IMG/VR virus record: IMGVR_UViG_3300032214_001346
Span: 1-64,000 of that record
Length of the DNA stretch: 64,000 nucleotides
Reading direction: 5' to 3' (one strand)
From: a virus
In this document: positions 1 through 64,000 of the stretch, one piece after another
Layout of the letters: every line of letters begins with the position of its first letter
Position numbering within the stretch: the stretch's first letter is position 1
Made by a program: the position numbers and the translations under genes
The notes under the pieces: generated by a model
Told to the model about the DNA's origin: nothing
The model's database searches: none
What the model saw: only the letters and a program-made list of their open reading frames with translations

Positions 1-6
1 ATTTTA

Positions 7-366
7 TTGCCTGTAAGCGGTTGTGTGGTTGAGATTACCCCTGTTATTGAAGGTTCTGGCAAGACTTTAACTAATATTGCCATGATTGGTATTGGAATAG
101 CACTGGTAACTACAGGTGTGGCTGCACCATTGGGGTGGTCATTAATTTATAGTGGTGCTACTGGATTGCTTAATTCTATTATTAATGGCAATCCTAAAGA
201 AGATGCTAAGTCTACTTTTTTTCAGTCCTCTGGTTTTAATACTAAAGAGGGTACACCTATTCCTTTGGTATTTGGTGAAGTATTAGTGAAAAACTTTCAA
301 GTAATTTCTTTGGAAATCACTTCAGAATTTGCACCGGGCTGGAAATATAAAACTGGTTCTAAATAA
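7..366 (+). CDS. Phage tail assembly protein I-like (lambda gpI); 5' end probably lies before the window
   Basis: EITPVIEGSG followed by a hydrophobic Gly/Ala stretch and a C-terminal G-x-PIPLVFGE motif; directly upstream of a J-like gene. Confidence 0.7.
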   Translation: MPVSGCVVEITPVIEGSGKTLTNIAMIGIGIALVTTGVAAPLGWSLIYSGATGLLNSIINGNPKEDAKSTFFQSSGFNTKEGTPIPLVFGEVLVKNFQVISLEITSEFAPGWKYKTGSK

Positions 367-379
367 TATTAAATAAGTT

Positions 380-2206
380 ATGGGATTTGCAAATAGAGCG
401 CTTTCTAAGAACCCAATTACTGACCCAATTACCGCAACTTCTAATGATTATGTCAAGTTGCTATTAGCTATTGGTGAAGGTGAGCTAGAAGGGATGACTT
501 CTTTATCTAATATCTATCTTGATAAAACACCGTTAATTAATAGTGATGGTTCAGCTAATTTTCTTGATGTATCTGTTGACTATAGCATCGGTGGACCCAA
601 TCAGTCTAATGATTCTTTTGTGACAAATTTGGGGATATCAAATAGTAATGTCAACACTGTTAATACAGAGATAAAAAATATTGGCGATGGGACGACAAGG
701 CAAATCTCAAATGCTGATATTACTGCGATTAAAGTCCGCCTAAGTCTTCAAATGCAGTACAACGATAAAAATGGTGATGTTAGAAAAACTGATTGTTGCT
801 TCAAAATTTTTATTAAAGAAGGGGGAGGTGCGTTTGTAGAAAGATACTCTACTTGCATCAACGCTAGGTACGCTGACCCAGTAACTTTTGAGTATTATTT
901 TCCTGTTGATCCTACTCAAAGCAGCTTTCAAGTCCGGGTGCAAAAAACTGTACCCAATGAACCGCCCAACCCTGACAACAGAGAAAGTAGAGAAAGTGTT
1001 AATCTGAAATGGATAGACTACTCAGAGATTAATAATGACCGGATTCTATTTACCAATACAGCATTACTAGCTTTACAGTTTCCATCTAAAACTTTCCAGT
1101 CAATACCGGAAATCTGGATGAAATTAGGTGGGATTAAATGCCGGATACCTAGTAATGCTACTGTCAACGCTGCTGATAGGGGAACGGATTTTAGTGGTAG
1201 TTGGAATGGTGGCTTTTATCTACCTGCTAAAGCGACTGCTGACCCGGCTTGGATTGTTTATTATCTATTAACTGAGCCTAGATTTAAGTTGGGTATCCCA
1301 GAGGAGTATATTGATAAGTTTGCTTTGTATCAATGCAGTATGTATAACAACGGGTATGTGGACAATGGCTATGGGGGATTAGAGAGAAGATTTTTGTTTA
1401 ATACGGTTTTAGGCACGGGTGGGCAAGAAGTAGTTATAGAGATGATTCGTTCTATCTGCTCTACTATGTATGCTAAACCTTATTGGAACGGCACGCAGTT
1501 AAGCTTTTGGCAGGATAGACCGACCACTGCATTACCGAAGATATTAACTAATGCAGATGTGGAGGAGGGTAAATTTGCTTACCAAACCAAAGAACTCAAC
1601 ACTGTAACTACTGTGGCCAAAGTATCTTATCAATCTACCATTGAGGACTGGGAACAAATACCAGAAATTGTAGAAGACCCAGCTTCTATTGATAAGTATG
1701 GAGTCCAAATTGAAGAATACGCTCTATTAGGAGAAACCCGGCGGGGGGCTGCTATTCGGTCAGGGAGAAGGACTATTTTTAGTTCTTTACCTAATAATAT
1801 ATTTCTGACCTGTAAAGTGCGTGCGCGGGCTATGTTCTTTCAACCCGGCGACGTAATTCAAGTGTCTGATAGTGCCAAAAACAAAGTCAGAATTGGTGGT
1901 TTAGTTTCTGCTGTAACTACCACTAAAGTAACTTTAGACGCGCCTATAACGTTAACATCAAATACTAATAAAAAAATATATTTAACCCTGCCAGATGAGA
2001 CAGTAATTGAAAGAACTATTACCAATGGTGCAGGAACTTTTACAGAGATTAATCTCGGTACACCATTGACTACATTACCGCAAATTCAATCACCATGGCA
2101 GATCATTGATACTAGCAATAAGGTACAATTGTACAGGGTCACTGATGTAGTCCCAGACTCAGAAAATAAGTCTTTATTTGAGATAACTGCTAAAACTTAT
2201 GGTTGA
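380..2206 (+). CDS. Tail tip / host-specificity protein J (lambda gpJ-like), N-terminal part
   Basis: GEGELEG, IYLDKTP, DPAWIVY..LT.PRF.LG, IDKFALY and QPGDVIQV.D motifs typical of gpJ. Confidence 0.9.
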   Translation: MGFANRALSKNPITDPITATSNDYVKLLLAIGEGELEGMTSLSNIYLDKTPLINSDGSANFLDVSVDYSIGGPNQSNDSFVTNLGISNSNVNTVNTEIKNIGDGTTRQISNADITAIKVRLSLQMQYNDKNGDVRKTDCCFKIFIKEGGGAFVERYSTCINARYADPVTFEYYFPVDPTQSSFQVRVQKTVPNEPPNPDNRESRESVNLKWIDYSEINNDRILFTNTALLALQFPSKTFQSIPEIWMKLGGIKCRIPSNATVNAADRGTDFSGSWNGGFYLPAKATADPAWIVYYLLTEPRFKLGIPEEYIDKFALYQCSMYNNGYVDNGYGGLERRFLFNTVLGTGGQEVVIEMIRSICSTMYAKPYWNGTQLSFWQDRPTTALPKILTNADVEEGKFAYQTKELNTVTTVAKVSYQSTIEDWEQIPEIVEDPASIDKYGVQIEEYALLGETRRGAAIRSGRRTIFSSLPNNIFLTCKVRARAMFFQPGDVIQVSDSAKNKVRIGGLVSAVTTTKVTLDAPITLTSNTNKKIYLTLPDETVIERTITNGAGTFTEINLGTPLTTLPQIQSPWQIIDTSNKVQLYRVTDVVPDSENKSLFEITAKTYG

Positions 2207-2867
2207 TTTTTATACTTTAGTTGAAACTAATATTGTCATTCCTGGTGATATTACTGTGGAAACTTTGCCAGTGGTTGCGTCACCACCAATTAATTTAAAA
2301 TCAGAATTGATTAAAATTAATTATGGAAACACTGATATTTATGCTTTATTAGCATCTTGGCAGCAACCTCGGAAAGAACTTATTAACAGCACTTTTACAG
2401 TTGCCAGCATGACTTTTTTGGAAACAACAGCGACAGTGACTACATCACAAAATCACAAATACAATACTAATGACTTAATATTAATTAAAGGGGCTACTCA
2501 ATCAATCTATAATAATTATTATACCATTACTAAAATCAGTAATAATCAATTTAGTTTTCCTTTTTCTGGATGGATCATTACCCCAGCTACGGGAACTATT
2601 ACCTGTACAAAAATAGTTAACGAATCTTACACCGACCGCTACAGTTTACAATACAAGAAAGCCCAAGATTCAGAATGGAGTAGTCCTCTTGAAACCTTTG
2701 AATTGTCAGCTAGATGGGATAACGTTAGTCCTGGGGATTATTATGTAAGAATAGCTGCTATTACTATTAATAATAAAGTTAGTGCTTATGTACAATCATC
2801 AATTGTTCCACAAGCGATCGCTGACTTTAGTAATGGAAATTATACAAGTTTTACAGGAGAGTTTTAG
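2199..2867 (+). CDS. Probable C-terminal continuation of gpJ (fibronectin-III-like)
   Basis: Overlaps the J stop by 8 nt; PPINL...ASWQQP...YSLQYK...W...PGDYYVRIAA is an FN3 pattern. Confidence 0.65.
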   Translation: MVDFYTLVETNIVIPGDITVETLPVVASPPINLKSELIKINYGNTDIYALLASWQQPRKELINSTFTVASMTFLETTATVTTSQNHKYNTNDLILIKGATQSIYNNYYTITKISNNQFSFPFSGWIITPATGTITCTKIVNESYTDRYSLQYKKAQDSEWSSPLETFELSARWDNVSPGDYYVRIAAITINNKVSAYVQSSIVPQAIADFSNGNYTSFTGEF

Positions 2868-3205
2868 TGACTGTACCTATCCTGATGCTACCACCAATTA
2901 AATGGGATTTTTCTATTAATAAAACTATCTTTCAACAAACTACAAAATTGGGAGATGGTTATAGTCAAATACTAACTGCGCCTAATTCAGTTAGAATAGT
3001 TTATGATATAGTTATTCCCAATTTAAATACCCAATCTAAAAATGATATTACGACTACTTTTAAGCAATACGGAGCTATTACTAGATTCAGATGGCGACCT
3101 AATGAATATTATGAATATAAAGAATTTATTTGTGATAAATGGAGCGTCACGAATCAAGGTACTTACTTATGGGAAATAACAGCAACTTTTAACCAACAAT
3201 TATAA
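2867..3205 (+). CDS. Minor tail protein M-like (lambda gpM)
   Basis: LGDGYSQ, FRWRP and C..W...ATF.Q motifs; 112 aa. Confidence 0.8.
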   Translation: MTVPILMLPPIKWDFSINKTIFQQTTKLGDGYSQILTAPNSVRIVYDIVIPNLNTQSKNDITTTFKQYGAITRFRWRPNEYYEYKEFICDKWSVTNQGTYLWEITATFNQQL

Positions 3206-3229
3206 ACAAGGAACATTAACTATAAATCT

Positions 3230-4015
3230 ATGGCACAGCCTTATATTGGTTCTCAGGGAAGCATTGAATACAGAGAAGCGTCTGGTAATGGGACCTTAGC
3301 ATCACCTTATATTCCTCAGTTTTCTTTGTCTAGCTTACCAACAACAAGTTTAGGAATACCTGAAATAATTACTGATATTCCATCTGCTGTTATAACAAGT
3401 TCAATAACCACTTCTGCAATTACACCTAGTTTTGGGTGTAGTTATTTTGTCTCTTTTACTGTATCAGCAGTAACCGGAACAAATCCCACTCTTGATATTG
3501 ATATTCAAGAATCAGATGACAATGGTACTAATTGGTTCACTGTATATTCTTTTCCTCGTGTTACTGCTATTGGAACATATAGATCACCTAAGCTTGCTTT
3601 ATCAGGAAACAGAGTTAGATACGTACAAACACTTGGAGGTACATTTCCTTCTTTTACTCGCTTAGTTAACAGACTTCAAAGTTCAGATTCTATCAAAACA
3701 GTAAGGCAATTAATTGATCGTAGTATAGTATTAACTACATTGAATAGCACTACACCATTCTTAAACATTCAGAACTGTGATAGATTGCAACTAATTATTA
3801 ATATAGGTGCGGCTACTATCATTCCTAATTTGCAGGTACAAGGTTCAGACGATAATGGCACTAGTTGGTATGCTATTGGTTCAGCGTTAACAGCAGCAGC
3901 CAATTCAACTGTGTTTACTACTGTTAATAATATTAATGCCCAACTAATACGAGCTATAGTCACAAGCGCAGGTAATGAGGTTACAATGGGATATGTGTTA
4001 TTAAAAGGATTTTAA
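3230..4015 (+). CDS. Putative virion structural protein with two internal repeats
   Basis: Repeated Q.SDDNGT.W motif; Thr/Ser-rich; within the tail operon. Confidence 0.55.
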   Translation: MAQPYIGSQGSIEYREASGNGTLASPYIPQFSLSSLPTTSLGIPEIITDIPSAVITSSITTSAITPSFGCSYFVSFTVSAVTGTNPTLDIDIQESDDNGTNWFTVYSFPRVTAIGTYRSPKLALSGNRVRYVQTLGGTFPSFTRLVNRLQSSDSIKTVRQLIDRSIVLTTLNSTTPFLNIQNCDRLQLIINIGAATIIPNLQVQGSDDNGTSWYAIGSALTAAANSTVFTTVNNINAQLIRAIVTSAGNEVTMGYVLLKGF

Positions 4016-4028
4016 TTGTGCAATTAAT

Positions 4029-4661
4029 ATGAGTTTAATTTCTGAAAATCAATTGTTAGATTCTGAGATTTTTATTGACTTAATTCAGGTCAAAACTTCA
4101 GAATTTGATATTAAGATTTGCAACTATGGAACGGTATCTTTTGGTGGTGTTTCTTACCAAGGATTTCCATGTCAGCTAAGTAGTTTTAGTCGTTCAGGTG
4201 AGAGTGTAGAAGCGCGGGCTTCCTTGACTATTTCTGACATCTCTGGACTAGTGGGAAATATCATTGATAATTATTCAGTCATTAAAGCAGAAGTGGTTGT
4301 TAAACAGACGTTACCGATGTTTTTGGATGGTCAACCCACAGCAGATGCTAGTCAGTTTTTCCCGTTGAATTTAGAGGTTAGTCAGTACACGGGTGAATAT
4401 CAAAATCAATTTGTGTTCACCCTTTCTCCTTATTCTTTAGAGAGAAAAAAATTACCTGCTAGGACATATTCAAGAAGATGTCAGTATATTCTTGGAGACG
4501 ATGATTGTCAAGCACCTAATAATAGAAGTTTTGATATTTCTGGCAACATAACAACCTTTGCTAATCGGGCTTGTCGCAAGGATTTAGACGCTTGTAAACA
4601 GTATCACGACAATACTTTAAGATTTGGTGGTTTTCCTTCAGTAAGTAGAATTAGAGGTTAA
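4029..4661 (+). CDS. Minor tail protein L-like (lambda gpL)
   Basis: Four C-terminal Cys (RRCQY, DDC, ACRKDLDAC) and RFGGFP end. Confidence 0.85.
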   Translation: MSLISENQLLDSEIFIDLIQVKTSEFDIKICNYGTVSFGGVSYQGFPCQLSSFSRSGESVEARASLTISDISGLVGNIIDNYSVIKAEVVVKQTLPMFLDGQPTADASQFFPLNLEVSQYTGEYQNQFVFTLSPYSLERKKLPARTYSRRCQYILGDDDCQAPNNRSFDISGNITTFANRACRKDLDACKQYHDNTLRFGGFPSVSRIRG

Positions 4662-4662
4662 A

Positions 4663-5145
4663 ATGGTACAAGTAACAGGGACTTTAGAGGTTAAAAATGG
4701 CTATATCAGGGTTAAGCCTAATGTACCTTTTATTGGTAGTTTATCAGGAGTTTCTGCTTATGAAATTAATGATGGATTGGTTGATATTCAATTAGCTCCC
4801 ACGCCCAATGATAGGGTTTATTTGGTTGATTATACTTTATCACCTGACGCGGCTTTTTTGCCTACAGAGAATTGGATTGTACCTGAGTATGATTGTGATT
4901 TAAATGAAGTCAGGGGATTAATAACTATTCATAGCCGAAATCTACAATTGCAAGTAGAAAACTTAACTTTGGTTAACAATCAATTACAGTTGAGTAACAA
5001 TCAGTTATTATTAGAAATAAGTAATCTTAAATTGGAGAACAGTGAATTGCAATCAAGAATAAAAACACTTATACCAGAGGAGATACATACAGACCAGAAG
5101 ACTTTAAATTCATCTTCTATTAATATTTTAAATAGATTTTTATGA
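4663..5145 (+). CDS. Tail-associated protein with coiled-coil C-terminus (module copy 1, gene A)
   Basis: Ends SSINILNRFL, matching the end of 10737..11654. Confidence 0.5.
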   Translation: MVQVTGTLEVKNGYIRVKPNVPFIGSLSGVSAYEINDGLVDIQLAPTPNDRVYLVDYTLSPDAAFLPTENWIVPEYDCDLNEVRGLITIHSRNLQLQVENLTLVNNQLQLSNNQLLLEISNLKLENSELQSRIKTLIPEEIHTDQKTLNSSSINILNRFL

Positions 5146-6215
5146 CTACTTTATCACCTCAGTTTAAAACTCAAACTTTGGACTTAGAACTAAAGAAGGG
5201 TGAATCAGCCCAGTTTTCTGTTGCCGTGACCGATTATGACTTGGATTTGCGCGGCTGTCTGATATTTGCTGAGATTAGGAGGTTGTTCCCAGGGTACAAC
5301 ATTATACCTAATATCACAGGAATAGTTACCAGCGGCAGCAATACCATTCAGTATCGGTATTACCCATCAATAGATAACAAAGCAATACTGCTGAACTCTT
5401 TACCTATCCGTCCAGGAGACTTGATTACTTTGGAGGGGTCTGGTATTACTGGCTCAAAAGTCGTTGCCGTTACTGATTCTCAGATAATTGTCAGCAATTC
5501 AGCTACGCGGGCAATTGGAGAGGGAAGACTGCTAGTGCGATCGCTTTCTTTAGCTTCGTTTACTGCTATTCCACATTTACCTAATATCACTGTATATGGT
5601 TCTGTATCCACTACTAGCCCCGCTACGTCATCTTCCATGACTGTATCGAACGTAACAAGAACTATTCCCAGTGGTACAACATTGATTTTTAACGATAGTG
5701 GTGCTATTGATCCAGTTGTACTGACAGCAAGCTTAGTACCAGGTTCAACGCTTGCTTATATAACACCGATTGGCTTCAGTATTGCATCTGGGAGTTTTGC
5801 TATAGTTGGAGCGACTACAGTAATTACCACTAACGGTGCAAATATTGGGGCGACTGGGATTAGTATAAACACTTTATCAGTGCCTATACCTTTGGGTACA
5901 TTACTAAATTTTGGTACTCGCACAGTTGATGGGTGGCAATATGTGGGTAGTGCCAGAACATCTGCTGCGGCTTTGGCGGGAGTAAATAGTTTAACAGTTC
6001 AGGCTTTAACTACTGCTATTCCTGGTAGTGCGATCGCATGGTTTGGAACTCACGCTTTCAATAGCTTTATTCTGGCCATAGATCCTGCAGATACCCAATT
6101 TTTGGAATCAGGAGAGTATACCTATGATGTTGTTTGCAGACAACCAGATGGGTATACGATTAGATTGATTCAAGGTAGTTGTACATTTACAGATCATTGT
6201 AGTGACGGAGTTTAA
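5142..6215 (+). CDS. Tail fibre/baseplate adaptor-like protein (module copy 1, gene B)
   Basis: Clear paralog of 11651..12739; C-terminal IDPADT.FLESG.Y.YDV..R.PDGYTIRLIQG resembles BppU-type N-domains. Confidence 0.55.
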   Translation: MTTLSPQFKTQTLDLELKKGESAQFSVAVTDYDLDLRGCLIFAEIRRLFPGYNIIPNITGIVTSGSNTIQYRYYPSIDNKAILLNSLPIRPGDLITLEGSGITGSKVVAVTDSQIIVSNSATRAIGEGRLLVRSLSLASFTAIPHLPNITVYGSVSTTSPATSSSMTVSNVTRTIPSGTTLIFNDSGAIDPVVLTASLVPGSTLAYITPIGFSIASGSFAIVGATTVITTNGANIGATGISINTLSVPIPLGTLLNFGTRTVDGWQYVGSARTSAAALAGVNSLTVQALTTAIPGSAIAWFGTHAFNSFILAIDPADTQFLESGEYTYDVVCRQPDGYTIRLIQGSCTFTDHCSDGV

Positions 6216-6217
6216 TT

Positions 6218-7798
6218 ATGGCAGATGTTACAGTTGGACGTTCAGTACCTTTGCAACCGGGTCCACAACCCTCAAGTAGCTCTATCTCTGTGGTTCAGGC
6301 GACAGATCACCCGCCTATTGCGGTATTTGATGCTTATGAAGGTGCTTCAGAAATTAAGCAAGATTTACTGGGTAATCCTAGATTTGGAACACCTCAATTA
6401 CTATTTGCCAATGTCAGGCGTTATGGAATTGATGATAAAATCTGGGCAACAAAATTAGACTCAAATTCGCAAGGTAAAGTGCAATTTGACCCTGGTAAAA
6501 GTGCAGCTAGATTATCAATTGCTAATGGGAACTTTGCCAGAACTTATGCTTCATTGCAAACTAAAATAAATTTTCCTTACCAACCTGGGCGGTCTATGGA
6601 TTGTTCCTACGGTATTCAATGTTCACGCGGTAGCGTTAATGAAAATATCGTAATTGAATATGGGGCTTTTGATAACTTTGATGGTTACGGATTCAGAATA
6701 GTTTATGAAAATGGCAAAGATAAAATGTTTGCTTTCAGGAGAACATTTTCTGGGGAAACATCTGGTTTATTAAGTAGAGAACAAATTCCTTATCTTGCTG
6801 GACATAATGACTTAATGGACATTAATGCCTACGAACAAATAGTAGAAATTAGTAACTCTACTGCTTCTGGATATGGGTCGTTTCCTTTAAATGGAAATAG
6901 ATTAGACGGGTCTGAATTAGGCGCGATTGATGTTAATGGAAATACTACTTCAACTGGCTATAAACTAAGCTTACACAACAGTGCATTGTCGGCGATGAAC
7001 TTGACGATGTTTAGAATTAGATATAGCTGGTACGGTGCATCCGGTGCGGATTTTTGGGCTTATGTGCCACTAAACAAAACGCCCAAACCAGGGCAACCAA
7101 GATGGGTGAGGATGCACAGTTTTCCAATTGGGGATACCTTGCAATTCCCTTCTTTAAAAAACCCAGACAAGCCGTTGACTTTTAGGATTTATCGGCGTGC
7201 AGATGCTACAGGATTACCAAATATCAATGCTTTCCTTTCAACTTTTGGAACTAGCTTTAGTATTGATGCAGGTGATCCATCTCCTGTAGAAATTTATAGT
7301 GCTGCTTCTCAAGTTGTATCACTTTCTAATACTAACCCAACCCCAATTATGGCAATCCAAATTAAGCCATATATCACGTCTTCAACTAATACTATTACCG
7401 CCACTTCTGTAAACACTCCCAATCAATTAAGAGCCTATCCTTTACAACTTAGTATTAGCTCAACAGCACAGGTGTCGTTTAGTTTAGTTAAAAATCCTAC
7501 TGTCACAGGCAACGCTTTCCCCACGCCTACAGCAGGTGATTTAAGCGGTATAAGTAATGCAACAACCTTAGGAACGGTAACAGCAGGTACAGGTAAAGTT
7601 TGCGGTACTTTCTATTGCGGTACAAATGATGGTGAGAATATTAATTTAACTGACATCTTTAGCTACAACAGGGAATATTTAGCTAGGGAGGCACAGGCTT
7701 CTACCAATACCCCAGGCGATACTTTGTACGTCGTGGCAACATTATTGACTGGAAATACAGCCACCGTATCCGCATCTTTAGTGTGGGGGCAACAATGA
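6218..7798 (+). CDS. Putative tail fibre/structural protein (module copy 1, gene C)
   Basis: Paralog of 12773..14686 (F.YQPG, DGYG, SWYG, IGDTL, ID.GDP). Confidence 0.55.
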   Translation: MADVTVGRSVPLQPGPQPSSSSISVVQATDHPPIAVFDAYEGASEIKQDLLGNPRFGTPQLLFANVRRYGIDDKIWATKLDSNSQGKVQFDPGKSAARLSIANGNFARTYASLQTKINFPYQPGRSMDCSYGIQCSRGSVNENIVIEYGAFDNFDGYGFRIVYENGKDKMFAFRRTFSGETSGLLSREQIPYLAGHNDLMDINAYEQIVEISNSTASGYGSFPLNGNRLDGSELGAIDVNGNTTSTGYKLSLHNSALSAMNLTMFRIRYSWYGASGADFWAYVPLNKTPKPGQPRWVRMHSFPIGDTLQFPSLKNPDKPLTFRIYRRADATGLPNINAFLSTFGTSFSIDAGDPSPVEIYSAASQVVSLSNTNPTPIMAIQIKPYITSSTNTITATSVNTPNQLRAYPLQLSISSTAQVSFSLVKNPTVTGNAFPTPTAGDLSGISNATTLGTVTAGTGKVCGTFYCGTNDGENINLTDIFSYNREYLAREAQASTNTPGDTLYVVATLLTGNTATVSASLVWGQQ

Positions 7799-9405
7799 CG
7801 CAAATCCACTTACCCGAAGACATTGGGGATACCCAATCTAAGGCTGGGGAAAAGCCAATTACAGAATCCTATCCCTTTGTTTTAGCTGAGGATGCGCTTA
7901 TACAATATGCCGGAGTTTTTCCTCCAATCTCCCCAGCAGAACTACTAAACCCAATCTATAAACCAACATCGGAAACAACGACAGATACATTTTCTTTAAA
8001 TAGGAAAGTCAAATTTTCCATCCTATTTAGAAACGTCTCTAATTACGACATTGAGCCTAACCAGTGGGGATGTCAAACTGGAGATGTAAGCGGACAATTG
8101 GGTACAGGTACAGTCAGCGTTACATGGTCTTATAGAGTCAATACCCGTGCTAGTTACACTTCCAATACAGAAGTAAAGTTTTTTCCCAGTCAAAGCGCGA
8201 TTGAACTTAAAAACTACCCAAATAGCGACGCTGGGATTACTCAACAATCTATCCTTTTTAGCACTCGCTATTTTACCGCTAGTGCTAATCCAATCATTCT
8301 GACAATGGCGGTAAAAGCATCATTATCAGATTCACCAAACTCAGTAAAAACCTGGGGTCTTTATTCTGTAAGTAGTGGCTATTTTTTCAGAATGAAAGGC
8401 AACGGATCTGCCAATAATTTTGTAGTAGGATATCGTTATTCTTTAGGTGGCACTCCTGTAGATATAGAAATCCCCCGCAGTTCTTTCAACGGCGACAAGC
8501 TGGACGGGCTAGGGAATAGCGTCCACGTCCAAACTTTTACAAACGTGGCGATGTTTGGGATTGAAGTTGGCACAGCAGGGATAGGGGCAAGATTCTGGGC
8601 TTATGTTGACGTTGGTAATAGTGCCAGATGGGTTTTGGTTCATAGTTTGTTGAATGATTCCGACTCTTCTCAAGACAGAATAACAGACGAAGAAGGCTGG
8701 CCTATTTGCTTCGAGAATATTAACTATGGCATATCTAGCACCACTCAAACATTAGCTAAATTTGGAGTATCAGTAACATCTATTGGTTCACCAACTGGAA
8801 CAACCGATGTTAATTTAGTGTCGGGAAACATAACAGCATCTTTATCTAAATCTCCCCAACCTATAGTGGGAATTAGAGCCAAAGACTTTATCAATTCTAA
8901 GAAGAACTCTAGTAATATTTTACCGATCACCTTAAGTGCGATCGCATCTTCAGGGACGTGGAGAATTGTATTAATTAAGAATCCCACAAAACCCACTAAT
9001 CCTGTATTGACATTTAGTTCAGCGAATTCTTTATCTGCAATTCAATTCTGTAATCAAAGCTTTTCAATTCAGTCAGGTACAATTTTAGGATCTTATTTAT
9101 TAGCAGGAAATAAACCTTTAAGTATTAACTTAGCTGATTTATTTGCACTAAACAAATCTTTCTTAACTACACAATACACAAATGACTTTAGCCCAACTGG
9201 CGACTTTGGACAGCAATTTGTACTAAATGCTGATGAGATTTGGGTATGCGTAGCTGAAGCTAGTATCAGCACAGCTTATTTAAAAGATATAGTTTGGGCA
9301 TCAACTTTAACTACTAATGCAACTCCTAGCTACGGTGATTCTAGTGCCAGTAGCCTTGATTTTAATGCCAGTATTTATGTAACTTTATCTGCACAGGAGG
9401 TGTAA
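7783..9405 (+). CDS. Putative tail fibre/structural protein (module copy 1, gene D); ATG probably 7795
   Basis: Paralog of 14686..17112 (DKLDG.G.S, MF.IE.G, GARF, RW). Confidence 0.55.
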   Translation: MGATMTQIHLPEDIGDTQSKAGEKPITESYPFVLAEDALIQYAGVFPPISPAELLNPIYKPTSETTTDTFSLNRKVKFSILFRNVSNYDIEPNQWGCQTGDVSGQLGTGTVSVTWSYRVNTRASYTSNTEVKFFPSQSAIELKNYPNSDAGITQQSILFSTRYFTASANPIILTMAVKASLSDSPNSVKTWGLYSVSSGYFFRMKGNGSANNFVVGYRYSLGGTPVDIEIPRSSFNGDKLDGLGNSVHVQTFTNVAMFGIEVGTAGIGARFWAYVDVGNSARWVLVHSLLNDSDSSQDRITDEEGWPICFENINYGISSTTQTLAKFGVSVTSIGSPTGTTDVNLVSGNITASLSKSPQPIVGIRAKDFINSKKNSSNILPITLSAIASSGTWRIVLIKNPTKPTNPVLTFSSANSLSAIQFCNQSFSIQSGTILGSYLLAGNKPLSINLADLFALNKSFLTTQYTNDFSPTGDFGQQFVLNADEIWVCVAEASISTAYLKDIVWASTLTTNATPSYGDSSASSLDFNASIYVTLSAQEV

Positions 9406-9407
9406 AA

Positions 9408-10220
9408 ATGCCCAGTTCAATTACAGCTAATTTATCTAGTTTTGGAATGTCTTATTTAAGTATATGGCGAATTTGGGGTGGTAGTAATGGAACGGCCACT
9501 TTCACAGCAAGCGGAAATGTATTTACAACTACTGCTACTATCCCAATGTCAACAGGGGACTTAGTGTATCTAGCTCAATTTGGTTACCCTCAGGCAACGA
9601 CAACAAGATACATGATTAAGTTGACCGCCAACACATTCTCCTTAGCAACTACACAAGTTTTAGCCAACGCTGGTACTGCTTCGGCTCTCCCTTATGTAGT
9701 TGCAGACACAGGCATCAGCAACGTGCCTCTTAATGGCAAGCAAGGTACTTTTGTCTCTCCCTCAGGAATTATACCTAGTGGAGTCACAAATTTTTTAATG
9801 TCTTCGTCTAGGTCTGCTCAATCTTTTGCCGTTACCGATAATGTTCAAATAGATTTTTCCGTATCTGTACCAATACAAACATTTAACCCGTTTAGTGCAT
9901 ATACTTTTTATAATTATGTCTTTGGGCTAAGAACAGATGCAGGTAATTATTCTTGCATCTGTTCTGATGATGGAGCTTTTTGGGTTGGCGATACTATCAC
10001 AGGATTTTCCGCTGATCAGCAAAAAACTTTAGCTACAACAACTTTTAGAATCACTTTACAAAATAGGCAAATAAGTATAGCAAACAGGCGCACTAATTCA
10101 ACTTATACAACACTGTTTACATCTTCCGTACTTTCTTTAAATTTATCAAATTTACGCTTTTTTACTAATCTCACTTTAGACGGACAAGCTTTTACCAACT
10201 GTACTATTACTTACTTATGA
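9408..10220 (+). CDS. Putative tail fibre / receptor-binding protein
   Basis: Beta-rich Thr/Ser composition and operon position. Confidence 0.45.
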   Translation: MPSSITANLSSFGMSYLSIWRIWGGSNGTATFTASGNVFTTTATIPMSTGDLVYLAQFGYPQATTTRYMIKLTANTFSLATTQVLANAGTASALPYVVADTGISNVPLNGKQGTFVSPSGIIPSGVTNFLMSSSRSAQSFAVTDNVQIDFSVSVPIQTFNPFSAYTFYNYVFGLRTDAGNYSCICSDDGAFWVGDTITGFSADQQKTLATTTFRITLQNRQISIANRRTNSTYTTLFTSSVLSLNLSNLRFFTNLTLDGQAFTNCTITYL

Positions 10221-10714
10221 TTACTCTTTTTATTCTGGAATCAATCACTGTTTTTAGCCCTGATTACACTATTCAATTAATAGGAAGTAATCAAACCAAT
10301 CAAGATAGATTATTCGCGGTTGACGGTGATTTAACAGCTTTTAAAACTGACTATCCCCAAGCCAAAGATTACTACGATGGCGACTGGTTTCTTAACTTTT
10401 ACCCTGACGCTGTTGGGGATACACCTCTAGAAAAATACTTAAACGCAATTAATGGAGTCACTATGTCTAGTCCGCCTAAATGGAATAATATTCTCCCCGC
10501 TTTGGCTAGTAGTTCTTTGTTTCTTAAAATACTAACTACTCAAAATCCTAATGCTTTTTCAGCATTACAGACGGTCGTTCAATATAGAAACATAGAATTA
10601 TTCCAAGTCTTAGCCAAAGCCACGCTAGAAGCTATTCCTGGAGGTTTAACAGAAGCGGAATCTCAAGAGTTGAATACAATATTGATTCAGAATAATTTTC
10701 CATTGATTAAATAA
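10217..10714 (+). CDS. Hypothetical protein, possible tail-fibre chaperone
   Basis: Coupled to the preceding fibre-like gene; inference from position only. Confidence 0.4.
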   Translation: MITLFILESITVFSPDYTIQLIGSNQTNQDRLFAVDGDLTAFKTDYPQAKDYYDGDWFLNFYPDAVGDTPLEKYLNAINGVTMSSPPKWNNILPALASSSLFLKILTTQNPNAFSALQTVVQYRNIELFQVLAKATLEAIPGGLTEAESQELNTILIQNNFPLIK

Positions 10715-10736
10715 GTTTACTAGGAGATTTAAGCAC

Positions 10737-11654
10737 ATGAATGTAGTTGATGAATTAATGGTTTTTTTGACAACAGAATTGGGAGAATTTAAGCAAGAAA
10801 TATTGGATGAGTTTAAAAAGATCGATTTTAAACGGGACTTGGATTTACTTTCAACCAATAACCAATTGCATCTAGACAAAGAACAATTGCAATTAGAAGT
10901 AAGAGATATCAAATTAGCTAATAACCAATTATGCTTAGACAAAAAACAATTGGAATTAGAAGTAAGTGATATCAAATTAGCTAATGGTCAATTATGCTTA
11001 GACAAAGAACAGTTAGAATTAGAAGTAAGTGATATCAAATTAGCTAATGGTCAATTATGCTTAGACAAAGAACAATTGGGTCTAGAGATAGAGGAACTCA
11101 AACTAGCTAACAATCAATTATGCTTAGGCAAAGAACAACTGGGTTTAGAAATAGAGGAATTAAAATTAAACAACAATCAGCTATGTCTAGGCAAAGAACA
11201 ATTGGGTTTAGAAATAGAGGAACTAAAACTAGCTAACAACCAATTATGCTTAGACAAAGAACAATTGGGTCTAGAGATAGAGGAACTGAAGTTAAATAAC
11301 AATCAGTTATGCTTAGGCAAAGAACAATTGGGTTTAGAGATAGAGGAACTGAAGTTAAATAACAATCAGTTATGCTTAGGCAAAGAACAATTGGGTTTAG
11401 AAGTTGAGGAGTTAAAACTAGCTAACAATCAATTATGCTTAGGCAAAGAACAATTGGGTTTAGAAGTTGAGGAGTTAAAACTAGCTAATGAGCAGTTATT
11501 TTTAAGTAATGCACAGTTGCAATTACACAATAATAAGCTACAATTAGATAATAATAAGCTACAGATGGAGAATAAACAATTGATAATCAATTACAACACA
11601 CATATTAACGAGCCTAGTCAATCTTCTATTAATATATTGGAAAGATTCTTATGA
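10737..11654 (+). CDS. Coiled-coil protein with about ten 21-aa repeats (module copy 2, gene A)
   Basis: LKLANNQLCLGKEQLGLEIEE repeats; ends SSINILERFL. Confidence 0.75.
   Translation: MNVVDELMVFLTTELGEFKQEILDEFKKIDFKRDLDLLSTNNQLHLDKEQLQLEVRDIKLANNQLCLDKKQLELEVSDIKLANGQLCLDKEQLELEVSDIKLANGQLCLDKEQLGLEIEELKLANNQLCLGKEQLGLEIEELKLNNNQLCLGKEQLGLEIEELKLANNQLCLDKEQLGLEIEELKLNNNQLCLGKEQLGLEIEELKLNNNQLCLGKEQLGLEVEELKLANNQLCLGKEQLGLEVEELKLANEQLFLSNAQLQLHNNKLQLDNNKLQMENKQLIINYNTHINEPSQSSINILERFL
10857..11490 (+). repeat. Imperfect 63-bp tandem repeat (about 10 units) inside 10737..11654
   Basis: Recurrent AATCAATTATGCTTAGGCAAAGAACAATTGGG-like units; boundaries approximate. Confidence 0.85.
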
Positions 11655-12739
11655 CAACAGACTCAACTTTGCAACTAACACCGCAATTAGCCCCGCAGTT
11701 TGATACCGCTGTTTTAGATTTGAATTTTAAAAAAGGAGAGTCCGCCCAGTTTTCTGTAACTATTGCAGACTATAACCTCGATCTTCGTGGTTGTTTGGTA
11801 TTTGCAGAAATCAGAAAACTATCACCTGGATATAACCTTTTACAAGGCTTCACTGGTATCATTACTCAAGGTAGTGATACTATTTTGTTGCGTCAATATC
11901 CCACCACTCACGATAGATTCCAAGCTTTAAGTGCTTGCGGAATCCGTGCTGGGGATTTAATCACTTTGGAAGGATCTGGCATTACTGCTTCAAAAGTCTT
12001 AGCTGTGACAGATACCGCTTTGGTGTGTTCAACTCCAGCTACTCGGTCAATCAGCGAAGGTCGCTTATTTTTAAGGTCTTTATCATCAGCTTCATTCACT
12101 GCTGTTCCCATTTCTACATTTGGAGAGATTGCTGCTAATGTAACGGCTGGCACTGTCACTGTATCTTCATCACCGGCTACTGTTCCTGCTGGGAATACTT
12201 TGATGTTTCGTAAAGCAGATGGAACAGCCCAGCCTTTCGTACTATCACAGGATTTAATTGTTGGCGGTACTGTAATTTCTGGTGCAGGTACTGTAACTAG
12301 TGGTGCGATCGCAAAAGTGGGAGTACAAACCATCATTGTTAATGAGCAAATGGCTGTTAACGCTACTTCTATCACTGTATCACCTTTGTTAATGGGAATT
12401 GAAGCAGGGGCTTTGTTGAACTTTGCTATTAGAACCAGTGACGGGTGGCAATATGTAGGAAAAGCCATTACTTCCAGTGCTGTAGCCCACAGTGTCCCAA
12501 CCAGCCCAATTACTTCTATTCCTGTAGAAGCTTTGACATCAGCAATTCCTAAGAATGCGATCGCCTGGCACGGAAACACGCCTTTCAATTCTTTTTATTT
12601 AGCTATAGATCCAGCGGACACCCACTTTTTAGAATCTGGATTGTACGGATACGACGTGATTTGTAGAAAACCTGATGGATATACGATAAGATTGATACAA
12701 GGCAAAGTATCTTTGTCTGACCATTGGAGTGATTTGTAG
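11651..12739 (+). CDS. Tail fibre/baseplate adaptor-like protein (module copy 2, gene B)
   Basis: Paralog of 5142..6215. Confidence 0.55.
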   Translation: MTTDSTLQLTPQLAPQFDTAVLDLNFKKGESAQFSVTIADYNLDLRGCLVFAEIRKLSPGYNLLQGFTGIITQGSDTILLRQYPTTHDRFQALSACGIRAGDLITLEGSGITASKVLAVTDTALVCSTPATRSISEGRLFLRSLSSASFTAVPISTFGEIAANVTAGTVTVSSSPATVPAGNTLMFRKADGTAQPFVLSQDLIVGGTVISGAGTVTSGAIAKVGVQTIIVNEQMAVNATSITVSPLLMGIEAGALLNFAIRTSDGWQYVGKAITSSAVAHSVPTSPITSIPVEALTSAIPKNAIAWHGNTPFNSFYLAIDPADTHFLESGLYGYDVICRKPDGYTIRLIQGKVSLSDHWSDL

Positions 12740-12772
12740 ATTTAATTATTCAAATATTTAGGAGAAAATATA

Positions 12773-14686
12773 ATGGCTGATGTAATTGTTTCTAGATCAA
12801 TTCCGATTGAACCCGGTCGCAAAACCGCAAATCAAAGTATTTCAGTAACTTTACCCACGGATCAGGCGGAACTATATGTAGTAGATGCGGCAACTTCACG
12901 TTCAGAAGTACGCGAATCTATGTTTGGTTTTGAAACCACTGAGCGTAGGCAATTTCTATTACAGGAACTCCCTTCTTATGGGATTGACTTGAATGTTTGG
13001 TCCAATACGGGAAACGTAAATTATATTCCTAGTATTGGTGGTATTGAATTGACGGTACCATCAACTAGTAGCTTTTCAACGCACCAAACACAATTTGCAT
13101 TTAAATATCAGCCCGGAAAACAGATATCCATATCACAAGCTGTACAGGTGGCTATGGGACCGGCGATCGCTAACTCTATCGTTCAATGGGGAGAATTTAC
13201 CCGGCGTGATGGGTATGGGTGGCGGCTAATGACAAAGGATAGAGGAGCAAACTTAGGCAGCACCACTATTCGTCCTTGGGACAATTATTTATACTTTTTT
13301 AGGCGAACATCAGCTATACCATCTTCAGTCCCTTCTGCAACAAAAGTCACTGCTGACGTAGTAGCGGGTATGTCTACCTCTAGCGCTCTAGGTGTATTGG
13401 TAGGGGATAGTTTATTATACCGGCCTAGTTATTTGGTTGGCGCTGATGGATTAAGCACTACTTATATTGATATAGACACCTGGGAGGAATTAGCTTATAC
13501 AAGTGTAGTTCCAACTCAAAGTACATTTAATTGTGATAAATACACTGGATTAGCAGGAGACGGGATTCCTGGGATTGATAACTCTAGGGGGACTAGTGCC
13601 AGACAAGTATCAGCAATTACTACTAGTTATGAAGTTACAGGTTGCACTACAACCAGCACTTCAACAACTGTAACTTGCAATACTACTGATGGGACGACAC
13701 AAGTGCTAAAAGTCGGCATGAGTGTCAGGGGAGCGGGAATACCAGCAGGAACAGTCATTAGACTTGTTAGCGGAACGGGAATAACTATAAGCAATGCAGC
13801 TACAGCAACCAGTACCACTGTTACTTTGTTTTTTAATGAAGTAGCGAATTTAGCTATGTTTTTGATTCAGCGTAGTTGGTATGGTGGTTCTGGTGGTCGG
13901 TGCTTAATCTATATGCCAGATCAGAATCCTCCTTACAACGGGGGGACACGCTGGGTTAAAGGGCATGAAATCAGAATTGGGGATACTTTACCTGTGGCTT
14001 CAATGTCCAGTCCTGATATGCCAGTGACTTACTTGATCGGGAAAAGAGCAGGAAATAGCACAGTTGATGGTAGTGCTTTCTTACGTCGCTTTGGTGTATC
14101 TGTATGGATTGATGGAGGTGATCCGCGTCCTGCCAAAATTGAGTCTGCTAGTGCCACTGGCGTGACTGTAAGCAATAGTGCTTATCATCCAATGTTGGCT
14201 TTAGCTATTAAGCCTTGGGTTTGGAATAAAGACGTAACAAGCAACAAAAGACCGCAACGCTCGCGTGTATATCCGTACAAGTTAATGGCTTCTTCTACTC
14301 AGAATACAGAACTTTACTTTATCAAGTGTCCTGTGAGTCAAGTAACGGCACTGGGTAGTGGTACTTCATGGTATTTAGGGCAATCTGCGAGCGATCATTT
14401 GAAAGTGGTGGCTACAACTAGAATATTCACAGGAACAATTGTCTCTACTTCAGGATATCCTAGCGGCGTTTCTGGAAAGTTGATCGGGGCATTTTATATA
14501 GGTGCGAATGAGTCTGTGGACATTGACTTATTAGAGATTTTTGATCCGCAAAGAGAACTTTTGGGAAGAGGAGAAACACCAATCACTGACGACACCCCAG
14601 GTGATTGTTTATTAATAATTTGCCGATCTTTAGTGGCTAGTACCAATGCGATCGCTTCTGTATCCTTGATTTATGGGGTGCAATAA
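12773..14686 (+). CDS. Putative tail fibre/structural protein (module copy 2, gene C)
   Basis: Paralog of 6218..7798 with insertions. Confidence 0.55.
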   Translation: MADVIVSRSIPIEPGRKTANQSISVTLPTDQAELYVVDAATSRSEVRESMFGFETTERRQFLLQELPSYGIDLNVWSNTGNVNYIPSIGGIELTVPSTSSFSTHQTQFAFKYQPGKQISISQAVQVAMGPAIANSIVQWGEFTRRDGYGWRLMTKDRGANLGSTTIRPWDNYLYFFRRTSAIPSSVPSATKVTADVVAGMSTSSALGVLVGDSLLYRPSYLVGADGLSTTYIDIDTWEELAYTSVVPTQSTFNCDKYTGLAGDGIPGIDNSRGTSARQVSAITTSYEVTGCTTTSTSTTVTCNTTDGTTQVLKVGMSVRGAGIPAGTVIRLVSGTGITISNAATATSTTVTLFFNEVANLAMFLIQRSWYGGSGGRCLIYMPDQNPPYNGGTRWVKGHEIRIGDTLPVASMSSPDMPVTYLIGKRAGNSTVDGSAFLRRFGVSVWIDGGDPRPAKIESASATGVTVSNSAYHPMLALAIKPWVWNKDVTSNKRPQRSRVYPYKLMASSTQNTELYFIKCPVSQVTALGSGTSWYLGQSASDHLKVVATTRIFTGTIVSTSGYPSGVSGKLIGAFYIGANESVDIDLLEIFDPQRELLGRGETPITDDTPGDCLLIICRSLVASTNAIASVSLIYGVQ

Positions 14687-17112
14687 TGGAAGAAATACAG
14701 AAGATTTATTTTCCTGAAAGCTTTGGATCAGACCCCAAGGACACAGGCGCACAACCTTTGTCAGATCCAGACAGCCGACACTATAGCGTTACCTTGGCTA
14801 ATGATTATTTTATTGGGATTCAGCGAAGAAAAAACTCTGCTAATCTACCTGATAGTGAAGTGTCTTCTAGCCAATTTGGATTCCCCATTCAGGATGAGCG
14901 AATACTGCTATTTGCCGACACAAATGGATATGGGACAGACTCAACTAAATGGGATATTGGATTATCGCTAACTAACGAAGCAAACACTCCCAATAGCCAA
15001 AAACTATGGGGAGTGGGTGTAGGGCTGACCGCTGCTTATACAGGGATAGAATCTTACACTGAATACAAGGATAACGCTACTCAATTAATTATTGGGAACA
15101 GTACCACGACCTCCTCTAAATATGTTGTTTTGACCTCCAAACAGCTATTTGATTGCGATGCTGCAAATAATATTTTCATCAGCTTTGGCATTAAGATGGA
15201 GGCTTCGTCTATCGGCAATGGCGTGACCTTCAAAGCTGGTTTATTTAATTATCAATCTGGCTGGTTTATTCAGGTTCGAGACAATATTATTTCTGTCGTT
15301 CAAAGATTTACAATTGATGGAATCACCACTGAAAATAACTATGGGAGAAGCATCTTTAAAGACAAACTAGACGGCACTGGTGTATCAGGGTTAAACGTTG
15401 ATTTTTCCTTGGTAACAATGTTTGCAATTGAGCTAGGGAGCTTTGACGGTAGCGGCGCTAGATTTTATATTTACGCGCGAGACAACAATCAGAATGATCG
15501 CCATAGATGGATATTATTTGCAGATATCCCTACTAGTGAATATGTGCAAACTATTGAAAGAAATCCTATTCCTCTTCCTTTCAACTTTGAGATTGAAACA
15601 TCAGGAAGTACAGGAGGTATTCTTAGTCGCTATGGATGCTCGGTAATTAAACTGGGATCTGATACTTCACAATTAAAATTATTTAGCGCAGCCTCTAATA
15701 CTTTGCCCTTAATCCCATCCAAGGAAGTATTTGCTTTTGCAGTTTTAACCAAAGAATTGTACATAGATAAGCCTAACAATACGAAGATATTTCTTAAGTA
15801 TTTAAACGCGGTGTCTGACGTGCCAATAGAGATAATTTTTAGGCGATTAAAACTCACTAGCAGCAACATTGACAGTCTGAAGTTTAAACCTAGCTTGAGA
15901 GAAGAATATGATCCAAATAATTTAGTTTATTTGATTAGTGGCGATAAGCTATATTTTGTTTCTATTGCCAATCAATCTGCTGTTAAATCCGTTAATGTAT
16001 CATTGAATAATATTTGGTTTGATGCAGTCAAAGATTTGATTTTCGGCACACAAACAAATAGCAGTGATATTTTAATCATTAATGGGTCTACAGGGGTGAT
16101 CGTCGCTTCTGTAACAACGGGAAAGATTAATTGTCATGATGTGGTGATATCAGGAAATACTCTCTATGTTTCTCATCCGGGGAATGATCAAGTCACTGTT
16201 TGGAATATTGCTGATATTACAGCCATAACCCTTACCAGTACAATTGATGTAGGCGACGACCCGCGAGATTTGATTGTGGGAGACGGACGGGTATTTTGTG
16301 CTAATCGTACTGGTAATAGTATTTCTATCATTAGCACTATTGACAATTCAGTATCACAGACGATAACAGTCGCTAGTACACCTAATGCCATGATCCACAA
16401 CCGTGTTTCTTTGTATGTAGCTACTGGGGACAATAAAGTTTATAGGTATACCCGATCAGGTACAACTTATGCCGTAGATAGTGCTAGTACCTTTGATACA
16501 ATGGTAAATCCTGATTCTTTGGCATTTGTAGATACTGCTGAAATAATTTATATAGGGAGTAGTACAACAAAATCACTAAATATCAGAGATTTGAATGCGG
16601 CTACTCCAATCACCATTACTGAACAATTAAGTGCAAACACCATAGGACTAATAACGGATACCGACGGTAACATATACCTGTATGACAGCATCGGAAATGT
16701 CACAGATTTATTTTATGATAGAATATTTGTGACTTTATCTAGTCCGACAAGCACGTTGAAAGGAAACCTTTTAAGCAGCGCAATTACAGCAATAATTTTA
16801 CCTGGGCTACAACCTTTAGGCGATATCGTCTGTAGCTTTATTTCTAGCAAGAGTTCCCAGATATATTTAGAGCAATTCTTTCAAGAATACAAGGAATTTT
16901 TCAGCACGTCCTATGATTTGAATGGGGCTACAATCGCCCAAGATTTAATCTTAATTTTTCTGAAACATATTGGGGAAAATTTAAGTTTATTAGCTGAACA
17001 AATTATCTGGCTGGAAGGAACTACTGGATTAACTACTACTTACGGATCTGAATCATTGCATTTTTCTAATCCTGGATCGGCAACAGTATCATTAATAATA
17101 GGGCAAAATTAA
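14686..17112 (+). CDS. Putative tail protein with inserted YVTN-type beta-propeller (module copy 2, gene D)
   Basis: Paralog of 7783..9405; TIDVGDDPRDL and VFCANRTGNSISII are YVTN-like repeats. Confidence 0.6.
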   Translation: MEEIQKIYFPESFGSDPKDTGAQPLSDPDSRHYSVTLANDYFIGIQRRKNSANLPDSEVSSSQFGFPIQDERILLFADTNGYGTDSTKWDIGLSLTNEANTPNSQKLWGVGVGLTAAYTGIESYTEYKDNATQLIIGNSTTTSSKYVVLTSKQLFDCDAANNIFISFGIKMEASSIGNGVTFKAGLFNYQSGWFIQVRDNIISVVQRFTIDGITTENNYGRSIFKDKLDGTGVSGLNVDFSLVTMFAIELGSFDGSGARFYIYARDNNQNDRHRWILFADIPTSEYVQTIERNPIPLPFNFEIETSGSTGGILSRYGCSVIKLGSDTSQLKLFSAASNTLPLIPSKEVFAFAVLTKELYIDKPNNTKIFLKYLNAVSDVPIEIIFRRLKLTSSNIDSLKFKPSLREEYDPNNLVYLISGDKLYFVSIANQSAVKSVNVSLNNIWFDAVKDLIFGTQTNSSDILIINGSTGVIVASVTTGKINCHDVVISGNTLYVSHPGNDQVTVWNIADITAITLTSTIDVGDDPRDLIVGDGRVFCANRTGNSISIISTIDNSVSQTITVASTPNAMIHNRVSLYVATGDNKVYRYTRSGTTYAVDSASTFDTMVNPDSLAFVDTAEIIYIGSSTTKSLNIRDLNAATPITITEQLSANTIGLITDTDGNIYLYDSIGNVTDLFYDRIFVTLSSPTSTLKGNLLSSAITAIILPGLQPLGDIVCSFISSKSSQIYLEQFFQEYKEFFSTSYDLNGATIAQDLILIFLKHIGENLSLLAEQIIWLEGTTGLTTTYGSESLHFSNPGSATVSLIIGQN

Positions 17113-17114
17113 TT

Positions 17115-19127
17115 ATGGCAACTAACACTTTAACCAGAACGGAATCAAGTAACGAATTATTTGTGTACAGATATACACAGCCTTCGGGGAGCGCTGAAGC
17201 TAGTGTAGTAAATTTGAGTATGCCTACAACAGGGTACAACAATCCTTTTAATGAATCAAGCGGACAGTGGCGAATCCTGAACTTACGGGTTGACGGGGGA
17301 AATTACAATGCGGAACTTGAGTTTGGATTTAAAAACAATGATACCAGCAAACCTTTATCTGGTATCTGTGGCTTTACCGTAGGACAACCACCGCTTTATG
17401 CTACCCACATCAATACTATTGCTAAAAGTATCGCTTATGGATTTATAAACAATCCTTTTACAGCTACTGATGGGCTGTATATTGTTCACGAAAATACTCT
17501 TGTGCAAGTAACTGGAACATTTGATATTGCTGCTTTACGTATCGTAATCAAAAATGGAACGGCTTCATACTACAGCGGGAACAGCTTGATATTAGAAAGT
17601 ATCATGGGCATTACTTCGTGTCCATTGTATGTTGCTGCTGCTTTAGGATACGCGGGAAACCAAGTTAGCGATATTGGCATTAGTGGTGCTAGTGGGTACA
17701 CGCTACCAGTCCCAGACTACACTAAAGAACTTTATTTTCTGTGTAGCGGACTAACAGCTACTTCACCACGATATCCAGGAAGGCTGGCTGATCCAGCAAT
17801 TGCAATAGGCTCACTAACCCATCTTGCAATTCGTACGTCTGCGGCTTTTACTGTTTCATATCCAGATGAAAATGTAAATATTGGTGCTTCAGCCGGAACT
17901 AATTACCAGATTCTTACTAAAGAATATTCTGGAGTTCCGTTTGTGATAAAATTAACGTTTGCATCCTTAGCAAATTTAACTGGATTACGCTTTGTCAATG
18001 GTGCGGCAGGGACGGGTACTTCTTTGTCTAGATCACTTGCTTCTTTGACTGGACTAAAAGAGTTGGAAGTCAGGGGAGGCACAGAGGGACGGACACTGGG
18101 CAAAAATACTTTCCCGACAGGATTAGAATCTTTATATCTTCATGGTAATCATGAGATTTCTAATCCATTAAATATTATGCCGGCTCTTAAATCTTTGCGA
18201 TATTTAGAGCAAAAAGAAAATACGACTTCAAATATTGAATTACTGGGATTTCCGAACTTACAATTATTAGAAATTCCTGTGGGGGCGGCTTGGGCAATAT
18301 CTAGTTTTGAGTCGCTCCAGAATTTCCGACTGATGTTTAATCCCATAAGAAACACCACTACTCATGGATTTTATGGCACTGCTTTGGTTAATGCGAATCA
18401 GTTTATTGTACTTACTAACTTAGCGATCGCTCAACAATCAGCAACGCTACTTTATGGGTGGCCAATTCAAAATTCTGGGAATAATTCTTTTATATCCAAT
18501 TTAAGCAGTTACGCCAGTCAAGTTAGTGGATTTCTTTCAAATTCTTCACGGGGTGATTCAATCACTATAAGCAGCAATGTAATTACTTTAACTATAACCG
18601 CAAGTATAACAACTGAAGTAGATAGCTTTTTAAGTGCTAATCAGTTTATCTTGCTAAAAAAATCAGATAATACGTTAAAGCAACTTAGAAAAATAGCTAG
18701 TGTAAACAAACCCAATAGCACTACATACACAATTACGCTAGACAGAGTCAAAATTGATATCACCTGCGGCACGGTGACTATAGCGGCAGGTACAGATGCA
18801 AATACTTTCGTGATGAGCGGTTTTAGTATTGCTGGCAGCATTGGCAACATTCGCGTGGGCGATACTGTGCGCGTTAGTTCTGTGACAATGCCAATATCAG
18901 GAACAGCAGCTCCGTCTATAGTTATTAGCAAAACAAATAATACAGTCACAGTCTTAAAAGGAACTAATGTGACTGATGGAATAGCTGCATCTGCATCAGC
19001 CACAGTAGTATTTGATTATGAGTTTTCAACCGGAAATTACCCCACTGCTGTAACTTCTCCCAGCGCAACTCCATCAGAAATTCATCTTTCTACAGGAACA
19101 AGAGCAATTTACCAATATTTAATTTAA
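17115..19127 (+). CDS. Putative receptor-binding protein with leucine-rich-repeat-like segment
   Basis: LTGLKELEV, PTGLESLYL, PALKSLRYL and PNLQLLEI repeats. Confidence 0.5.
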   Translation: MATNTLTRTESSNELFVYRYTQPSGSAEASVVNLSMPTTGYNNPFNESSGQWRILNLRVDGGNYNAELEFGFKNNDTSKPLSGICGFTVGQPPLYATHINTIAKSIAYGFINNPFTATDGLYIVHENTLVQVTGTFDIAALRIVIKNGTASYYSGNSLILESIMGITSCPLYVAAALGYAGNQVSDIGISGASGYTLPVPDYTKELYFLCSGLTATSPRYPGRLADPAIAIGSLTHLAIRTSAAFTVSYPDENVNIGASAGTNYQILTKEYSGVPFVIKLTFASLANLTGLRFVNGAAGTGTSLSRSLASLTGLKELEVRGGTEGRTLGKNTFPTGLESLYLHGNHEISNPLNIMPALKSLRYLEQKENTTSNIELLGFPNLQLLEIPVGAAWAISSFESLQNFRLMFNPIRNTTTHGFYGTALVNANQFIVLTNLAIAQQSATLLYGWPIQNSGNNSFISNLSSYASQVSGFLSNSSRGDSITISSNVITLTITASITTEVDSFLSANQFILLKKSDNTLKQLRKIASVNKPNSTTYTITLDRVKIDITCGTVTIAAGTDANTFVMSGFSIAGSIGNIRVGDTVRVSSVTMPISGTAAPSIVISKTNNTVTVLKGTNVTDGIAASASATVVFDYEFSTGNYPTAVTSPSATPSEIHLSTGTRAIYQYLI

Positions 19128-19128
19128 C

Positions 19129-20370
19129 ATGAAATTAGCAATTAAAACTAACAAGACGGCTGATATTACAGACTTAATCCCCAAGTTTGTTGTATTCTTT
19201 GATGCTTCTCTCCCAATCACTATTACAAAAGATGCAAATAATAAGATTTCTGGATGGCTAGATAGAAGCTTGAACGGATTTCATGCTGCTCAAACGACCC
19301 TTGCTTATCAACCCACTTACACATCTTTTGATGGCTTTTTTGGAATAGGATTTTCAAGCGTTAATAGTGTTAATAACGGCTTTTTGCAATTTACAGTTCC
19401 TGCAAACTTCTCTGTATCAAATGGGATTTTGTATGTAGCAACTGATAAATATTTATTGCCTCTGCGAATTAATATTGCTACCAGTGCGTCAGCAAGAACT
19501 TTTGAAATAACTGGAGGAATAGCGAATATTTTGACAGGGCTGATACTTTTCAATGGCACACCAACGTCCAGCGAAGACAGTAGGATAACGAGTTACTTAA
19601 GGCTTAAAGGCGCTAATAGGTTGCCATTAGCTAGTTTAAATATGGATTTTTGCGTGCAACCATCAAGCGTAAGCGGATTATACGGGGATCCTCTTTTGAG
19701 GCAAGTCAGCAGCTTAAATGCCTTAGGGATTTTGGATATGAATAGTCTCAACAACGTTACAAAAGCTTTTTTAGCTTTGAACAAAATAACTGAATTTCCT
19801 GTAATCGATAGTAGAAATATTACCAACATAAACCAAACATGGTTTGGCATGTCCGGGCTACAATCCTTTCCTGCATTAAATTTGAGTAATGTTACAAATG
19901 CGCGAAGTGCATTCTTGGGATGCACTGGAATCAGTTCTTTTTTTAATTCTTTCAGCAATTTATCAAAAGCTATTGATGTTGCCTTCGCCTGGAATGGCTG
20001 CACTAATTTAGTAAATTTTCCTGCCATGAACTTTGCAGCCGCCAATACATTTGAAAGTACCTGGACAAATTGCAAACTCAATATTGAGAGTGTCGATAAT
20101 ATCCTGATATCCATAGCGGCGGGATTGGCGAACAACCCCACCAAGATACTAGCAGCTAATGGCGGATCTTCTACGCTTACAGGCACAAATAATGCTGTTC
20201 CTGGGACTAGCAACAGGAGATTAAGCTGGGGTGCTAATGCTTGGGAATTTAATCTTTCTCAAATCAATGAAAATATCAGTGGAACTACTTATGATTTCAG
20301 AAGTGGAATCACAGGGCAACAGGCTAAAAATTGGTTAGCTGCAAAAGGATGGGCGATCGCAACTAATTAA
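19129..20370 (+). CDS. Putative tail/adhesin protein with BspA/DUF285-like repeats
   Basis: FDAS..IT...SGW.DRS.NG.HA.Q N-terminus; FP.lN.SNVTN...AF.GCT repeats; ends KGWAI. Confidence 0.6.
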   Translation: MKLAIKTNKTADITDLIPKFVVFFDASLPITITKDANNKISGWLDRSLNGFHAAQTTLAYQPTYTSFDGFFGIGFSSVNSVNNGFLQFTVPANFSVSNGILYVATDKYLLPLRINIATSASARTFEITGGIANILTGLILFNGTPTSSEDSRITSYLRLKGANRLPLASLNMDFCVQPSSVSGLYGDPLLRQVSSLNALGILDMNSLNNVTKAFLALNKITEFPVIDSRNITNINQTWFGMSGLQSFPALNLSNVTNARSAFLGCTGISSFFNSFSNLSKAIDVAFAWNGCTNLVNFPAMNFAAANTFESTWTNCKLNIESVDNILISIAAGLANNPTKILAANGGSSTLTGTNNAVPGTSNRRLSWGANAWEFNLSQINENISGTTYDFRSGITGQQAKNWLAAKGWAIATN

Positions 20371-20379
20371 CCCATTAAA

Positions 20380-20401
20380 AAACCCGCTCTGTAGCGGGTT
20401 T
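20380..20401. terminator. Bidirectional intrinsic terminator closing the tail operon
   Basis: AAACCCGCT-ctgt-AGCGGGTTT between convergent genes. Confidence 0.8.
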
Positions 20402-20417
20402 CGTTTATTACAATATT

Positions 20418-20765
20418 CTATTCCCAGTTGCTAACATCAATATCAATAATCTCTGTCTGTTTGTTGTTAAAAAGCTTACTGATTCTGTAGCTTATCTTGT
20501 GTTTAAGAATCACAAAGAAGTAGAAAGTCCGCCTAAACTTAAACAAAGGAAATGTGATTGCATCTATTATAGATACTAAAAAGTTTTTAGGCATTAAGCC
20601 CTGATAGCAGCAGTCGGCATAAACATCTACCATCTCCAAAGTGGAGCATCCACTGTATTGTGGGAATTGTCGCTTAAACTCATCTTCCCAGACTCCGAAC
20701 GCTTTCATGGGTTCATAAGTAAAAGCATACTGCACATACCACCAACCAAATCTCATTTTTTCCAT
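20418..20765 (-). CDS. Hypothetical protein (true start probably ATG 20765, MEKMRF, not TTG 20843)
   Basis: ATG lies 4 nt after the stop of the small ORF 20770..20898. Confidence 0.55.
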   Translation of the reverse strand: MEKMRFGWWYVQYAFTYEPMKAFGVWEDEFKRQFPQYSGCSTLEMVDVYADCCYQGLMPKNFLVSIIDAITFPLFKFRRTFYFFVILKHKISYRISKLFNNKQTEIIDIDVSNWE

Positions 20766-20769
20766 TGTT

Positions 20770-20898
20770 TTAATCCTTACACTTTCCTTTTTTGATACAA
20801 TCTCCCGTTTGATCGTCACGGGCTGCCAGTGTGGGACTGGCAATATTAAGAATTGTTGAGATTGCTATTAATAGCAATGCAACCTGATATTGTTTCAT
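20770..20898 (-). CDS. 42-aa signal-peptide-bearing small protein MKQYQVALLLIAISTILNIASPTLAARDDQTGDCIKKGKCKD (not in ORF track)
   Basis: Translated by hand; AAGGA about 13 nt upstream; n/h/c signal-peptide pattern. Confidence 0.6.
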   Translation of the reverse strand: MKQYQVALLLIAISTILNIASPTLAARDDQTGDCIKKGKCKD

Positions 20899-20962
20899 GG
20901 TCACAGTCACTTTCCTTGTGATAAAGGTAGGTTTTGCTTGCCGGCGCACCTACCTTTTTGAA

Positions 20963-21748
20963 TTATTTGAATAAAGCAACTTGCTTAGGCTGCTTCATCC
21001 AAATACTTTGATGCTGTTCCCAAGCGGCGGGCATTTGCTGTAACAATTGCCCGCCTAAAAGGTTGCCTCCAGATTTAGGAGTTCTTCCCCCAAGTTGCTT
21101 AAAGAAAAACGCTACTTGTGCTTGCTGACATTGATCACGAATTTCTTCAGCCCACTCAACTCTCATCGAACGGTGGCTTGGCCCAGATTCACCACCAACG
21201 ATGACCCAATCAATATCTGTCAGGTCAAGTTTTAATGAGCTTAATAATGGTTCACAAGACAGAAAACGTACACTTGCTGGCACTTGACGTAGCAGGTCAA
21301 CACGAGAAACGTAACTTTGGCTTTCTACTGATACACCTAACCAGATATTTTGGTGAAAATTTAAGCGTGGTGCCAACTCAACTAATCGTTCCGGTCTTTT
21401 AGTTAATATCTGATAGACATGATGAGGCGTGTCTTGAATCACGTCAAATACTGCTTGAACGAAATCCAAAGGTACTTTTTTATGGAATAAGTCACTCATG
21501 CTATTAACAAAGATTCTACTGGGAGTACGCCATCCCAAAGGCTCTTTCAGCCTTTGTGGATATAGCGTTAAGTCAAATCCGTTTTTAAAGGTTTTGGGGA
21601 ACCTTTTTGTTATTGTTTCTGCGTAACAATGTATGCAGCCTGGGCTAACTTTGTCACAACCTGTGGTAGGATTCCAGGTTTTATCTGTCCACTCAATACC
21701 AGTATTTATGCTAGACATAATTTTAATTATGGGGTGAAGAGCGATCAC
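20963..21748 (-). CDS. Phage Gp37/Gp68 family (DUF5131) protein
   Basis: TGIEWTDKTWNPTTGCDKVSPGC.HCYA, FVNSMSDLFH, LSCEPLL, WVIVGGESG, FFFKQ. Confidence 0.92.
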   Translation of the reverse strand: MIALHPIIKIMSSINTGIEWTDKTWNPTTGCDKVSPGCIHCYAETITKRFPKTFKNGFDLTLYPQRLKEPLGWRTPSRIFVNSMSDLFHKKVPLDFVQAVFDVIQDTPHHVYQILTKRPERLVELAPRLNFHQNIWLGVSVESQSYVSRVDLLRQVPASVRFLSCEPLLSSLKLDLTDIDWVIVGGESGPSHRSMRVEWAEEIRDQCQQAQVAFFFKQLGGRTPKSGGNLLGGQLLQQMPAAWEQHQSIWMKQPKQVALFK

Positions 21749-21782
21749 GTTGTGGTGCGATCGCTAAATCTCAATTGGTTAA

Positions 21783-22622
21783 TTAAAATCCGTAATCATC
21801 AACTACCGATGATTCATTCGTACTTGCTAGTTGTAAATCTTTTATCCGAGGAGTCCAGTCTTTAACGGATTCTTTGCTTATCTTAATGAAATCTGATAAC
21901 TCACTACCATTGGGTATTAAGTCGTCAATAGTGGCGGGCAAATACTGGTTTACTACGGATACCAGGGCAGTGTTAGGTGGAGTACCTCTCTCATCAGCTT
22001 CAAAAATAGGCTGATATATGCAGTGAGCGTGAAACAAATCGCCCATGATTTTAACAGGCTGTTTACGTGCATCTGCATAAGCTTTTTCCATATCAGAACA
22101 AAAGCCTCCGCGCAAAGTTTTCTTTTGTGGGTTAGCATTTTGCAGCCAACCCAACCCAAAACTAGCACCACTAGCACCACCAGCAGATATCAACAGCGGT
22201 GTTGTGTGACAAGGTTTATTTGCTTTGTCAAGCATGATCGACCAAAAGTAACTCTTGGTTTTGTAATCATCCCGATTGTCCCAAAACTGTGGACAATCTT
22301 TTAATTGTCCACAAATTTTAGACTCTTTTTTAGAAAAGATATAAACAGGAAGCCTGTGTATGATTAACAACCTAGGAGCAAGCGTGATATACATTTGCTC
22401 TACTACTTTAGAAGCAAACTCATGTTCTATTAAATCCCACTCATCAGGGGGGGAAAAACTTGCTAACTCTGCGTTAGCTTTTGTTATAGCGAAGCCGTAA
22501 GGCTTCATGCCTTTTTTTGTTATCTTTGGGTTTATGATCTGTGCGTAAGGTTGCACAGATAAAGATGTGGGGGCAAATTCTTGGGATTCAAAATCTACAG
22601 ATGTGTTCATTGTTTGAGTCAT
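21783..22622 (-). CDS. Conserved cyanobacterial phage/plasmid protein (DUF5895-like), possibly ssDNA-binding/recombination
   Basis: PYAQIINP, PRLLII and G..GASFG motifs; acidic-aromatic tail DDYGF. Confidence 0.5.
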   Translation of the reverse strand: MTQTMNTSVDFESQEFAPTSLSVQPYAQIINPKITKKGMKPYGFAITKANAELASFSPPDEWDLIEHEFASKVVEQMYITLAPRLLIIHRLPVYIFSKKESKICGQLKDCPQFWDNRDDYKTKSYFWSIMLDKANKPCHTTPLLISAGGASGASFGLGWLQNANPQKKTLRGGFCSDMEKAYADARKQPVKIMGDLFHAHCIYQPIFEADERGTPPNTALVSVVNQYLPATIDDLIPNGSELSDFIKISKESVKDWTPRIKDLQLASTNESSVVDDYGF

Positions 22623-22693
22623 TGTTTTATTCTTTGATTAATTTATTGTTTTAAGTGTGCGGATATGAAGGCATCGCACCCAGCCTAGATGAT

Positions 22694-22855
22694 TCAAAAA
22701 GGGAGATAATCAGTGTCCCCGGTTCTTCTGTACTGCTCAAATAGAAATGGCAATGTAGAAGTTTTTACTACTGGGTAGCTCACTGTTATTCCCAGTATAT
22801 CCACTGTTTTTAAGTGGATATAAAAGGTTTCTTCGCACAAGTTGAATAATCTCAT
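22694..22855 (-). CDS. 53-aa hypothetical protein (not in ORF track)
   Basis: ATGA-coupled to the upstream small ORF; hand translation MRLFNLCEE...DYLPF. Confidence 0.45.
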   Translation of the reverse strand: MRLFNLCEETFYIHLKTVDILGITVSYPVVKTSTLPFLFEQYRRTGDTDYLPF

Positions 22856-23019
22856 TCAGCACTGTTGTGAAGTTTATTAATTACTCGCTGCCCCCGCTCA
22901 GTGCGGGGAACTCCATAATCATCAGCCCGCAGCACGACGGCTGCATTACGGGCTAGATTTTCATTTACTCCTGCATTCTGTAAGGCTTCTTGATAAGCTC
23001 TGGTTTTAGTCGTTGTCAT
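22852..23019 (-). CDS. 55-aa hypothetical protein (not in ORF track)
   Basis: TGATG coupling to 23019..23834; MTTTKTRAYQEALQNAG... Confidence 0.5.
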   Translation of the reverse strand: MTTTKTRAYQEALQNAGVNENLARNAAVVLRADDYGVPRTERGQRVINKLHNSAE

Positions 23020-23834
23020 CACACCAACTCCTTTCTTGTTAATTTTGCTAATGCTTTGGCGGCTTGCATTGGATCGTTATAATAGTCACTACCCAATGTC
23101 CACCCTCTATCAACATCTAGCCAGATATTGCCGGCTAAATGTCCTTTAACTCGGACCGTGTAGCGCTCACCCAGCGGATCTACGATCCGATTGTCTTCGA
23201 TATTGTAGTTGATATTTTCGATATCCTGAGATATAGGTAAAATCCTACCACTACCCCGCTCATCATCTATGTAATTAATTGCAAAGGCTTCCGCCTCTGC
23301 GTAAGTCAAAAAGCTTTCACATTTGTCAGAGAACTGGACTTCCCAGTTGCCATTGTCAAAGTTGTGACTAATGTTAGTCACAACAGTTTTACCTTGACAG
23401 ACTTCGGCGTAACCAAAGTCTATTTCATGAATTACTACCTTTTGGGTAACTTCTTGGATCTGACTTTCCAAGAGATCAACAATCTCTTGTTGAGAAACAG
23501 TCTGTTGCTCAACTATTTCAAAACGACTACTAGCCCAGCGTTCAGCAGCCATATAGGTGCGGAACTCATCTCTTATGATGTTTCCATCCAAGTCAATGAC
23601 AGAGTACCCTGCCAAGTCGCAGGAGTCCATTCCGTCGTTAAACTCAATAACAACCTGCTGTTTTTGATCTTCTACAGGCTGTAAATTAGCCTGGTGGGCA
23701 ACTATAGCGTCAGCCCAGGTAATTACCTGGCGTTTGTCACCAACTGGGGTGACTCCTAACTCTTTAGCTACCATTTTGCAGTAGCTAATGCCTTTCTTGA
23801 TTAAAAACTTGACAGAGAAAACTGGATATGTCAT
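23019..23834 (-). CDS. Hypothetical phage early protein
   Basis: Long ORF downstream of a consensus promoter. Confidence 0.6.
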   Translation of the reverse strand: MTYPVFSVKFLIKKGISYCKMVAKELGVTPVGDKRQVITWADAIVAHQANLQPVEDQKQQVVIEFNDGMDSCDLAGYSVIDLDGNIIRDEFRTYMAAERWASSRFEIVEQQTVSQQEIVDLLESQIQEVTQKVVIHEIDFGYAEVCQGKTVVTNISHNFDNGNWEVQFSDKCESFLTYAEAEAFAINYIDDERGSGRILPISQDIENINYNIEDNRIVDPLGERYTVRVKGHLAGNIWLDVDRGWTLGSDYYNDPMQAAKALAKLTRKELV

Positions 23835-23919
23835 ACTAAACTATTCCTGTGTATAGGATAAAAACAAAGCGATCGCTTACTTCTTGGTCGGAGGGGCGGT
23901 CGTTTTTGTTTATATATCT

Positions 23920-23948
23920 AATATATCATTACAAGATGGAACTGTCAA
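23920..23948 (-). promoter_or_regulatory. Sigma70-type promoter TTGACA-17-TATATT
   Basis: Reverse-complement reading; exact 17-nt spacing. Confidence 0.7.
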
Positions 23949-24150
23949 GTGGTTTTGAAAAATATTTTTTATTTTCCACAAAATCAGCCAGACCTCTTAA
24001 TACATCAGGGTTTCGCGCCATTTGCTCAATCAGATCATTGTTGTTAGTGCCTATATACTGTGCATAAGCACGATAGATTTGTTTAGCGTCATTAGTAATC
24101 ATGATTTGCTTAGAAGTCTTAGTTTCGCCGTATTTTGGCTTTCCGCTCAT
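23929..24150 (-). CDS. Small ribbon-helix-helix-like regulator; paralog of 30168..30374
   Basis: Shared Y..YA......LIE...RNPDV.RG.A.F.E motif. Confidence 0.6.
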   Translation of the reverse strand: MSGKPKYGETKTSKQIMITNDAKQIYRAYAQYIGTNNNDLIEQMARNPDVLRGLADFVENKKYFSKPLDSSIL

Positions 24151-24312
24151 AAAATTCTCACTTTGTAATTGTGTGCTGATAAAATCAATTTAGCATGATA
24201 AAATCAAATATCAAACGCCTATAGGAATAAAAATATGTTTATAGATATACAAATAAAAATACCCACTTTGATACAAGTGGGTATTTAGTAATTATTTGCA
24301 CTTATTGATATA

Positions 24313-25716
24313 TCAATAACTTTGTTGAGCTAAATTCTTGAACTCTGAATATTGCCCATCAAAGAGTAACTTGTCTGTTCCTGTTTCAGCGTTGCGCGCC
24401 TTTGTAGTAATCAGTTCAGCTACACCTACATCTGTAGTTTCTTTATTGTAATACTCATCACGGTAAAGCATCATGATGACATCTGCGTCTTGTTCAATAT
24501 TCCCGCTTTCAGACAGGTCGCCCATGGTAGGTCTTTTGTCTGTTCGGCTTTCCGTGGCTCTGTTTAACTGAGATAAAGCCAATACTGGACAATTAAACTC
24601 TCCTGCTAATTCTTTAAGCATTCGGCTTGTATCCCCAACTTTAATCCGAAAGTCCCTATTATTGGACTTATCATTTCTAGCAAGCAGGGTGATGTGATCA
24701 ACCACAATCAGTCCTACATCGCCAGTTTTGGCCTTCTTTTGCCTAATCGTGTTCCGCATCTCCATCGGAGAAATACTAAAATTATCGCATATAAATAGCC
24801 TTGAGTCATGTAGTATTTGTGACTGAGTGAGATTAAAAAATTCGTTCCATTCACTTTGAGTAAGTTGATTTTTTACAAATTGATTCAAACAGGTTCGGGT
24901 TAGTTTGGCGGCTAATCTAGCCGCCAAATCTTCTTTAGATGTTTCTAGGGAGAATACGTAAACGTTTTTTAGCAGTACACTGGCAACGTGCCAAGCGATC
25001 GCCATACCACAGGCGGTTTTGCCCATACTGGGTCTACCCGCTAAGATATGCAGCAGTTTTTTATGCAGTCCTCCTAGACGGTTATCCAAGTCGTAAAACC
25101 CCATCTTGACAGGGGCAGGTCGTTCTCCCGCTTGAATTTCATACTTCTCTGTGTATAAAGATGTCACAGCATCACTGATGTGGATTAATTCTGATTTTGT
25201 TTGATTAGTGCTTATATCAAGAATCTTCCTTTGGCATTCTTCAATAGCTTCATGTGTCGGAACCCAAGTATCCCACGCTATTTTTAGCGATTCATTAAGA
25301 GTCTTGATTAATTGTCTGCGTTGGTATTTTTCCAGAACTAGTGCCGCCATAGCATCAATATTAATTGCAGATACTGTGCGGTCTACTAAAGTGGCTAATT
25401 TATTTCTGCCACCAATTCTTTCTAGTTGATCCTTGTCTCTCAGATAATTAGCCATAGAGAGTAAATCAGTGGGTTGGTGCTGTGCATGAAGTTGTAAAGC
25501 AGCTTTGTAAATCACTGCGTGTGCATCTATATAAAATGCTTCGGAAGGTAAAAAATCGCACACTCGTTGAATAGCTTCAGGATCTAGTAAAATGCCGCCT
25601 AAGACGACTTCTTCAGCTTCAACGTTTTGAGGGGGCAATAGAGTAATTTCTTGAGTAAACATGGTAGTTGACCTTAAATGTTTGTTATGCAGATGGTAAA
25701 TGCTTAGACCAATCAA
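24313..25716 (-). CDS. dnaB: Replicative DNA helicase DnaB (start probably 25662)
   Basis: PPQN.EAEE.VLGGIL, AGRPSMGKT, FSLE, LSQLNR, RP...DL.ESG.IEQDAD, KARN. Confidence 0.95.
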   Translation of the reverse strand: MIGLSIYHLHNKHLRSTTMFTQEITLLPPQNVEAEEVVLGGILLDPEAIQRVCDFLPSEAFYIDAHAVIYKAALQLHAQHQPTDLLSMANYLRDKDQLERIGGRNKLATLVDRTVSAINIDAMAALVLEKYQRRQLIKTLNESLKIAWDTWVPTHEAIEECQRKILDISTNQTKSELIHISDAVTSLYTEKYEIQAGERPAPVKMGFYDLDNRLGGLHKKLLHILAGRPSMGKTACGMAIAWHVASVLLKNVYVFSLETSKEDLAARLAAKLTRTCLNQFVKNQLTQSEWNEFFNLTQSQILHDSRLFICDNFSISPMEMRNTIRQKKAKTGDVGLIVVDHITLLARNDKSNNRDFRIKVGDTSRMLKELAGEFNCPVLALSQLNRATESRTDKRPTMGDLSESGNIEQDADVIMMLYRDEYYNKETTDVGVAELITTKARNAETGTDKLLFDGQYSEFKNLAQQSY

Positions 25717-26848
25717 AACGCGGTTGATTAATCAATGCGTAGTCGAGATACGCTCGATTCCAACTACGTTTGCTACAAAAGTCTTCTAAGCTTTTGCAAT
25801 TGATGTATTGCTCCCATACGGTTTGATGCTGGATTGGCTGCCAGGTTAATACAGCGTCAGGAAGGGGGACTAAAGCCATTTCTTTTTTAGTTTTGATGGA
25901 ATATTCCTTCCATCTGATTTCTAAGTTGTTATGGTCTTTTTTGAGGTGGCTGTAGACATTAGCCCGTGACTCATGGATATCAGTTCCAAATTTGCCCGCC
26001 CACTCCAAAGCGAACCATTGCCAAAAGTCATTATCCAGTTGGCCGTTTTTCTTCCATGGACCATCTGGTAGCCATTCCCATGCTATATCTTTTGCGCTTT
26101 TACGCGGTTTTCCAAATGGTTCAACCACATTTGCCTTGTCAAGACGCGCCGGGGCGGCGGGCGCAACTTTGTCCAATGAGAGATTTATCTGTTTACCCGA
26201 AATTCCTTCCTTTAAATCAGGAATAGCAGATATCTGTTCTACTCCATCTTGTTTTAAATCCTCTTTAGCGGGAGGAAGTCCGCTAGATACTTCTTCTTTA
26301 GATATTTCTTTCTTAAATACTTCTTGGAATAAGTATTTATTATGTGGCAGGTTTTCCGTAGCCGGATTTTCCGTAGCCGGATTTTCCGTAGCCGGATTTT
26401 CCGTAGCCGGATTTTCCGTAGCTGGATTTTCCGTAGCCGGATTTTCCGTAGCCGGATTTTCCGTAGCCGGATTTTCCGTAGCCGGAAAACCTGATTCCGG
26501 TTTTACCCTTGCTGTACGGGCTTTCTGAGTTTTTTTGCTTGGTTCGCTTGATGGTATTTCCCGAATAACAGATTTCCATCCTGCCATTCTTCCGTTTACT
26601 CGTGCTTGCTCACGAGTTAAATACCCAAACTTTTCTAATTCTTTTAATGCTGAACAAACAGATGTTTTTCCGTCAGATTCAGACTGGTCAGACAAATGTT
26701 CGGTATTAATCTCCCACCCATCAGGGTAGGAAAGCAATAAGTGATGTAGCCCACGCGCTTTGAAGCTCAACCGCGTATCTCTAATAGCCGCGTTGGCTAT
26801 TACTGTGTAATCTTTTGAATGCTGCACTCTTATTGTTTCCCCCATCAC
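25685..26848 (-). CDS. Phage replication initiator (N-terminal wHTH, internal iteron region)
   Basis: YTVIAN..IRD.RLS.KARGL...LLS.PDGW...AL.ELE..GYL; (PATEN)9; upstream of dnaB. Confidence 0.85.
   Translation of the reverse strand: MMGETIRVQHSKDYTVIANAAIRDTRLSFKARGLHHLLLSYPDGWEINTEHLSDQSESDGKTSVCSALKELEKFGYLTREQARVNGRMAGWKSVIREIPSSEPSKKTQKARTARVKPESGFPATENPATENPATENPATENPATENPATENPATENPATENPATENLPHNKYLFQEVFKKEISKEEVSSGLPPAKEDLKQDGVEQISAIPDLKEGISGKQINLSLDKVAPAAPARLDKANVVEPFGKPRKSAKDIAWEWLPDGPWKKNGQLDNDFWQWFALEWAGKFGTDIHESRANVYSHLKKDHNNLEIRWKEYSIKTKKEMALVPLPDAVLTWQPIQHQTVWEQYINCKSLEDFCSKRSWNRAYLDYALINQPRFDWSKHLPSA
26352..26486. repeat. 9 x 15-bp iterons TTTTCCGTAGCCGGA; probable replication origin within the initiator gene
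   Basis: Nine contiguous units, one with a single change; AT-rich tract adjacent; lambda O-like arrangement. Confidence 0.9.
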
Positions 26849-26983
26849 ACACCTCCATGGGCGTGCAACAGCGCACTTGTCTTATTGACAAAAATTGAAA
26901 AATGATTCATAGTTAAATTGCTCCTAAGAGATTTAAGAAATGGTAGGGGCTGTCCCTCGACTGTGTTCAGCAGTACGAGGGCT

Positions 26984-27184
26984 TTAATTTTCTGTCTGTT
27001 CTGCCAGTGCTTTGGCAAAGGCCAAAACCTGACTGGCAATACTGGGATTTTGATCAAGGCATTGGGCGATCGCTTTGATGTCGGCTTCCAAAATAATTGG
27101 AAGCTTGATGTTTTTTGTCTTCCCAGAACGCCACCCTGGTTTGAATTGGTGGCATTTCGGAGGGATAGCGTTTTTGTTTGCCAT
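26984..27184 (-). CDS. Small hypothetical DNA-binding protein
   Basis: W.SGKTK.IKLP motif; downstream of a TTGACA box near 27232-27237. Confidence 0.5.
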   Translation of the reverse strand: MANKNAIPPKCHQFKPGWRSGKTKNIKLPIILEADIKAIAQCLDQNPSIASQVLAFAKALAEQTEN

Positions 27185-27330
27185 TGGTTCTTTGATTCAA
27201 CATATTCAATATATCTTATTCCCTGGTAACTTGTCAATAGAAATAAAAAAGTTTTTTTCATACTCAGTAAGTCGGGTAAATATATGACAATAAAATAGCC
27301 ACTTGTTTAAGCGGCTATTAGTTGATTGTT

Positions 27331-27552
27331 TTATGTAGTTGGTATGTAAGCTTCACACTTAATAGCTATTTGCTCAAAGATTAAATCTATTTTTTCCCTT
27401 AATTCATCTTTGTCATCTTTTTGACATTGCCAGAGATTAACCAAGGTTGTTATTGGGAATCGATCATCGTTGCAGTCTCCTTCGTAGCTATAAAATTCAT
27501 TGTTCTGTTCAATTAAAAACCCTGAGTAAATACAATTTAAGCAACTTTTCAT
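27331..27552 (-). CDS. Hypothetical Cys-containing protein
   Basis: ORF with ATGA coupling to the upstream gene. Confidence 0.5.
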   Translation of the reverse strand: MKSCLNCIYSGFLIEQNNEFYSYEGDCNDDRFPITTLVNLWQCQKDDKDELREKIDLIFEQIAIKCEAYIPTT

Positions 27553-27767
27553 GATTCACTAATTTTAATCTGATTTAAAGAGTAAGCCTTGTGTAATTTG
27601 CCATTGATAGAAACTTCCATGAAACTCCATTTAGAGCCTGTGGGGGCTAATTCTGGAGTATGGAATCCTTCAAATATTGCATCTATCCATCCATGATTGG
27701 GATGCTTGTATTTAATTTTGTCTCCTGTTTTGTAATTGGTTAGTTGCGGTTCTGTTTGTTTTGACAT
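27549..27767 (-). CDS. Hypothetical SH3/KOW-like small protein
   Basis: YKTGDKIKY..P..GW pattern. Confidence 0.5.
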   Translation of the reverse strand: MSKQTEPQLTNYKTGDKIKYKHPNHGWIDAIFEGFHTPELAPTGSKWSFMEVSINGKLHKAYSLNQIKISES

Positions 27768-28079
27768 ATTATTAAAGAATGATGTTGTGTTTTCCTTTTG
27801 TCTCCTTTAAGTCCGCCTTGTCAGCGGACTTTTTCTGTTTATTTATGGGATTGAATGATTAAATAACAAAGGGAAATAATTGTTATTAAGATTGTCTCAA
27901 TCCCAATGGTGTAAAAGCTAAAAAGCCAAATATTAAAGTGATTCATAGCTAGGCTCTTCCTGATCAAATAGTGATTGCTGTTTCCAATCCTTACGTTCAC
28001 CATCTAAATATTTGAATGCTTCGTTGACCACGTTTTTAATAAATAAGGTGTGGTCGGGCAAGCATATCTTCCTTCTATT

Positions 28080-28355
28080 TCACACTATTTCACACTTACC
28101 TGTGATTGTGATACTTGTACTTTCCTCTTGATATTCTATTTTACACTTACCTGTGATTGTGATATCTATACTTTCCTCTTGATATTTGATGGAAAGTCCA
28201 ATGATTTGCCTTTGCTCAAGCGAGATATTTGGGTCTAATCCAATTTCTTCAACTAACATTATTTCCAGTCCATCCAAGCCATTGTAAAACTCAATCCTTA
28301 TGCTTTCAGTATCTCCTCTTTTGGCTTTGATTTTGGTGATTTTCCGCTCATTCAT
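28080..28355 (-). CDS. Hypothetical protein with a 17-aa tandem duplication
   Basis: YQEES..ITITGKC.I twice (51-bp repeat). Confidence 0.5.
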   Translation of the reverse strand: MNERKITKIKAKRGDTESIRIEFYNGLDGLEIMLVEEIGLDPNISLEQRQIIGLSIKYQEESIDITITGKCKIEYQEESTSITITGKCEIV

Positions 28356-28773
28356 GATGCTGTTCCTGTGTAATGTTTTAGTATTTCTATGTTAATAAAG
28401 ATTTGGGTTGGTGACTGGAGGTGTGGTGGCTTGTCTAGTTGAATGTAATAAAGCCAGTCACCTGTACTAATTTGCCTGATACCTGTACAAATTCCCCATC
28501 CTTTATTTGTGAGTAGGCGATCGCCGAACCAGTAAGTTGGTCTGGTTAATGTCTCCCATGGTTCTGTTTTAGATGGTCTAGGCAGTCCCTTTAAGTCTTT
28601 AGATGCTATTTTCAATGGTGGTATTTGCACGGTATTTAATGTCTATTGTTATCTTTTGGCGCATCTCTAAATCTCTTAGGCAAATGGTGATTTCATTAAG
28701 CGGATATTTTGGAAAATTATCAATGATTTCTTTCTGAGTCCGCTCAACTTTGGTAAATTCCATAATCTTTGAT

Positions 28774-29127
28774 TCAAGTGTCATCTCTTCCTTTTTGTTT
28801 CAAAAACTTGGTTGTAAAATATAGTTGCGCGTTAGCAGTGTTGTAATCCCAAGGGTCTAGATTCACGACTACTAAATAAGCTCCGTATTTTGAAAGTCTG
28901 AAGTCAAGGTGGTTGCGTCCAATTTTGCTACTTGGATTTGGGACAACTAATTTTAAAAGATGTTTCTGGGGAAATTCTTTTGTATTTTGAAGTAGTTGCT
29001 TGACTCTATCTATTGAGTGTTTGAATGTTGCCCAATTTGTGCTTACAAGAGGGGCTAATTCGCGGGCTAACCAGTATTCCCCGTCACCATCTATGTGGGA
29101 AATATCATCAAAAGGATTACTTTTCAT
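28774..29127 (-). CDS. BRO-N/DinD-like DNA-binding protein
   Basis: PFD.I......EYWLAREL...W..F...I.R; DFRLSKY.AYL...N.DP...A.AQ.YF. Confidence 0.75.
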   Translation of the reverse strand: MKSNPFDDISHIDGDGEYWLARELAPLVSTNWATFKHSIDRVKQLLQNTKEFPQKHLLKLVVPNPSSKIGRNHLDFRLSKYGAYLVVVNLDPWDYNTANAQLYFTTKFLKQKGRDDT

Positions 29128-29290
29128 GCTGCAACCTTTTTAGTCCAATAGCCAAAAGATTTTCTACTAAAAGTCCAATTTCTTCATCATTTGTCACAGC
29201 CAAAATTTTGATTGTTTTATACAAATCTCGTGGAATCCTGATCATCGCTTTTTCCGATTGTGTTTGATTATTGATTAGTTTCTTTGTCAT
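29117..29290 (-). CDS. Small ribbon-helix-helix/Cro-like regulator (likely ATG 29290)
   Basis: MIRIPRDLYKTIKILAV...LVENLL pattern; divergent from the XRE genes. Confidence 0.55.
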   Translation of the reverse strand: MTKKLINNQTQSEKAMIRIPRDLYKTIKILAVTNDEEIGLLVENLLAIGLKRLQHEK

Positions 29291-29318
29291 AAACACTGTT
29301 TTACTTAGTATTATCTTG

Positions 29319-29437
29319 TGTGTAACACAATTTAATTGTAGCACATAATCTATTGTAATTTACAAAAGAAATATATAACTTTACGTTATCTTTATCATTT
29401 TTAATCTATTGTGTGATTATGTTATTGTGTTACACAA
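29319..29437. promoter_or_regulatory. Divergent control region with two inverted operator-like boxes (TGTGTAACACAA 29319-29330; TTGTGTTACACAA 29425-29437)
   Basis: Quasi-palindromic boxes between divergent regulators. Confidence 0.55.
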
Positions 29438-29439
29438 AT

Positions 29440-29790
29440 ATGAAAGCTACTAGAAAGATTTGGACTAAAAAAGGACTGGCTAAATTAGGTGGTATAGTCC
29501 GCAGATCCCGTGAGGCCAGACAATTGACTTTAAGAGAACTTGCTGACTTGAGTTCTACTGAAGGTAATTCGGTCCACTTCAAAACCATTAGCTGTATTGA
29601 AAATTCTTCTGTAATGCCCAACTTTAATACTCTTGAAGCGATCGCCTCATCAGGTTTAATTTTTGACGATAAAGGTAAGACTTTAGATATTTACGACTTC
29701 ATTGATATTGCATCTGAAACCGACAACAGCACAGATGAAACTACAGATATTTACGCAGACTTACCTCTTTTAAACAATATTGAGAATTAA
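29440..29790 (+). CDS. XRE-family HTH regulator (repressor candidate); likely ATG 29440
   Basis: LGGIVRRSREARQLTLRELA...TIS.IEN....PNFNTLEAIA. Confidence 0.8.
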   Translation: MKATRKIWTKKGLAKLGGIVRRSREARQLTLRELADLSSTEGNSVHFKTISCIENSSVMPNFNTLEAIASSGLIFDDKGKTLDIYDFIDIASETDNSTDETTDIYADLPLLNNIEN

Positions 29791-29793
29791 AGT

Positions 29794-30159
29794 ATGAAAG
29801 CAGGAAGATTAATCAAATCTATATGTAGCCGGGCTTCTAGTATGAATCAGGCTGCTAAAAAGTCTAAAGTTTCTCAAGGAACTTTGAGCGAATGGCAAGC
29901 GGATAAAGTGTCGCCTGGATTAGAGAAATACGTAGATTTGTGTTTGGCTATGGGTTGCCGTCCTGGTTTTGAATTGGATCAATATTTGGGTCTAGGTGCA
30001 GCAAAACCAAAAACAGCAGAAGATGTTTTAGGCGTAGCGTTGGGACTACCACCCATAGAACAGCAACGCTTAATCTCTTTAATTACTGCTAAGTATGTTG
30101 AATATTTAAGCGGTGAATTGAAAGATGAGATGATAGAATTAGCAGACATCAATAATTAA
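29794..30159 (+). CDS. XRE-family HTH regulator
   Basis: SMNQAAKKSKVSQGTLSEWQADKVSP. Confidence 0.75.
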   Translation: MKAGRLIKSICSRASSMNQAAKKSKVSQGTLSEWQADKVSPGLEKYVDLCLAMGCRPGFELDQYLGLGAAKPKTAEDVLGVALGLPPIEQQRLISLITAKYVEYLSGELKDEMIELADINN

Positions 30160-30167
30160 AGGAAATT

Positions 30168-30374
30168 ATGGCACGACCATCAGATTACGGTAAAAACAAA
30201 GTAAAAGTTACGCTTAGGCTTACTCCAACAGCTAGATGTGTATATCAGTGTTACGCAGACCATTTATGTATAGCCTTTGGTGAGCTAATTGAGAGAATTG
30301 TCCGAAACCCAGACGTAGCAAGGGGTATGGCTGCTTTTCTGGAGACTGAAAAAAAAGTTTTGGAAAAGGCTTGA
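30168..30374 (+). CDS. Small RHH-like regulator; paralog of 23929..24150
   Basis: MARPSDYG..K..VTLRLTPTA. Confidence 0.6.
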   Translation: MARPSDYGKNKVKVTLRLTPTARCVYQCYADHLCIAFGELIERIVRNPDVARGMAAFLETEKKVLEKA

Positions 30375-30399
30375 CAAAATAATTCTATCCATACATAAT
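30371..30399 (+). promoter_or_regulatory. Sigma70-type promoter TTGACA-17-CATAAT
   Basis: Direct reading; overlaps the stop of 30168..30374. Confidence 0.7.
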
Positions 30400-30432
30400 G
30401 GAAATATAGAAAAACAAACGACGCGGGAGGGT

Positions 30433-31530
30433 GTGATGGACTTAGTAAAAAGAAGACAGGTATTGATCAATTTGATCTCCCGCGTCGGGAGAGGACAACA
30501 AAACATCTACCGCTGGGTAGATGAGTTAATCAGTATTGACGCTCAGATTGAGCAACAGGAACAGGTACAAGAGGAGACAAAAAAAGTGACAACAGAATTA
30601 AAATTAGCGGTAGGGATGCAAATAGTTCACCCTCGCTGGGGCGAAGGAATTATATTTGCCGTAATGGGCAAAATGGTTTCAGTGGATTTCCCAGGAATGG
30701 GAAGAAAGCTGGTATCTGATACTTCAGATTTAAAAGCTGTTGACAAACAATCTAAACAGAACAAGCCACAACAACAGTCGCAAGTACAATCACAAGCACC
30801 AATTAAGTCACAACCCAAGATTGATACAAGTATAGAAGTCGCTAAACAGCAACTTCTAGCACTTGGTGTACTGGAAGAGTCTATTTCAATCCAGGACGGA
30901 CTTGTAGTGGTCCTAGGTGCTGATTGTAAACAGCATGAAGGAAAGTTTTTCTATTGGGACAAAACAGTGTTCCCTACTGAACACGATAAGGGTTATAAAA
31001 AAGATGCAGGCAATGTCCGCATCAATCCAGCACAGATTAAAAACTCCCAGAGAAAAGCCTGGGAAAACTATAAAATTGAGCAGGGCAAAAAACCTGCTCA
31101 ACCATTTGAAAAGTGGTTAAGTGGGAGGTTAACTAACCTCCCCAAACTAGTTATTAATAAAATTGATGCTGAACCTGCATCAATTTGGATCAAAGAAGAT
31201 ATAAACAAATACGTTCTGTTTATTAACAGAACGTCACGCCACGTTCAAGAACTATGTGCTGCTATTCGGCATGAAATGAATGGCACGGATAGTCAAGATG
31301 GGAAGTTTATGGTCTTCCTGGACAACCAGGAAGAAATTACCCTCGCCTCAAAAGGGAGCGAAGGATGGAAATTGAGTACTCATGTCACCCTAATGAAAAA
31401 AGAGGGTGACACCAAGAAGGAGTTTTACGTAAAAGATGAGGTTTTTGCACCCATCATGGAAAAGTTAAATGTAGCTGCTGAAAAATGCGGTGATTCTTTT
31501 AAGATGCCATTTGGGCTTCGCGTAATGTAA
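30433..31530 (+). CDS. Hypothetical early protein with Tudor/KOW-like domain
   Basis: VG.QIVHPRWGEG.I......VSVDF, as in the UvrD C-terminal Tudor-like domain. Confidence 0.55.
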   Translation: MMDLVKRRQVLINLISRVGRGQQNIYRWVDELISIDAQIEQQEQVQEETKKVTTELKLAVGMQIVHPRWGEGIIFAVMGKMVSVDFPGMGRKLVSDTSDLKAVDKQSKQNKPQQQSQVQSQAPIKSQPKIDTSIEVAKQQLLALGVLEESISIQDGLVVVLGADCKQHEGKFFYWDKTVFPTEHDKGYKKDAGNVRINPAQIKNSQRKAWENYKIEQGKKPAQPFEKWLSGRLTNLPKLVINKIDAEPASIWIKEDINKYVLFINRTSRHVQELCAAIRHEMNGTDSQDGKFMVFLDNQEEITLASKGSEGWKLSTHVTLMKKEGDTKKEFYVKDEVFAPIMEKLNVAAEKCGDSFKMPFGLRVM

Positions 31531-31602
31531 TATCTCACTAAAGTAAGTTGTATTGCGACCTAAGCACGTCGGTAAACTGCTGTTGTAAATAAGGAGCAAA
31601 AA

Positions 31603-32646
31603 ATGGAAACAACAATGATAGTAGCGGAAGTAGATGATGAGTATCAGGGTTGTCAAGGAAAAATCATTTTCATGGCAAATACTTACTATGCAAAATTAAA
31701 AAACTACACTTTGGAGCTACAAGTACAAAAAGTTTTGTTTCTACCTAGCTGGGTTGAGATTGTCACACCGTTCAAAGCTGAAATTGAAAATGAGTTTGGC
31801 ACTAATGCTAATTCGGTATGCAATGCCGTTAGCTCGGTTTTAAAAGGTATAGAAAGACGTGTGAACGCAGAAGCGAATCAATTCCCAGATGGTATGCTAA
31901 TTCAGCAATATCAACTTTTTTGCAAGTCTGTTAAATCCTTGATGAGCGAGTATAGTAAATCTAAGCGTGTAGAAGGACAAAAGAAATTAAATTTGAGACA
32001 GCAAAATACAATTGATGTTGAGGTCGCTTCGTTGCTTTTGTGGTCAAAAGCTAAGTTGCAAAACTTACCACGACTAGGTAAAGACTGGACTGAAGTAGCG
32101 ATCGCGCTGATGACCCTTACAGGTCGAAGGCAGTCTGAAATTATGTGTAGTGGTAGCTTTGAATACCTTGATAATAACTGGGTTATGTTTAGTGGACAAC
32201 TCAAAAAACATAGTTTAGAAAGTGCCGAAAGCTACAAAATTCCCATTTTAATGGGCGCTGCTAGAGAAGTAGTTGAAGGACTTAGGTGGCTGTCAGACTC
32301 GCGTAAGCGAGTACAGATTATAGATGGTGATGTTAGTGCTGCTGCTAAAAAGGCTCATGATATGTACAGCAGTTATCTAAGCGCGAGCGTCAAGGATGTG
32401 TTAGGTGCTTATGTAAAGACTGATGATAACTGGGTTCACGAAGGAAAAGATCGGAAAAAATGTCTTCTCTTGAGACAAATATACGGTCAAGTCGTCTATC
32501 CTTTGTTTTTTAGGGATAGTAGGCAAAAAATAAACCAAGCGTTAAATCAAATTATGGGACATAACAATAGCTTAGAAGCGGGTAGGAGCAGTGTCACCTG
32601 TTATGACGCAGATGTCGTAGTGATTGACATTGATAAATGTAAATAG
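31603..32646 (+). CDS. Protelomerase / telomere resolvase family tyrosine recombinase
   Basis: LTGRRQSEI...G.F......MFSGQLKK...IP.L...LRQIY...IMGH...Y aligns by eye with TelN SGRRMIEI...FSGQAKK...SRAIY...ILGH...Y. Confidence 0.8.
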   Translation: METTMIVAEVDDEYQGCQGKIIFMANTYYAKLKNYTLELQVQKVLFLPSWVEIVTPFKAEIENEFGTNANSVCNAVSSVLKGIERRVNAEANQFPDGMLIQQYQLFCKSVKSLMSEYSKSKRVEGQKKLNLRQQNTIDVEVASLLLWSKAKLQNLPRLGKDWTEVAIALMTLTGRRQSEIMCSGSFEYLDNNWVMFSGQLKKHSLESAESYKIPILMGAAREVVEGLRWLSDSRKRVQIIDGDVSAAAKKAHDMYSSYLSASVKDVLGAYVKTDDNWVHEGKDRKKCLLLRQIYGQVVYPLFFRDSRQKINQALNQIMGHNNSLEAGRSSVTCYDADVVVIDIDKCK

Positions 32647-32708
32647 TTAGCTTTGCGACTTAAGTACGTCATTAAACTGCTGTTGTAAATACTGAAGAGC
32701 AAAATAAA

Positions 32709-33023
32709 ATGGAAACAACAATGACAGTAGATGGTTACAACTATACTTTAGTTGAATACGCTTACACAACAAACCAAGGAGACTTGGTTGGTTATTCCAA
32801 GTCCCATGACATTAAATTTGCTGGGGAAATTAAAGAAATACCTGATGATTGTGAGTGGCTGACACCACTCACTCCAGTTAAACGCGCCCCTCTGGGCGAC
32901 ACCTTCGTAATGGAAGATGGGGTGGATACTTATTCCAGACATTTCTTAGAGGAACAATTAAAAGAAGAAGAAAGTCTCAAAAGGCGTAGGATAAAGCCGG
33001 GCTGGCAGCCTTTTACCTTTTAG
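32709..33023 (+). CDS. Hypothetical protein; starts METTM like the protelomerase
   Basis: ORF behind a duplicated leader. Confidence 0.6.
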   Translation: METTMTVDGYNYTLVEYAYTTNQGDLVGYSKSHDIKFAGEIKEIPDDCEWLTPLTPVKRAPLGDTFVMEDGVDTYSRHFLEEQLKEEESLKRRRIKPGWQPFTF

Positions 33024-33028
33024 CGTCA

Positions 33029-33092
33029 TCCCACCTGATGATGGGCGGCTGGCTACCGCCCGAAACTACCACCCCGGTAGTAGTGGGAAGCC
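33029..33092 (+). ncRNA. Type I hammerhead ribozyme
   Basis: Stem I UCCCAC/GUGGGA; core CUGAUGA(U); stem II GGGCGG/CCGCCC; GAA; stem III ACUACC/GGUAGU; GUA cleavage triplet (cut after 33082); loop II GGCU can pair with downstream AGCC. Confidence 0.85.
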
Positions 33093-33121
33093 TATTTACA
33101 TTACACCCACAGGAGACAGAC

Positions 33122-33349
33122 ATGGACGTTAAAGAATTTATTATTGCTAACTGGAAAAGCACTCAATCTCTTAACACCCTATTGGGTGTTGATTTTCCCA
33201 AAAATGACGAGTTTCACTTTGGTGAAACTCCCACAGAACAAGGAAGAATTGAAGTAAAAAACGGGAAGATTACCCGTGTCACTACATGGTCAGGTTTAAG
33301 CTGGTCAGCTAAATATGGCTACAGCAGTCCTGTTGTAGATGTCTTTTAG
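33122..33349 (+). CDS. Hypothetical protein (true start ATG 33122, MDVKEF)
   Basis: AGGAG RBS at 33111-33115; the longer ORF start falls inside the ribozyme. Confidence 0.6.
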   Translation: MDVKEFIIANWKSTQSLNTLLGVDFPKNDEFHFGETPTEQGRIEVKNGKITRVTTWSGLSWSAKYGYSSPVVDVF

Positions 33350-33434
33350 TGTTATTTGCGGATCATGAAAGATCCGCACTTAAAGCTTTTGCAATTCCCT
33401 TCTTGAGGGATATTTTTTATACTTGGAGTAACAG

Positions 33435-33752
33435 ATGAAAGTTGGAGATAGTTTAATTGTTTTAGACAAATCCTGGAACAAGACAAGAGGGCAGGTATCT
33501 CAAGGAATTATTGAAAAGATAGGACGGACATACTTCTATGTTCGTGTTGATTATGATCTAATAAAAGTTCAGATAGGGGATTTCCCTATTGTCGTCCAAG
33601 AGTACAATGCTGTATTATTTGATTCACAAGAATCATACAGCAACTACATTCAACACAAAGATAATCTTAAAAAACTTCAAGTTGCAACCAGAAAACTTGA
33701 TTTGCTGACACCGGATCAAATACGTCGCATTTTAGAAATAATAGAAGAGTAG
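33435..33752 (+). CDS. Hypothetical phage protein (KOW-like)
   Basis: MKVGD...IEKIGRTYFYV. Confidence 0.55.
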   Translation: MKVGDSLIVLDKSWNKTRGQVSQGIIEKIGRTYFYVRVDYDLIKVQIGDFPIVVQEYNAVLFDSQESYSNYIQHKDNLKKLQVATRKLDLLTPDQIRRILEIIEE

Positions 33753-33754
33753 CT

Positions 33755-34423
33755 ATGAATCAATTAACACTCTTTGAAGAGCAGCTTACTGTCAGTGATG
33801 ACTTTACGAACGATGACTATGAAACACCTGACTGGTTAGCCAAAGCAATGGCTAATCTAGTCTTGCTTACAGACAGAGAGATTCTTGAACCATTTGCTGG
33901 TTCAGGTCAAATAGCTAAATACCTACCAAGCGATCGCTCAGTAGAGTGTGTAGAAATCAAGTATTCCCGATTTTTGCAAGGGAAAGAAAAAGCTAAGTTG
34001 GCTACATGGGTAAATGGTAACTTTTTTAGCGATATTTCTAAGTGTGGATGTGACCTTATCATCTCAAATCCACCTTTTTCTTTATGTGTTGAGGCGGTTG
34101 CCAAATCTTTGGAACTGCTTAATGATAGCCCCAATTCCCGTCTCTTGTTTTTGATGCCATTGGATTGGAATTGCTCTCAAGGAAGGGCTAAAGCGTGGGA
34201 ATCATTGGATGCACATATCCATCATGTCTACCCTATCGCCGACAGGATAGATTACCTGAAAGATGGTATTCCTATGAGCAAGCAACAAAAAATAGTTAAT
34301 GGTGTTCCGCAGTTCAAGAGTGGAAAGCCAGTCATGAACAGCGGTCGTCAATGTTACGATGCTGTTTTTGATATCCGTTTAAGCAAATCACGGTCAGCAT
34401 TAACACTAATTTTCAAGCCATAA
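33755..34423 (+). CDS. DNA N6-adenine methyltransferase
   Basis: YETP.W, ILEPFAGSG (SAM binding), SNPPF (catalytic). Confidence 0.85.
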   Translation: MNQLTLFEEQLTVSDDFTNDDYETPDWLAKAMANLVLLTDREILEPFAGSGQIAKYLPSDRSVECVEIKYSRFLQGKEKAKLATWVNGNFFSDISKCGCDLIISNPPFSLCVEAVAKSLELLNDSPNSRLLFLMPLDWNCSQGRAKAWESLDAHIHHVYPIADRIDYLKDGIPMSKQQKIVNGVPQFKSGKPVMNSGRQCYDAVFDIRLSKSRSALTLIFKP

Positions 34424-34438
34424 GAGGAGCATAACACA

Positions 34439-34894
34439 ATGGACACGCTGTTAATCAGCTTACACCCTCGCCACTGTCAGAACATTCTCGCAGGGAACAA
34501 GACGATAGAGCTTAGGAAAAGAAGTCCAAGGAAAAGAAGTCCAAAAGCCATTAAGCCAGTTTTTTTCCCTGGCAACAAACAAGGACTGATTCCTAAATTC
34601 AAAAAAATATTGATTTATGAGACCAAGCCGACAGCAGCAATTGTAGGATTAACCACACCCACTGAGATAATTGAACACACTTGCAGCGAGTGGCATAAAT
34701 TTACAAGCGAATTATGCTTGTCTGTAAGTGAAATAGAGGAATATCTAGGCGGATATTGTGGATGGGGAATCAAAGTAGAAAACCCCCAGCTAATTACACC
34801 AATTCCACTTTCAAAAATGCGTGATTTAAACATCACGCCACCACAAGGGTACAGATATCTAAGTGACGAATTAGTTGAGCAACTACTCGCATAA
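34439..34894 (+). CDS. ASCH/PUA domain protein
   Basis: ISLHP.....IL.G.KTIELRK, IYET.P..AIVG, PPQGYRYL. Confidence 0.85.
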   Translation: MDTLLISLHPRHCQNILAGNKTIELRKRSPRKRSPKAIKPVFFPGNKQGLIPKFKKILIYETKPTAAIVGLTTPTEIIEHTCSEWHKFTSELCLSVSEIEEYLGGYCGWGIKVENPQLITPIPLSKMRDLNITPPQGYRYLSDELVEQLLA

Positions 34895-34936
34895 TGCTAT
34901 ACTATGGTATAGTAGTACCTACGAAACACTCATATA

Positions 34937-34976
34937 AGCGATCGCCTTTTCCGTTAGGCGATCGCTATTTTTTTTG
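34937..34976 (+). terminator. Intrinsic terminator whose stem is formed by two HIP1 octamers
   Basis: AGCGATCGCCT-tttccgtt-AGGCGATCGCT followed by a T tract. Confidence 0.7.
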
Positions 34977-35286
34977 ATTGTGGAAACACCAAAACCCTTG
35001 AAAATCAGGGCTTTAATTTTCTGGTTTTAATCGTGCCAATTGCCTGTCATTGGTTTAAATCTTTGTACAGCACTAAGTTCACGTTATGGCTTTAAAAATG
35101 CCCAACAACTAGCGGCATAATCCACTTACGATAGAATGAGCATCCGGCGCAATTGTCACCGGTTTAATTGAGTTATTTTGAAGGTAAAAACTTGGTTTTT
35201 TGTCACTGGCACGATTGCTTAAGGACAAAATTCTTGAAAAAGAAAAAACCCTGTACATCAACTACAGGGTTTTGTTTTAGTATCAT

Positions 35287-35808
35287 TTAATTGAGAAGGT
35301 TTCTGATTCCTTGGGAATATCCTTTCCCTTCCCCAAGGTTTTTCAAAATTTTCCATTCCTCTTCTGACAATTTAATTTGACGAGAAGTGCCGTCAATTTT
35401 TGGCTTATTGTTGTGGGAGTTGGGGTTTTTTCCTCTCCCATCAGGTACAGGGATTTTGACCGTTAGGGTTGTTTCACTAGTCCCATTACCATTTGGTTTG
35501 TCGTAGTCGTGAGACTTCTTGACTTCCTTTTTTATCTTTATTCCCGTTGGTACATGAGTATACCAATCAGACTTTTTACAATGATTCCAAAGCTTACCGG
35601 GATTTTCGTAAGCTTCTATCATATAGATATCGTCAGCGATATCTATATCTCCTAAAGCTGTCTCAATGACATCTGGGATATCATTGTAATTTCCAGAAGC
35701 TATGCTTTTAGCATAAGAATCTGAAAGTTTATTGTAGCTTGTGTAAGCGTAATATGCTGTGTACACAAAAGTGTCATATTTTGTCATATGCTTACAATCC
35801 ATCCGCAA
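35287..35808 (-). CDS. Hypothetical protein with C-terminal RHH-like tail (start probably 35787)
   Basis: GRG.NPNS..N...QIKLSEEEW..L..LG...YSQGIR.L. Confidence 0.55.
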   Translation of the reverse strand: MRMDCKHMTKYDTFVYTAYYAYTSYNKLSDSYAKSIASGNYNDIPDVIETALGDIDIADDIYMIEAYENPGKLWNHCKKSDWYTHVPTGIKIKKEVKKSHDYDKPNGNGTSETTLTVKIPVPDGRGKNPNSHNNKPKIDGTSRQIKLSEEEWKILKNLGEGKGYSQGIRNLLN

Positions 35809-36266
35809 ATAGCATTGCTGTATTTATGTCCTTCAACATCAACTGAAGGAATTTGACCAACTTTGAACTTAAATTCAATTGGCTCTTGGGAGTTTGCTCT
35901 TGCAGTAAACTCAATTATTGCCCCTACAGGCAATTCATACTCAGAAATACACCACTTTCCGTGGTTGCCTCTATTGCCAACTAATTCCCATTCTGGTTTA
36001 GAAAGTGGTTTTAAAACTTCGTAAATTGGCTTGCCATTAACTGTAACCATGGCACTGCGCCAGTTAGTCGTGTGAGATTCACGCCCGGTTTTTACTTGAA
36101 CTTTCATTGGTTGTGGTTGTGGTGTTACTTGTGTCATTGCCTCTAATTTTGCTTCTAATACACACAGTCGGTCAACGAATGAGCGCAAGCCATTCTTTAT
36201 AGCTCGCAAACAGGCTTGAATTTGTCCTTTGATGGTACGAATTTTAAAAGAGATGGTAGCAGTCAT
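35784..36266 (-). CDS. Hypothetical early protein
   Basis: First gene behind a TTGACA-17-TATTAT promoter (36298-36326). Confidence 0.6.
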   Translation of the reverse strand: MTATISFKIRTIKGQIQACLRAIKNGLRSFVDRLCVLEAKLEAMTQVTPQPQPMKVQVKTGRESHTTNWRSAMVTVNGKPIYEVLKPLSKPEWELVGNRGNHGKWCISEYELPVGAIIEFTARANSQEPIEFKFKVGQIPSVDVEGHKYSNAICGWIVSI

Positions 36267-36422
36267 TTCTTTAACCCCTGTATTTGTTCATGTTTCTATA
36301 ATAGGGGATAAAGAAAATAATGTCAATACAGAAATTAAAATAATTTTAAGATACAGGATAATTAAAAGCACGCAAGTAAATACAAAAATCCCCAATCCTT
36401 GATAGAAGAACTGGGGATTTAA

Positions 36423-36884
36423 TCAACCTACTTCATCTGGTATGTATTTATCGTTGTATGTTTGAATTATTTGACAATATCTAAGCGCACTTTGAGGGCT
36501 ATATTCATAGATACTTTTTGCTTGTTTAATTTGACCGGGTAGCATATCAGGGAACTGAATTAAAATGTCAAGTATTGGTAGCTTAACTTTCTCTTTTTTC
36601 AGCATCAAGCTAAGTCTTTTTTCAACATCTTCTCTGGTTCTTTTAAGCGCAATTCCGACTTGTGCAATGTGGCTGTTTTCAATTTCTTTCATTAAAGTTC
36701 TGTCTTCTTCAGTAGTCCATTTTCTTGGTGTAGTTAATTCTCTTTTTGGAACTACAATATTAATATGTCCCTCCACAATTCTTCTTCTGTAATACCGGAC
36801 TTTCTTTAATTCAATTCCCAGTATCTTGGCAGCTTTGGGGCATTTTTCACGTGCTATAATTTCTAATTGTTCTTTGCCGATCAT
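36423..36884 (-). CDS. Myb/SANT-like HTH protein
   Basis: RKWTTEEDRTL.......IAQVG.AL.RT...V..R. Confidence 0.55.
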   Translation of the reverse strand: MIGKEQLEIIAREKCPKAAKILGIELKKVRYYRRRIVEGHINIVVPKRELTTPRKWTTEEDRTLMKEIENSHIAQVGIALKRTREDVEKRLSLMLKKEKVKLPILDILIQFPDMLPGQIKQAKSIYEYSPQSALRYCQIIQTYNDKYIPDEVG

Positions 36885-36889
36885 GATAG

Positions 36890-37459
36890 TTACTGATGTT
36901 CAATATTTGTCTCGCTGTAGTAGCTATTGAGAATTTTAAATAGTTCTAATAGCGCGTCTCCTGATAATTGTTCTTGCCGACTTAAGTGTAAGATTGTCTT
37001 AAATGAATTGGTTTCTAGCTCACTTAAACTGAGGATAACTGGATATTGAGTCTTGAGGATTAAGACATTATTCTTAACATCAAATTTCCAGAATGTAGAT
37101 ACATTAATTAGTATTTCATTCTGATTGAATTTGAGGATGTCACGATTAAAAACGACTGCTTCTTTAATGTTGTGACAAACATTAAAGGTGTTGTCTATTT
37201 CACCACCCATTACTGAATCCAAAACAGAAATTAAGTTTGAGCGGGTAACTTTAACTTTGTGTTTTTGTCCTATCAATCCATAGAGTTCTCTGGATACAGA
37301 GCCAACATAACCATCGTCGTAACTTAACTTTTCCGCTATTTCTATGTAAGTCTTTCCGTCGCAAAGAAGGCTCACGATGTCTCTCTCTATAGTGCTAAGA
37401 GATTTGTGTCGTATATTCTCAGAAAGGGCATTAATGTAATTGATATATTTCATGATCAA
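36890..37459 (-). CDS. LuxR-like HTH protein similar to the N-terminus of cyanobacterial NB-ARC proteins
   Basis: LS.IE..IV....DGKTY.EIA..L.Y..GYV.....ELY......KVTRSN. Confidence 0.65.
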   Translation of the reverse strand: MIMKYINYINALSENIRHKSLSTIERDIVSLLCDGKTYIEIAEKLSYDDGYVGSVSRELYGLIGQKHKVKVTRSNLISVLDSVMGGEIDNTFNVCHNIKEAVVFNRDILKFNQNEILINVSTFWKFDVKNNVLILKTQYPVILSLSELETNSFKTILHLSRQEQLSGDALLELFKILNSYYSETNIEHQ

Positions 37460-37629
37460 AGTTGTTAAAAAAGCAACAAAAAAGAGGTTTTTGTTGCTAA
37501 TGGTGACAAACCTGTTAACTTTATTCGAGATTTTATTAGCTTAACTTTTATTTATTAAAATGTCAATTATTCAATTGGCAACAATAAAAATATCTGCAAT
37601 AATAATTAGTAGTTTCAAGGATTAATATT

Positions 37630-37809
37630 ATGGCTGAATTATCAATTGATCAGCAGTTTCAGTTAGCTGCTTTTGAACTTCAAGTAAAGCAAATGTCGCG
37701 GGAACAAGCACAAGAATTTCTGATTAATTTGTTCAAGCAATATCAAACTCAAAGGGCAGCTTACATTGAACTTCTGGGACATCAGTGGGGCATAAGCTAT
37801 ATCCCATAA
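37630..37809 (+). CDS. nblA: Phycobilisome degradation adaptor NblA (59 aa, not in ORF track)
   Basis: MAELSIDQQFQLAAFELQVKQMSREQAQEFLINLFKQYQTQRAAYIELLGHQWG matches the NblA pattern ELS.EQQF....F..QV..MS.EQA.EFL..L......LL.HQWG. Confidence 0.92.
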   Translation: MAELSIDQQFQLAAFELQVKQMSREQAQEFLINLFKQYQTQRAAYIELLGHQWGISYIP

Positions 37810-37869
37810 TTGGTTTTTAGTCCCACTGTTTGCTGTTATATTTTTTGTGGGACTAATTTATGTGTTTAT

Positions 37870-38136
37870 ATGCTTTACGTAATTGAATCTAGTAACAACT
37901 TATATAAGATTGGCATCTCTAATAATCCGATTAAACGACTTAACCAATTGCAAGTAGGTAATGGTGAAAAGTTAAAGATGGTTGCCATGCTGAATGTACA
38001 GAATGAAAAAATTACTGAGAAAAGAATACACTCAATGCTATGGCAGAATAAAAGTATTTTTGGTAGAAATAATGAATGGTTTAATTTAAATAATGAGCTA
38101 TTAAATTGGTTATTGGAATACTTACAGACTTGTTAA
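37870..38136 (+). CDS. GIY-YIG (T5orf172-type) nuclease domain protein; likely ATG 37870
   Basis: YVI.....YKIGIS.NP.KRL.QLQ.GN...E..IH......EWF. Confidence 0.85.
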   Translation: MLYVIESSNNLYKIGISNNPIKRLNQLQVGNGEKLKMVAMLNVQNEKITEKRIHSMLWQNKSIFGRNNEWFNLNNELLNWLLEYLQTC

Positions 38137-38249
38137 GAAATAAGGAACTACCTTCCTGTTAGTTCCTTACCAAGGATTTATCTTGAATGTACAACCAAAT
38201 TATAATATATTTTATTTAAAAAAATACCCCAATGACGGGGTATAATATT

Positions 38250-38753
38250 TTAAGCAATCTTTAAAAACGCATCCAGTGTTTTGCTAGGCACGGGCAGATG
38301 AGTGTGGAACTCTAGCCCGTGTTTTTCCGCCCATCTTCTCAGTGTCCTGATGTGAGGCGATCGCCCCACCTGATGATTTAACCACAAAGGTACATCACAG
38401 CCTTTGATACCTTCAATAACAATTTCATCACCTAAAGCCTGTCCTAATGCTGCTTTAACTCTTGGCTCATTTAAGCGAGTAATTATTTGCTTGAGGGTGA
38501 CACCAGACTTACATCCAACTGGGGGCTTATCACCTCGCTTTTGTTCCCTGCGAATATACGCCAACATCATTAACCACTGGCAATGAGTTTTGCTAATCAA
38601 TACTTCATTATCATTGGGAGTTTTGCGACCGTCGGGAACTTTGCAAATATGCTTGTATTTCCGCCAGGTGCGATCGCAGATGGGGCTACCGTATAATTTA
38701 ACGCAAACAGCCCGCACCCATAACTCAGGATACACATTACTCATAACTAGCAA
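38250..38753 (-). CDS. Hypothetical DNA-binding protein
   Basis: Two HTH-like segments (RTWRKYK; RTLRRWA). Confidence 0.45.
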   Translation of the reverse strand: MLVMSNVYPELWVRAVCVKLYGSPICDRTWRKYKHICKVPDGRKTPNDNEVLISKTHCQWLMMLAYIRREQKRGDKPPVGCKSGVTLKQIITRLNEPRVKAALGQALGDEIVIEGIKGCDVPLWLNHQVGRSPHIRTLRRWAEKHGLEFHTHLPVPSKTLDAFLKIA

Positions 38754-38960
38754 TCCTCGTTATCAATTCTTGCAATGCTCTATAGGAATAGCTCCCGCTG
38801 CGGTAATCTTTCGCTGCTTGCTCAAGTTCATCGGCTAATATTTCACTAGCAGAAATAAGTGCTAAGGCTTCTAAGACTTTTGCTAAATCATATAAGTCAA
38901 AGTCGTTGCAGTCGGACTCTAAATACTGTAAAACACTTAACAAAGGAATTTTCCACATAC

Positions 38961-39461
38961 TTACCTCCAATCGTTAGCCCAAATAAAATTAATCCCAGCG
39001 TTTTTGGCGCATTGCTCATCTTCTACCCTGTCTCCCACCATTAAAGCATCTTCCAATGGCAATGAACAGCAATCTTCAATGAACTGCATAAGCATACCTG
39101 GGGAAGGTTTACGATAATTGCGCCCTGGCTTTAAATTAACTACATTTCCGTGTGGATAGCATCTATACCCATTGCTACCGTCAAAAGTAGTACAGAAATT
39201 AATACATTGTAGTTGTGGTAATAATTGCATTGTGTACATTTGTTCTTTGATGCAGCTATTTAATGTCTTTTTACGCGCTTCTACACCTGCTTGGTTAGTC
39301 ACCCCTACAATAGTCCAGTCTGAATATCGGGTTATTGTTTCTCCTACCCCAGGTATTAATTCTTGATCGTAAGGGTCGTTAATAAATGTTGCCCCTGATT
39401 TAGTTTGCCGTACAGTGCCGTCTAAATCTAAGAATAAAATTTTACTCATTGGCTTCTCCAT
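38961..39461 (-). CDS. HAD-superfamily IIIA phosphatase (GmhB / polynucleotide 3'-phosphatase-like)
   Basis: DLDGT, VTNQAG, RKPSPGM, MVGDR.ED..A..AG. Confidence 0.9.
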   Translation of the reverse strand: MEKPMSKILFLDLDGTVRQTKSGATFINDPYDQELIPGVGETITRYSDWTIVGVTNQAGVEARKKTLNSCIKEQMYTMQLLPQLQCINFCTTFDGSNGYRCYPHGNVVNLKPGRNYRKPSPGMLMQFIEDCCSLPLEDALMVGDRVEDEQCAKNAGINFIWANDWR

Positions 39462-39819
39462 TAACTAAATTTAGTCTCTTTTGCCGTCCTACTGCTTTGT
39501 AATGCCCAAATTCTTTAATCTGGATGTCTTTCTCAGAGACTCCAAATTCTTGGGCTTTTTCTTGTTCATGCAGCTTGACTACTTGCTGTTCCTGTCTCCA
39601 AAGGGATGCGATCGCCATTTCCAGTCCTTCTCCCATGCCCACGCCGTAGCAAGCAATCACTCTTAAAAGTTTACGCTTAAGTTCAGCAGGGACTTTGGCG
39701 CGTACTTCCCGTCTAGCATCGTCCACAACTTTGCGTCCGTTAATCATGCCTCGATCAGGATGTGCTGCAATATCAGCTTGCAATTGTTCTCTTGTTTCTG
39801 GTTTTTCGCGTTTAGTCAT
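39442..39819 (-). CDS. Hypothetical RHH-like protein
   Basis: VRAKVPAELKRKL pattern. Confidence 0.45.
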   Translation of the reverse strand: MTKREKPETREQLQADIAAHPDRGMINGRKVVDDARREVRAKVPAELKRKLLRVIACYGVGMGEGLEMAIASLWRQEQQVVKLHEQEKAQEFGVSEKDIQIKEFGHYKAVGRQKRLNLVNGEANE

Positions 39820-39950
39820 TTATTCACCTAATTATTCTTCTTTCACTAATAGCACACTAATAGCGGAATATGCTATTTTTATTTTAAATCCTCCTAGAAG
39901 CTGAAACCAACTAGGAGGATATTGACCCCGTACACAGGAGCTAATAAATT

Positions 39951-40193
39951 ATGGCACGAGTTAAGGTGATTGAGGATATTTTACCGAAACAAGAAGCGAG
40001 AAAAGCCGGTTTTTCCCCAGAATGCCACGGATACCAGAATTTCTGCATTAATTACATTGACAGGAAAATCAACGAATACTATCAAGGGACTGGGATTCAG
40101 CCGCCAACATTATCCACAATCCAAGCTTGGTTTTATAAAGACAACATCCCAGACTGGGCTGTGGTCATGTTCAAAAAAAACTTGCTAGTCTAA
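39951..40193 (+). CDS. Small HTH-like protein
   Basis: AGGAG RBS; PTLSTIQAWF...IPDW. Confidence 0.5.
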   Translation: MARVKVIEDILPKQEARKAGFSPECHGYQNFCINYIDRKINEYYQGTGIQPPTLSTIQAWFYKDNIPDWAVVMFKKNLLV

Positions 40194-40242
40194 CACCCCT
40201 TTAAATAGAAGTCAATGATTTATGGGATTTACCAGATATCTA

Positions 40243-40271
40243 TTGACGCTCTATTAGAGGGGTTTTATATT
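40243..40271 (+). promoter_or_regulatory. Promoter TTGACG-17-TATATT heading the 40.3-46.9 kb operon
   Basis: Direct reading. Confidence 0.6.
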
Positions 40272-40320
40272 GAGGACATACCAGACATGACCCGGACATG
40301 AGACGGGAAAACAATATGAG

Positions 40321-40590
40321 ATGAATCTACCAAAGTTAAGTCGTAAAGAAGCGGGTGATCGTTTAGGAGTAGGAGAAAGACAGGTACAGCGATATTTAAA
40401 AGTTGCGGTTCAGTATTTAAGTTCATTTAGTTCTTTTATTGACCCAGTAACAAACCAGTTAAACGGTAGCCCACTTACTGAAAAAGAAGTTAGCAATTTA
40501 GAGGAAATACAAGCTTTACTACGTAAGTACAAAAACTCTAAAAAAAGTAAAGAACAAATAGCAAGTGAGTTAAGCAATGGCAAACATTGA
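40321..40590 (+). CDS. HTH DNA-binding protein
   Basis: SRKEAGDRLGVGERQVQRY. Confidence 0.7.
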   Translation: MNLPKLSRKEAGDRLGVGERQVQRYLKVAVQYLSSFSSFIDPVTNQLNGSPLTEKEVSNLEEIQALLRKYKNSKKSKEQIASELSNGKH

Positions 40591-40724
40591 AGTAGTAGTC
40601 CTAATCCGTAAATTAGAAAATGACGGTAGCTACACTGAGTGGCAAGCAAGACCCGGTTTTAACGCATTTAACGCTAAAGCAAAGAAAGAAATTCAACAAA
40701 TGATAGGAGTCACAGGAGCTAATT

Positions 40725-41294
40725 ATGAACGTATTTGATTTGATTAAGCAGTATCTAAAGAATCCCATTTCTGATGAACAATTAGCAGTAAAAGCTGAGT
40801 CTATCGCTAATGAAGTGGGAATTAATTTGGCTAGTATTTACAACGCAGAAGCTAACACATTTGATGAAGCTACTGCTAGATTTATTGCCGAAGAAGTGGA
40901 TAAAGCTAATAATTTACCTGCTGTCGTTAATAATGACACTCAGTTAGCGACAACAGAACCCAAAAAGAAGGGTAAAAAAAGCGAGATTAGTAACACCAAT
41001 ATGCCCAATGCAAATGGTGTTGAAGCACTAAGACCTGCTGTTCAGAATTTGAAAACAGCAGTTGAGTCTGAAACTAAAGAAATCATCCAAGTATTTGATA
41101 GTAACTGTGGAAGAGTTGAGAGTGCGGTAACAGCTAAAATTATGCAACGCTGCCAACAAATCAACCCAAATATCATTGCTAAAGTGTCCAGTGAGTTGGA
41201 GGGATACACAAATCAGTCTGCATCCTTTCGCCAACAGATTGGATCAATCTTCGATGAGGCTTTTGAAGATATCATCAATTTTGAAGCCGTCTAA
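40725..41294 (+). CDS. Hypothetical helical protein
   Basis: AGGAG RBS; long ORF in operon. Confidence 0.55.
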   Translation: MNVFDLIKQYLKNPISDEQLAVKAESIANEVGINLASIYNAEANTFDEATARFIAEEVDKANNLPAVVNNDTQLATTEPKKKGKKSEISNTNMPNANGVEALRPAVQNLKTAVESETKEIIQVFDSNCGRVESAVTAKIMQRCQQINPNIIAKVSSELEGYTNQSASFRQQIGSIFDEAFEDIINFEAV

Positions 41295-41350
41295 TTGGAT
41301 GATTGCAGCAGTATTTATTCAGTTCTTTATTCTATCAGGAATAGTGGTTT

Positions 41351-41716
41351 ATGCAATTTCCCAGCCACCTAGAAATACAGGAGGAAGTAATCAGTCCACA
41401 ACCAGTGGAACTTACGTACAAGCCCAGCGGTGAATTTACTTTAAAGGGTTCTCCTGCGCTCAATGCAATTGATAGATTGATAATTTCATCGGACTATCAC
41501 AAAGACCAAGACCGTCGCCTCAAGTCAGAGTTAGAGCAACGCATAAGCGATGAAGCCAAAATGACAAATGCCATGACTATTACCTTTTTAGGCTTGGCAA
41601 CATTAACTTTAATCCTCTGTGCATTTTTAAGCATTAACAAATCAACTAACCAGGAGCATAAACAATGTTTGACAACATTTTCGCCGGACTCGCAACTCAA
41701 GAAAAGACACAATTAA
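41351..41716 (+). CDS. Single-pass membrane protein
   Basis: Hydrophobic ITFLGLATLTLILCAFLSI. Confidence 0.5.
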   Translation: MQFPSHLEIQEEVISPQPVELTYKPSGEFTLKGSPALNAIDRLIISSDYHKDQDRRLKSELEQRISDEAKMTNAMTITFLGLATLTLILCAFLSINKSTNQEHKQCLTTFSPDSQLKKRHN

Positions 41717-42102
41717 CTGGGATGGGCGCTGATGTCACAAAAATTGGTGATATGGGTGCATCGCTAACTAGAATCAAGGAAACCATGAAGTTGCCAGCAG
41801 GAGTTTCCGCTCAACAAGTCCTTCAAGAAGCTAGAAACACTGGGGAAATAGAAGCCCAGTTGGCACTGGCTAAAGATATTGCAACTAGCAGAAGTCAGCA
41901 GATGGATCAGTTGGTGAGACTTCATGAAATAAATGTTCAGCACACGCAGAAAGTGATGCAAGTTGATGAACGTCTAAGAAGTATCCAGGCTAATCACGGC
42001 AAAGCTGTGTCTAGGTATCAATTAGGCGCGGCGGAAACTCAAGTTAATTTAGACGGGTTTCAAACAGTCTACGAAGTTCAAGCAAAGGAAATATTTTCAT
42101 GA
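41665..42102 (+). CDS. Coiled-coil hypothetical protein
   Basis: CAGGAG RBS; ORF in operon. Confidence 0.55.
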   Translation: MFDNIFAGLATQEKTQLTGMGADVTKIGDMGASLTRIKETMKLPAGVSAQQVLQEARNTGEIEAQLALAKDIATSRSQQMDQLVRLHEINVQHTQKVMQVDERLRSIQANHGKAVSRYQLGAAETQVNLDGFQTVYEVQAKEIFS

Positions 42103-42581
42103 TTTTTAAGAGGAATAGTGAAGCGGACGCTACCCTATTCCAATTCTTTAATAAAGTTGGTTGGGGCGTGCTTTTATACAATGCTTACACCCTTTACCCC
42201 TACTTTTATGACTTATTAAAGAGTGCGGAATATTGGCAAAGAATATTTGCAAGTGCTGTAGCAGTGGCTTTGATTTTGGGGATTGAATTGTCAGTAACGA
42301 CAGTTATATTTGATCCTAAAATGCTAATCAAAGTGTTAACAAAGCCTAAAGCAGATCAGGAAGTAAAGAAGATATTTGATACAGTTTTTTTTGTAGGATT
42401 AATAATTTTTCTGCTCGTAGCATCTTACACATTTTGGACTGATTATCAAATCAATTTGAAGCAATTAGGCAATCCTTCTGCTATGTTTTTAAGGGTTCTT
42501 TGTGGAGTATTTGTTGTTGGTAGCGAATTGGCTTTTGGCTGTGCAAATGTATTTGATTTAGCAAGTAAGGAGAATGATTAA
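42099..42581 (+). CDS. Multi-pass membrane protein
   Basis: About four hydrophobic segments. Confidence 0.6.
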   Translation: MIFKRNSEADATLFQFFNKVGWGVLLYNAYTLYPYFYDLLKSAEYWQRIFASAVAVALILGIELSVTTVIFDPKMLIKVLTKPKADQEVKKIFDTVFFVGLIIFLLVASYTFWTDYQINLKQLGNPSAMFLRVLCGVFVVGSELAFGCANVFDLASKEND

Positions 42582-42678
42582 AATGCCAGTAACAGATATC
42601 AAAAGTGTAATCACAATATTACTAATTGCATTGTTCTTAAGCATGATTTTGTATTTGCAATATGACATGAGGAGGTAA

Positions 42679-42969
42679 GTGATGAATAAGTTATTGTATG
42701 GCGGTTTACTATTTTGTGGGTATGCAACTTTCCAGCTTTTAGGCTTTTTAATAAAAGCTTATCCTTCTACTGCCGGCGGTGCGATCGCACTGATTCTTTT
42801 AGGATTGTTATTGATACTAATTGCTGGTTTTAATAATTGGTTAGGGTTGTATCACAGATATCACGGAGCAATGAGTAAAAACTTAACTTTAGTGGGGTTT
42901 GCCCCTATTTACATCTTTGGTGGTTTAGTTCTATTTGCAGTCATGGTAGGTTTATATGCAGCATCTTAA
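42679..42969 (+). CDS. Multi-pass membrane protein
   Basis: Three hydrophobic segments; GGAGG RBS. Confidence 0.6.
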   Translation: MMNKLLYGGLLFCGYATFQLLGFLIKAYPSTAGGAIALILLGLLLILIAGFNNWLGLYHRYHGAMSKNLTLVGFAPIYIFGGLVLFAVMVGLYAAS

Positions 42970-43462
42970 CTCAATTTTAAAACGCTTAGAAGCCTTGTCT
43001 TCTGAATACCCTGAACATATCATACTTGATGATTATTGGCTAGATGATCTATGCGATAGTTTGGTGACACAAAAACAAAACTCAAGTCAAAACCAGCGTT
43101 TTCAACTAATAGTAACTGGGGAATTTTGTATTGGTAAATCAGCATTGATTGAGATAATTCAAGAGAGAACTGGTTTACATGGAGACGACATTTTGGAAAG
43201 ACAAAGACCGTTTGATGACGGACTCACTAAAAAACAGCGAGAAAACATCTCTTTTATTGCCATGGGTACTCGCGTGATGAGGTACTTCTTGTGCAGCCTT
43301 AATTACTGGGATATCAAACCAGAATTAGGCTTGCTGTTTGAAAAAGCATGGGATTTGCTTGACAACAAATATATTCCTTGTGCATTGGTAATTCCTACAA
43401 ACAAGGACCCTTACATAACATTAGCTCTTAACTTACCAAAACCTTCTTATGCAGCATCATAG
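42956..43462 (+). CDS. Truncated paralog of the downstream ATPase domain
   Basis: L..L.S.YPE.I..DD.W.D.LC.S, GE...GKS and ALV.PT...P.I shared with 43449..45020. Confidence 0.6.
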   Translation: MQHLNSILKRLEALSSEYPEHIILDDYWLDDLCDSLVTQKQNSSQNQRFQLIVTGEFCIGKSALIEIIQERTGLHGDDILERQRPFDDGLTKKQRENISFIAMGTRVMRYFLCSLNYWDIKPELGLLFEKAWDLLDNKYIPCALVIPTNKDPYITLALNLPKPSYAAS

Positions 43463-45020
43463 TAACCCATTTTCAAAAGATAAAGACATTTATTCCAAGT
43501 TGATAAATGTTGAGCGGGTTTTAATGGGAACTCTTGCAGCTACAGCAATAGCAGGTACGTTTACCCCAGTGATATTTGCCCCAAACTTAAATAGTGAAGT
43601 TAAGCTAATTCAACAGTTACTTGGGCTTTTTTCAGGTGCGTGTTTTACCGCTGAAGTCTACCGACGCAAGCATAAAGAGAAGTTCTACAAGTCTATTGAA
43701 GATGCTAGTCACGCTATTATCAAAGAGGAACTCAAAGGCACGTTTACCTTTGAACAATGCAAGAATGCTATTCAATCTAAGCGTGAGTTGGCAGGGTACA
43801 TAAATGGACTTCCAGAAATGGAACGACCCCGCTGGATGCAATCTTATGGGTTACAAGGCTTAGTTGAGTTGCCACAAGTACAGCAAGCGGTTATTGATGA
43901 GCCTAGACAGTTACCAGGTTCTCGTGCCGTGGCTAATCCTGAAATAGCGACAGTGGATGAAAAGATGGTTCAATCAATTATCAATCCCAGCACCCGACAA
44001 TTACTGGAAGAATTAGCGTCTCAGTATCCTGAATATGTACGGATAGATGATGAATGGGTTGATGAATTGTGTGAAAGTTCCGCTAGACAGAAGATGAGCG
44101 AACGTGCTAACCACCACTTTAGCTTTTGGGGTGAAACTCAGTCAGGAAAGTCTACTTTAGCAGGTGTTTTTATCAATAAGATTGCTGCTAAGTCACAAGG
44201 ACCAGCTTATGTGTTTGGTTCAGACCCTAAGAACTATTTAACAGCTTGGTTGTGTAAATTTAGCCGCAAGTTTGATGGTTTCAAAACCAATCTAGATCAA
44301 TGGGTTACGTTTGCCACAAAAGTTATAGATGCACGTCAGGATGAGTTTAAAAACAACCGCAAGGGTGAAGGATTAGGTGAAATATTCCTGATTCAAGATG
44401 AAGTTAATGTGGTATTTGGTGAAGGGAAAGGACTTGTTGGACAAGTGCCGAAAGACACAGCAATGAACCTTTGTGCTATGTGGAATTATATTATTAACTT
44501 CACCGCTGCTATGAAGATTCACGGTATTTTTATGGGACAAAACCCATTGAGTACCTACACTGGTTTTAGTCGTCCTGCGCTTAAAAATATCTGCTTTTTG
44601 GCACTAGGTAAAGTGTCTAATTACGTTTTAACTAAGATGCCGGAACTCTTAAACGTGAAGTCAGAAATATCTGATTTGTTTAGTCAAGTGTGTGAACTTT
44701 TAGACAAAGAACAGGTGAGATACGCCTTAGTAGTCCCTACCCGTGGTAGTCCTTTTATTGCTTTGATTCCTGTATTTGATATTGATGCAATGGAACAAAC
44801 TAGTGGTGATCAAAGTGAAGATGAGGGTGAAGCCCAACCGCAGGAAAACACAGCGGACTATTATCAAATATTGACTAAATGGTGCAAGGAAGTCTTGAAA
44901 AGGCAACCTACAGCAGATGAGTTAAAAGCAGCATGGAAACATTTAACCCAACAGGAATTAAACGATAAAGGTGTTGAGTTATTAATGGCGAAATTAAAGG
45001 AGGGACTGGAAGATGAGTAA
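43449..45020 (+). CDS. Membrane-anchored P-loop ATPase (FtsK/HerA/VirD4-like DNA translocase)
   Basis: Two N-terminal TM segments; Walker A GETQSGKS; DPK; Walker B FLIQDE; MGQ. Confidence 0.75.
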   Translation: MQHHSNPFSKDKDIYSKLINVERVLMGTLAATAIAGTFTPVIFAPNLNSEVKLIQQLLGLFSGACFTAEVYRRKHKEKFYKSIEDASHAIIKEELKGTFTFEQCKNAIQSKRELAGYINGLPEMERPRWMQSYGLQGLVELPQVQQAVIDEPRQLPGSRAVANPEIATVDEKMVQSIINPSTRQLLEELASQYPEYVRIDDEWVDELCESSARQKMSERANHHFSFWGETQSGKSTLAGVFINKIAAKSQGPAYVFGSDPKNYLTAWLCKFSRKFDGFKTNLDQWVTFATKVIDARQDEFKNNRKGEGLGEIFLIQDEVNVVFGEGKGLVGQVPKDTAMNLCAMWNYIINFTAAMKIHGIFMGQNPLSTYTGFSRPALKNICFLALGKVSNYVLTKMPELLNVKSEISDLFSQVCELLDKEQVRYALVVPTRGSPFIALIPVFDIDAMEQTSGDQSEDEGEAQPQENTADYYQILTKWCKEVLKRQPTADELKAAWKHLTQQELNDKGVELLMAKLKEGLEDE

Positions 45021-45288
45021 TCAGTTGAAAGGATTTGTGTTACAGGCTGATCAAGGATTGATTCACAGAGATACCAGCATTTTTAATGTTGTATTTACAT
45101 CCAGGATTAGTGAAGCTTATCTATTTGATTCAGTACGAGAAATTGATGTGTTCAAAGCAGTAAGGGGACTACAATCAACGCCATTAATTTGTTATCAAAT
45201 CCATCAGCAAACATGATAAATAATTGCAGTCAAAAAGAGTATAAAATATCTATGTACTCTTTTTGAAAAATGCAGTTTAAGGGTTGCT

Positions 45289-46134
45289 ATGTCAAGTTAT
45301 CAACAAGTATTAGACTTTTTAAAAGCACGAGGTGGAGTTGTTAATTTAAGAGAATTAAGACAATTTCCCAATAGTATTGTAGATACATTACATTTGCACC
45401 AATATATAGAAATAACGGGAAAGATCGGCTGTCATGAAGTATGTTTAATTTGTGATAAATTTGAAGCTAAAGACGATAAAAAACCGCAACCAACCCAAAC
45501 TATCATTAAGCATAAAGAACCCCCTCAAATCCCAAAAAAAACTAAAGTAAAGCCTCAACCAAAAATTAGTAACAATGACAGACTTGAGCGTTGCCAACAA
45601 GTAAGAAATTCTATCTTTAGTGAGATTAAAAATGCACATAAACCCATGTCTGCTATGGAGTTGAAAGATAAGTTTCCACAGATTAGACCTAGAGCGATCG
45701 CCTATCATTTAAAGAGATTAGAAAAGGAAAGTTTGGTATGTTCTATTGATTGGAATACACGGTTATGGACTAATACGGAAAGGGAGTGCCTACTTCATGA
45801 AATTATAGGTACTTATATTGGTAGGTATGAAAACAAGAACGCTGTTTTAGATGTTTTGAAAAATGCAGATGAAGCAATGTCAGTGACAGGTATTTTACGT
45901 AAGTTACCACCAAATCAATGTAGCGGGACCACTTTAAGAAAGATATTAGAATTGTTCATCACAAGGGGTATAGTCAGGGCAGGAAGCTATGTCAAAAGTA
46001 ATATTGTGTACTTTGCTCTTATTGATAATTCAATAGCTTTATCCCACTTAAATCAACTAATCAAATATAAGAAGAGAAGGTTAAATTCTCAGTTATCATT
46101 ACCCCTCAAAAACAGCTATGAAGACCATAACTAA
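45289..46134 (+). CDS. Multi winged-helix protein; paralog of 47170..48411
   Basis: DF.K.RGGV.NLREL..F N-terminus shared; repeated wHTH. Confidence 0.65.
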   Translation: MSSYQQVLDFLKARGGVVNLRELRQFPNSIVDTLHLHQYIEITGKIGCHEVCLICDKFEAKDDKKPQPTQTIIKHKEPPQIPKKTKVKPQPKISNNDRLERCQQVRNSIFSEIKNAHKPMSAMELKDKFPQIRPRAIAYHLKRLEKESLVCSIDWNTRLWTNTERECLLHEIIGTYIGRYENKNAVLDVLKNADEAMSVTGILRKLPPNQCSGTTLRKILELFITRGIVRAGSYVKSNIVYFALIDNSIALSHLNQLIKYKKRRLNSQLSLPLKNSYEDHN

Positions 46135-46476
46135 AGTCACTGTTAGTGAATTAATCAAAAGTGCTGTCAAGTCTTTAGACGCGCTTTCTCAGCATCCAGA
46201 ATTAGCAGACAATTCCACTGTTGAAACTGCTATTAATTTAGTTCTCAAATTAAAGGGTCAAGTCAAATATGAGTGAAATATCTTACGCATTGTGTCACGA
46301 ATTTAAGCAAGCTAGGGATAACTTAGTCATTGATAAATTTCATGCTGTTCAGTCTTCCATTACTGTCAAGAAATGGTGGCAAATTGTTTTTAAAAACAGT
46401 GATGGATTAACAACTATTAAGCACGGATTATCCCAAAAGAAGGCAGAAAAATTAGCTAATGAACTGAACAAATTAA

Positions 46477-46926
46477 TTGATACTAAATAGTAAAATACGA
46501 TTATTATTTACTATCAAAAAACCAGCAATGTCTACCAAATACGAAAAGAAAAGTAAGTATCAGCAACGGAAAATGGCAGAGAAGAAAAAGATACAGAAGC
46601 AAAAAGTGGACTACGATAAACGCTATGGTAGTTCTAGGAAATACCGGAAACAGTGTGCGATCGCCCATAAGTCAACCCATGGTTTATGTTGCGTATGTAT
46701 GGTTAGAAAATCAGATGAGATACATCATGCTTACTATGGGAAAGATGCAATTGGGGAGTCTACATTTCCGGTTTGCTTATCTTGTCATCAATCTATCTGC
46801 CATAGCCCCAAGAATTGGATTAGAGACGGTAGCAATCCATTGTGGAAAAACAGGAATACTTCAGAATTTTTGCAGCGATTAAGATTAGGATATCAATTGC
46901 TCTATGAAGGCATAAATCTGATATAA
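46477..46926 (+). CDS. HNH-like endonuclease (start probably 46528)
   Basis: CCVC.....EIHH..Y.......PVC..CH...H. Confidence 0.7.
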   Translation: MILNSKIRLLFTIKKPAMSTKYEKKSKYQQRKMAEKKKIQKQKVDYDKRYGSSRKYRKQCAIAHKSTHGLCCVCMVRKSDEIHHAYYGKDAIGESTFPVCLSCHQSICHSPKNWIRDGSNPLWKNRNTSEFLQRLRLGYQLLYEGINLI

Positions 46927-46954
46927 TTATTTCAACAGGAATTGATACATAAGG

Positions 46955-47066
46955 TCAAGATAGGTTTCCACAGCCTATCTTTTTTTGTGCTACAATAAAG
47001 GAGGTAGATGCTCATAAATAATAATGATGCAAGATCAAGATAGGTTTCCCATAGCCTATCTTTTTT
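46955..47066 (+). terminator. Two near-identical intrinsic terminators (46955-46986, 47035-47066)
   Basis: AGATAGG-loop-CCTATCT plus T tract, twice. Confidence 0.75.
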
Positions 47067-47169
47067 ATTAATTATTGTTATTTAAAAAATACTTTGATAT
47101 AATAATATGATGATAGGTTTTTTGAGGTTTACCTGTGACTTGATGGGGTCGTCCCCATCTTTTTTGTTA

Positions 47170-48411
47170 TTAATTATTTAAAAAATAAAGAGTATGCCGT
47201 CCTTTAATGCAGGAATACAAAACTCCTGTGGACTTCATTTGTCGTAACACTCTGTGGATATGTGGAAGGGAGTAATCATTAATTAAGTCGCTTAAAATGC
47301 TTTGAGCGTGATGGTTATTGTTTTTGATGGACTCAATAACTTGGTCCCTTAATGTGTATCCAGAAACTTTGTTTAGGCTTTCCATGGCGGAAGAATTAGA
47401 CTTGAGGGCAATATGTAAAGAGTATCCGGTGCGCTTTAACTCAATTAGTCCTTTATTTTTTAGCTTGTGTATAACAACCCAAGCGGATTTACGTGGTATT
47501 TGGGATTGTGCGGATATACCACGAATCCCCAAAGCAATGCTAGTATTTTCTAACACGCTTAAAATTCTTTCAGCAACTTTCTGTGAACCGGGTCGGGGTG
47601 TCCAGTCCCCAAATAGATGAGAGCGATCTGGGGTGGTGTAGTATTTGATATTATTCTTGGTAACACGACTACAGCACAAGACCCCTTTGCGGGCGAACAG
47701 TGATAAGTATGCAGATATGGTTTTGATGTTAGTGGATTCTGGTAATAGCGATCGCACTTGCTGTAATGTCATTGGCGAGTCGGAATCAACGACAATCTCT
47801 AGTACCCTGTGTTTTAGATTTATGTCTTTAGCTGTGGCTAATTTCTCTTTTAAAGCGGCTGCAGTGGCAGGAACGGGAATTGGTTCAGGTTTAGGTTTCT
47901 TGGGCTTTCTATTCAATCCTGCCAGTAATTCTTTTCGGTCGGGCGTGGTGTAGTGCCTAAACATCTTTCTATTTTCACTGCAAACTATAATTCCGGCTTT
48001 AACAAGTGCTGATAAGTAAGCGCAGATACTATCAGGATTACACTGGATTAGTTGTTCTTTAATCTCACTGGCTGTCACTGGATAATCAGCGTTTTTAATA
48101 ACACTAAATATCTTGTTTTTCAGAGAGAAATCATTAGCCTCTCTCTTGGTTTTTTTCTTTTCTACCAACTTATTTTCAATGACTTGATGGTGCTTTCGTA
48201 CTTCTTCTTTTGCTGTTATTCCATCATATTTCTTGGTGAATTTATCCAATAAAGTGACTTCAATGCCACTACTTCCCCGACTGACTTTGATGCATCCTTC
48301 TAACTGTAAAGCTTCAATATCTTTGCGGTTAAAGTGAGAAAGTTCGCGCAGGTTAATTACTCCTCCACGAACTTTAATAAAGTCTATAATTCCATTTTGG
48401 TTTATCAACAT
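47170..48411 (-). CDS. Multi winged-helix protein
   Basis: Repeated I.AYLS.L...G...CS......Y.TPDR units. Confidence 0.65.
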   Translation of the reverse strand: MLINQNGIIDFIKVRGGVINLRELSHFNRKDIEALQLEGCIKVSRGSSGIEVTLLDKFTKKYDGITAKEEVRKHHQVIENKLVEKKKTKREANDFSLKNKIFSVIKNADYPVTASEIKEQLIQCNPDSICAYLSALVKAGIIVCSENRKMFRHYTTPDRKELLAGLNRKPKKPKPEPIPVPATAAALKEKLATAKDINLKHRVLEIVVDSDSPMTLQQVRSLLPESTNIKTISAYLSLFARKGVLCCSRVTKNNIKYYTTPDRSHLFGDWTPRPGSQKVAERILSVLENTSIALGIRGISAQSQIPRKSAWVVIHKLKNKGLIELKRTGYSLHIALKSNSSAMESLNKVSGYTLRDQVIESIKNNNHHAQSILSDLINDYSLPHIHRVLRQMKSTGVLYSCIKGRHTLYFLNN

Positions 48412-48426
48412 CCGCTTACACCTGAT

Positions 48427-49257
48427 TTACTTTTTGTCCTTAATAGCTTCATTGATTATAGCAGCTAAGTCCTCTAATTTGGACTCATAGTAATCGGTGT
48501 TTTGTTGATATTTGAATATTGAATTAAACAACATTAATTTATTCCACTCAGCGAATAAGAACCCAGCAAAAGTATTCTTATAAAAGAATAAATGAATGGC
48601 GAAACGACCAGTTCCCCTTTCTGCTAACCAAGTCTCACAAGTCTCATTGTTGGTACAATAAAAATATTTTTGGTTATCATTAATCATTGGTAAAACAGCG
48701 TAGTCAAAAAAATGTTTATTGATTGGTGATTCATGAGCTAAGGAATATTTACCATCCGAAGATACTTCCAAGAACACTGTATGATCTCCTTCATACTCCT
48801 TAAACATAGATAGCCTAGTTGCATTTAGTTCCTTTCTCGTGCGCTTCATTTCTTGAGTAATTCGTAGTACCTCTTCAGAGGAAATATTATCAAAATATTT
48901 TTGATTACTCATTATTTCCAATAAAACATCTTTAAACTGATAAATAATTGTCTTAACCAAAGTCTCACCTGTTAAGGACAGCACAGCTGTAAATAAGCAT
49001 CCAGATACAACAATTAAAGCTTTGATAATATTCAGTGATACAACAGCTTCATGAAAATCTTCATAATCAGATTTTTGATAATTCTCCTGTACTTTTATCG
49101 GTTTTTGTGAATTAGCTTGATAGACTTGTACCTGCTTAGATAATCCTTCTGTGTTATCAAAGGCTTTCACTTGACGTGATGTAATGGTGACATGAATGAA
49201 GCCTTCAATCCCAATTAATAAAAACATTAACCCGTACAATATTTTTTTCTTTTTCAT
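48427..49257 (-). CDS. Membrane protein with GAF-like C-domain; distant paralog of 53571..54179
   Basis: Two TM segments; R.S.(F/Y)...E.S...MI...C..WL..R pattern in both. Confidence 0.45.
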   Translation of the reverse strand: MKKKKILYGLMFLLIGIEGFIHVTITSRQVKAFDNTEGLSKQVQVYQANSQKPIKVQENYQKSDYEDFHEAVVSLNIIKALIVVSGCLFTAVLSLTGETLVKTIIYQFKDVLLEIMSNQKYFDNISSEEVLRITQEMKRTRKELNATRLSMFKEYEGDHTVFLEVSSDGKYSLAHESPINKHFFDYAVLPMINDNQKYFYCTNNETCETWLAERGTGRFAIHLFFYKNTFAGFLFAEWNKLMLFNSIFKYQQNTDYYESKLEDLAAIINEAIKDKK

Positions 49258-49504
49258 GGTAATTTACCTATAATTTTTACTTAATTATAAGTAAGTAAAA
49301 GTCCTTACAAAATTCCTGAAAACGTTGTAAGTGTGGACATTCCACAAAAAATGTTATTATTATGTTTCATAATTATTTAAGATTTTAAAGAAATATTTAT
49401 CTTTTGGTGGTGCTTTTATTATCATTAAAAACAACAAAACCGCTACGTGAGCGGTAATGTTGCGGCAGTCCTACGACGACCCCTAGGCTGTGCCTATTTG
49501 GATT

Positions 49505-50668
49505 TTAGTACATACTTGATTGGGTTTCATTGTTTACAAGTGAAGCGCAAATATCGTACATCTCAGCCCATACGTAATCATCTTTTGCAATTGACGACAA
49601 AGGCTGTCCTGCGTATTTTACTTGCATAGATACGTGAAAATATCTAGTTAACATTTTTTTGATCAAGCTTATCTTGGTTTTCTCGCTTACTTGCAATCTA
49701 TAATCTCCTGTTTCAGTTTTTTCTACAAAAACTCTAAAACCAGACATTATCGGAAAAACCAAGGATTGCTGAGTTATCACACAGGTAAGTATTTCATGGT
49801 TAGGCAACTTGGTATATTTCCTAGCGTCGTTTCCACTTTTTGTAAACCTTGTTCCTGTAGCACTAGAATGATGCTGTTCCTCTAGTCTTTTGAATATTTT
49901 AGACTGAAGATCTATAGCGTCGTGAACTAACGAAAAAAGTTTTTTTGGTATTAAGTCTCGATGTACAGAATTAGAAGCCTGTATTGAAAGTTTTGGATGC
50001 TTTTTTTTGTTGGTATTGGATGGAGAATAACTTGGATCTAGTGCCCAAATAAGGCTGTAAATTCTGGCAATTGTACAGCACCCATCAACATTTGTTGTTT
50101 GCACTCCAAATTGCCCTTCATGATAAATAATTCTGTACCTTTCAAGTTCTGGTTTTATCCAGTCATAGTCACCGCTATAATTTGCTAAACTCATTTTTGA
50201 GACGGCTTTACTGGTATTTAGTGCGATCGCCTTTTCTTTTAATTCAATTTCATCAAAACCTGAATAGATTATGATGTTTACAAAAACTTGAGAAATATCT
50301 ATCTCTTTAAAATTAGCAGCCATGCAAAAAGCTAATAGCCGATGACCGCCATCTAACAATCCATCGGAATCTTTAAACGTCAATCTAATCAAACTTGCAG
50401 TAATTTTTGAGCAATCAGCAGCAAGATGAAGCGGCGAACTGATAACCGAAACGCCCTTTTTCAAGGATTCAATTATTGATTCGGTAACAGAGTTTTTTAT
50501 CGGTCTTCTTACGTTGGCAGTTAGTGGAATTTTCCACAAAAGATGAGATTCGTTTTTACTGTTAGCTTCAACTAAATCCTTAAGAGTAGTTGATACGTGA
50601 TACTCTTTTCCCTGTTGAACTGGAAATTCATTTAACGACCGGAACTTTAAGTTAATAACGTGTGGCAT
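49505..50668 (-). CDS. AIPR-like (ParB/Srx-fold) protein
   Basis: ANVR....V...I.ESL, GLLDGGHR, ALNTS..V...SL.N, LVFPI..GFR. Confidence 0.65.
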   Translation of the reverse strand: MPHVINLKFRSLNEFPVQQGKEYHVSTTLKDLVEANSKNESHLLWKIPLTANVRRPIKNSVTESIIESLKKGVSVISSPLHLAADCSKITASLIRLTFKDSDGLLDGGHRLLAFCMAANFKEIDISQVFVNIIIYSGFDEIELKEKAIALNTSKAVSKMSLANYSGDYDWIKPELERYRIIYHEGQFGVQTTNVDGCCTIARIYSLIWALDPSYSPSNTNKKKHPKLSIQASNSVHRDLIPKKLFSLVHDAIDLQSKIFKRLEEQHHSSATGTRFTKSGNDARKYTKLPNHEILTCVITQQSLVFPIMSGFRVFVEKTETGDYRLQVSEKTKISLIKKMLTRYFHVSMQVKYAGQPLSSIAKDDYVWAEMYDICASLVNNETQSSMY

Positions 50669-50691
50669 AATTGAATTATAGGTTAGTTGGT

Positions 50692-50723
50692 TTCACATCA
50701 ATAAAATATTTTATTGATGTGAA
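50692..50723. repeat. Perfect 32-bp palindrome TTCACATCAATAAAAT|ATTTTATTGATGTGAA
   Basis: Checked base by base; no loop. Confidence 0.9.
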
Positions 50724-50783
50724 TTTACTTATAATAATATCATAAATTAATTTATTTGTTAAAAAAATAAACGGTTTTAAAAG

Positions 50784-50809
50784 TACCCACTAATACGCTT
50801 TAGTGGGTA
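50784..50809. terminator. Dispersed 26-bp hairpin TACCCACTAA-N6-TTAGTGGGTA (copies also at 52620-52645, 54843-54868, 57759-57784; variant 24260-24283)
   Basis: Always at gene 3' ends or between convergent genes. Confidence 0.75.
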
Positions 50810-50816
50810 GCCTTAA

Positions 50817-51605
50817 TTAAATTACGTCAACCACAGATGGATACCACTGTAGGGACTGGACGGTTTTATTATGTCCTTTAGCTGTATCCAAAACTATTTG
50901 AGAATACTCTTTACCCTCTTCCGTTGGCAACCACAACGGGCTAGAACTGCTGGTATTTTTAGTTTGCATCCCTTTTTCCATCAAGAGTAAATTCATCCTT
51001 CTAGCGGAAATTTCTAGCCCTGTTTTTTGAGCATAAAGTTCTGCCAATTTACCAGGGCGCACCAGTTCCTTCTCTACAGGAATGCCTAAGAGGGTTTTTG
51101 ATTCTTCCATGGCAGATGCTAACGCAGGATAGCTTTTGGCAATCTGATTAGCTTTGACCCCTGCTATTAAACGTGAGTCTATGGCTGTACAAGCAAATAC
51201 TAAATCTATCGCTGTACTTATTTGTTGCATTTCCGGTTGCATGGGAGTCACACCCGGATAACTACCTGATTTCCTGATCGCTGGCAATACTTGTGATGTT
51301 ACCCACCGCTTAAACTCTTTAGCTTGTGGTTTATGACTTCCAAAAATACAAGCGTACAATCCAGACTCATTAATGATTGAAACCTTGAAAGTATTGCTGC
51401 TAAAGGATTCCGCCAAAATGGCGGAATCTAATTTTTTGGGATTAATCACATCCTTGTCTTCAGTATCTACGAGGTTCAGCATTTTTGATAAATCGGCATA
51501 ATCAAAAATTTCTGCAACATCTTTAGCTACAAACCAAGGTTCGCCGTCAATCATCAAAACGCGGACTTGGTTGTTATTAAAATTAAAAGCTGTTAAAGTA
51601 GTCAT
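50817..51605 (-). CDS. BRO-N domain antirepressor-like protein
   Basis: F.F.N..VRV...DGEPWFVAKDV, INESGLY..I..S.KP.AK.FKRWVT..VLP.IRK.G.Y. Confidence 0.92.
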   Translation of the reverse strand: MTTLTAFNFNNNQVRVLMIDGEPWFVAKDVAEIFDYADLSKMLNLVDTEDKDVINPKKLDSAILAESFSSNTFKVSIINESGLYACIFGSHKPQAKEFKRWVTSQVLPAIRKSGSYPGVTPMQPEMQQISTAIDLVFACTAIDSRLIAGVKANQIAKSYPALASAMEESKTLLGIPVEKELVRPGKLAELYAQKTGLEISARRMNLLLMEKGMQTKNTSSSSPLWLPTEEGKEYSQIVLDTAKGHNKTVQSLQWYPSVVDVI

Positions 51606-51735
51606 AGTTGACCTGTTAGTTAGGTTGACCCCAGCGATAAGACTTCATGGGTGGCTGTATCCACCTTTTGAAGTGCTGGTATTTTAATTATAACACTTAA
51701 TCGCAAATATAACTACACTTATTGATATAATAATT

Positions 51736-52616
51736 ATGTATTTTATTGATAGCCAGGGCATGATTAATCAGATAATTCATGGTGATTGTTTTGAAGTTTT
51801 GAAAGATATTCCTGATGGTTCTATTGACGCTGTAATCACAGATCCGCCTTACATGACAACTGATTTAAACTTTGATAAAACAGGCTTTGATGTTGACTTA
51901 TTCTTAAAATTATTATTACCAAAACTTAAAAGTGATGGACAATTAGCTGTATTTGGGAGTATTGAATTACTTGCTAAGTTTAGCGGTATTTATCCTATTA
52001 GATGGTCAGGAATGTGGCTGAAACAAAGCGGAGTAATGAGAACTCATACAGCCAAGAAACCTATGAGCAAAAGCGAACCTTACTGTATATTTGCTCACCC
52101 AAAACATAAAGTATCAAACCTTGTTTATAACAAAATATTATTGCCAGGAGAGCCTTATGAAAAAAACAAAAAAATACTGGCTATATTAGAGACGGCAAAA
52201 ATCAAATAGATAGAGCAAATACTTCTGCATGGACTAAGGACGGGTATATCTCAAAAAACCTGGGTACAAGACAACAAACAGATGTTATTGAAGCACCAAA
52301 TAAAAGTTGCTTAAAACACCATGAAAGAACCATTCACCCCACACAAAAGCCTGTAGCACTGATATCTACATTGGTTCAGTGGATAACCAACCCCGGCGAT
52401 TTAGTCCTTGACCCATTTGCTGGTAGTGGTACAACGGCACTAGCCTGTAAAGAACTTGGTAGAAACTATATCTGCATTGAGAAGGAACGGGAATATGTTG
52501 ATATTATTCATAAACGCTTAAACACTCCCATTACTGAGAGAGGCTTAACTGTAGAGGAACAGGTAGAGATTGAAGAGAAGACTAAGCCACCTTATCAGCA
52601 GTTGTCATTGTTTTAA
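51736..52616 (+). pseudogene. N4/N6 DNA methyltransferase split by a -1 frameshift at A7-C-A7 (52160-52174); may be recoded or an assembly error
   Basis: IIHGDC and TDPPY in frame 1; HPTQKP and [11 protein letters not shown] continue without a stop in the -1 frame from 52173. Confidence 0.8.
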
Positions 52617-52651
52617 AAATACCCACTAAAGCGTATTAGTGGGTATGGGAA

Positions 52652-53425
52652 TTATTCACCAATTAATCTTTGTCTAGTATCTCCAAATATTAAATCAATG
52701 ACTTCATCCAATGAATCAGGTGCAACATACTCACTAGTAGAGTGCCTCGTAACGGGTATTAATAAATCATCACGGTTCATGTTCCGTAATTTATCAGCTA
52801 CCCATTTAAGCGAAGGTATCTTTTGTCCAGTACGCTTTTTAATTTCTGCTTTGAGTTGATCAGCAGTCAGGATTTTGGATACTTTACCCGTTTTTAGTTG
52901 CACAATCTCAGTAGCCAAAACTTCAGACTTGACAATCTGATCTGACATCCCTCTTAATGCTAAAACTGTTTCTTTGCCGTGCATAGTGAGCATAGACGAG
53001 TCTATTTCTTTGCCTTTGTTAATTTCCTTGGCAACTGCTAACTGAAGTTCTAGCTCACGGATACGCTCTGACTGTTGGGGAATAACGGTTTTTATGACGG
53101 CTTTAGCATCTTTAAATGCTTTGACCAGCGATCGCTTACATTGTCTAACCTTATCAGTGTTTTTGGATAAAGTCATTACGTAAGTAGCTTGGTCTTCATT
53201 CAAATAACAGAAAACGGTTGTATTCTTTGCACCGACTGAGTTTATTGCAGTTCCGTTTTCAAATCGGAGGTATCCAAACTCTTGAATTTCTGTCCAGTAT
53301 TTCTTGATTGTTCTAACAAATGATTCATGCTCAATACTTAGCTCCCTGGCAATGAGTCGGGAATCAACAACCAGTTTACCATTTCTGTCAATTACGTCAA
53401 TTTGTGTTAAACTATTCATATCCAC
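52652..53425 (-). CDS. Rha family phage regulatory / antirepressor protein
   Basis: LVVDSRLIA.EL.I.H, YLNEDQA..VMTLSKNT..V...K..LV.AF. Confidence 0.85.
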   Translation of the reverse strand: MDMNSLTQIDVIDRNGKLVVDSRLIARELSIEHESFVRTIKKYWTEIQEFGYLRFENGTAINSVGAKNTTVFCYLNEDQATYVMTLSKNTDKVRQCKRSLVKAFKDAKAVIKTVIPQQSERIRELELQLAVAKEINKGKEIDSSMLTMHGKETVLALRGMSDQIVKSEVLATEIVQLKTGKVSKILTADQLKAEIKKRTGQKIPSLKWVADKLRNMNRDDLLIPVTRHSTSEYVAPDSLDEVIDLIFGDTRQRLIGE

Positions 53426-53570
53426 CTCTTATTTTTAAGTTGATTACCAGTGACATAACCGTTAGGAATGTTGATACCGTTCTTAACGGTGCTGGTATTT
53501 TAATTATAACACTTAATCGCAAATATGACTACACTTATTGATATAATAATTATGTGGTACTTAATGATTT

Positions 53571-54179
53571 TTGCAAAAGGGAATAAGCTTTATGGAAGTA
53601 ACATTAATCGCTTTAATCTTAATATCATATTTAGTCTACTTACTGCATTTTAAAATAATTCCATCATTGCAAAGATTAGATAAGAAAGTTTTTAAAAACA
53701 AGAACAGACCCAAGTTATCCCCAAATCAAGAATCAGAAATTAAAGGATATATGCGGCAGATATTAGCAACTACAAGCTTTAATCGTGTGTCCCTTTATTT
53801 CTTAGACTCACCATACATAAACAACAATCTTATTCAAGCAGACTCTTACACATTATGGATAGAAGCGTCTAAATCTATTCCTATGCGAAAAGACACTAAA
53901 TTATCTTTTGCTTATATCAGTGAAGAATTTAACCGCATGATACAGGCAAAAATAACTCATAAATATTATAAAAACGCTAAAGAGGGTCTAATATGTCAGG
54001 TGTGGTTGCGCGATCGCCATACTGTCAGCTATGGGATATATATAATCAATGACTGTTCATTTTTGTTACTGGAAATTGCTATTACTCAACTTCCTAAATT
54101 ATTTTATATTTTATTGAGACACAATAAACACGGGGATTATGTTAGTCCGTGTTCTGCGGTAGCCCGTGTTTTACGGTAG
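53571..54179 (+). CDS. Membrane-anchored hypothetical protein (start probably 53592)
   Basis: N-terminal TM; similarity to 48427..49257. Confidence 0.5.
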   Translation: MQKGISFMEVTLIALILISYLVYLLHFKIIPSLQRLDKKVFKNKNRPKLSPNQESEIKGYMRQILATTSFNRVSLYFLDSPYINNNLIQADSYTLWIEASKSIPMRKDTKLSFAYISEEFNRMIQAKITHKYYKNAKEGLICQVWLRDRHTVSYGIYIINDCSFLLLEIAITQLPKLFYILLRHNKHGDYVSPCSAVARVLR

Positions 54180-54183
54180 CTGA

Positions 54184-54327
54184 TCAGCCATAAGCAGCTT
54201 CACTCATGTCTTCCCCAATGCAGTAGCCATAAAAGTATTGCTCGTTGTCTCTTGTTCCTTCTGGGTAGGGATTATTGTAAGGTTGATTGTTGAACCCAGC
54301 ATCATATCCTTCTTCGTATGCAGACAT
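54184..54327 (-). CDS. 47-aa Rmf/CrpP-fold-like small protein (not in ORF track)
   Basis: MSAYEEGYDAGFNNQPYNNPYPEGTRDNEQYFYGYCIG: AY..GY.AG...PY...Y..GY..G pattern. Confidence 0.5.
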   Translation of the reverse strand: MSAYEEGYDAGFNNQPYNNPYPEGTRDNEQYFYGYCIGEDMSEAAYG

Positions 54328-54879
54328 AGTTTTTCTCTACTTTCTATAGAATTAATGTAGTTTCCTGCTTTTCATAGGGAAACATAACAATTATTGTATC
54401 ACGAATAATTATAATTATTTAAAGTTTTATGGTAGCTATGTTATGAGTGTTAGCTGCTAGTTTTAATCCGGCTTTCAAAAGTAAGTTAATATTAAATTAA
54501 TGATTTTGGGTATAATTATGACACAATCTTTGTATTTTTTTAATAATAGCAAAGTTACTCCTGAAAAGGTTGAATTAAGGTCGCCTTTGTCTTGCATTAG
54601 TGCTTATGAAGAAACTTTAGAATCTCTTTTGTGTACGGCTGATTATCTTTCTCCTGTTTCCACTAGCTTTATGATGAATGACGCTGTGTGGGGGGCTATT
54701 GAAGGGATTATCAGAGATCAAATATCAGCGTTAAAACTTTCTCTTGAGGAACAATTTGATCTGTTGCAAGACCATCAAGTTCTTGGTAATTTGTTTAGGC
54801 ACAATTTATTACTGGTAACTGTTTATTAATAAACAGTGTATTTACCCACTAAAGCGTATTAGTGGGTAGTGGAAATAAG

Positions 54880-55299
54880 CTACTTCACTGGATACCATGT
54901 ATCAGATCGCCGCTGCTCTTGCCATGCCAGCTTTGACAAAGTGGCTTGTAAATAAGAAATTGCCTTCTTTTTAGCATCCTCTTCATATACGGCATAGACG
55001 TAAAATCTATATACGTCTTCGAGAAAAGAATAGCCCTCTTCAGATGAATTTATTCCAATCCATCCTTTGGAGACATATACAGGGTATTCCTCTTTAGCAG
55101 GAATTTTTACCGTATACGGAGTTTCATTATGCTTCGGCAATTCTGGAATTGTCAAGACTTCCAATTCTTCAATCTGTGCTGACTCATCATCTTTAAATCC
55201 CCACAGGACTTTTGCTCTTTCTGCATCTTCCATGGATGCGAAAGCACCGTGAACTTGGTAATCGTCGTATTCACCAGATGTGAGTAGGTATACTTGCAT
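54880..55299 (-). CDS. Hypothetical phage protein
   Basis: VYL...GEY.DY.V.G.F.S.E.AE.A N-terminus common in phage proteins. Confidence 0.6.
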   Translation of the reverse strand: MQVYLLTSGEYDDYQVHGAFASMEDAERAKVLWGFKDDESAQIEELEVLTIPELPKHNETPYTVKIPAKEEYPVYVSKGWIGINSSEEGYSFLEDVYRFYVYAVYEEDAKKKAISYLQATLSKLAWQEQRRSDTWYPVK

Positions 55300-55550
55300 T
55301 AAATTAACTCCAATAAAATTGTTAGTGCTGATTGGATGCTGTTGATTGCATCCTTGATTAATGCCCGCTTTTGGGTTGCGGGTTTATTTGGTTTAGAAAC
55401 TAACAACTCATCATTAGCTATTAGTTTCATGAACTTAGAAATGTTGGGGTCTTCACCCCACGTACAGCCAAACTCTAAAGCTTTATTCTCTAGCTTGGCT
55501 TTGTCTTCCATTGAGACGGAGAGCGTAATGCTCTCCTGTTTCCTGGTCAT
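55299..55550 (-). CDS. RHH-like protein resembling the N-terminus of cyanobacterial WYL regulators
   Basis: M.RK..SITLS....DKA.LE..A.EFG..WG..PNISK....IA..EL. Confidence 0.6.
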   Translation of the reverse strand: MTRKQESITLSVSMEDKAKLENKALEFGCTWGEDPNISKFMKLIANDELLVSKPNKPATQKRALIKDAINSIQSALTILLELI

Positions 55551-55885
55551 TGCAAATAAATTTCAACTTCTGTCCCTTTGTCGCGTAGATAAGGCGCAAA
55601 GCTTTCTTCATCTTCACCCAATACAATACAGGCGTTATTTACAGCATCATGAATGCTACAATCCATGAAAACTTGATGCTTGTAATACGTGGCTTTCATT
55701 ATGCTATTCTGTACCATTGTCAGAACCAGGGCTGATAATGGTGTACCACTTTTGCTGTACTGAGATGAGAAGTACAAATCTTCATCCCTTTTGACTTCAT
55801 AATTTAATCTATTTTCTAATGCTTGAGCCATAAACTTGTCATGCGCCAATTGCGCTAATTGCGATTCGTTTTCCCACCTAAACAT
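55547..55885 (-). CDS. Hypothetical protein
   Basis: ORF in operon with RBS. Confidence 0.5.
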   Translation of the reverse strand: MFRWENESQLAQLAHDKFMAQALENRLNYEVKRDEDLYFSSQYSKSGTPLSALVLTMVQNSIMKATYYKHQVFMDCSIHDAVNNACIVLGEDEESFAPYLRDKGTEVEIYLQ

Positions 55886-55899
55886 AAGTGTCCTTTTTA

Positions 55900-56340
55900 T
55901 TACAGGATTTTACTTGCGCCTATACAGTAACCGATTATCCGGTCACTCCATCCCAGTTTTTCCATCTCCTGAATGGGTGCAAACTGACTCATCCAATCCC
56001 AAGGATCAGACGGTCTGATTTTTAACCCAATCAATTCAGGAATTAATCTGAGCATTTCAGGTTTCCAATACCTTTGCAGACAGCCACCGACCTTAATAAA
56101 GGCCTTTTTAACTTGTTCCTCTGAATATGTGGGAACAAGAAAGTCCATTAAGTTCAGTTGCACTGGGGTGGTGACAGACTTAAGAGGGGGTTGAACAGCA
56201 GCCTCTATACTTGCAAGCTTATTCTCGCAGTCAATCAGGGCAATAATGTACTTACGAGCATTCCTAACGCCTATAGCTATTTGGTTTCTCAGCCTGGCGA
56301 TCGCTGACTTTAACTTTTTAACGATAAGTGCAACACCCAT
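55900..56340 (-). CDS. Hypothetical early protein
   Basis: AGGAG RBS; TTGACA box near 56429-56434. Confidence 0.55.
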   Translation of the reverse strand: MGVALIVKKLKSAIARLRNQIAIGVRNARKYIIALIDCENKLASIEAAVQPPLKSVTTPVQLNLMDFLVPTYSEEQVKKAFIKVGGCLQRYWKPEMLRLIPELIGLKIRPSDPWDWMSQFAPIQEMEKLGWSDRIIGYCIGASKIL

Positions 56341-56886
56341 GGTACAATACTCCTAATCACTTGGTTAATAGAGGCTTGGGCTGTCTCCCTTGTCTCTATA
56401 TTTATATCATTACACAATATTTTATCCTTGTCAATAAGAAATTGTCCGTATTTTAATATATTTTGTACTGAATTTTTAAAGTTGTAAATTGTACAATATG
56501 AAAAGAAGTAAGCGACGTAACCGACATCAACTAAAACAGCAACTAAGGAAATTAGATGCGATCGCGCTTAAACAAATCCATAGGAGCTATAACCTTTCTT
56601 CGGCTTCCTGGGGTGGTAGTCGTTGCCCTGGATGCGGAATAAGTATTCGACCGTGCCAACTGCTTAACGCTGATTTTAGCCGGACTTTAGTAGATGAACA
56701 CAGTAGATGGGTTGGGCATATTTCAGGGCATTTTCTACCTTGCAAAAAAGTTAAACGCTGTCCCGGCGAAAGGGATTGGTTTTAAAGTTTCGGGAATTGA
56801 TATTATTTTTGCCATTAAAGGGATTGATTATAGTTGCATGATGTGAATCATCGTTTTCAATAATCCAATGTCTTTAATGGCTATTT

Positions 56887-57218
56887 TTATCCACAATCAG
56901 GTTTTCCAGCTACGGAAAAACCACAAGCGGAAAAACCAGCTACGGAAAAACCACAAGCGGAAAATCCGGCTACGGAAAATCCGGCTACGGAAAATCTGCT
57001 ATATAATAAATATCTATTCCAATAAGTATTTAATTAAAGAATTATCTAAAGAGGAAGTATCTAAGCGGAATGCCCCTCATAAGAGGATTTAAGAAAAGAA
57101 CTAACACAACAGATATCTGTTATTCCTGGCTTAAAGACAAATATTTTTAGAGAACAGATAAATCACTCATTGGATCAGGTTATGCCCGCCCGCCGCGCTT
57201 AAAAATGACAAGAAGCTA
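56887..57218 (+). pseudogene. Non-coding inverted copy of the initiator's origin segment: DnaA box TTATCCACA (56887-56895), six 15-bp iterons (56906-56995), AT-rich tract
   Basis: Translates to SGFPATEKPQAEKPATEKPQAENPATENPATENLLYNKYLFQ*, then frameshifted homology to EEVS...QIS.IP.LK...QIN.SLD.V.PA. Confidence 0.85.
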
Positions 57219-57318
57219 TAGATAGTAAAGCGTAAATTACATCACTCAACTACAATCAAGTACCTTCATGGCGGAAATAACACCAATTCCTGTAATTCCT
57301 GTTTCTCCTATGAGTCCA

Positions 57319-57337
57319 CTTGCAATTAACCCAGTTC
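57319..57337 (-). CRISPR. Isolated 19-nt 3' half of the CRISPR repeat (GAACTGGGTTAATTGCAAG)
   Basis: Exact match to the array repeat. Confidence 0.75.
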
Positions 57338-57388
57338 AGGTGTCTTTATTTTAGTAAAGAAAGCCTTGAAAGCCTTATATTCTCGATC

Positions 57389-57476
57389 CGTTAAAAGTAA
57401 CGTTGGAGTCGTTAAAAGTAACGTTGGAGTCGTTAAAAGTAAGGTTGGAGTCGTTAAAAGTAACGTTGGAGTCGTT
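57389..57476. repeat. 4 x 21-bp tandem repeat CGTTAAAAGTAACGTTGGAGT (iteron-like)
   Basis: Four contiguous units with one substitution; followed by an AT-rich TTAATTAACA duplication. Confidence 0.9.
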
Positions 57477-57565
57477 GAATTTAAGGTTTCATCTATATTA
57501 TTAAACAATCTTAATTAACAGTCTTAATTAACAATCTTTAGCTTAAGCGTAAATAAAAAAGCTTC

Positions 57566-57695
57566 TTTAAGAAAAGAACTAATACAACAGATATCTGTTA
57601 TTCCTGGCTTAAAAGTAAATATTTTTAGAGAACAGATAAATCACTCATTGGATCAGGTTATGCCCGCCGCCGCGCTTAAAAATGACAAAAAGCTA
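57566..57695 (+). repeat. About 130-bp direct repeat of 57088-57218
   Basis: TTTAAGAAAAGAACTAA...CACTCATTGGATCAGGTTATGCCCG...AAAAATGACAA nearly identical. Confidence 0.9.
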
Positions 57696-57807
57696 ATAGA
57701 CTTTGGTTCAGAATTTATAAAGCAATTTTAAAGCGTACTTATTGAATAAATAAAAAAATACCCACTAAAGCGTGTTAGTGGGTATCAGGTTGAAACCTAC
57801 AATGCAA

Positions 57808-58011
57808 CTATAACACTGTTGAAACAGCCAAGACATCATTCATGTCTTGTCCATAATATTGAACTTCAGCGGTTCTCCGTCCAAAGCGAATATCCGCGTT
57901 TCCGCCGAAGGCTCTAATTTTCCCTGCGGACATCTTGACGTACACCTGGTTATCGTCCGTTAGGGAAAAATACCCGCAGACTGGTACATCTTTAAATTGT
58001 CTAAGCTTCAT
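57808..58011 (-). CDS. 67-aa hypothetical protein with its own consensus promoter (TTGACA-17-TAGACT, 58046-58074)
   Basis: AGGAG RBS, promoter and downstream hairpin terminator. Confidence 0.65.
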   Translation of the reverse strand: MKLRQFKDVPVCGYFSLTDDNQVYVKMSAGKIRAFGGNADIRFGRRTAEVQYYGQDMNDVLAVSTVL

Positions 58012-58115
58012 TGTTTTGTCTCCTTGTCTCCTGATTTATAAATATAGTCTATCTTATTTTTTGTTTACTGTCAAGTGGTTTTAGAAAATATTTGTTTCGC
58101 TTGCTTGCTTGAATT

Positions 58116-58223
58116 CTTGCAATTAACCCAGTCCCTCAAGTCCGGTTTCACCACGCTGAAACACAATTTAATACTTTAACTTACACCTTGCAATTAACTC
58201 AGTCCCTCAAGGTCGATTTCACC
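58116..58223 (-). CRISPR. Degenerate mini-array: two diverged 37-bp repeats (58116-58152, 58187-58223) and one 34-nt spacer
   Basis: CTTGCAATTAAC.CAGT and TTTCACC ends conserved; centre diverged. Confidence 0.85.
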
Positions 58224-58353
58224 TTTACCCCTATTATAGCATTATTTCTTATTAGGAAACAATTGCTCAAGTACCCGTCCTACAGTAGTTCCTAACCACT
58301 GACCACCGCGTTTTGAGGGTATGTTTTTATTGTTTAAATAATCTGCGATCTAG

Positions 58354-58593
58354 CTAAAAATCAACTCTACCATCACTGTTTAATTGGAATGTTTCGGCGT
58401 AGTCCTTGGCGATGAAACTGCTTATTAAGTCTACAGTGGTTACTTCGTTCATGGTTTTGTCGTAATACTGAGCATAATCTGATATGGTTTTATAGGCCAC
58501 TATTAGGTTTATGGCACTAGCTTTTAGTTCCGGGTTGTTCCAATCTGTCTTGTTGATGAACGCCAATTCTTTGCTGATATCCATTAATTCCAT
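58354..58593 (-). CDS. 79-aa hypothetical protein lying between the main array and the mini-array
   Basis: ORF behind a TGCTATAAT box; flanked by 36-bp direct repeats. Confidence 0.6.
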   Translation of the reverse strand: MELMDISKELAFINKTDWNNPELKASAINLIVAYKTISDYAQYYDKTMNEVTTVDLISSFIAKDYAETFQLNSDGRVDF

Positions 58594-58648
58594 AGCTTTT
58601 AAGGGGTAGGTTTTACCCCTATTATAGCATTATTTCTTATTAGGAAAT

Positions 58649-59049
58649 CTTGCAATTAACCCAGTTTCCCAAGGTCGGCTTCACCAATTAAATAGCACCG
58701 GCACTAATGATGAGATAAGAGTCTTGCAATTAACCCAGTTCCCTAAGGTCGGTTTCACCTTCTGAATATTGAATCTTTGATAGAAGCTAACTTGCAATTA
58801 ACCCAGTTCCCTAAGGTCGGTTTCACCAACTCGATGTTTTTTATTCCTGATTTTGAATCAAATCTTGCAATTAACCCAGTTCCCTAAGGTCGGTTTCACC
58901 CAAACCGGGAGGGTTGATGGAATTTAGGTCGACACTTGCAATTAACCCAGTTCCCTAAGGTCGGTTTCACCTTTGAAGCTCAAAAAAAGAGATTAGAGTT
59001 GAATTTTCTTGCCTTGCAATTAACCCAGTTCCCTAAGGTCGGTTTCACC
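58649..59049 (-). CRISPR. CRISPR array: six 37-bp repeats GGTGAAACCGACCTTAGGGAACTGGGTTAATTGCAAG with five spacers (41, 34, 36, 31, 37 nt in transcription order)
   Basis: Repeats at 59013-59049, 58935-58971, 58864-58900, 58791-58827, 58723-58759 (identical) and 58649-58685 (3 mismatches, trailer end); unique spacers. Confidence 0.97.
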
Positions 59050-60783
59050 TGCCGTATCCCAGATCGTAAGCTGTGTAAAGGTTTCATCCCCTGATTGCGC
59101 GGATCTCTTATTTTTCTTTGTTCCAGGTTTTTGAGTTTTCGCTGAATTAGCTGAAATGCTTATTGGGTAAGGTGCGCGGGTGCTTGGTAAATTGTCAAGG
59201 TTCGGATTGCTTACGGTGTCTACCTTTGAGGTTGTTTTCACGGCTTTAGAGGTTTTTACATCCCCCCTTCCGCGCTGAGTTCCCCTTTCGGGGTTTAATT
59301 GGGAGGAATATCCATCCTCCGGTGGTGCTTGCACACCTTCCTGGTGACATCCCGTATTGGAATCAGAGCCAGGCTTTCGGGTTTCCCCATGTTCCCACGC
59401 CCAAGCGCGGTACACTGCTGATAATTGTTTTTTGCCTTTGAGCAAGATGTTCTTAGCTGCATTAGAATCACGTCCTTCTGTGTGACCACATTCTGTACAG
59501 CGGTGAGTTCTTTGGCTCAATGCTTTCTTTATTTTAGCACCACATTTTGAACAGTCAACCGTAGTGAAATGAGCAGCAACTTTTACAAACTCTCTATCAG
59601 TATCTTTACACTTTGTTTCAATTTTACTGATTAAATCACCCAGTGCTGAATCAGCAAAACTTTTGTTTAACCCAGCTTTACGTTTTGCACCGTTTTGTTC
59701 ATAGCCATTGCCGTCCTCACGTTTCTTGGCTTTGGGCTTACGGTTCAGGTTTTGTATCTTTAAGTCTTCCATCACAATCCCAGAATACTCACGCACAACT
59801 TTAGTAGATAACTTATGGTTAAAAGCGTTACGGCTGCGGCGGATCTTTTCATGGTGTAAAGCTATTTTTTGATAGGTTTTCTTCTGATTACATCCTCCCT
59901 TTTGTTGCCTAGACGCTTTACGCTGTAACCGTCTTAGCTTTGCTTGTTGTTTCCTAAATAGCTTAGGCGGTTCTATTTCTCTCCCCTGATCTGTGGTGAT
60001 AATTGATAGTAAACCCGGATCAATTCCTACTGCTTTATCAGATTTTGGTAATGGGTCATTGGGGATATCAACGCATACATGAAGATAGTAACCTGATGGT
60101 TCTTTAACTATTCTGGCAGGACCCCATTCTTGCCAGTCATATCTATCAAATAATCCTTTAACTTTAATTTTACCAAGTTTAGGGAACTGGACATAGCCAT
60201 TATTTGAGCCGGGTATTTTTTCCGGTTTTAGTTCTTTGGATAAACCCCCAGCATTGAGATTAACAAGTGACTTGATTTTATCATTTCTCCCTTTGAATTT
60301 TGGCTTTCTACCGGGGTGTTTTGGGGTAACGTAAGCTTTCCATGATTTCTTTAAAGAATCAATTACCCCTGCCTTAAATTTAGTGGGAACATCTGCCATA
60401 AAGTCGGGAATATTGTCACTCCTATAAAATTCACATTGTCCATATTTATCAGGGTTTTCAATATTCAAATGTTGTCTAATTTCACAGTAAGGATGACCGC
60501 TTTTAGGTCTGATGACACCTGTACCGACTAAGCGGACTTTTTCCCACTTCTCAGTAGACTTACCTTTCTTGTCTTCAGTAACAACCTTTCGCCATTTCCA
60601 CTGCAAAACTACACCATCAGGAATAATGCGATCGCTTATTTCTTTCTCTCTATAATATTTCTGTCTTCCTGCTAGTTTGAGTGACAGCCCTGTATTCCAA
60701 ACCCACTTGAGTTTGTCTAGCCATTGATTAATCGTTTGTACCTGTGCAACCGTGGGGTCAAGTTTAAATTCAAAAGTTTTCAT
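59020..60783 (-). CDS. TnpB/Cas12f-like RNA-guided RuvC nuclease, CRISPR-associated (compact type V candidate)
   Basis: KTFEFKLDPT...WVWN N-terminus; RuvC-I GIDPG, RuvC-II VMEDL, Zn finger CSKC/CTEC, RuvC-III RDSNAAKNI; directly fused to the array. Confidence 0.9.
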   Translation of the reverse strand: MKTFEFKLDPTVAQVQTINQWLDKLKWVWNTGLSLKLAGRQKYYREKEISDRIIPDGVVLQWKWRKVVTEDKKGKSTEKWEKVRLVGTGVIRPKSGHPYCEIRQHLNIENPDKYGQCEFYRSDNIPDFMADVPTKFKAGVIDSLKKSWKAYVTPKHPGRKPKFKGRNDKIKSLVNLNAGGLSKELKPEKIPGSNNGYVQFPKLGKIKVKGLFDRYDWQEWGPARIVKEPSGYYLHVCVDIPNDPLPKSDKAVGIDPGLLSIITTDQGREIEPPKLFRKQQAKLRRLQRKASRQQKGGCNQKKTYQKIALHHEKIRRSRNAFNHKLSTKVVREYSGIVMEDLKIQNLNRKPKAKKREDGNGYEQNGAKRKAGLNKSFADSALGDLISKIETKCKDTDREFVKVAAHFTTVDCSKCGAKIKKALSQRTHRCTECGHTEGRDSNAAKNILLKGKKQLSAVYRAWAWEHGETRKPGSDSNTGCHQEGVQAPPEDGYSSQLNPERGTQRGRGDVKTSKAVKTTSKVDTVSNPNLDNLPSTRAPYPISISANSAKTQKPGTKKNKRSAQSGDETFTQLTIWDTAGETDLRELG

Positions 60784-60816
60784 GGTAAAATAGATGCGTG
60801 GGTATGTTGGACCTAC

Positions 60817-60878
60817 TCCTAGTGGTGGATTGATGCTGAGAACATCACCACGCGACTAGGTTTAAATATTATAGCATT
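60817..60878 (-). promoter_or_regulatory. Extended -10 (AATGCTATAATA) and 5'-UTR hairpin of the nuclease gene
   Basis: CCTAGT..GTGG.TGATG-loop-CATCA..CCAC.ACTAGG on the minus strand. Confidence 0.55.
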
Positions 60879-60991
60879 TAAACCAAATATATGACATTGA
60901 GGCAATTGAAACAGAAACTTTACGCTACAATAATAATGTCAAGCTCAGATATATTAAGGGTGCTGTCAGTAATGCTGACAGCTTTATCATT

Positions 60992-61321
60992 ATGTTCCCA
61001 AATGCGCCTAGTTCTCTTAAAATCAGTTGGGATAATGCCATAAGTTTTGAAGCAAGTTTCTTATCTCAAAACTACCAGGGTGGTGTGGATGAGAAAGGGA
61101 ATAGAAACCAGCTTAACCAGGTGGTCGGTACGCAGACTTTGACCTTGACCATTGATAGTTTATTTACTTATTCAGAGATTGATACTTTTTTAACTAATAA
61201 TTTAAGTAAGCCTTTCTACTTTAATTCCACTTTGTACCGTTGCGAGACGTTTAAGTGGACACCATCTAGCGATAAGGTGTTTAAGTTGGAACTGAGTTTA
61301 ATTCAAATATTTAGACCTTAA
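60992..61321 (+). CDS. Second minor tail protein M-like protein
   Basis: IDTFL......PFYF....YRC..F........LS..Q.F.P; 109 aa. Confidence 0.55.
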   Translation: MFPNAPSSLKISWDNAISFEASFLSQNYQGGVDEKGNRNQLNQVVGTQTLTLTIDSLFTYSEIDTFLTNNLSKPFYFNSTLYRCETFKWTPSSDKVFKLELSLIQIFRP

Positions 61322-61437
61322 TCAAGTCTAATCGGGCTATATATTCAATAAAAATTATAAGATATTTCTACTGATATTGTGCATAACAATTAATTATATG
61401 TAATTATTAAAAATAAAAATGTTGAGGTTTTAATACT

Positions 61438-61992
61438 ATGAAATGGGAAAAACTACCAAAACCTTGGACTAAAGAACAGTGTCGCCGTCGCTACGTTGAA
61501 AGTGAAGAGGATATAGGTATTAGAAAACTGGCTGTCGAGGCTGGCTTGGGTAAGGGAACTGTTGAGGTATGGGTAAGACGAGAATTATGGGTAGACCAAA
61601 GGCGACAGTACCAAGACACCCTAAAGACAACTATTCAAGTTAAAACTATACAGAAAGCATCTGAGAAAATATCAGATGAACTCTCTCAAATTGTCATTGA
61701 AAATTACAAAGTACACAAACTTGCTAGGGATTATGTGGCTAAAATAATTGAGGTTAAAGCTAGACAATTGGCAGAAGATTTAGAACTGACGGGAGAAGAA
61801 AGAAAGAAAGCAATTTCTCTACATAGCGCACCTGAAACAAATCAATGGTCACAGGCATTGCAGCGGTCAACAAGTGCCATTAATGAGACTAGAGGGATTA
61901 AATACTTTGTTGATGTCAACGCAGCTGCTGATAAGCTATCTAGGGAAGGCTACCAAATTATTGATCCAAGTGAAGATAATGAAGATATTTAA
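61438..61992 (+). CDS. Terminase small subunit-like HTH protein
   Basis: W......RYV......R.LA...G....TV..W...E.W..QR..Y; next to ParB-N and MTase genes. Confidence 0.55.
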   Translation: MKWEKLPKPWTKEQCRRRYVESEEDIGIRKLAVEAGLGKGTVEVWVRRELWVDQRRQYQDTLKTTIQVKTIQKASEKISDELSQIVIENYKVHKLARDYVAKIIEVKARQLAEDLELTGEERKKAISLHSAPETNQWSQALQRSTSAINETRGIKYFVDVNAAADKLSREGYQIIDPSEDNEDI

Positions 61993-62290
61993 GATTTTTG
62001 ATTTTACTGGACATGGTGCGATCGCTATTGAGCATGGAGAAACTGTATATAAGGCAATTCATTACCACTTACTACGTAATGAGTTGGTGCAATTGGATTT
62101 TACAGGAATTGAGATTTTAGGTACTGCATTTGTGGGAGTTGCCCTAAAGCAACTCCTGAGGGATATTTCCCAGGAAAAAGTGAATGGCTTAATTGAGTTT
62201 ACTGGACTCAGTGATGATAAACGTGATATGATACAGCGTGTAATGAAAAAAGCGTATAAGTGGTACTTTGATGAACAAAATCAAGCGTAG
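61979..62290 (+). CDS. STAS-like (DUF4325) protein; likely ATG 61979
   Basis: GE.VY..I......V.LDFTGI.....AFV..A...L. Confidence 0.75.
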   Translation: MKIFKIFDFTGHGAIAIEHGETVYKAIHYHLLRNELVQLDFTGIEILGTAFVGVALKQLLRDISQEKVNGLIEFTGLSDDKRDMIQRVMKKAYKWYFDEQNQA

Positions 62291-62807
62291 CCAGATAGAA
62301 GAATGGGATATTGATCGGCTGTCTCCTTATGAGAACAATGCTAAGTTGCACCCTGATTCTCACATTGAACAGATAGCTAACTCCATTGAGGAATTTACTT
62401 TTCTCGACCCGGTGGCAGTAGATGAGAATGGTGAAATACTAGAAGGTCACGGTCGGCTTTTAGCAGCCAAGAAACGGGGTGATAGTACAATTCCCGTAAT
62501 TCAAGTTACTGGGCTGTCAGATGCTCAAAAAGTGGCATATCGGTTAGCACATAACAAACTGACCATGAACACTGGATTTGATCCTGATATGTTGAAACTG
62601 GATTTTGAGTTTCTACAGGATAGTGAATTTGATCTGGGTTTAACGGGCTTTGGGGAATTGGAATTAAGTTTTCTGGATGATGAACAGGAAGAGGAAATTA
62701 ATGAACCTTACAGCCCAAAATCGTCAACCAAGGAAGTCAATGTAGATGAGTTTGAATTTGACCACAAGTGTCCTAAATGTGGTTTTCAGTACAATGATAA
62801 AAAATGA
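62268..62807 (+). CDS. ParB N-terminal (ParB/Srx) domain protein
   Basis: L.PY.NNAK.H....I.QIA.SI.EF.F..P..VDE.G.I..GHGRL.AA; C-terminal CPKCG. Confidence 0.9.
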   Translation: MMNKIKRSQIEEWDIDRLSPYENNAKLHPDSHIEQIANSIEEFTFLDPVAVDENGEILEGHGRLLAAKKRGDSTIPVIQVTGLSDAQKVAYRLAHNKLTMNTGFDPDMLKLDFEFLQDSEFDLGLTGFGELELSFLDDEQEEEINEPYSPKSSTKEVNVDEFEFDHKCPKCGFQYNDKK

Positions 62808-63847
62808 ATAATCCCCACGCCTGGTACTTAAAAGATTTGAAGCTTATACCCCAAAATGGACTAAAGGTAATGTCAACTTTTAGTTGCGGTGGTGGTAGTT
62901 CTTTAGGCTATAAACTAGCAGGCTGCAATGTCATTGCTGCTAATGATATTGATCCGGAAATGGCTTATCATTATCAGCTAAATCTTAATCCTCAACATTA
63001 TTTCTTGTGTCCAGTCAAAGACTTAATCAAGAAACAGTTGCCCAGTGAACTCTATCACTTAGATATATTAGATGGCAGCCCTCCTTGTTCTAATTTTTCA
63101 GTATCAGGGAACAGAGAAAAGGACTGGGGGAAGAAAAAACACTTTCGGGAAGGTCAAGCTGTACAGGTTCTTGATGACCTGTTCTTTGATTATTTAAACT
63201 TAGTTCAAAAGCTAAAACCCAAGGTGGCGATCGCTGAAAATGTCAAGGGGTTAATATTAGGTAATGCTAAAGGTTACTGCAAACTCATTATTGACAGATT
63301 CAAAGCTATTGGTTACAGCCCCCAACTATTCTTAGTTAATGCTGCGGACTGTGGTGTACCGCAGAGACGAGAACGGGTATTTTTTATTGCACTACGCAAC
63401 GATATTCATAAGCCTAAGCTGATATTAGCACCTAAGCACCGATGGGTTAGCACGGGAGAAGCCACTAGTGATTTGCAAGTGCTTACACAGGATGAAATTA
63501 AAGAAACCCGTCCTAGTCCCAACGATATTAAGTGTTGGGAGCATACACGCAAAGGTGATATGTACAAAACTTTTTTATTAAAGACAGAGAAACGTAATGC
63601 TTGCTTTAACAATATTAGGTTAGATGATAGTTGCCCTGCTAGTACGCTTAGTTCTACACCGGAACTATATACGCACTGGGATGTATGCAGAAAACTAACT
63701 TATAGAGAATATAAACGCTTAGGCTCATTTCCAGATGATTATAAAGCCAGAAGTACAAGGATAGGTAAATATATGATAGGTATGAGTGTACCACCGCGCA
63801 TGATGGAAAAGGTAGCACAAGCGGTAATTAGTCAGTGGTTATTGTGA
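62804..63847 (+). CDS. DNA cytosine-5 methyltransferase
   Basis: FSCGGG, DGSPPC, AENV, GVPQRRERVF, FPDDY, IGMSVPP. Confidence 0.95.
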   Translation: MNNPHAWYLKDLKLIPQNGLKVMSTFSCGGGSSLGYKLAGCNVIAANDIDPEMAYHYQLNLNPQHYFLCPVKDLIKKQLPSELYHLDILDGSPPCSNFSVSGNREKDWGKKKHFREGQAVQVLDDLFFDYLNLVQKLKPKVAIAENVKGLILGNAKGYCKLIIDRFKAIGYSPQLFLVNAADCGVPQRRERVFFIALRNDIHKPKLILAPKHRWVSTGEATSDLQVLTQDEIKETRPSPNDIKCWEHTRKGDMYKTFLLKTEKRNACFNNIRLDDSCPASTLSSTPELYTHWDVCRKLTYREYKRLGSFPDDYKARSTRIGKYMIGMSVPPRMMEKVAQAVISQWLL

Positions 63848-63890
63848 GTTTTTTGGCAATGTATTAAAAGCTGTGCTATAATAATTGAAA

Positions 63891-63938
63891 CCAGCACCGT
63901 AAAGAGTGTAGTAGCACTCAGAACGGTTGTATCGCTGG
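63891..63938 (+). promoter_or_regulatory. Structured 5'-leader (CCAGCAC...CGCTGG) upstream of an ORF starting at 63974 that runs off the window
   Basis: Same architecture as 51631-51679 and 53447-53495; preceded by TGCTATAAT. Confidence 0.6.
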
Positions 63939-64000
63939 TTAACATTTCACCCGTAAGAGCGGGTTAATCTGTCATGACTAATTTAGCATTAATCGTTGAA

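Follow-up and report, generated by a model that had tools for sequence, protein, structure and literature searches.

A predicted pseudoknotted type I hammerhead ribozyme between two genes of a CL131-like cyanophage operon, and its possible part in dividing the operon mRNA

Hammerhead ribozymes stabilised by pseudoknots have been known in phage intergenic regions since 2011, when Perreault et al. described them in phages and prophages (PMC3088659). In prophages they flank genes, several ribozymes surrounding a single gene or a short block, and it was proposed that they serve in the processing of mRNA. Pseudoknots are found in all hammerhead types and are required for fast cleavage, at over 1 per min in 0.5 mM Mg (PMC3088659). 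What hammerheads do in prokaryotes and phages is regarded as an open question (PMC6155905). Two further points of reference are the Rfam families RF00163 (Hammerhead_1) and RF03152 (RAGATH-1 hammerhead), and RiboJ, a synthetic insulator in which the sTRSV hammerhead is joined to a 23-nt hairpin and which raises the expression of the gene downstream (PMC6206723).

The window analysed here is a 64,000-nt stretch, positions 1 to 64,000, of the IMG/VR virus record IMGVR_UViG_3300032214_001346. The whole record is 93.4 kb long, is estimated to be 94% complete and is related to the Aphanizomenon phage vB_AphaS-CL131 (hereafter CL131). Between two genes of the window lies an unannotated member of the pseudoknotted hammerheads, and it does not represent a new class of element. 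Like those of Perreault et al. (PMC3088659), it is intergenic, has a stabilising pseudoknot and shares its strand with the flanking phage genes; it differs in being of type I, with loop II pairing to a 3' tail beyond a 5-bp stem I, and in having a U inserted after A9. It differs also in number, as the 93-kb genome has a single hammerhead, whatever the type, and CL131 has two, 6.8 kb apart. A literature search for hammerheads in cyanophages (CL131-like, with Nostocales hosts) found no report, and the CL131 genome paper makes no mention of ribozymes. The definition of the hammerhead is unchanged by what follows, and the added value is modest; it consists of placement statistics, a covarying hairpin and a cultured relative. 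The parts of the element are these.

33029..33092, + strand: complete type I hammerhead ribozyme with its pseudoknot tail (from sequence reading, fold, covariation and a covariance model)
33030..33034, + strand: stem I, 5' strand, CCCAC, with an optional sixth pair through U33029
33035..33041, + strand: core C3 to A9, CUGAUGA (sequence reading)
33042, + strand: extra unpaired U between A9 and G10.1 (sequence reading)
33043-33048 with 33056-33061, + strand: stem II, 6 bp, GGGCGG/CCGCCC (sequence reading, covariation)
33049-33055, + strand: loop II, 7 nt, CUGGCUA (sequence reading)
33062..33064, + strand: core G12 A13 A14, GAA (sequence reading)
33065-33070 with 33076-33081, + strand: stem III, A15.1-U16.1 and 5 bp (CUACC/GGUAG), loop ACCCC (sequence reading, covariation)
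33082..33083, + strand: predicted cleavage site 33082|33083, after H17 = A33082, triplet GUA (sequence reading)
33083-33088, + strand: stem I, 3' strand, GUGGG(A); GUGGG at 33083-33087 is also the 5' arm of a proposed post-cleavage hairpin
33051-33054 with 33089-33092, + strand: pseudoknot, 4 bp, loop II GGCU with 3' tail AGCC (sequence reading, covariation)

Sequence and fold agree on the type I topology, in which stem I is open and loops close stems II and III, and ensemble folding of a 77-nt stretch gives the three-stem hammerhead junction as its centroid. The A15.1-U16.1 pair is formed by A33065 and U33081, and H17 is A and not G, as hammerheads require. A sequence-only reading of the window had pointed out the consensus core, the extra U after CUGAUGA and the GUA triplet, all of which can be read directly from the letters. 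The three stems that it called perfect are likewise all present; the sixth pair of stem I, U33029-A33088, is nevertheless not a feature of the family, being paired in 24 of 102 distinct family sequences among the matches listed, and stem I is therefore effectively of 5 bp. Its spacing was also accurate: the motif begins 5 nt past the stop codon TAG, and the cut, placed by it about 40 nt before the next start, lies 39 nt ahead of the ATG at 33122. An open reading frame listed from 33038 (103 aa) was rejected as a gene start. Its ATG sits within CUGAUGA, in frame with 33122, and the ATG at 33122 is for this reason taken as the real one.

The evidence that this is a conserved RNA comes from its relatives. 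When a 2.5-kb query around the ribozyme was compared by blastn with 50,697 phage records, a single record matched, that of CL131, with 84% identity over 81 nt that cover the ribozyme stretch only; the match falls in an unannotated gap between gp142 and gp141. Relative to the window, the CL131 copy has a G-C to A-U double change in stem II, an A-U to G-U change in stem I and GUC in place of GUA. Pattern scans of IMG/VR gave 9 loci with the same loop II and at least 120 loci with CUGAUGA-U-GG-N15-CC-GAAAC, and among the matches listed 123 of 132 raw pattern matches form a complete type I hammerhead. The family extends to bacterial genomes of many phyla, including Nostoc calcicola; 34 of 121 pattern matches there are full hammerheads.

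From the matches listed, 102 distinct family sequences were aligned. The core is invariant in this alignment by construction of the search pattern, and the stems formed part of the selection filter, which 123 of the 132 raw matches passed; the pseudoknot was not used in the selection. Among these 102 listed sequences, 91% of the cells are paired; the figure is 68% when columns are shuffled and 28-44% when partners are slid. Of the 23 pairs, 20 have changed on both sides. Pairing is 86% in stem I, 98.5% in stem II and 95.5% in stem III, with 6, 4 and 5 pairs, respectively, changed on both sides (same listed sequences). In the pseudoknot helix 83% of the cells are paired, and each of the five pairs has changed on both sides (same 102); columns 25-73, for example, are UA in 37 of the listed sequences, CG in 30, GC in 21, AU in 10 and unpaired in 4. 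Again among the matches listed, A15.1-U16.1 is AU in 102 of 102 family members, and of 104 members 98 have C at H17 and 6 have A.

A covariance model was built on an alignment of 95 family sequences from which the window, its cyanophage kin and a Treponema MAG copy sharing loop II had been excluded. In the 64-kb window it has a sole match, at 33029-33094, with 70.4 bits and an E value of 4.4e-19. Judged from sequence comparison, it is thus strongly supported that the element is a genuine, evolutionarily conserved type I hammerhead with a pseudoknot. The independent model, the covariation and the compensatory changes in the cultured cyanophage CL131 bear out the identity first proposed from the letters, and the loop II/3'-tail helix GGCU/AGCC, then put forward as a possibility, gains the five covarying pairs described above.

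The Rfam hammerhead models, which the sequence-only reading had proposed as a check, gave a different result. There was no hammerhead match in a scan of the 64-kb window at gathering scores or in a scan of 351 nt at E up to 10, and RF00163 gave no match over the whole genome. RF00163 and RF03152 describe the same class of ribozyme, and the former, a model of 45 positions, shares the open stem I; neither reaches its threshold at the window locus, that of RF00163 being 34 bits. The same models also fail on 21 other members of the family. RF00163 matched none of these 21 loci (14 with the U insert and 7 lacking it) at E up to 10, and RF03152, which has a gathering score of 56.3, scored about 25 bits on two members only, both lacking the insert. 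The extra U was considered as the cause of the miss and rejected, since members without it are missed too. As both kinds fail, the miss reflects the narrow scope of the type I model, and the consequence for annotation is that the Rfam type I model misses a whole pseudoknotted phage subclass.

The insert itself is common. Among distinct full hammerheads, the base following A9 is U in at least 104, there is no extra base in at least 66, and A, C and G together account for 11. An extra nucleotide at the same place in the CChMVd (+) viroid hammerhead was reportedly described by De la Pena and Flores in 2001, U being the best tolerated. The min-hammerheads of PLEs leave a base unpaired where helix II begins at its 5' end, and a bulge at this point is seen in natural hammerheads (PMC4209133). 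Thus the family counts and the bulged base of other natural hammerheads make the extra U a common polymorphism and not a novelty. The phage family resembles the PLE and CChMVd (+) ribozymes in having one extra nucleotide between A9 and stem II, which the active core tolerates; those ribozymes, however, belong to eukaryotic retroelements or a viroid and lack the loop II/tail pseudoknot, whereas in the phage family the insert is almost always U.

The ribozyme stands within a row of genes on the same strand, the features of which are as follows.

Upstream end of the gene row, + strand: two HTH genes, then a 68-aa open reading frame
30371-30399: promoter-like site, near-consensus sigma-70-type TTGACA-17-CATAAT, matching at 11 of 12 positions
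30433..32646, + strand: proximal block, a 365-aa protein and protelomerase (31603-32646, PF16684, E 4e-24)
32709..33023, + strand: upstream gene, 104 aa, no family match, stop TAG at 33021-33023
33106..33110, + strand: second copy of CCCAC, directly before the Shine-Dalgarno sequence; could pair with GUGGG 33083-33087 (5 bp, 18-nt loop)
33112..33124, + strand: Shine-Dalgarno GGAG (33112-33115) and start ATG (33122-33124)
33122..33349, + strand: downstream gene, 75 aa, no family match; predicted first cistron of the 3' cleavage product
33435-33752, + strand: ProQ C-terminal-like protein (PF24203)
33755-34423, + strand: DNA methyltransferase (phrog_799, E 2e-26)
34439-34894, + strand: 151-aa protein
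34937-34966: strong terminator-like hairpin, 11 bp and a T run

The hammerhead is thus intergenic and on the operon strand, with the protelomerase and 104-aa genes before it and the 75-aa, ProQ-like, methyltransferase and 151-aa genes after it. The gene order places it between a protelomerase part and a methyltransferase part, as had been claimed; the ASCH domain by which the latter part was also named is a sub-threshold Pfam match (E 0.03) on the 151-aa protein. The promoter-like and terminator-like sequences bracket a unit of about 4.6 kb, and cleavage at the hammerhead would leave parts of about 2.7 kb and 1.9 kb. No RNA run is listed that covers the ribozyme locus; one contains a 131-nt piece of the upstream 104-aa gene as a contig, which is uninformative on expression.

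Relatives differ in what surrounds the ribozyme. The 104-aa gene upstream is common to the relatives L005, L007 and L008, and the 75-aa gene downstream to L005 and L007 only, and in CL131 and L002-L004 both neighbours are unrelated to those in the window. Because flanking genes have been replaced while the cassette was kept, the cassette is better conserved than its neighbours. Its position is regular. Placement was examined at 148 distinct family loci among the matches listed, with an antisense control and with downstream reading frames of at least 50 aa. The same-strand reading frame upstream stops at a median of 4 nt before stem I, and within 30 nt in 77% of these listed loci as against 23% in antisense; the stop codon abuts stem I in some relatives. 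The next frame starts at a median of 42 nt past the cut, and within 80 nt in 82% as against 60% in the control (148 listed loci). The window, at 5 nt and 39 nt, conforms to the family norm. This quantitative placement rule (stop about 4 nt upstream, start about 42 nt past the cut) argues for a role in shaping the ends of cistrons.

We consider it probable that the element is an active, pseudoknot-stabilised type I hammerhead of the bacterial and phage kind, which would split the + strand mRNA of this operon of a CL131-like cyanophage of about 93 kb co-transcriptionally. Once the polymerase has passed 33092, stems II and III would form, then stem I and then the pseudoknot between loop II and the tail, and the RNA would cut itself between A33082 and G33083. 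Hammerhead chemistry predicts a 2',3'-cyclic phosphate on the 5' product and a 5'-OH on G33083 of the 3' product. The proximal mRNA (encoding the 365-aa protein, protelomerase and the 104-aa protein) would accordingly retain the folded ribozyme body and its cyclic phosphate as a structured 3' end just past the last stop codon. The distal mRNA (75-aa protein, ProQ-like protein, DNA methyltransferase and 151-aa protein) would begin with the 5'-OH and a defined leader of 39 nt, and its first five bases could re-pair with CCCAC 33106-33110 to give a 5'-terminal hairpin ahead of the ribosome-binding site. The two halves of the transcript would in this way gain separate ends, and therefore, it is proposed, separate stabilities and translation efficiencies. 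That the mRNA would be split here, as the sequence-only reading had suggested, is supported by its fit to the operon anatomy, to the placement rule of the family and to the proposal of Perreault et al. 2011 (PMC3088659).

The candidate hairpin deserves separate comment. The second CCCAC is kept in seven of seven cyanophage-type copies, 8-18 nt past the pseudoknot tail, despite variation in the spacer and in the flanking genes. The predicted fold of the 3' product pairs GUGGG 33083-87 with CCCAC 33106-33110 at -6.6 kcal/mol, which is no better than shuffles. A wider comparison used 191 hammerheads, clustered into 110 groups, from among the matches listed. In 13 of these 110 listed clusters, a sequence exactly complementary to the 3' strand of stem I begins 10-23 nt past the cut, as against 0-3 clusters in six downstream control windows of equal size. 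This complement changes together with stem I, the pairs being GUGGG/CCCAC, GCGGA/UCCGC (in Nostoc), GUAGC/GCUAC, AUGGG/CCCAU and UGCGG/CCGCA. Where the arrangement is tightest, the pseudoknot tail serves as the loop of the hairpin. As judged from these sequences, the predicted hairpin is a minority trait, present in about 12% of lineages among the matches listed, the window's among them. Before cleavage, the minimum-energy fold predicted for the RNA has CCCAC 33106-33110 competing with stem I; the ribozyme fold is, we infer, kinetically favoured, because the competing CCCAC is transcribed last. Two further loci, L282 (the cyanobacterial Nostoc calcicola FACHB-3891 contig90) and L386, have the same architecture but differ in stem I, which is UCCGC/GCGGA; at each of them the 5' strand of stem I recurs downstream with matching alterations, leaving a loop of 17 nt, and another perfect hairpin lies beyond.

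It is tempting to compare this arrangement with RiboJ. Both would employ self-cleavage that removes the upstream RNA and leaves a defined, hairpin-capped leader before the ribosome-binding site, as predicted here. RiboJ is, in contrast, engineered, of type III and provided with a separate hairpin, whereas the window hairpin would reuse the freed 3' strand of stem I, and there is no family relationship. Tentatively, and with rather less confidence than in the splitting itself, the ribozyme, the downstream copy of stem I and the ribosome-binding site may be seen as a natural 'cut-and-cap' cassette, by analogy the counterpart of the engineered insulator. In this reading the freed 3' strand of stem I would flip to the downstream copy, so that cleavage would be irreversible, the 5'-OH mRNA protected by a hairpin and the ribosome-binding site presented; this would hold for about one in eight lineages and for all the CL131-like cyanophages examined. 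With the covarying hairpin, the way in which the downstream message might be stabilised becomes concrete and testable.

An opposite effect on the distal genes has to be weighed. A 5'-OH end can mark an mRNA for decay, a precedent being the product of the glmS ribozyme, which is degraded by RNase J1 in B. subtilis. As RNase J exists in cyanobacteria, cleavage could hand the distal mRNA to a 5' exonuclease and so lower its expression, the ribozyme then acting as a constitutive attenuator that fixes the ratio of proximal to distal products. Consistent with this, the ribozyme sits within an operon, and no strong promoter separates the cut from the gene that follows. Nevertheless, a 5' exonuclease would be hindered by a hairpin in which the conserved CCCAC can hide the 5' end, and the defined leader with a good Shine-Dalgarno sequence right after the hairpin suggests that the distal mRNA is meant to be translated. 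Cleavage of the RiboJ type, moreover, increases expression in E. coli (PMC6206723). Overall, we regard attenuation as unlikely.

The short distance between stop codon and stem I raises another point, namely that a ribosome terminating on the upstream gene would cover the 5' strand of stem I and block folding, so that cleavage would report upstream translation. The tightness of this spacing throughout the family (5 nt here, median 4 nt, with some stops abutting the stem) would suit such a switch, but it is equally well explained by genome economy and by a function of the ribozyme body as a protective 3' structure. Cleavage by pseudoknotted hammerheads is rapid, exceeding 1 per min in 0.5 mM Mg (PMC3088659), and one ribosome-free interval would suffice for it. 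Coupling to translation seems distinctly improbable.

Slightly less credence still is due to the notion that the element brings no benefit to the phage, being a cassette spread by recombination or a remnant of a mobile or circular RNA, with the pair of CCCAC sequences a duplication left by insertion. Hammerheads are indeed common in selfish elements (PMC3088659), the cassette sits between unrelated gene pairs and CCCAC flanks it as a direct repeat. Against this, the intact core and the compensating changes of the stems in relatives indicate selection for activity, and in many lineages the repeat downstream covaries with stem I as its partner in a helix. The idea of a circular or excised RNA in particular was rejected, because with a single hammerhead in the genome no unit-length or circular RNA could be excised. 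Finally, chance resemblance without activity might be argued from the silence of the Rfam hammerhead models and the extra nucleotide in the core, but it is scarcely credible given the E value obtained with an independent model (4.4e-19), the covariation, a conservation that exceeds that of the neighbouring genes and the fact that an unpaired base between A9 and stem II is usual in other natural hammerheads (PMC4209133).

Splitting of the operon mRNA by the hammerhead remains the preferred reading, and CL131, which is cultured and infectable and carries the same ribozyme at two sites, offers a system in which in vivo cleavage and the fate of the mRNA could be measured. One of the two lies at MG209611.1 105171-105233 on the minus strand. 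The second CL131 hammerhead (MG209611.1 98379-98442, minus strand) starts directly after the stop codon of gp131, and both CL131 copies are unannotated. The 24-aa CDS 'gp130' (MG209611.1 98349-98423, minus strand; L138 2350-2424) overlaps the second hammerhead and is probably spurious.

Other ribozymes and RNAs occur near some family members. On the IMG/VR contig L163, a type II hammerhead at 2741-2802 (RF02276, 42.2 bits, above gathering) lies about 430 nt upstream of a type I pseudoknotted one at about 3229, and the pair flanks a gene in the manner that Perreault et al. described. Other RNAs follow family hammerheads at a distance of about 310-390 nt downstream: on L016 at 1013-1085 a sub-threshold match to an HDV-like ribozyme (RF02682, 31.7 bits, gathering 44), and on L080 at 668-740 a tRNA (67.5 bits).

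Several smaller features of the operon itself were also seen. A leader of about 85 nt is duplicated with 88% identity (31540-31625 and 32640-32730), ahead of the protelomerase and 104-aa genes; the two reading frames open with the same five codons (METTM), and the second leader copy contains a promoter-like site at 32683-32710. In the 75-aa gene there is a sub-threshold match to the gyrA RNA motif (RF01740; 33182-33245, + strand; 25.5 bits against a gathering score of 45; E 2.9e-4 in the 351-nt search only), comprising two hairpins and then an AG-rich tail, which is probably due to chance. A pairing of CGGGC 32998-33002 with the 3' strand of stem II appears in the predicted fold of the 5' product and was set aside, since these bases are coding and the protein C-terminus GWQPF accounts for their conservation. 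A weak terminator-like hairpin (32999-33011, + strand; GGGCU-GGC-AGCCU and a T-rich run) lies in the last codons of the 104-aa gene, 18 nt 5' of the ribozyme; it could modulate or limit read-through into the ribozyme, and its conservation is also explained by the same C-terminus.

What the first reader, a model, noticed from the sequence alone, without database searches (positions are those of the whole stretch)
57361..57695. A second cassette with foreign 21-bp iterons sharing the same 130-bp tail: possible origin-decoy array
Seen: 4 x CGTTAAAAGTAACGTTGGAGT, an AT-rich tract, then a near-exact copy of the 130 bp that ends the first cassette. The layout is [iterons A + AT + tail][iterons B + AT + tail]. 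No initiator with B-type repeats was seen in the window. Inference: a collection of origins from different replication specificity groups, next to a CRISPR system, that could sponge or exploit a competitor's initiator. This would be a DNA-based anti-phage device.
Basis: inference. Interest (0 to 1): 0.72.

Follow-up and report, generated by a model that had tools for sequence, protein, structure and literature searches.

The report
Orphan replication-origin copy in a cyanophage
This stretch is a non-coding copy of the origin segment found inside the replication-initiator gene of related cyanophages; it carries binding repeats for an initiator type that this phage does not encode, so it is most likely a leftover of a replication-module swap, and a deliberate decoy is possible but unproven.

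Summary
There are 4.2 copies of CGTTAAAAGTAACGTTGGAGT at 57389-57476, a 77.5% A+T tract with 13-mer repeats, and a 130-bp tail (57566-57695) about 96% identical to 57088-57218.

Both cassettes are frame-broken copies of the middle of O-like initiator genes, laid out like oriλ inside gene O. The resident rep gene (25685-26848, minus strand, next to dnaB) is "type 1", with 15-bp repeats; cassette 1 copies it.

Cassette 2 aligns over almost its whole length (79%) with the iteron/AT-rich/tail segment of "type-2" rep genes of related phages. These genes have another N-terminal domain and 21-bp repeats (SLEITQE, SVKKTLE); Aphanizomenon phage CL131 gp081 is one.

No type-2 DNA-binding domain is encoded in the 93-kb genome. 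The 21-mer occurs only in this cassette, never in a rep gene.

The cassette sits after a csf1-like gene in relatives of both rep types. It has four units in type-2 phages and is shortened or missing in several others.

Cassette 1 repeats co-vary with the resident rep gene.

My reading is an orphan heterologous origin module: 0.5 that it is a relic of a rep-module swap, about 0.25 that it is a selected decoy or piracy site.

Earlier notes of this scan recorded the post-csf1 iteron cluster in other genomes.

The parts
57389..57476 (+). Cassette 2 iterons: 4.2 x 21 bp CGTTAAAAGTAACGTTGGAGT with core AACGTTGGAGTC. In the ancestral rep frame they read SLKVTLE x4. A GATC lies just upstream, as in type-2 rep genes.
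   Evidence: TRF. Homologous to the repeats inside type-2 rep genes: the first unit of L022-24, CGTTAAAAACAACGTTGGAGT, matches 19/21; L019 CGTTAGAAATAACGCAGGAGT matches 17/21. tblastn of the L019 rep hits 57391-57516.
57477..57565 (+). AT-rich tract, 77.5% A+T, with 13-mer repeats AACAATCTTAATT x2.7 at 57504-57538. It looks like a DNA-unwinding element. It is the degraded counterpart of the '..LNLKDDLYSLNIQIKQSDL..' coding stretch of type-2 rep genes and now carries stops.
   Evidence: About 88% identical between a type-1 phage (G001) and a type-2 phage (G007), against 76.5% at third codon positions of the adjacent csf1 gene.
57566..57695 (+). Tail copy 2: a non-coding homologue of the rep-gene stretch '..QQIS..PDLK..KQIN.SLD..PAAP..'. 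It holds the 12-bp palindrome ACAGATATCTGT (57587-57598) and a GC-rich end.
   Evidence: 96-97% to 57088-57218. (75% to 26150-26258 on the minus strand, inside the rep gene). tblastn hits 57519-57689 in a different frame from the iterons.
57696..57784 (+). Segment downstream of the tail, ending in the hairpin TACCCACTAAAGCGTGTTAGTGGGTA (57759-57784). In relative G001 this segment also follows cassette 1, so the direct repeat there is about 225 bp.
57235..57355 (+). 3' remnant of a csf1-like gene (type IV-B-like operon), ending ..PLAINPVQVSLF*. It contains a 19-nt half CRISPR repeat at 57319-57337. The rest of the operon (about 4 kb) is deleted here but present in G001 and G002.
56887..57001 (+). 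Cassette 1: a perfect DnaA box TTATCCACA (56887-56895), then six 15-bp units. Four have the resident core GCTACGGAAAA and two have the core ACAAGCGGAAAA of the PQAEN subtype.
57002..57087 (+). Cassette 1 AT-rich spacer: the degraded '..NKYLFQEVFKKEISKEEVS..' stretch, with stops.
57088..57218 (+). Tail copy 1, with the palindrome ACAGATATCTGT at 57109-57120.
25685..26848 (-). Resident type-1 O-like replication initiator gene. It holds nine 15-bp repeats (26352-26486, PATEN x9) and the homologue of the tail (26150-26258). This is the presumed true origin.
   Evidence: (phrog_4707 7e-32; HTH_36)..
24313..25716 (-). DnaB-type replicative helicase gene, directly downstream of rep.
   Evidence: DnaB_C 4e-76.
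31603..32646 (+). Protelomerase-like gene. This is context: it points to a linear plasmid-prophage lifestyle, in which iteron incompatibility would matter.
   Evidence: PF16684, 85.5 bits, above the cut-off. No PF00589 integrase in the record.

Best explanation
Cassette 2 is a non-coding, origin-type DNA module copied from the middle of a 'type-2' O-like initiator gene. It has four 21-bp initiator-binding repeats spaced two helical turns apart, an AT-rich unwinding tract with 13-mers, and a conserved tail. As in oriλ inside gene O, the origin of this phage group lies inside rep, so a copy of that segment alone is an origin without its protein.

The module is the ancestral extragenic iteron site of this phage clade and sits just after csf1. 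It matches the resident initiator in type-2 relatives. In this phage the replication module has been exchanged for a type-1 initiator with 15-bp repeats, which cassette 1 now matches. That leaves cassette 2 an orphan: no protein encoded here should bind it, and it is dispensable.

Its repeat array was rebuilt by slippage from one unit. Its tail was homogenised with cassette 1 by gene conversion. It can act only in trans, when a type-2 phage is in the same cell, and then as a by-product.

Shown: the homology, the non-coding state, the absence of a cognate DNA-binding domain, and the distribution among relatives. Inferred: initiator binding, the direction of the swap, and the lack of selection.
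For: Homology:
- Cassette 2 aligns with the L019 type-2 rep mid-segment over positions 5-290 of 311 (224/284 identical). It aligns with the resident rep only over the tail.
- tblastn gives E 1.9e-16 in two different frames, with stops.
- Type-2 rep genes have 21-bp (7-aa) repeats (SLEITQE, SVKKTLE, PLKTTLE, SLKVTQE), followed by ..LNLKDDLYS...
- N-terminal type and repeat type are always linked, whatever the C-terminal type.

No cognate protein:
- No type-2 N-terminal domain is found in the 93-kb, 94%-complete record.

Distribution among relatives:
- G007 and G008 (type-2) have four diverged units with core AACGYTGGAGTC, like their own rep.
- G005 (type-1) has only two units.
- L096 and L098 have about 1.5 units, then the CRISPR array.
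- G004 (type-1) has none.
- Contigs of other relatives run from the csf1 stop straight into a CRISPR repeat.

Cassette 1 repeats track the resident rep:
- GCTACGG in the window and G001; ACAAGTGG in G004. The rest of the cassette stays about 92-98% identical.

Gene conversion of the tails:
- The two tails are 96% identical here but 90% in G001.

No matching rep gene:
- The exact 21-mer occurs only in this cassette.
- No rep protein with an SLKVTLE array was found.
Against: - The array here is intact and nearly perfect (four units, one mismatch), and the full origin architecture is kept. A relic would be expected to decay.
- Iterons (86%) and the AT-rich tract (about 88%) are more alike between a type-1 and a type-2 phage than csf1 third codon positions (76.5%). 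That hints at constraint, though the sample is about 80 sites and the constraint may act only in the type-2 lineage.
- Cassette 1 also carries two units of a foreign subtype. A 'collection' of specificities could therefore be selected.
- The direction of the swap (type-2 ancestral) rests on few genomes.
Confidence: 0.5

Rival explanations
1. Selected heterologous iteron array. The type-2 repeats, and the two foreign-subtype units in cassette 1, are kept because they capture the initiators of related phages of other specificity groups in the same cell. This would either titrate or handcuff the rival initiator, giving incompatibility or exclusion between plasmid-prophages. Or it would let the rival's initiator fire replication of this genome, which is origin piracy. 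The rival's C-terminal domain is about 90% identical to the resident one, so it should fit the resident helicase.
For: - The origin architecture is intact and the repeats are homogeneous.
- Type-2 phages share the host group and habitat. CL131 infects Aphanizomenon, and several database hits are named Dolichospermum.
- The type-2 rep of L019 shares 90% identity with the resident rep over the C-terminal 187 residues.
- A protelomerase is present and no integrase was found, which suggests a plasmid-prophage lifestyle where iteron incompatibility applies.
- Precedents exist. Plasmids carrying oop plus oriλ iterons exclude repλ phages (PMC3349717). Extra iteron loci titrate initiators (PMC6090056).
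- There is modest excess conservation.
Against: - The element predates the type-1 initiator and is cognate in type-2 relatives.
- It is truncated or absent in several relatives.
- No rep gene with matching SLKVTLE repeats was found among the database's 5.8 billion proteins, or with the exact 21-mer in three DNA collections.
- Four sites per genome make a weak sponge.
Confidence: 0.25
2. A cis element used by the resident phage itself. It could be a second origin or replication-control site bound by an unrecognised resident protein or by host factors. Or it could be an RNA or 3'-UTR element of the type IV-B-like operon, since in relatives it lies between the csf1 stop and a terminator hairpin.
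For: - Its position directly after csf1 is conserved in phages of both rep types.
- The AT-rich part is conserved.
- In G005, G007 and G008 a hairpin terminator follows it.
Against: - In this window the csf operon is deleted but the cassette is kept.
- No Rfam family matches.
- Homology to the rep origin segment explains the whole sequence.
- More distant type-2 phages, one of them 100% complete, and CL131 have no extragenic copy, so it is not a required part of this replicon type.
Confidence: 0.12
3. A small protein-coding gene with a 7-residue repeat: 57366-57518 on the plus strand (50 aa), or 57326-57508 on the minus strand (60 aa).
For: Both frames are open. A minus-strand TTG ORF is open in all five phages compared.
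Against: - A 21-bp repeat is open in most frames by construction.
- The plus-strand ORFs have no start codon in G005 or G007, and the SLK frame has an in-frame TGA seven codons upstream here.
- Differences between units in G007 are synonymous only in the ancestral rep frame, not in the minus frame.
- The products are low-complexity, with TTG starts and variable length.
Confidence: 0.03

Closest known systems
oriλ inside gene O of phage lambda and lambdoid phages (established knowledge; PMC3349717 describes iterons ITN1-4 plus the AT-rich region)
   Same: The initiator has an N-terminal DNA-binding domain. Its binding repeats lie inside its own gene and encode the linker, followed by an AT-rich tract. 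The helicase gene is adjacent. Specificity groups are formed by co-varying N-terminal domain and repeats.
   Different: Cassette 2 is the origin segment alone: outside any gene, frame-broken, 30 kb from rep, and of a specificity that the genome does not encode. The initiators match PHROG O-like families only weakly (phrog_345 2e-7; best is phrog_4707).
Extra iteron clusters of iteron replicons: P1 incA, F incC, P4 crr (own knowledge), and the RctB-titrating loci of Vibrio cholerae chromosome 2 (PMC6090056)
   Same: Initiator-binding repeats placed away from the working origin. Cassette 1, whose repeats follow the resident rep, fits this kind.
   Different: Those loci carry the replicon's own repeats. 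Cassette 2 carries repeats of another group and keeps a whole origin layout. No effect on copy number was tested here.
Inhibition phenotype of cloned oop-oriλ fragments against repλ phages (Hayes et al. 2012, PMC3349717)
   Same: An origin fragment with iterons, supplied in trans, blocks replication of phages that use the matching initiator.
   Different: That is a laboratory construct on a multicopy plasmid, and it needs oop transcription. Here the fragment is natural, single-copy per genome, and untested.
Aphanizomenon phage vB_AphaS-CL131 gp081/gp080 (MG209611.1; PMC6293099)
   Same: gp081 is a type-2 initiator with 4.3 x 21-bp intragenic repeats, upstream of the replicative helicase gp080. 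It is 70% identical in DNA to the iteron/AT part of cassette 2.
   Different: gp081 is annotated as hypothetical. The paper does not mention an origin or iterons. CL131 has no extragenic cassette, and its repeat core differs (AACGCACGAGTC).

Membership tests
Iteron-type origin of an O-like initiator (oriλ layout) | Three or more direct repeats in helical phase | tested here: met
   4.2 x 21 bp, 97% matches.
Iteron-type origin of an O-like initiator (oriλ layout) | Adjacent AT-rich unwinding tract | tested here: met
   57477-57565 is 77.5% A+T against 61.7% for the genome, with 13-mer x2.7.
Iteron-type origin of an O-like initiator (oriλ layout) | Homology to the repeat segment of initiator genes | tested here: met
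   79% identity over 284 nt with the L019 type-2 rep; tblastn E 1.9e-16. The repeat units match 17-19 of 21.
Iteron-type origin of an O-like initiator (oriλ layout) | Cognate initiator encoded by the same replicon | tested here: not met
   No match to the N-terminal 150 residues of type-2 initiators in the 93-kb record. The record is 94% complete and tblastn has limited sensitivity.
Iteron-type origin of an O-like initiator (oriλ layout) | Initiator binding and origin firing | not testable with these tools
   Needs EMSA or footprinting and a replication assay.
Regulatory / incompatibility iteron locus (incA-like) | Repeats of the replicon's own specificity outside the origin | tested here: not met
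   Cassette 2 repeats are type-2 and the resident rep is type-1. The feature is met by cassette 1.
Regulatory / incompatibility iteron locus (incA-like) | Lowers copy number or destabilises a replicon that uses the matching initiator | not testable with these tools
CRISPR array | Repeats separated by unique spacers | tested here: not met
   The units are contiguous, with no spacers. The true array with a 37-nt repeat starts at 58116.
Known structured RNA family | Match to an Rfam covariance model | tested here: not met
   No match at E<=1 in 54000-61000.
Protein-coding repeat gene | ORF with a start codon conserved in relatives | tested here: not met
   The plus-strand ORFs lack starts in G005 and G007. 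Only a low-complexity minus-strand TTG ORF persists.

The most novel reading that the evidence does not exclude
The phage keeps a small set of origin modules for initiators it does not encode: type-2 repeats in cassette 2 and PQAEN-subtype units in cassette 1. This would be a protein-free weapon or hitch-hiking device against closely related (plasmid-)prophages. A rival's initiator is captured on the resident genome, which either makes the rival incompatible or makes the rival replicate the resident.
Probability: 0.2. Interest if true: 0.8.

Novelty: new variant of a known kind. Interest (0 to 1): 0.5.

Why it matters
This work defines a modular family of cyanophage initiators. There are two N-terminal types, each tied to its own intragenic repeats, and at least three C-terminal types. 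It assigns a function to CL131 gp081.

It also shows that origin segments can be copied out of rep genes as non-coding modules. One class of these (cassette 1) co-evolves with the resident initiator. Another class (cassette 2) can be left orphaned after a swap of replication module.

If the orphan still captures foreign initiators, it would be a natural case of iteron-based interference between phages. Until now that has been known only from plasmid incompatibility and from cloned oriλ fragments. If it does not, it is a clear molecular fossil that records the direction of replication-module exchange in bloom-associated cyanophages.

Tried and rejected
- Rfam scan of 54-61 kb: nothing.
- GC-skew profile of the whole genome: it follows gene orientation and gives no origin signal.
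- Exact 21-mer in the virus, metagenome and genome collections: only the same cassette turned up, never a rep gene.
- The pattern TTTAAGGTTTCATCTATA gave one new hit, L103, which is unrelated coding DNA.
The database was small.
- RNA-library contigs: these relatives lack both cassettes, so nothing can be said about transcription of the cassettes.
- Segment-by-segment identity among close relatives: every segment is 89-100% identical, with no clear signal of selection.
- AlphaFold2 of a type-2 initiator: the N-terminal domain has pLDDT below 60, so no fold search was made.
The long contigs encoding P0008, P0009, P0010, P0017 and P0019 could therefore not be checked for cassettes.
- DnaA-box scan: the window has no more boxes than chance (10 against 10.8 expected), and none lies at cassette 2. 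The box at cassette 1 counts only through its position and its conservation in G001 and G004.
- P4 crr could not be documented from the paper library. It is cited from my own knowledge.

Full report
**1. Observation**

The window is the first 64 kb of a 93.4-kb IMG/VR virus record, estimated 94% complete.

- Tandem Repeats Finder reports 57389-57476: period 21, 4.2 copies, 97% matches, score 169, unit CGTTAAAAGTAACGTTGGAGT.
- The next 89 nt are 77.5% A+T, against 61.7% for the genome. They contain 2.7 copies of the 13-mer AACAATCTTAATT.
- Positions 57566-57695 repeat 57088-57218 at 96-97%.
- Cassette 1 has six 15-bp units at 56905-57001.

The description is correct.

**2. Where the cassettes come from**

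The tail has a third, weaker copy at 26150-26258 on the minus strand (75%). It lies inside ORF 25685-26848.

- That ORF is an O-like replication initiator: phrog_4707 at 7e-32, further 'replication initiation' and 'O-like' PHROGs, and HTH_36. A DnaB helicase gene follows it directly (DnaB_C 4e-76).
- Its protein reads ...GF(PATEN)x9 LPHNKYLFQEVFKKEISKEEVSSG...EQISAIPDLKEGISGKQINLSLDKVAPAAPARLDKA....
- Read in that frame, cassette 1 is PATEK PQAEK PATEK PQAEN PATEN PATEN LLYNKYLFQ*, then the degraded KEISKEEVS stretch, then the tail.

So cassette 1 is a frame-broken copy of the repeat/AT-rich/tail segment in the middle of the resident rep gene. This is the layout known from oriλ inside gene O (established knowledge; PMC3349717).

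**3. Cassette 2 comes from a second type of initiator gene**

Fifty-three IMG/VR loci encode relatives of the resident initiator. Their ORFs are modular.

- Type-1 N-terminal domains (like the resident one) always carry 15-bp repeats: PATEN, PQVEN/PQAEN, PQVDF, and also ENLNP in the protein database.
- A second, unrelated N-terminal domain (MGKHLIRHYGRYIYRHEDYQ...) always carries 21-bp repeats. Examples are SLEITQE x5 in L019/L020 and SVKKTLE/SVKKTSE in L021-L024. These are followed by V(N/I)L(K/E)DDLYS(L/S)NIQIKQSDL, and then by the same tail and C-terminal domain as the resident protein.
- In frame, cassette 2 reads SLKVTLE x4, SLNLRFHLYY*, then the tail.

At the DNA level the match is close.

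- The first unit in L022-L024 is CGTTAAAAACAACGTTGGAGT (19/21). The L019 unit is CGTTAGAAATAACGCAGGAGT (17/21). The lead-in GATCCG is shared.
- A local alignment joins cassette 2 to the L019 mid-segment over positions 5-290 of 311 (224/284 identical). The resident rep aligns with the tail only.
- tblastn of the L019 initiator hits 57391-57516 and 57519-57689 in two different frames, with a joint E of 1.9e-16.

A search of 5.8 billion proteins found many more type-2 initiators with mixed 7-residue units (PLKTTLE, TVEKTQE and others). The closest is the last unit of P0009, SLKVTQE, followed by SLNLKDDLYS.

The cultured Aphanizomenon phage CL131 also has one. gp081, annotated 'hypothetical', carries 4.3 x 21-bp repeats and sits upstream of helicase gp080. 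The CL131 paper mentions neither an origin nor iterons.

More distant type-2 genes combine the same N-terminal domain and repeats with two other C-terminal domains.

**4. No cognate protein here, and not a gene**

- tblastn with two type-2 initiators finds nothing for their N-terminal 150 residues anywhere in the 93-kb record.
- The plus-strand ORFs over the repeats lack start codons in relatives G005 and G007. Only a low-complexity minus-strand TTG ORF stays open.
- Differences between units in G007 (TCG/TCT/TCA/TCC, AAA/AAG, ACG/ACA, CTG/TTG) are synonymous in the ancestral rep frame only. This marks descent from coding repeats.

**5. Distribution among relatives**

The exact 21-mer occurs only in this same cassette. 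It is found in two close IMG/VR relatives and three metagenome contigs, and in no genome of the species collection.

The cassette always starts just after the stop codon of one gene.

- In G001 that gene is the last of five: 172 aa, 377 aa, 228 aa, 248 aa and 263 aa.
- These match Csf2, Csf3 and Csf1 of type IV CRISPR systems (E 1e-7, 4e-12 and 5e-8, below the curated cut-offs) and PAPS reductase. I read this as a type IV-B-like operon.
- In the window about 4 kb of this operon is deleted and only the last 120 nt remain (57235-57355). That is why the two cassettes lie side by side here but 4.3 kb apart in G001 and G002.

The state of cassette 2 differs by phage (G011-G015 are more distant type-2 relatives):

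| Phage or contig | Rep type | State of cassette 2 |
|---|---|---|
| G007, G008 | type-2 | four diverged units, core AACGYTGGAGTC like their own rep; same AT-rich tract; no tail (a hairpin instead) |
| G005 | type-1 | two units |
| L096, L098 | not known | about 1.5 units, then the CRISPR array |
| G004 | type-1 | absent; cassette 1 only |
| contigs of other relatives | not known | csf1 stop runs straight into a CRISPR repeat |
| CL131, G011-G015 (one 100% complete) | type-2 | no extragenic copy |

**6. Cassette 1 follows the resident initiator**

- The window rep has GCTACGGAAAATCC x9. Its cassette 1 has four GCTACGGAAAA units and two ACAAGCGGAAAA units.
- The G001 rep is also GCTACGG. Its cassette 1 has six GCT(A/G)CGGAAAAACC units.
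- The G004 rep is ACAAGTGGAAAATCC. Its cassette 1 has one GCTACGG unit and five ACAAGTGGAAAA units.
- The rest of cassette 1 stays about 92-98% identical among these phages. This includes a perfect DnaA box, TTATCCACA, just upstream.

This is either selection for a match to the resident protein or gene conversion from rep. Either way the extragenic cassette is tied to the resident replicon. With only two independent lineages, the evidence is suggestive, not conclusive.

**7. Reading**

The identity of cassette 2, a rep-derived origin-type module of type-2 specificity, is secure (about 0.9). Its role here is not.

I favour an orphan left by a swap of the replication module (0.5). The reasons are:

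- It is cognate in type-2 relatives.
- It decays or is lost in several others.
- No rep gene with the SLKVTLE repeat array was found.
- Its uniform units look like slippage from one unit.
- Its tail is 96% identical to tail 1 here but 90% in G001, as gene conversion would give.

Three things point the other way.

- The architecture is intact.
- Conservation between G001 and G007 is somewhat raised: iterons 86% and the AT tract about 88%, against 76.5% at csf1 third codon positions.
- Two units of a foreign subtype sit in cassette 1.

The decoy or piracy reading (0.25) gains plausibility from several facts.

- The record has a protelomerase (PF16684, 85.5 bits) and no tyrosine integrase. This suggests an N15-like plasmid prophage, for which iteron incompatibility is a real force (inference).
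- The C-terminal domains of type-1 and type-2 initiators are 90% identical.
- Cloned oop-oriλ fragments exclude repλ phages (PMC3349717).
- Extra iteron loci titrate initiators (PMC6090056).

**8. Comparison and novelty**

Origins inside O-like genes, extra iteron clusters, and inhibition by origin fragments in trans are all known. Three things are new here:

- the modular cyanophage initiator family;
- non-coding origin copies placed in a CRISPR-rich hotspot;
- a heterologous orphan copy.

I class it as a new variant of a known kind.

Earlier notes of this scan (e1-3690855, e1-2909340) recorded the iteron cluster after csf1 in other genomes. I confirmed that pattern on G007 and G008.

**9. 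Limits**

- The structure model of the type-2 N-terminal domain was too poor to use.
- No binding or replication data exist.

Noticed in passing
window 57235-57355; L004 9293-13109: Relatives G001 and G002 carry a five-gene type IV-B-like operon between the two cassettes: Csf2-, Csf3-, CysH- and Csf1-like genes plus a 172-aa gene. The window keeps only the last 120 nt of csf1, so about 4 kb was deleted here.
   Followed up: partly
window 57319-57337: A 19-nt half of the CRISPR repeat lies inside the csf1 remnant. In G005, G007 and G008 this codon stretch is different. In other relatives the csf1 stop is followed directly by a full repeat. This looks like a scar of recombination between csf1 and the array.
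   Followed up: partly
window 31603-32646: A protelomerase-like gene (ResT/TelK catalytic domain, 85.5 bits) is present, and no tyrosine integrase is found in the 93-kb record. The phage may lysogenise as a linear plasmid, like N15.
   Followed up: partly
L101 3362-4567 (MG209611.1 75361-76566): CL131 gp081, annotated as hypothetical, is a type-2 initiator with 4.3 x 21-bp intragenic repeats, directly upstream of the replicative helicase gp080. This is probably the unannotated origin of that cultured phage.
   Followed up: yes
L006-L024, L113-L118: The initiator family is a mosaic. Two N-terminal types, each with its own repeat type, are combined with at least three unrelated C-terminal domains. 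The junctions lie near the conserved PAAP / GC-rich end of the tail.
   Followed up: partly
window 56887-56895: A perfect DnaA box, TTATCCACA, lies directly upstream of the cassette 1 repeats. It is conserved in G001 and G004 but absent from the rep gene copy and from cassette 2.
   Followed up: partly
window 54843-54868 and 57759-57784; five copies in L004: A terminator-like hairpin, TACCCACTAAAGCGTRTTAGTGGGTA, recurs at the borders of small gene modules in this region.
   Followed up: no
window 57109-57120 and 57587-57598: The 12-bp palindrome ACAGATATCTGT lies in both tails. The 10-bp core CAGATATCTG is kept in rep genes of both types (coding ..QIS..), so it may be a protein-binding site of the origin.
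   Followed up: no
window 26150-26500 versus 56887-57695; G005, G007, G008: The rep-gene origin and the cassettes are in inverted orientation in the window, G001 and G004, but in direct orientation in G005, G007 and G008. The segment between them may have been inverted.
   Followed up: no
window 10873-11582 and 28085-28186: Other strong tandem arrays: 63 bp x 9.8 inside ORF 10737-11654, and 51 bp x 2 inside or near ORF 28080-28355, about 1.2 kb upstream of rep.
   Followed up: no

Follow-up and report, generated by a model that had tools for sequence, protein, structure and literature searches.

An array of CRISPR repeats carried by a cyanophage is interrupted by a small gene cassette that lies between two exact copies of one spacer. 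The array was found in a window of 64,000 nucleotides at the start of an IMG/VR virus record of 93,412 bp that is rated 94% complete, and the phage is a relative of the CL131 type. The duplicated 36-mer is a complete spacer and very probably also the promoter that natively belonged to the inserted gene. With moderate confidence, we propose that spacer 6 began as a normal spacer directed at a cassette promoter in a rival element, and that homologous recombination with this protospacer inserted the cassette into the array. The locus is of interest as what we infer to be a natural footprint, in a phage type V array, of two known processes, spacer-mediated recombination and the shuffling of promoter cassettes. 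Major features of the locus are summarized in Table 1.

Table 1. Features of the interrupted array and its surroundings (positions in the window)
Feature	Position	Strand	Remarks
TnpB-like type V nuclease gene	59020..60783	-	587-aa ORF; V-U2 / Cas12p-like
Nuclease promoter-like site	60868..60897	-	ATGTCA-18-TATAAT with TG
Main array, R1-R6 and spacers S1-S5	58649..59049	-	R6: 3 mismatches
Repeats R1, R2, R3 of the main array	59013-59049, 58935-58971, 58864-58900	-	
Repeats R4, R5, R6 of the main array	58791-58827, 58723-58759, 58649-58685	-	
Spacer 6, left copy (copy B)	58612..58648	-	36 nt + 1 nt; TGCTATAAT at 58629-58621
ORF79, small helical ORFan protein	58354..58593	-	likely true start at codon 4 (58584)
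Large serine recombinase (integrase), internal fragment	58260..58352	-	30 codons, in frame, cut at both ends, abuts copy A
Spacer 6, right copy (copy A)	58224..58259	-	adjoins R7 (0 nt); promoter motif 58241-58233
Distal mini-array	58116..58223	-	R7 58187-58223, S7 58153-58186, R8 58116-58152
Downstream unit	57757..58074	-	promoter-like site 58074-58046, 67-aa ORF 58011-57808, terminator-like hairpin 57786-57757

The type V array and its duplicated spacer

The nuclease gene beside the array is 77% identical at the DNA level to the 'transposase' of Aphanizomenon phage vB_AphaS-CL131, which its authors placed in type V-U2 (PMC6293099). Its product has the RuvC-like D-E-D triad, zinc ribbon and TnpB-like fold of a type V effector. 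It matches the Pfam domains OrfB_IS605 (1.9e-21), Cas12f1-like TNB (6.6e-16) and HTH_OrfB, and among solved structures Cas12p (9jfs_A, E 2e-29) is closest to it and ISDra2 TnpB second; in the alignments with both, GIDPG, MED and RDSN fall on the RuvC catalytic motifs. Identity to Cas12p is just 26%. The catalytic core stops near residue 455, and a low-complexity tail that reaches into repeat R1 probably overlies a tracrRNA-like region. Duplex folding for a tracrRNA or anti-repeat gave nothing better than shuffled repeats, Rfam returned no match, and the repeat has in neither orientation the AAAC end of the tracrRNA-pairing Cas12p repeat. The 94%-complete phage genome has no match to Cas1 (PF01867) and no gene for a tyrosine integrase (PF00589) or a resolvase (PF00239).

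Thirteen related loci were gathered via the nuclease protein. Their arrays comprise between 2 and 28 repeats of the 37-nt family seen in the window, and since none has a spacer in common with the window, such arrays turn over. One relative (L031) carries the solved Cas12p itself beside its copy of the window-type system. Spacer S7 matches two other relatives, G002 (33160-33193, 2 mismatches) and G001 (25112-25141), at the 3' end of a 481-aa gene that both have and the window lacks. In both, the 5' flank of the protospacer is GTT in the gene-direction orientation, compatible with the GTN PAM of Cas12p. The array system thus targets other phages, and the spacers have no meaningful match among GenBank phages. 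Virus-borne mini-CRISPR arrays involved in interviral conflict are known from archaeal viruses (PMC6858448). Their spacers also match close viral relatives, but these viruses rely on host effectors, whereas this phage supplies its own nuclease.

Read along the minus strand, the locus runs from R1 to R6, a base A, copy B, an 18-nt leader, ORF79, 93 nt, copy A and R7-S7-R8. After R8 come a conserved trailer, the 67-aa gene and a terminator-like hairpin; this downstream unit, with its promoter-like site, is conserved in two relatives (L031 and L015) and is where the array region ends. The window has exactly two copies of the 36-mer, 58224-58259 (copy A) and 58612-58647 (copy B), with 0 mismatches, and no such match would be expected from shuffled sequence. 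Copy A touches R7, copy B is separated from R6 by the single base 58648, and 352 bp (58260-58611) lie between the copies. Each copy thus has a repeat on its outer side, and both repeats adjoin one spacer once the 388-bp unit of one copy plus the 352 bp is removed, which restores an ordinary 37-nt spacer in an array of 8 repeats. The original prediction had described this geometry from the bare letters, and it is confirmed. Extension of the two copies by one base (58648 or 58260) ends the identity, with A versus G on the minus strand, so that the homology found at both insert junctions is the same 36 of 36 bases.

By length, copy B with its extra base is a typical spacer: 37 nt is shared by 11 of the 74 other distinct spacers of the family, which measure 28-45 nt (mode 34-37) apart from one 52-nt outlier. 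Its G+C content is 24%, compared with a spacer mean of 37.5%. A search of the 93-kb genome and of six related phage records that allowed up to 10 mismatches found no third copy. As a protospacer, the 36-mer has its only match in the second copy at the same locus, and viral, metagenome and genome collections and GenBank phages, from which near relatives of the window may be missing, were blank. A metagenome match (L057) to part of the 36-mer was rejected as an unrelated 21-mer coincidence.

The repeats on either side of the insert grade into one another. The terminal repeats of relative G002 have the sequence of R8; R7 has its middle in common with R8 and its 5' part in common with R6 and R1; and three positions separate R6 from R1-R5. 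This stepwise shift from R8 through R7 and R6 to R1-5 is what would be expected of a single continuous ageing array that gains its new units next to the nuclease gene, and it speaks for a former contiguity of R6, the 36/37-mer and R7. A degenerate repeat hidden within the insert was also considered and rejected, its alignment score being no higher than that of shuffles.

It is highly improbable that the arrangement is an assembly artefact, in which the array would be uninterrupted and the cassette would sit on another molecule that also has the 36-mer. The record is a metagenome assembly, and unitigs of one sequencing run (X1, k=31) break inside both copies. No single unitig bridges the copy-B junction, since the 36-bp repeat is longer than k = 31; the support for this junction is the original assembly and the equal depth. 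However, Logan unitigs from two independent studies (X5, 58187-58455; X6, 58178-58426) start in S7 or R7, cross copy A and continue into the insert. Depth in X1 is similar across all pieces of the locus, at about 18-25, no contig skips the insert or joins R7 to R6, and the identical ORF79 protein is recorded on five contigs, the longest of 97.7 kb. The mis-assembly that the original prediction had named as its refutation is accordingly not supported. An uninterrupted R6-spacer-R7 allele was not seen in four sequencing runs, nor in the related phages where the prediction had suggested looking for it, which have no spacers in common with the window.

Promoter content of the spacer and composition of the insert

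Each copy of the 36-mer carries TGCTATAAT, a perfect extended -10 element on the minus strand that faces ORF79. The -10 element of copy B ends about 28 nt before the ORF79 ATG, and the insert itself contributes just 18 nt ahead of this ATG, with no other promoter there. Copy B is thus placed where it is predicted to serve as the promoter of ORF79. Copy A is placed so that transcripts would start at about the first base of R7, and may in this way maintain expression of the distal S7 guide in spite of the insert. The element TGCTATAAT also occurs upstream of the nuclease gene (60876-60868). The 12-nt identity AATGCTATAATA between the 36-mer and the nuclease promoter had been reported correctly in the original prediction, and is explained by the TGNTATAAT site that precedes the nuclease gene as well.

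Sites of the TGNTATAAT type are infrequent in the genome (16 in 186,824 strand positions) and lie mostly ahead of genes. Only 1 of the 74 other spacers has one in the sense orientation. An insertion that hit a spacer by chance would meet these promoter properties about once per hundred, whereas a spacer derived from a promoter has them by construction. The genome also reuses near-identical promoter modules elsewhere, at 51695/53511 and 51723/53539. A 7-bp hairpin (AGGGGUA / UACCCCU) reaches from copy B across into the ORF79 leader, and 8 of 200 shuffles fold equally well. It is indirect support for a native boundary between the two.

The 79-aa ORF predicted between the copies (58593..58354, minus strand) is real, and its product is probably 76 aa long, since relatives begin at its fourth codon. 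The family is small. It forms two clusters among 5.8e9 proteins, and seven matches were found among 1.84e9 representatives, five of them small proteins of 61-82 aa; four of these five start at the codon in question. Residues W18, N19, Y40, A41 and K46 are conserved in the family. In one relative (P0002) the first 28 residues are identical and the remainder has diverged. The AlphaFold model has three helices with a pLDDT of 77. Pfam, PHROGs and NCBIfam contain no matching family, Foldseek against PDB and BFVD gave nothing below E 0.9, and matches in the atlas were weak. The gene is absent from the related phages, and a protein search of viral, metagenome and genome collections and of GenBank phages did not find it outside this phage.

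The 93 nt past the ORF79 stop encode, in the direction of ORF79, an internal piece of a large serine recombinase. It matches Pfam PF07508 (Recombinase) at 21.7 bits (cut-off 21.1; E 2.5e-4) over profile positions 23-50 of 102. By tblastn, 31 plasmids and 57 phages have genes annotated as recombinase or serine integrase that are 46-63% identical to the fragment. The piece begins just after an in-frame TAG beside the ORF79 stop and ends 3 nt short of copy A, inside the domain, which indicates that both of its ends are breakpoints. Neither the fragment nor the graded series R8-R7-R6-R1 had been noticed in the original prediction.

In a six-frame scan of the whole genome, the only match to PF07508 is this fragment, and the domain is absent from five relatives (G001-G004 and G006), among them the complete 100-kb genome of G002. 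Since the serine-recombinase domain is missing from the rest of the genome and from these relatives, the insert is foreign to the recipient lineage, as is also seen from the absence of ORF79 in relatives. Given further that the phage genome has no resolvase, tyrosine integrase or Cas1, the insert is a foreign patchwork whose donor had a serine integrase. Viral and genome collections, searched with degenerate patterns of the integrase peptide, gave no match other than this phage.

Origin of the duplication

In the reading that we favor, spacer 6 would have been an ordinary 37-nt spacer between R6 and R7, taken from the promoter region of a cassette. The cassette would have been carried by a foreign integrase-bearing element of the same host, for example a temperate phage or another integrative element. 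Exchange across the 36 bp common to spacer and protospacer would then have moved the cassette into the array by one of two routes. Integration may have been of the Campbell type, from a circle of about 388 bp with the promoter, ORF79 and the integrase remnant, or the donor may have had two copies of the promoter and gap repair may have copied what lay between them. The locus has the order spacer, X, spacer, in which X starts with DNA that goes functionally with the spacer. Both routes would leave the spacer duplicated on either side, and a break in the spacer, repaired from a donor with the homology twice, would give the identical product as a one-copy circle. In an attractive variant, which is a proposal alone, the phage nuclease would stimulate the exchange by cutting the donor at this site. 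In the present locus, the guide of R6-S6 has a match in the DNA of the phage itself. This self-match is probably tolerated, as copy A is without the expected PAM and has a mismatch at the first guide base.

The original prediction had offered three options, a recombination through a spacer that captured foreign DNA, an array that acts as a cassette platform and a self-matching guide that regulates. The first of these is the best supported, by the complete spacer, the promoter and the foreign integrase fragment. That each outer edge of the duplication coincides with a repeat border, and that a copy with its 1 additional nt is as long as a typical spacer, supports capture through a spacer; so does the perfect TGNTATAAT site within the 36-mer, which is oriented as ORF79 is and is the only promoter available to the insert; and so does the foreign serine-recombinase fragment in a phage that has no Cas1, tyrosine integrase or resolvase. 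The stepwise repeats, the hairpin at the edge of copy B and the targeting of other phages by S7 speak for it as well. The main weakness of this reading is that native contiguity of promoter and gene, and a second promoter copy in a donor, were not observed in the searched collections. The 36-mer, ORF79 and the integrase fragment were unseen there outside this phage, and the DNA of the locus has no donor match among GenBank phages. The junction of fragment and copy A is a breakpoint that must be placed in the donor. In addition, 36 bp is short for an exchange of the RecA type, which would need host RecA or an unrecognised phage protein, because ERF and RecT recombinases were not detected in the phage genome.

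An integrase-type origin of the duplication appears improbable. Here a Cas1-Cas2-like (or casposase-like) enzyme of the host would have attacked the borders of spacer 6, which is as long as a repeat, in place of a repeat, and gap filling would have duplicated the spacer around the 352-bp insert. The 36-bp duplication is close to the 37-bp repeat in length, its ends lie at repeat-spacer borders, which are natural attack sites, and some adaptation machinery does act on the relatives' arrays, which differ in every spacer. A repeat-length direct duplication also flanks captured DNA in the 'neo-CRISPR' units left by off-target Cas1-Cas2 integration. There, however, the insert is about 35 bp, whereas the present one is ten times the size of a spacer, the duplication is functionally tied to it, and the phage genome has no cas1, which leaves the reaction to a host enzyme. 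The perfect and oriented promoter, found in about 1% of spacers, and the hairpin common with the insert would have to be coincidences.

It also seems unlikely that the 36-mer was never a spacer, and that a unit of promoter, ORF79, remnant and promoter was swapped in through exchange between flanking repeats of co-infecting relatives. The 36-mer does contain a promoter in a genome that repeats near-identical promoter modules. The relative G001 has a 209-aa gene between repeats, with an imperfect duplication of about 60 nt (repeat end and trailer) around it, and the region downstream of the arrays is mosaic and different in every relative. Exchange anchored in the repeats does not predict that the copies end exactly at repeat borders and form a spacer-length unit, and a mobile module fits poorly with the lack of a third copy, at up to 10 mismatches, in this genome and six relatives. 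Such a module would be like the PeSL modules of T4-type phages.

Both halves of the favored reading have precedents. One is the recombination between spacers and protospacers reported in staphylococci; the other is in T4-type phages, where promoter-flanked ORFans are excised as mini-circles of about 400 bp that are thought to re-insert by general recombination (PMC2839356). In these PeSL cassettes (PMC2839356, PMC4122927), as at this locus, a small ORFan lies behind a strong promoter module and is flanked by direct copies of the module; here a sigma-70-like module with TGCTATAAT stands on both sides. The unit is likewise of mini-circle size, and the proposed integration would likewise proceed by general recombination with no dedicated integrase. 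PeSL modules differ in having many copies, spread over hyperplastic regions, whereas here there are only two, both halves of a CRISPR spacer, and no further copy exists in the seven genomes. The stem-loop precedes the -10 box in PeSL and follows it here.

For an array that serves as a platform for cassettes, the second option of the original prediction, the between-repeat gene of G001 is circumstantial support. On the other side, the phage has no integrase, Cas1 or attC-like site: the tyrosine integrase and attC/attI sites of an integron-like platform were not found, and the 36-mer is without an attC-like imperfect palindrome.

Quite unlikely is the third option, that the self-match is a selected circuit in which the R6-S6 crRNA binds copy A, or the ORF79 promoter, and represses transcription without cutting, so that regulation would maintain the duplication. 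The self-match is exact over 36 nt and its target overlaps the -10 box; the leader-proximal spacer of G001 matches its own genome perfectly; and some small type V effectors, Cas12m among them, are reported to silence without cutting (PMC11013384). Against such a circuit, the RuvC D-E-D motifs of the nuclease are intact, and Cas12p, its nearest solved relative, is a dsDNA-cutting enzyme that works with a 185-nt tracrRNA and depends on a 5' GTN PAM (bioRxiv 10.1101/2025.01.20.633832). Copy A, which is preceded by CAATTG as had been noted, has the flank ATT and a G in place of the first guide base A, and copy B is flanked by a repeat. The self-match in G001 has the flank TGG and is likewise PAM-less. 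With the PAM of Cas12p and the gene-direction orientation, the self-matches would fit tolerance of PAM-less targets better than a regulatory design. In the opposite orientation AGA precedes both good protospacers, and in the gene direction one is preceded by GTT and one by TGG.

Relation to known systems

Spacer-protospacer recombination is known from laboratory work on staphylococci (Varble et al. 2019, Nat Microbiol, as cited in PMC10434264). Natural products of it are hardly documented, and we found none for a virus-encoded CRISPR. In the staphylococcal system, as described in the citing work, a spacer is the short patch of homology that joins CRISPR DNA to foreign DNA, as proposed here. 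By the same account that system concerns host arrays and ends in transduction of the CRISPR locus, whereas the present array is natural, phage-borne and of type V, and the outcome would be a gene captured into the array with its spacer duplicated. If recombination with a protospacer did produce the locus, an immune memory of 36 bp suffices to move a gene from the target into the genome that targets it, and interference, recombination and gene flow among competing phages become linked.

More broadly, and more tentatively, phage-borne arrays may be homology traps, in which a spacer derived from a rival's promoter would let the phage steal the gene behind it. A Cas12 cut of the rival at the same site would perhaps help (ends-in recombination), and the self-match would survive as a PAM/seed escape copy. 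Arrays would then be sites of gene gain besides being records of immunity, which would also account for the between-repeat genes in a second phage of the group, G001.

The CL131 V-U2 system (PMC6293099) and the Cas12p 'hacker' system (bioRxiv 10.1101/2025.01.20.633832; PDB 9jfs) resemble the window in that an array of 36-37-nt repeats lies behind the gene of a TnpB-like nuclease (470-620 aa), that adaptation genes are absent, and that the phages are of the same group. The repeat of the window differs from that of Cas12p, and for the window's nuclease PAM, tracrRNA and guide orientation are putative. A gene inside the array is not described in either report. With its small nuclease, short array and defined 388-bp unit, the locus is a simple test system, and it ties the Cas12p family, whose hosts were formerly unknown, to CL131-like cyanophages of bloom-forming Nostocales.

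Spacer matches in related phages

The phage-borne system targets rival relatives, for which the matches of spacer S7 (window 58153-58186) are direct evidence. S7 matches two related phage records, G002 (33160-33193, 2 mismatches in 34 nt) and G001 (25112-25141, 1 mismatch in 30 nt). In both, the match falls at the 3' end of a gene for a 481-aa protein, absent from the window, and the 5' flank of the matched site is GTT. Spacer S2 (window 58901-58934) overlaps a spacer of the Cas12p array in a third related record, G006 (12453-12478), at 24 of 26 nt, so the same target is remembered by two distinct CRISPR systems, the window array and the G006 Cas12p array.

The leader-proximal spacer of G001 (26467-26503) matches G002 at 36 of 37 positions and also its own record at all 37 (13840-13876), inside a 77-aa gene and flanked by TGG. 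Either this is a tolerated self-targeting spacer, or the metagenome assembly has merged two strains into one chimeric record.

Genes, duplications and cassettes in and near the arrays

The array of G001 contains a gene between its repeats, the second example of a gene inside an array of this family. Its reading frame runs through one repeat, and it is bracketed by an imperfect duplication of about 60 nt comprising the 3' part of the repeat, the array trailer and a ribosome-binding site. Spacer-repeat units are duplicated side by side in two related arrays (G006, 12159-12195 = 12233-12269; locus L015, 52-85 = 123-156), showing that repeats have undergone unequal exchange.

Coordinates of features in the window and in related loci
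Feature	Position	Strand	Description
Divergent promoter modules	51695/53511	minus	near-identical, TGTTATAAT / TGATATAAT, ~30 nt common flank
	51723/53539	plus	
103-nt direct repeat	window 57088-57190 and 57566-57668		96% identical
Orphan half-repeat	window 57317-57337		in last codons of truncated plus-strand gene
Region with gene among G001 array repeats	L023:9949-10735 (= L008:234-969)		209-aa ORF
Array of second system	L031:11766-12509		11 repeats, other 37-nt family
Nuclease of second system	L031:12794-14662	minus	622 aa

In the window, the 103-nt direct repeat encloses a segment with 21-nt tandem repeats and half a CRISPR repeat. A relative in sequencing run X3 lacks 57129-57687 and carries 39 different nucleotides there, so this second duplication-bounded cassette is naturally polymorphic. 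The truncated gene that holds the half-repeat has a full-length form of 263 aa in locus L031 (15544-16335), and in locus L025 (9656-9780) the end of the same gene comes immediately after a 2-repeat array. The half-repeat may mark where the array used to end instead of being a guide in its own right.

Cas12p in a relative and the nuclease tail

L031, from the relative IMGVR_UViG_3300042378_000447, carries a second system, convergent with and directly after the first array. Its nuclease is virtually identical to the solved Cas12p (9jfs_A; 1415 bits). The hosts of Cas12p are given as unknown in the preprint (bioRxiv 10.1101/2025.01.20.633832); its presence in this CL131-like phage points to Nostocales cyanobacteria.

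Beyond the Zn ribbon, the ORF of the window nuclease runs on through some 130 codons of low complexity (region 59020-59420) before its stop codon, which falls within repeat R1; relatives show the same arrangement. This stretch probably encodes a tracrRNA-like RNA and not protein; a duplex search found no clear anti-repeat. The Cas12p tracrRNA is 185 nt (bioRxiv 10.1101/2025.01.20.633832).

Reused promoter modules

The divergent promoter modules of the window repeatedly stand upstream of antirepressor-type genes. Promoter cassettes are therefore put to repeated use by this phage.

Follow-up and report, generated by a model that had tools for sequence, protein, structure and literature searches.

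Why should a phage nuclease gene end inside the first repeat of a CRISPR array? The window analysed here, a 64,000-nt stretch of virus record IMGVR_UViG_3300032214_001346 (positions 1 to 64,000), holds such a gene on its minus strand, where all features described below lie: the last 27 nt of a 587-aa ORF (59020..60783), together with its TAA stop codon, are nt 1-30 of the first repeat of the adjoining array. An earlier note, made from the sequence alone, had described this overlap correctly and took the locus for a novel, minimal type V system. Our reading, which as a whole we consider probable, is of a type V-U2 locus with a guide scaffold embedded in the gene, guides supplied by the array, and a protein tail that bears a candidate clamp-binding motif.

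The effector and its relatives

Profile searches placed the effector in a catalogued family. It matched the NCBIfam model for C2c8, type V-U2 (NF038192), at 484.2 bits against a cut-off of 350 (E 4.8e-145), and the NCBIfam IS200_TnpB model at 173 bits, below the cut-off of 425; Pfam PF01385 and PF07282 also matched, with OrfB_IS605 and Cas12f1-like TNB domains. By these matches the effector is C2c8, type V-U2, a known kind and not a new one, and the guess of a V-U protein such as C2c8 in the earlier note was right. The RuvC residues D255 (60019-60021), E339 (59767-59769) and D439 (59467-59469), a span of 59467..60021 that aligned with both ISDra2 TnpB and Cas12p, were invariant among 52 homologs. 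So were C411, C414 and C429 of the zinc finger (C411-C432; 59488-59553), and these cysteines, like the acidic triad, fall on the corresponding positions of ISDra2 TnpB. The structured core (aa 1-457; 59413-60783) had high pLDDT in an AF2 model and is under strong purifying selection (pN/pS 0.08-0.09). The marks of type V-U2 were thus found, namely a RuvC-like nuclease with a TnpB-type zinc finger and, without cas1 or cas2, an adjoining array that begins in the last 30 nt of the ORF, stop codon included; those of an IS200/IS605 TnpB element (TnpA, transposon ends and a single omegaRNA guide) were not.

The record is a 93-kb virus with tail, virion and DnaB-helicase genes, and the absence of tnpA, cas1 and cas2 noted for the window held over its full length, where searches for cas1, cas2 and Y1 TnpA found none. 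A V-U2 locus had been described in 2018 from Aphanizomenon phage vB_AphaS-CL131 (PMC6293099), a member of the same phage lineage that is 77.5% identical along the gene. CL131 has the same gene-array order and orientation and no other cas genes, its protein core is about 75-80% identical, and its ~85-nt scaffold block (see below) differs by one base. It departs from our phage in having another repeat sequence and a long repeat/anti-repeat duplex (about 17-30 bp), and a CGA-to-TGA change limits its annotated ORF to 466 aa. The CL131 paper reported no tracrRNA and left the array direction open (PMC6293099); by comparison, both are now resolved. We read the present virus as a CL131-like cyanophage of Dolichospermum/Aphanizomenon with a working-looking type V-U2 locus. 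The earlier description of a phage-borne, TnpB-derived type V effector with intact nuclease residues, a co-oriented array and no adaptation genes is supported.

Novelty of the arrangement did not survive, given the 2018 locus and the recurrence of the ORF/repeat overlap. With one truncated contig as the exception, all full-length homolog loci have an array directly after the ORF, and the array-carrying phage relatives all share one gene-array arrangement. ORFs that end at or in the first repeat recur across the C2c8 family, chromosomal members included; the arrays of two chromosomal homologs (L055, L056) likewise begin at the stop codon. By this comparison, a gene that ends at the first repeat is typical of the family, and the gene-array arrangement has been known since CL131. 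What appears new is the scaffold with its anti-repeat, the turnover of the arrays, a protospacer with a GTT flank, and the tail with its motif.

Cas12p ('Cas12 hacker', type V-P; PDB 9jfs; bioRxiv 10.1101/2025.01.20.633832, Nat Microbiol 2026) was the top PDB match both by sequence (E 2e-29) and by fold (E 6.5e-22). This nearest characterised relative is likewise a miniature, TnpB-like nuclease carried by phage; it works with a tracrRNA and only the 3' end of the repeat, forms a pseudoknot from the last 4 repeat nt, recognises a GTN PAM and depends on a host protein. Its identity to the present effector is ~21-22%, and we therefore regard the two as sister families rather than as members of one. 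Unlike our effector, Cas12p has no long C-terminal tail, and ~100 of its residues, lying between the N-terminal helix and WED/REC and including those that bind thioredoxin, have no counterpart here: in the HMMER alignment, 166-269 of the 9jfs chain face only residues 38-48, and by this alignment the thioredoxin-binding (TB) domain is absent. Cas12n (V-U4) and the TranC intermediates are also miniature and near the TnpB-to-Cas12 transition, in different clades.

A tracrRNA-like scaffold inside the coding sequence

Computation shows a structured, covarying tracrRNA-like scaffold in the 3' part of the ORF (59288..59420); its anti-repeat and the repeat co-vary. RNAalifold predicted 34 pairs, 12 of them with compensatory changes; 99.3% of alignment cells were paired, as against 38-53% in slid controls, and the observed covariation was reached in 0 of 500 shuffles. 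An invariant hairpin (59389-59415) with a CUUG loop (59402-59405) is followed by covarying helices at 59340-59373, 59324-59337 and 59302-59320, and then by the anti-repeat (59291-59301), which changes with the repeat between phage groups. A block of ~85 nt is invariant, synonymous sites included. The scaffold covariance model matched chromosomal C2c8 loci (E about 3e-7) and did not hit any TnpB-like locus; an Rfam search of 57500-61500 returned nothing real. The minimal system of the earlier note, with just a leader embedded in the gene, leaves out this scaffold and its anti-repeat.

Predicted repeat/anti-repeat duplexes reached -26 to -33 kcal/mol for cognate pairs within the CL131 group, and pairs drawn from different groups gave -7 to -20. 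The group to which the window's phage belongs has a short duplex, of about 10 bp and -17 kcal/mol. Run on all of the upstream region, RNAduplex placed the anti-repeat inconsistently in that group, where its position comes from homologous-position analysis instead. Because the pseudoknot pair CAAG:CUUG is invariant among phages, its backing by variation is confined to a single wobble change (UAAG in L017) and to what can tentatively be read in two of the chromosomal homologs.

Within the ORF, a promoter-like site (TTGACT, 16 nt, TG-n-TAAAAT; 59531..59558) matches the consensus at 10 of 12 positions and is a candidate start for a scaffold/array transcript. It is kept in all phage homologs, a conservation that is ambiguous because the site overlaps zinc-finger codons. 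In contigs from four lake metatranscriptomes, the scaffold region (from 59217 upward) is continuous with a repeat (58827); these contigs derive from a relative in which part of the tail is deleted (L012-type), and their ends differ (59513, 59310, 59314 and 59606). Mean depth was 151-591 on these contigs versus 2-13 on ORF-body contigs, although contig depth is unable to rank parts of one gene and the conserved block may sum several strains. This is a weak hint that the scaffold-array part is the abundant RNA in the lake runs.

In the mechanism that we propose, scaffold and array would be transcribed with the gene or from within it. The 3' ~14 nt of each repeat would pair with the scaffold, about 10 nt of them with the anti-repeat, and the final CAAG would form a pseudoknot with the CUUG loop, a pairing that has parallels in Cas12p and TnpB. 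The resulting complex would cut DNA beside a 5' GTN-like PAM, mostly in competing phages, and the tail codons would double as scaffold and array upstream region. TnpB with its omegaRNA (ISDra2, ISFba1) is alike in its fold, in a guide scaffold that overlaps the 3' end of the gene and in a guide directly downstream; here, in contrast, there are no TnpA or transposon ends, an array offers many guides in place of one, and the scaffold is split from the repeat. For Cas12n, a preprint describes a tracrRNA under an unstructured C-terminal domain (10.64898/2026.03.27.714800).

The disordered tail and a candidate clamp-binding motif

The effector has a tail of ~130 aa (aa 458-587), disordered in the AF2 model (pLDDT <50), and in our reading this tail is why the ORF extends to the first repeat. 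The C-terminal extension could instead be an accidental frame over a non-coding scaffold and leader, with QLxLW kept by a role at the RNA or DNA level, for instance in a signal at the leader-repeat junction. Besides disorder, several features are as this would have them: tail pN/pS is 0.8-1.0, against 0.08-0.09 in the core, with substitutions even over codon positions; at the nucleotide level the tail is better conserved than are the synonymous sites of the core; the CL131 phage is viable with a nonsense codon (CGA to TGA) and a frame change before the motif; and L012-type relatives have lost the motif-bearing part of the tail by deletion. Even so, 12 of 14 phage loci and five chromosomal homologs keep the frame open, over about 95-150 codons in two mutually unalignable versions of the tail and in the chromosomal homologs (45-50% identity). 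The motif codons, moreover, vary synonymously in chromosomal homologs (CAG/CAA; CTT/CTA/TTA) with the residues kept, and the motif is predicted to dock in the canonical DnaN pocket, with controls at 0. On balance we think an accidental frame unlikely.

The motif, Q571-L-T-I-W575 (59059..59073), lies 12 aa before the stop codon. Q571, L572 and W575 are invariant in the homolog alignment, and about 70 of 120 homologs carry a QLxLW-type motif, in forms that include QLGLW, QLNLW, QLSLF and QLTLF. The published clamp-binding consensus is QL(S/D)LF (PMC9690074); QLTIW at 571-575 sits, like the motifs of beta-clamp-binding proteins, on a flexible C-terminal region, and differs in having W in the last place where the textbook form has F. 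It looks like a handle for host DnaN; the phage encodes no DnaN of its own. Complex prediction of the tail with DnaN scored 0.65, while the best of three controls scored 0.00; the mark used is reached by 58 of 80 solved complexes and by 2 of 110 mismatched pairs. Docking runs agreed in at least 56% of contacts, with a partner pLDDT of at least 41, that is, low fold confidence. The predicted interface sets tail residues 568-577 against DnaN 179-184, 257-260, 359-361 and 375-383, in the canonical cleft. The modelling supports placement in host DnaN, which is not proof of binding, and the pass may reflect likeness to solved clamp-peptide complexes.

In our proposal, QLxLW would bind the beta sliding clamp and so hold the nuclease on host DnaN where DNA is being replicated. 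The amino-acid sequence of the tail drifts freely, yet the tail would have to stay in frame because it ends in this conserved motif. That long-tailed C2c8 effectors in general are tethered to the host beta sliding clamp through a QLxLW/F that terminates a disordered tail, with the tail codons serving also as tracrRNA and array upstream region, is a tentative suggestion to which we give slightly less than even chances. A link of IS608 TnpA to the replication fork through DnaN is known. A real clamp motif would explain why the ORF must reach the first repeat, would link TnpB-derived nucleases to the replication fork, and would be a second case, besides Cas12p with thioredoxin, of a phage-borne miniature Cas12 that leans on a host factor, with DnaN as candidate partner here in place of TrxA. 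It would also add a host-protein aid for small RNA-guided nucleases, of interest for compact genome editors. For Cas12n and TranC, no clamp-type motif is reported in the literature searched.

Array, spacers and adaptation

The array (58649..59049) consists of five identical 37-nt repeats (59013-59049, 58935-58971, 58864-58900, 58791-58827 and 58723-58759) and a decayed distal one with 3 mismatches (58649-58685), separated by spacers of 41, 34, 36, 31 and 37 nt (58972-59012, 58901-58934, 58828-58863, 58760-58790 and 58686-58722). This much the earlier note had counted; two more diverged repeats and a half repeat had escaped it. Beyond the decayed repeat, a cassette is inserted in the array (58224..58648), with an ORF of 79 aa (58354-58593) that matched nothing in Pfam or PHROG and is flanked by two copies of a 36-nt unit, each holding TATAAT (58224-58259 and 58612-58647). 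A distal mini-array follows (58116..58223), with two repeats of 5 mismatches each (58187-58223 and 58116-58152) around one 34-nt spacer (58153-58186). An orphan 19-nt 3' half repeat (57319-57337) lies about 780 nt past the array, and the sequence after it had no convincing match in 20 Dolichospermum genomes.

Homologs with the same overlap and different spacers were found, as the earlier note had proposed to check. Their arrays hold from 2 to more than 28 repeats, and spacers are almost wholly different at 94-99% protein identity; one pair of relatives (L013 and L014) has only distal spacers in common. Computation on these sequences shows that the arrays turn over at the gene-proximal end. The mini-array spacer, an old one, matches two related phages, at 32 of 34 positions in one (L011:7268-7301) and 29 of 30 in the other (L010:6134-6163), each with GTT as 5' flank. 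We infer a 5' GTN-like PAM from this one protospacer; that of Cas12p is GTN (bioRxiv 10.1101/2025.01.20.633832, Nat Microbiol 2026). The search for a PAM through spacer targets thus gave one result, nearly all spacers having no target found, and the suggested use against competitors gained this match for phages and nothing convincing in the plasmid collection. Spacers of the window phage and four relatives (L018, L011, L009 and L021) had no convincing target in the three sets searched, namely the phage collection, the plasmid collection and 200 Nostocaceae genomes; no spacer of the relatives matched the window phage's genome.

Two shorter matches were set aside. A shared 17-nt spacer core matched, in IMG/VR, over 17-20 nt only, in a virion-type gene of other viral contigs and in another relative's array, too short to call a target. 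A 20-nt seed of the third spacer had one partial match of 21 nt with flank TAC, taken as chance.

Since arrays are dynamic, some adaptation machinery must act. The earlier note envisaged a tracr-less minimal system at the TnpB-to-Cas12 transition, with its leader in coding sequence, that uses host class 1 Cas1-Cas2 through likeness of the repeats. A phage without cas1 or cas2, leader-proximal turnover of its arrays, and class-1-like repeat and spacer lengths would suit this. The covarying scaffold with its anti-repeat argues against the tracr-less part, and borrowing through repeat likeness found no support: none of the arrays in 20 Dolichospermum genomes has the 3' end of the repeat, a second repeat type carried by L018 is in none of 389 Nostocaceae genomes, and the CL131 paper found little similarity between phage and host repeats (PMC6293099). 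We judge this model improbable. Neither the 93-kb record nor the host-repeat searches yielded a source of spacer acquisition.

A regulatory or otherwise non-defensive role, through RNA-guided binding without cutting or action on phage or host genes, was suggested by the CL131 authors for small V-U effectors (PMC6293099). The effector is small, nearly all spacers lack a target among the sequences searched, and the orphan half repeat and mini-array recall delocalised guides. We nonetheless think such a role very unlikely, as neither the catalytic triad nor the zinc finger varies and purifying selection on them is strong, DNA cleavage is known for the related Cas12p, fast spacer turnover suits immunity, and no spacer of the phage matches its own genome, nor any convincingly the host-family genomes searched. 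An ordinary IS200/IS605-type TnpB element beside an unrelated array would account for the Pfam and NCBIfam TnpB domain matches, and is scarcely credible for a gene that has no TnpA, scores above the C2c8 cut-off and below that for IS200 TnpB (173 vs 425), keeps one gene-array arrangement across array-carrying phage relatives and L055 and L056, and contains an anti-repeat that co-varies with the repeat.

In the literature searched, type V-U2 is among the last of the early-defined type V variants without a described mechanism. For the type V-U2 reading, the locus and its relatives give a predicted guide architecture (scaffold coordinates, anti-repeat and minimal repeat part), a PAM guess, and natural variants in the form of two repeat/anti-repeat versions, a nonsense variant and a deletion variant; the system is therefore directly testable. 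Fast spacer turnover, together with the one spacer against sister phages, points to CRISPR competition among the cyanophages of lake blooms.

The effector and its family

The virus record holding the window (93,412 bp, IMG/VR, estimated completeness 94%) carries tail-fiber, virion and DnaB-helicase genes. Its effector ORF runs on the minus strand from 60783 to 59020 and encodes 587 aa. CRISPR repeats lie directly at the end of this ORF, five identical copies of 37 nt each and a sixth with three changes (58649-59049). The earlier note had correctly seen that the ORF stops inside the first repeat: nt 1-30 of repeat 1 are the last 27 coding nt plus the TAA stop.

Pfam found TnpB domains in the effector, and an NCBIfam search identified it as C2c8 (type V-U2; score 484 bits, cut-off 350), with a score for the IS200 TnpB model far under that model's cut-off. 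The earlier note was right on two counts: the locus pairs a phage-borne type V effector with an array of its own, and C2c8 was a correct guess. The gene shares 77.5% DNA identity with the 'transposase' gp061 of Aphanizomenon phage vB_AphaS-CL131, for which no tracrRNA was reported and the array direction was left undecided (PMC6293099). Among solved structures, Cas12p ('Cas12 hacker') ranked first both in the sequence comparison (E 2e-29) and when an AlphaFold model was compared by fold (E 6.5e-22); it is a miniature phage-associated nuclease with a GTN PAM and a 118-nt tracrRNA (bioRxiv 10.1101/2025.01.20.633832), whose activator is host thioredoxin (bioRxiv 10.1101/2025.01.20.633832; Nat Microbiol 2026). 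However, the two proteins are only about 21-22% identical, and ~100 residues of Cas12p, including the thioredoxin-binding part, have no counterpart in the window effector; for these reasons we file the effector under C2c8 and Cas12p as a sister family. Residues D255, E339 and D439 and the zinc-finger cysteines showed no variation among 52 homologs, and the core, with a pN/pS of 0.08-0.09, is under strong purifying selection. In a more distant homolog (L056, genome G429) the zinc finger and RuvC-III are apparently missing, and this may be a nuclease-dead relative; its five-repeat array starts at the stop codon and contains two identical neighboring spacers.

Homologous loci were gathered from sequence collections: eleven viral loci, full or nearly full, plus a single scaffold from a Dolichospermum circinale assembly. 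The array, of 2 to >28 repeats, directly follows the ORF in all full-length loci but one truncated contig. In chromosomal homologs, too, the ORF recurrently ends at the first repeat or no more than about 30 nt from it, which makes this ending a family trait. The claim of a new architecture consequently fails, since neither the subtype, nor its occurrence in this lineage of phages, nor an array abutting the gene is new; each is already known or family-wide. What our analysis adds is an embedded tracrRNA-like scaffold, evidence of active, polarized spacer turnover, and a candidate clamp-binding tail, the last of which, on the strength of modeling, would be the most novel.

An RNA scaffold inside the open reading frame

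The effector model is disordered past residue 457. In this tail, substitutions are spread evenly over the three codon positions, pN/pS is 0.8-1.0, and synonymous-site divergence is lower than in the core; constraint thus acts on the nucleotides and not on the amino acids. Nonetheless, 12 of 14 phage loci keep the frame open as far as the first repeat, among them loci with two tail versions that do not align to each other, and the frame is likewise open in chromosomal homologs at 45-50% identity. The exceptions are CL131, with a CGA-to-TGA change and a change of frame, and L012, a viral relative with a deletion. The CL131 stop (L001 2900-3100) falls inside the invariant block described below. 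Phages of the L012 type have lost ~170 nt of the stretch that separates the scaffold from the first repeat (L012:4560-4660) and keep only two repeats; such contigs occur in four lake metatranscriptomes.

Alignment of the stretch between the RuvC-III codon and the first repeat revealed a block of ~85 nt that is invariant across all phages, even at synonymous sites, with the sole exception of one base in CL131; third positions of the flanking codons do vary. RNAalifold projected 34 pairs onto this region (59288-59420), arranged as five local helices and one long-range helix, the latter without compensatory support. Compensatory changes occurred at 12 of the 34 pairs, 99.3% of cells pair (38-53% in slid controls), and none of 500 shuffles reached the observed covariation. 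A promoter-like site within the ORF (TTGACT, 16 nt, TAAAAT; 59558-59531) is present in all relatives.

An anti-repeat sits immediately past the last helix. Its duplex spans almost the entire repeat in CL131-type phages (-28 to -33 kcal/mol) and, in the window's phage group, covers about 10 nt close to the 3' end of the repeat; pairing across groups was clearly less stable than cognate pairing. CUUG, the loop sequence of the first, invariant hairpin, is complementary to the final CAAG of the repeat, and the UAAG of the relative L017 allows a wobble pair. We liken this predicted pairing to the pseudoknot of Cas12p, which uses only the last 10 nt of its repeat, the final four making the pseudoknot (bioRxiv 10.1101/2025.01.20.633832). 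Tentatively, the loop and the end of a repeat-like unit appear to change together in two chromosomal homologs (CUUU/AAAG and CUUC/GAAG), where the unit boundaries are uncertain.

Searched with a covariance model of the scaffold, chromosomal C2c8 loci gave a hit at the homologous position (E about 3e-7) and nearby TnpB-like loci gave none. Three chromosomal C2c8 homologs over the family cut-off, L053 and L054 (both G525) and L052 (G566), are without an array. Each has a single repeat-like unit past the ORF and a matching anti-repeat in the tail region, and between the two G525 copies these elements differ in a compensatory way. The three resemble a single-guide, omegaRNA-like state within the C2c8 family.

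A candidate clamp-binding motif at the end of the tail

The very end of the tail is kept as protein: a basic stretch is followed by Q-L-x-[LIF]-[WF]. About 70 of 120 homologs, with identities as low as 32%, have this motif 0-12 residues short of the C-terminus. Q571, L572 and W575 are invariant in the alignment, a figure inflated by the choice of sequences for having tails. The motif codons differ synonymously in homologs with readable DNA. Polymerase clamp motifs such as QLGLF and QLNLF have the same look. The homolog forms QLGLW, QLNLW, QLSLF, QLTLF and QLELDLW resemble the consensus motif for binding the bacterial beta clamp, QL(S/D)LF (PMC9690074).

[quoted passage not shown] The prediction scored 0.65 (runs 0.61, 0.66 and 0.65), compared with 0.00 for the best of three controls; in calibration, 58/80 solved complexes and 2/110 mismatched pairs reached the docking mark. 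Contact agreement between runs was at least 56% and partner pLDDT at least 41. In the predicted interface, tail residues 568-577 occupy the cleft formed by DnaN 179-184, 257-260 and 359-361 and C-terminal residues 375-383. The docking supports a likeness to known clamp-peptide complexes, short of demonstrating binding, and the tail is so far a computational candidate for a clamp ligand. A clamp gene of the phage's own was not found. Our literature search found no link of TnpB or Cas12 to the clamp; IS608 TnpA has been reported to interact with DnaN (PMC5027513).

Spacer turnover, targets and the distal locus

In relatives the ORF recurrently ends at or in the first repeat and the spacers differ, an outcome the earlier note had proposed looking for. 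Phages with 94-99% identical effectors have almost no spacers in common. Between L013 and L014 the only common spacers are the three distal ones, with different gene-proximal ends, and the distal half of the L018 array recurs in L035, a pattern that fits the entry of new spacers beside the gene. The decayed distal repeat of the window array agrees with entry on that side. Repeats are uniform inside each array and diverge at several bases between close relatives, which fits turnover from the first repeat. In L018 (6740-7404), a second array stands directly behind the first, with a different 37-nt repeat likewise ending GTTGCAAG; a spacer in this second array overlaps the target of window spacer 2.

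The absence of tnpA, cas1 and cas2 noted for the window extends to the whole 93,412-bp record. The 3' end of the window repeat was absent from the arrays of 20 Dolichospermum genomes, so the argument from repeat likeness that host Cas1-Cas2 is borrowed is unsupported. The second L018 repeat type was missing from 389 Nostocaceae genomes.

The suggested search of spacers for targets and a PAM succeeded for one spacer and left the remainder without a clear match. This old spacer (58153-58186), in a distal mini-array of two diverged repeats, matches two sister phages (32/34 and 29/30 nt) on the other strand and outside arrays; the phage itself has no copy of the target. GTT precedes both protospacers, in agreement with the GTN PAM of Cas12p. 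Other searches (arrays of the window, L018, L011, L009 and L021 against phage and plasmid collections and 200 Nostocaceae genomes) yielded nothing convincing. Different phages have several independent spacers that point at overlapping, unassigned sequences, as would be expected for a shared enemy. L018 spacers 6, 9 and 16 have one overlapping sequence in common, on both strands, of which window spacer 5 has ~12 nt. L018 has two identical spacers, 25 and 26, which L009 spacer 17 overlaps around a GCGATCGC (HIP1) site. Within L011 spacer 18, part of a repeat occurs in reverse complement.

Between repeat 6 and the mini-array lies a 425-nt insert (58224-58648) with a 79-aa ORF flanked by two copies of a 36-nt unit. 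The unit contains TATAAT, and the cassette occupies a spacer's place between repeats 6 and 7. In L010 (4940-5740), small ORFs between distal repeats each begin immediately past a repeat; distal repeats seem to be sites where small genes are swapped in. About 780 nt past the mini-array is an orphan 19-nt 3' half repeat in the array's orientation (57319-57337), exactly the portion predicted to pair with the scaffold. It could be the source of a stand-alone guide; its downstream sequence had no convincing target among 20 Dolichospermum genomes. Just past the array region, 21-nt tandem repeats (57326-57520) read TPTLLLT in one frame and have near-identical copies of ~110 nt on either side (57600-57700 and 57100-57210). 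The segment 62268-63847 encodes a ParB-N-like protein and behind it a C-5 cytosine DNA methyltransferase (Pfam E 5e-50), which may serve self-protection or anti-restriction.
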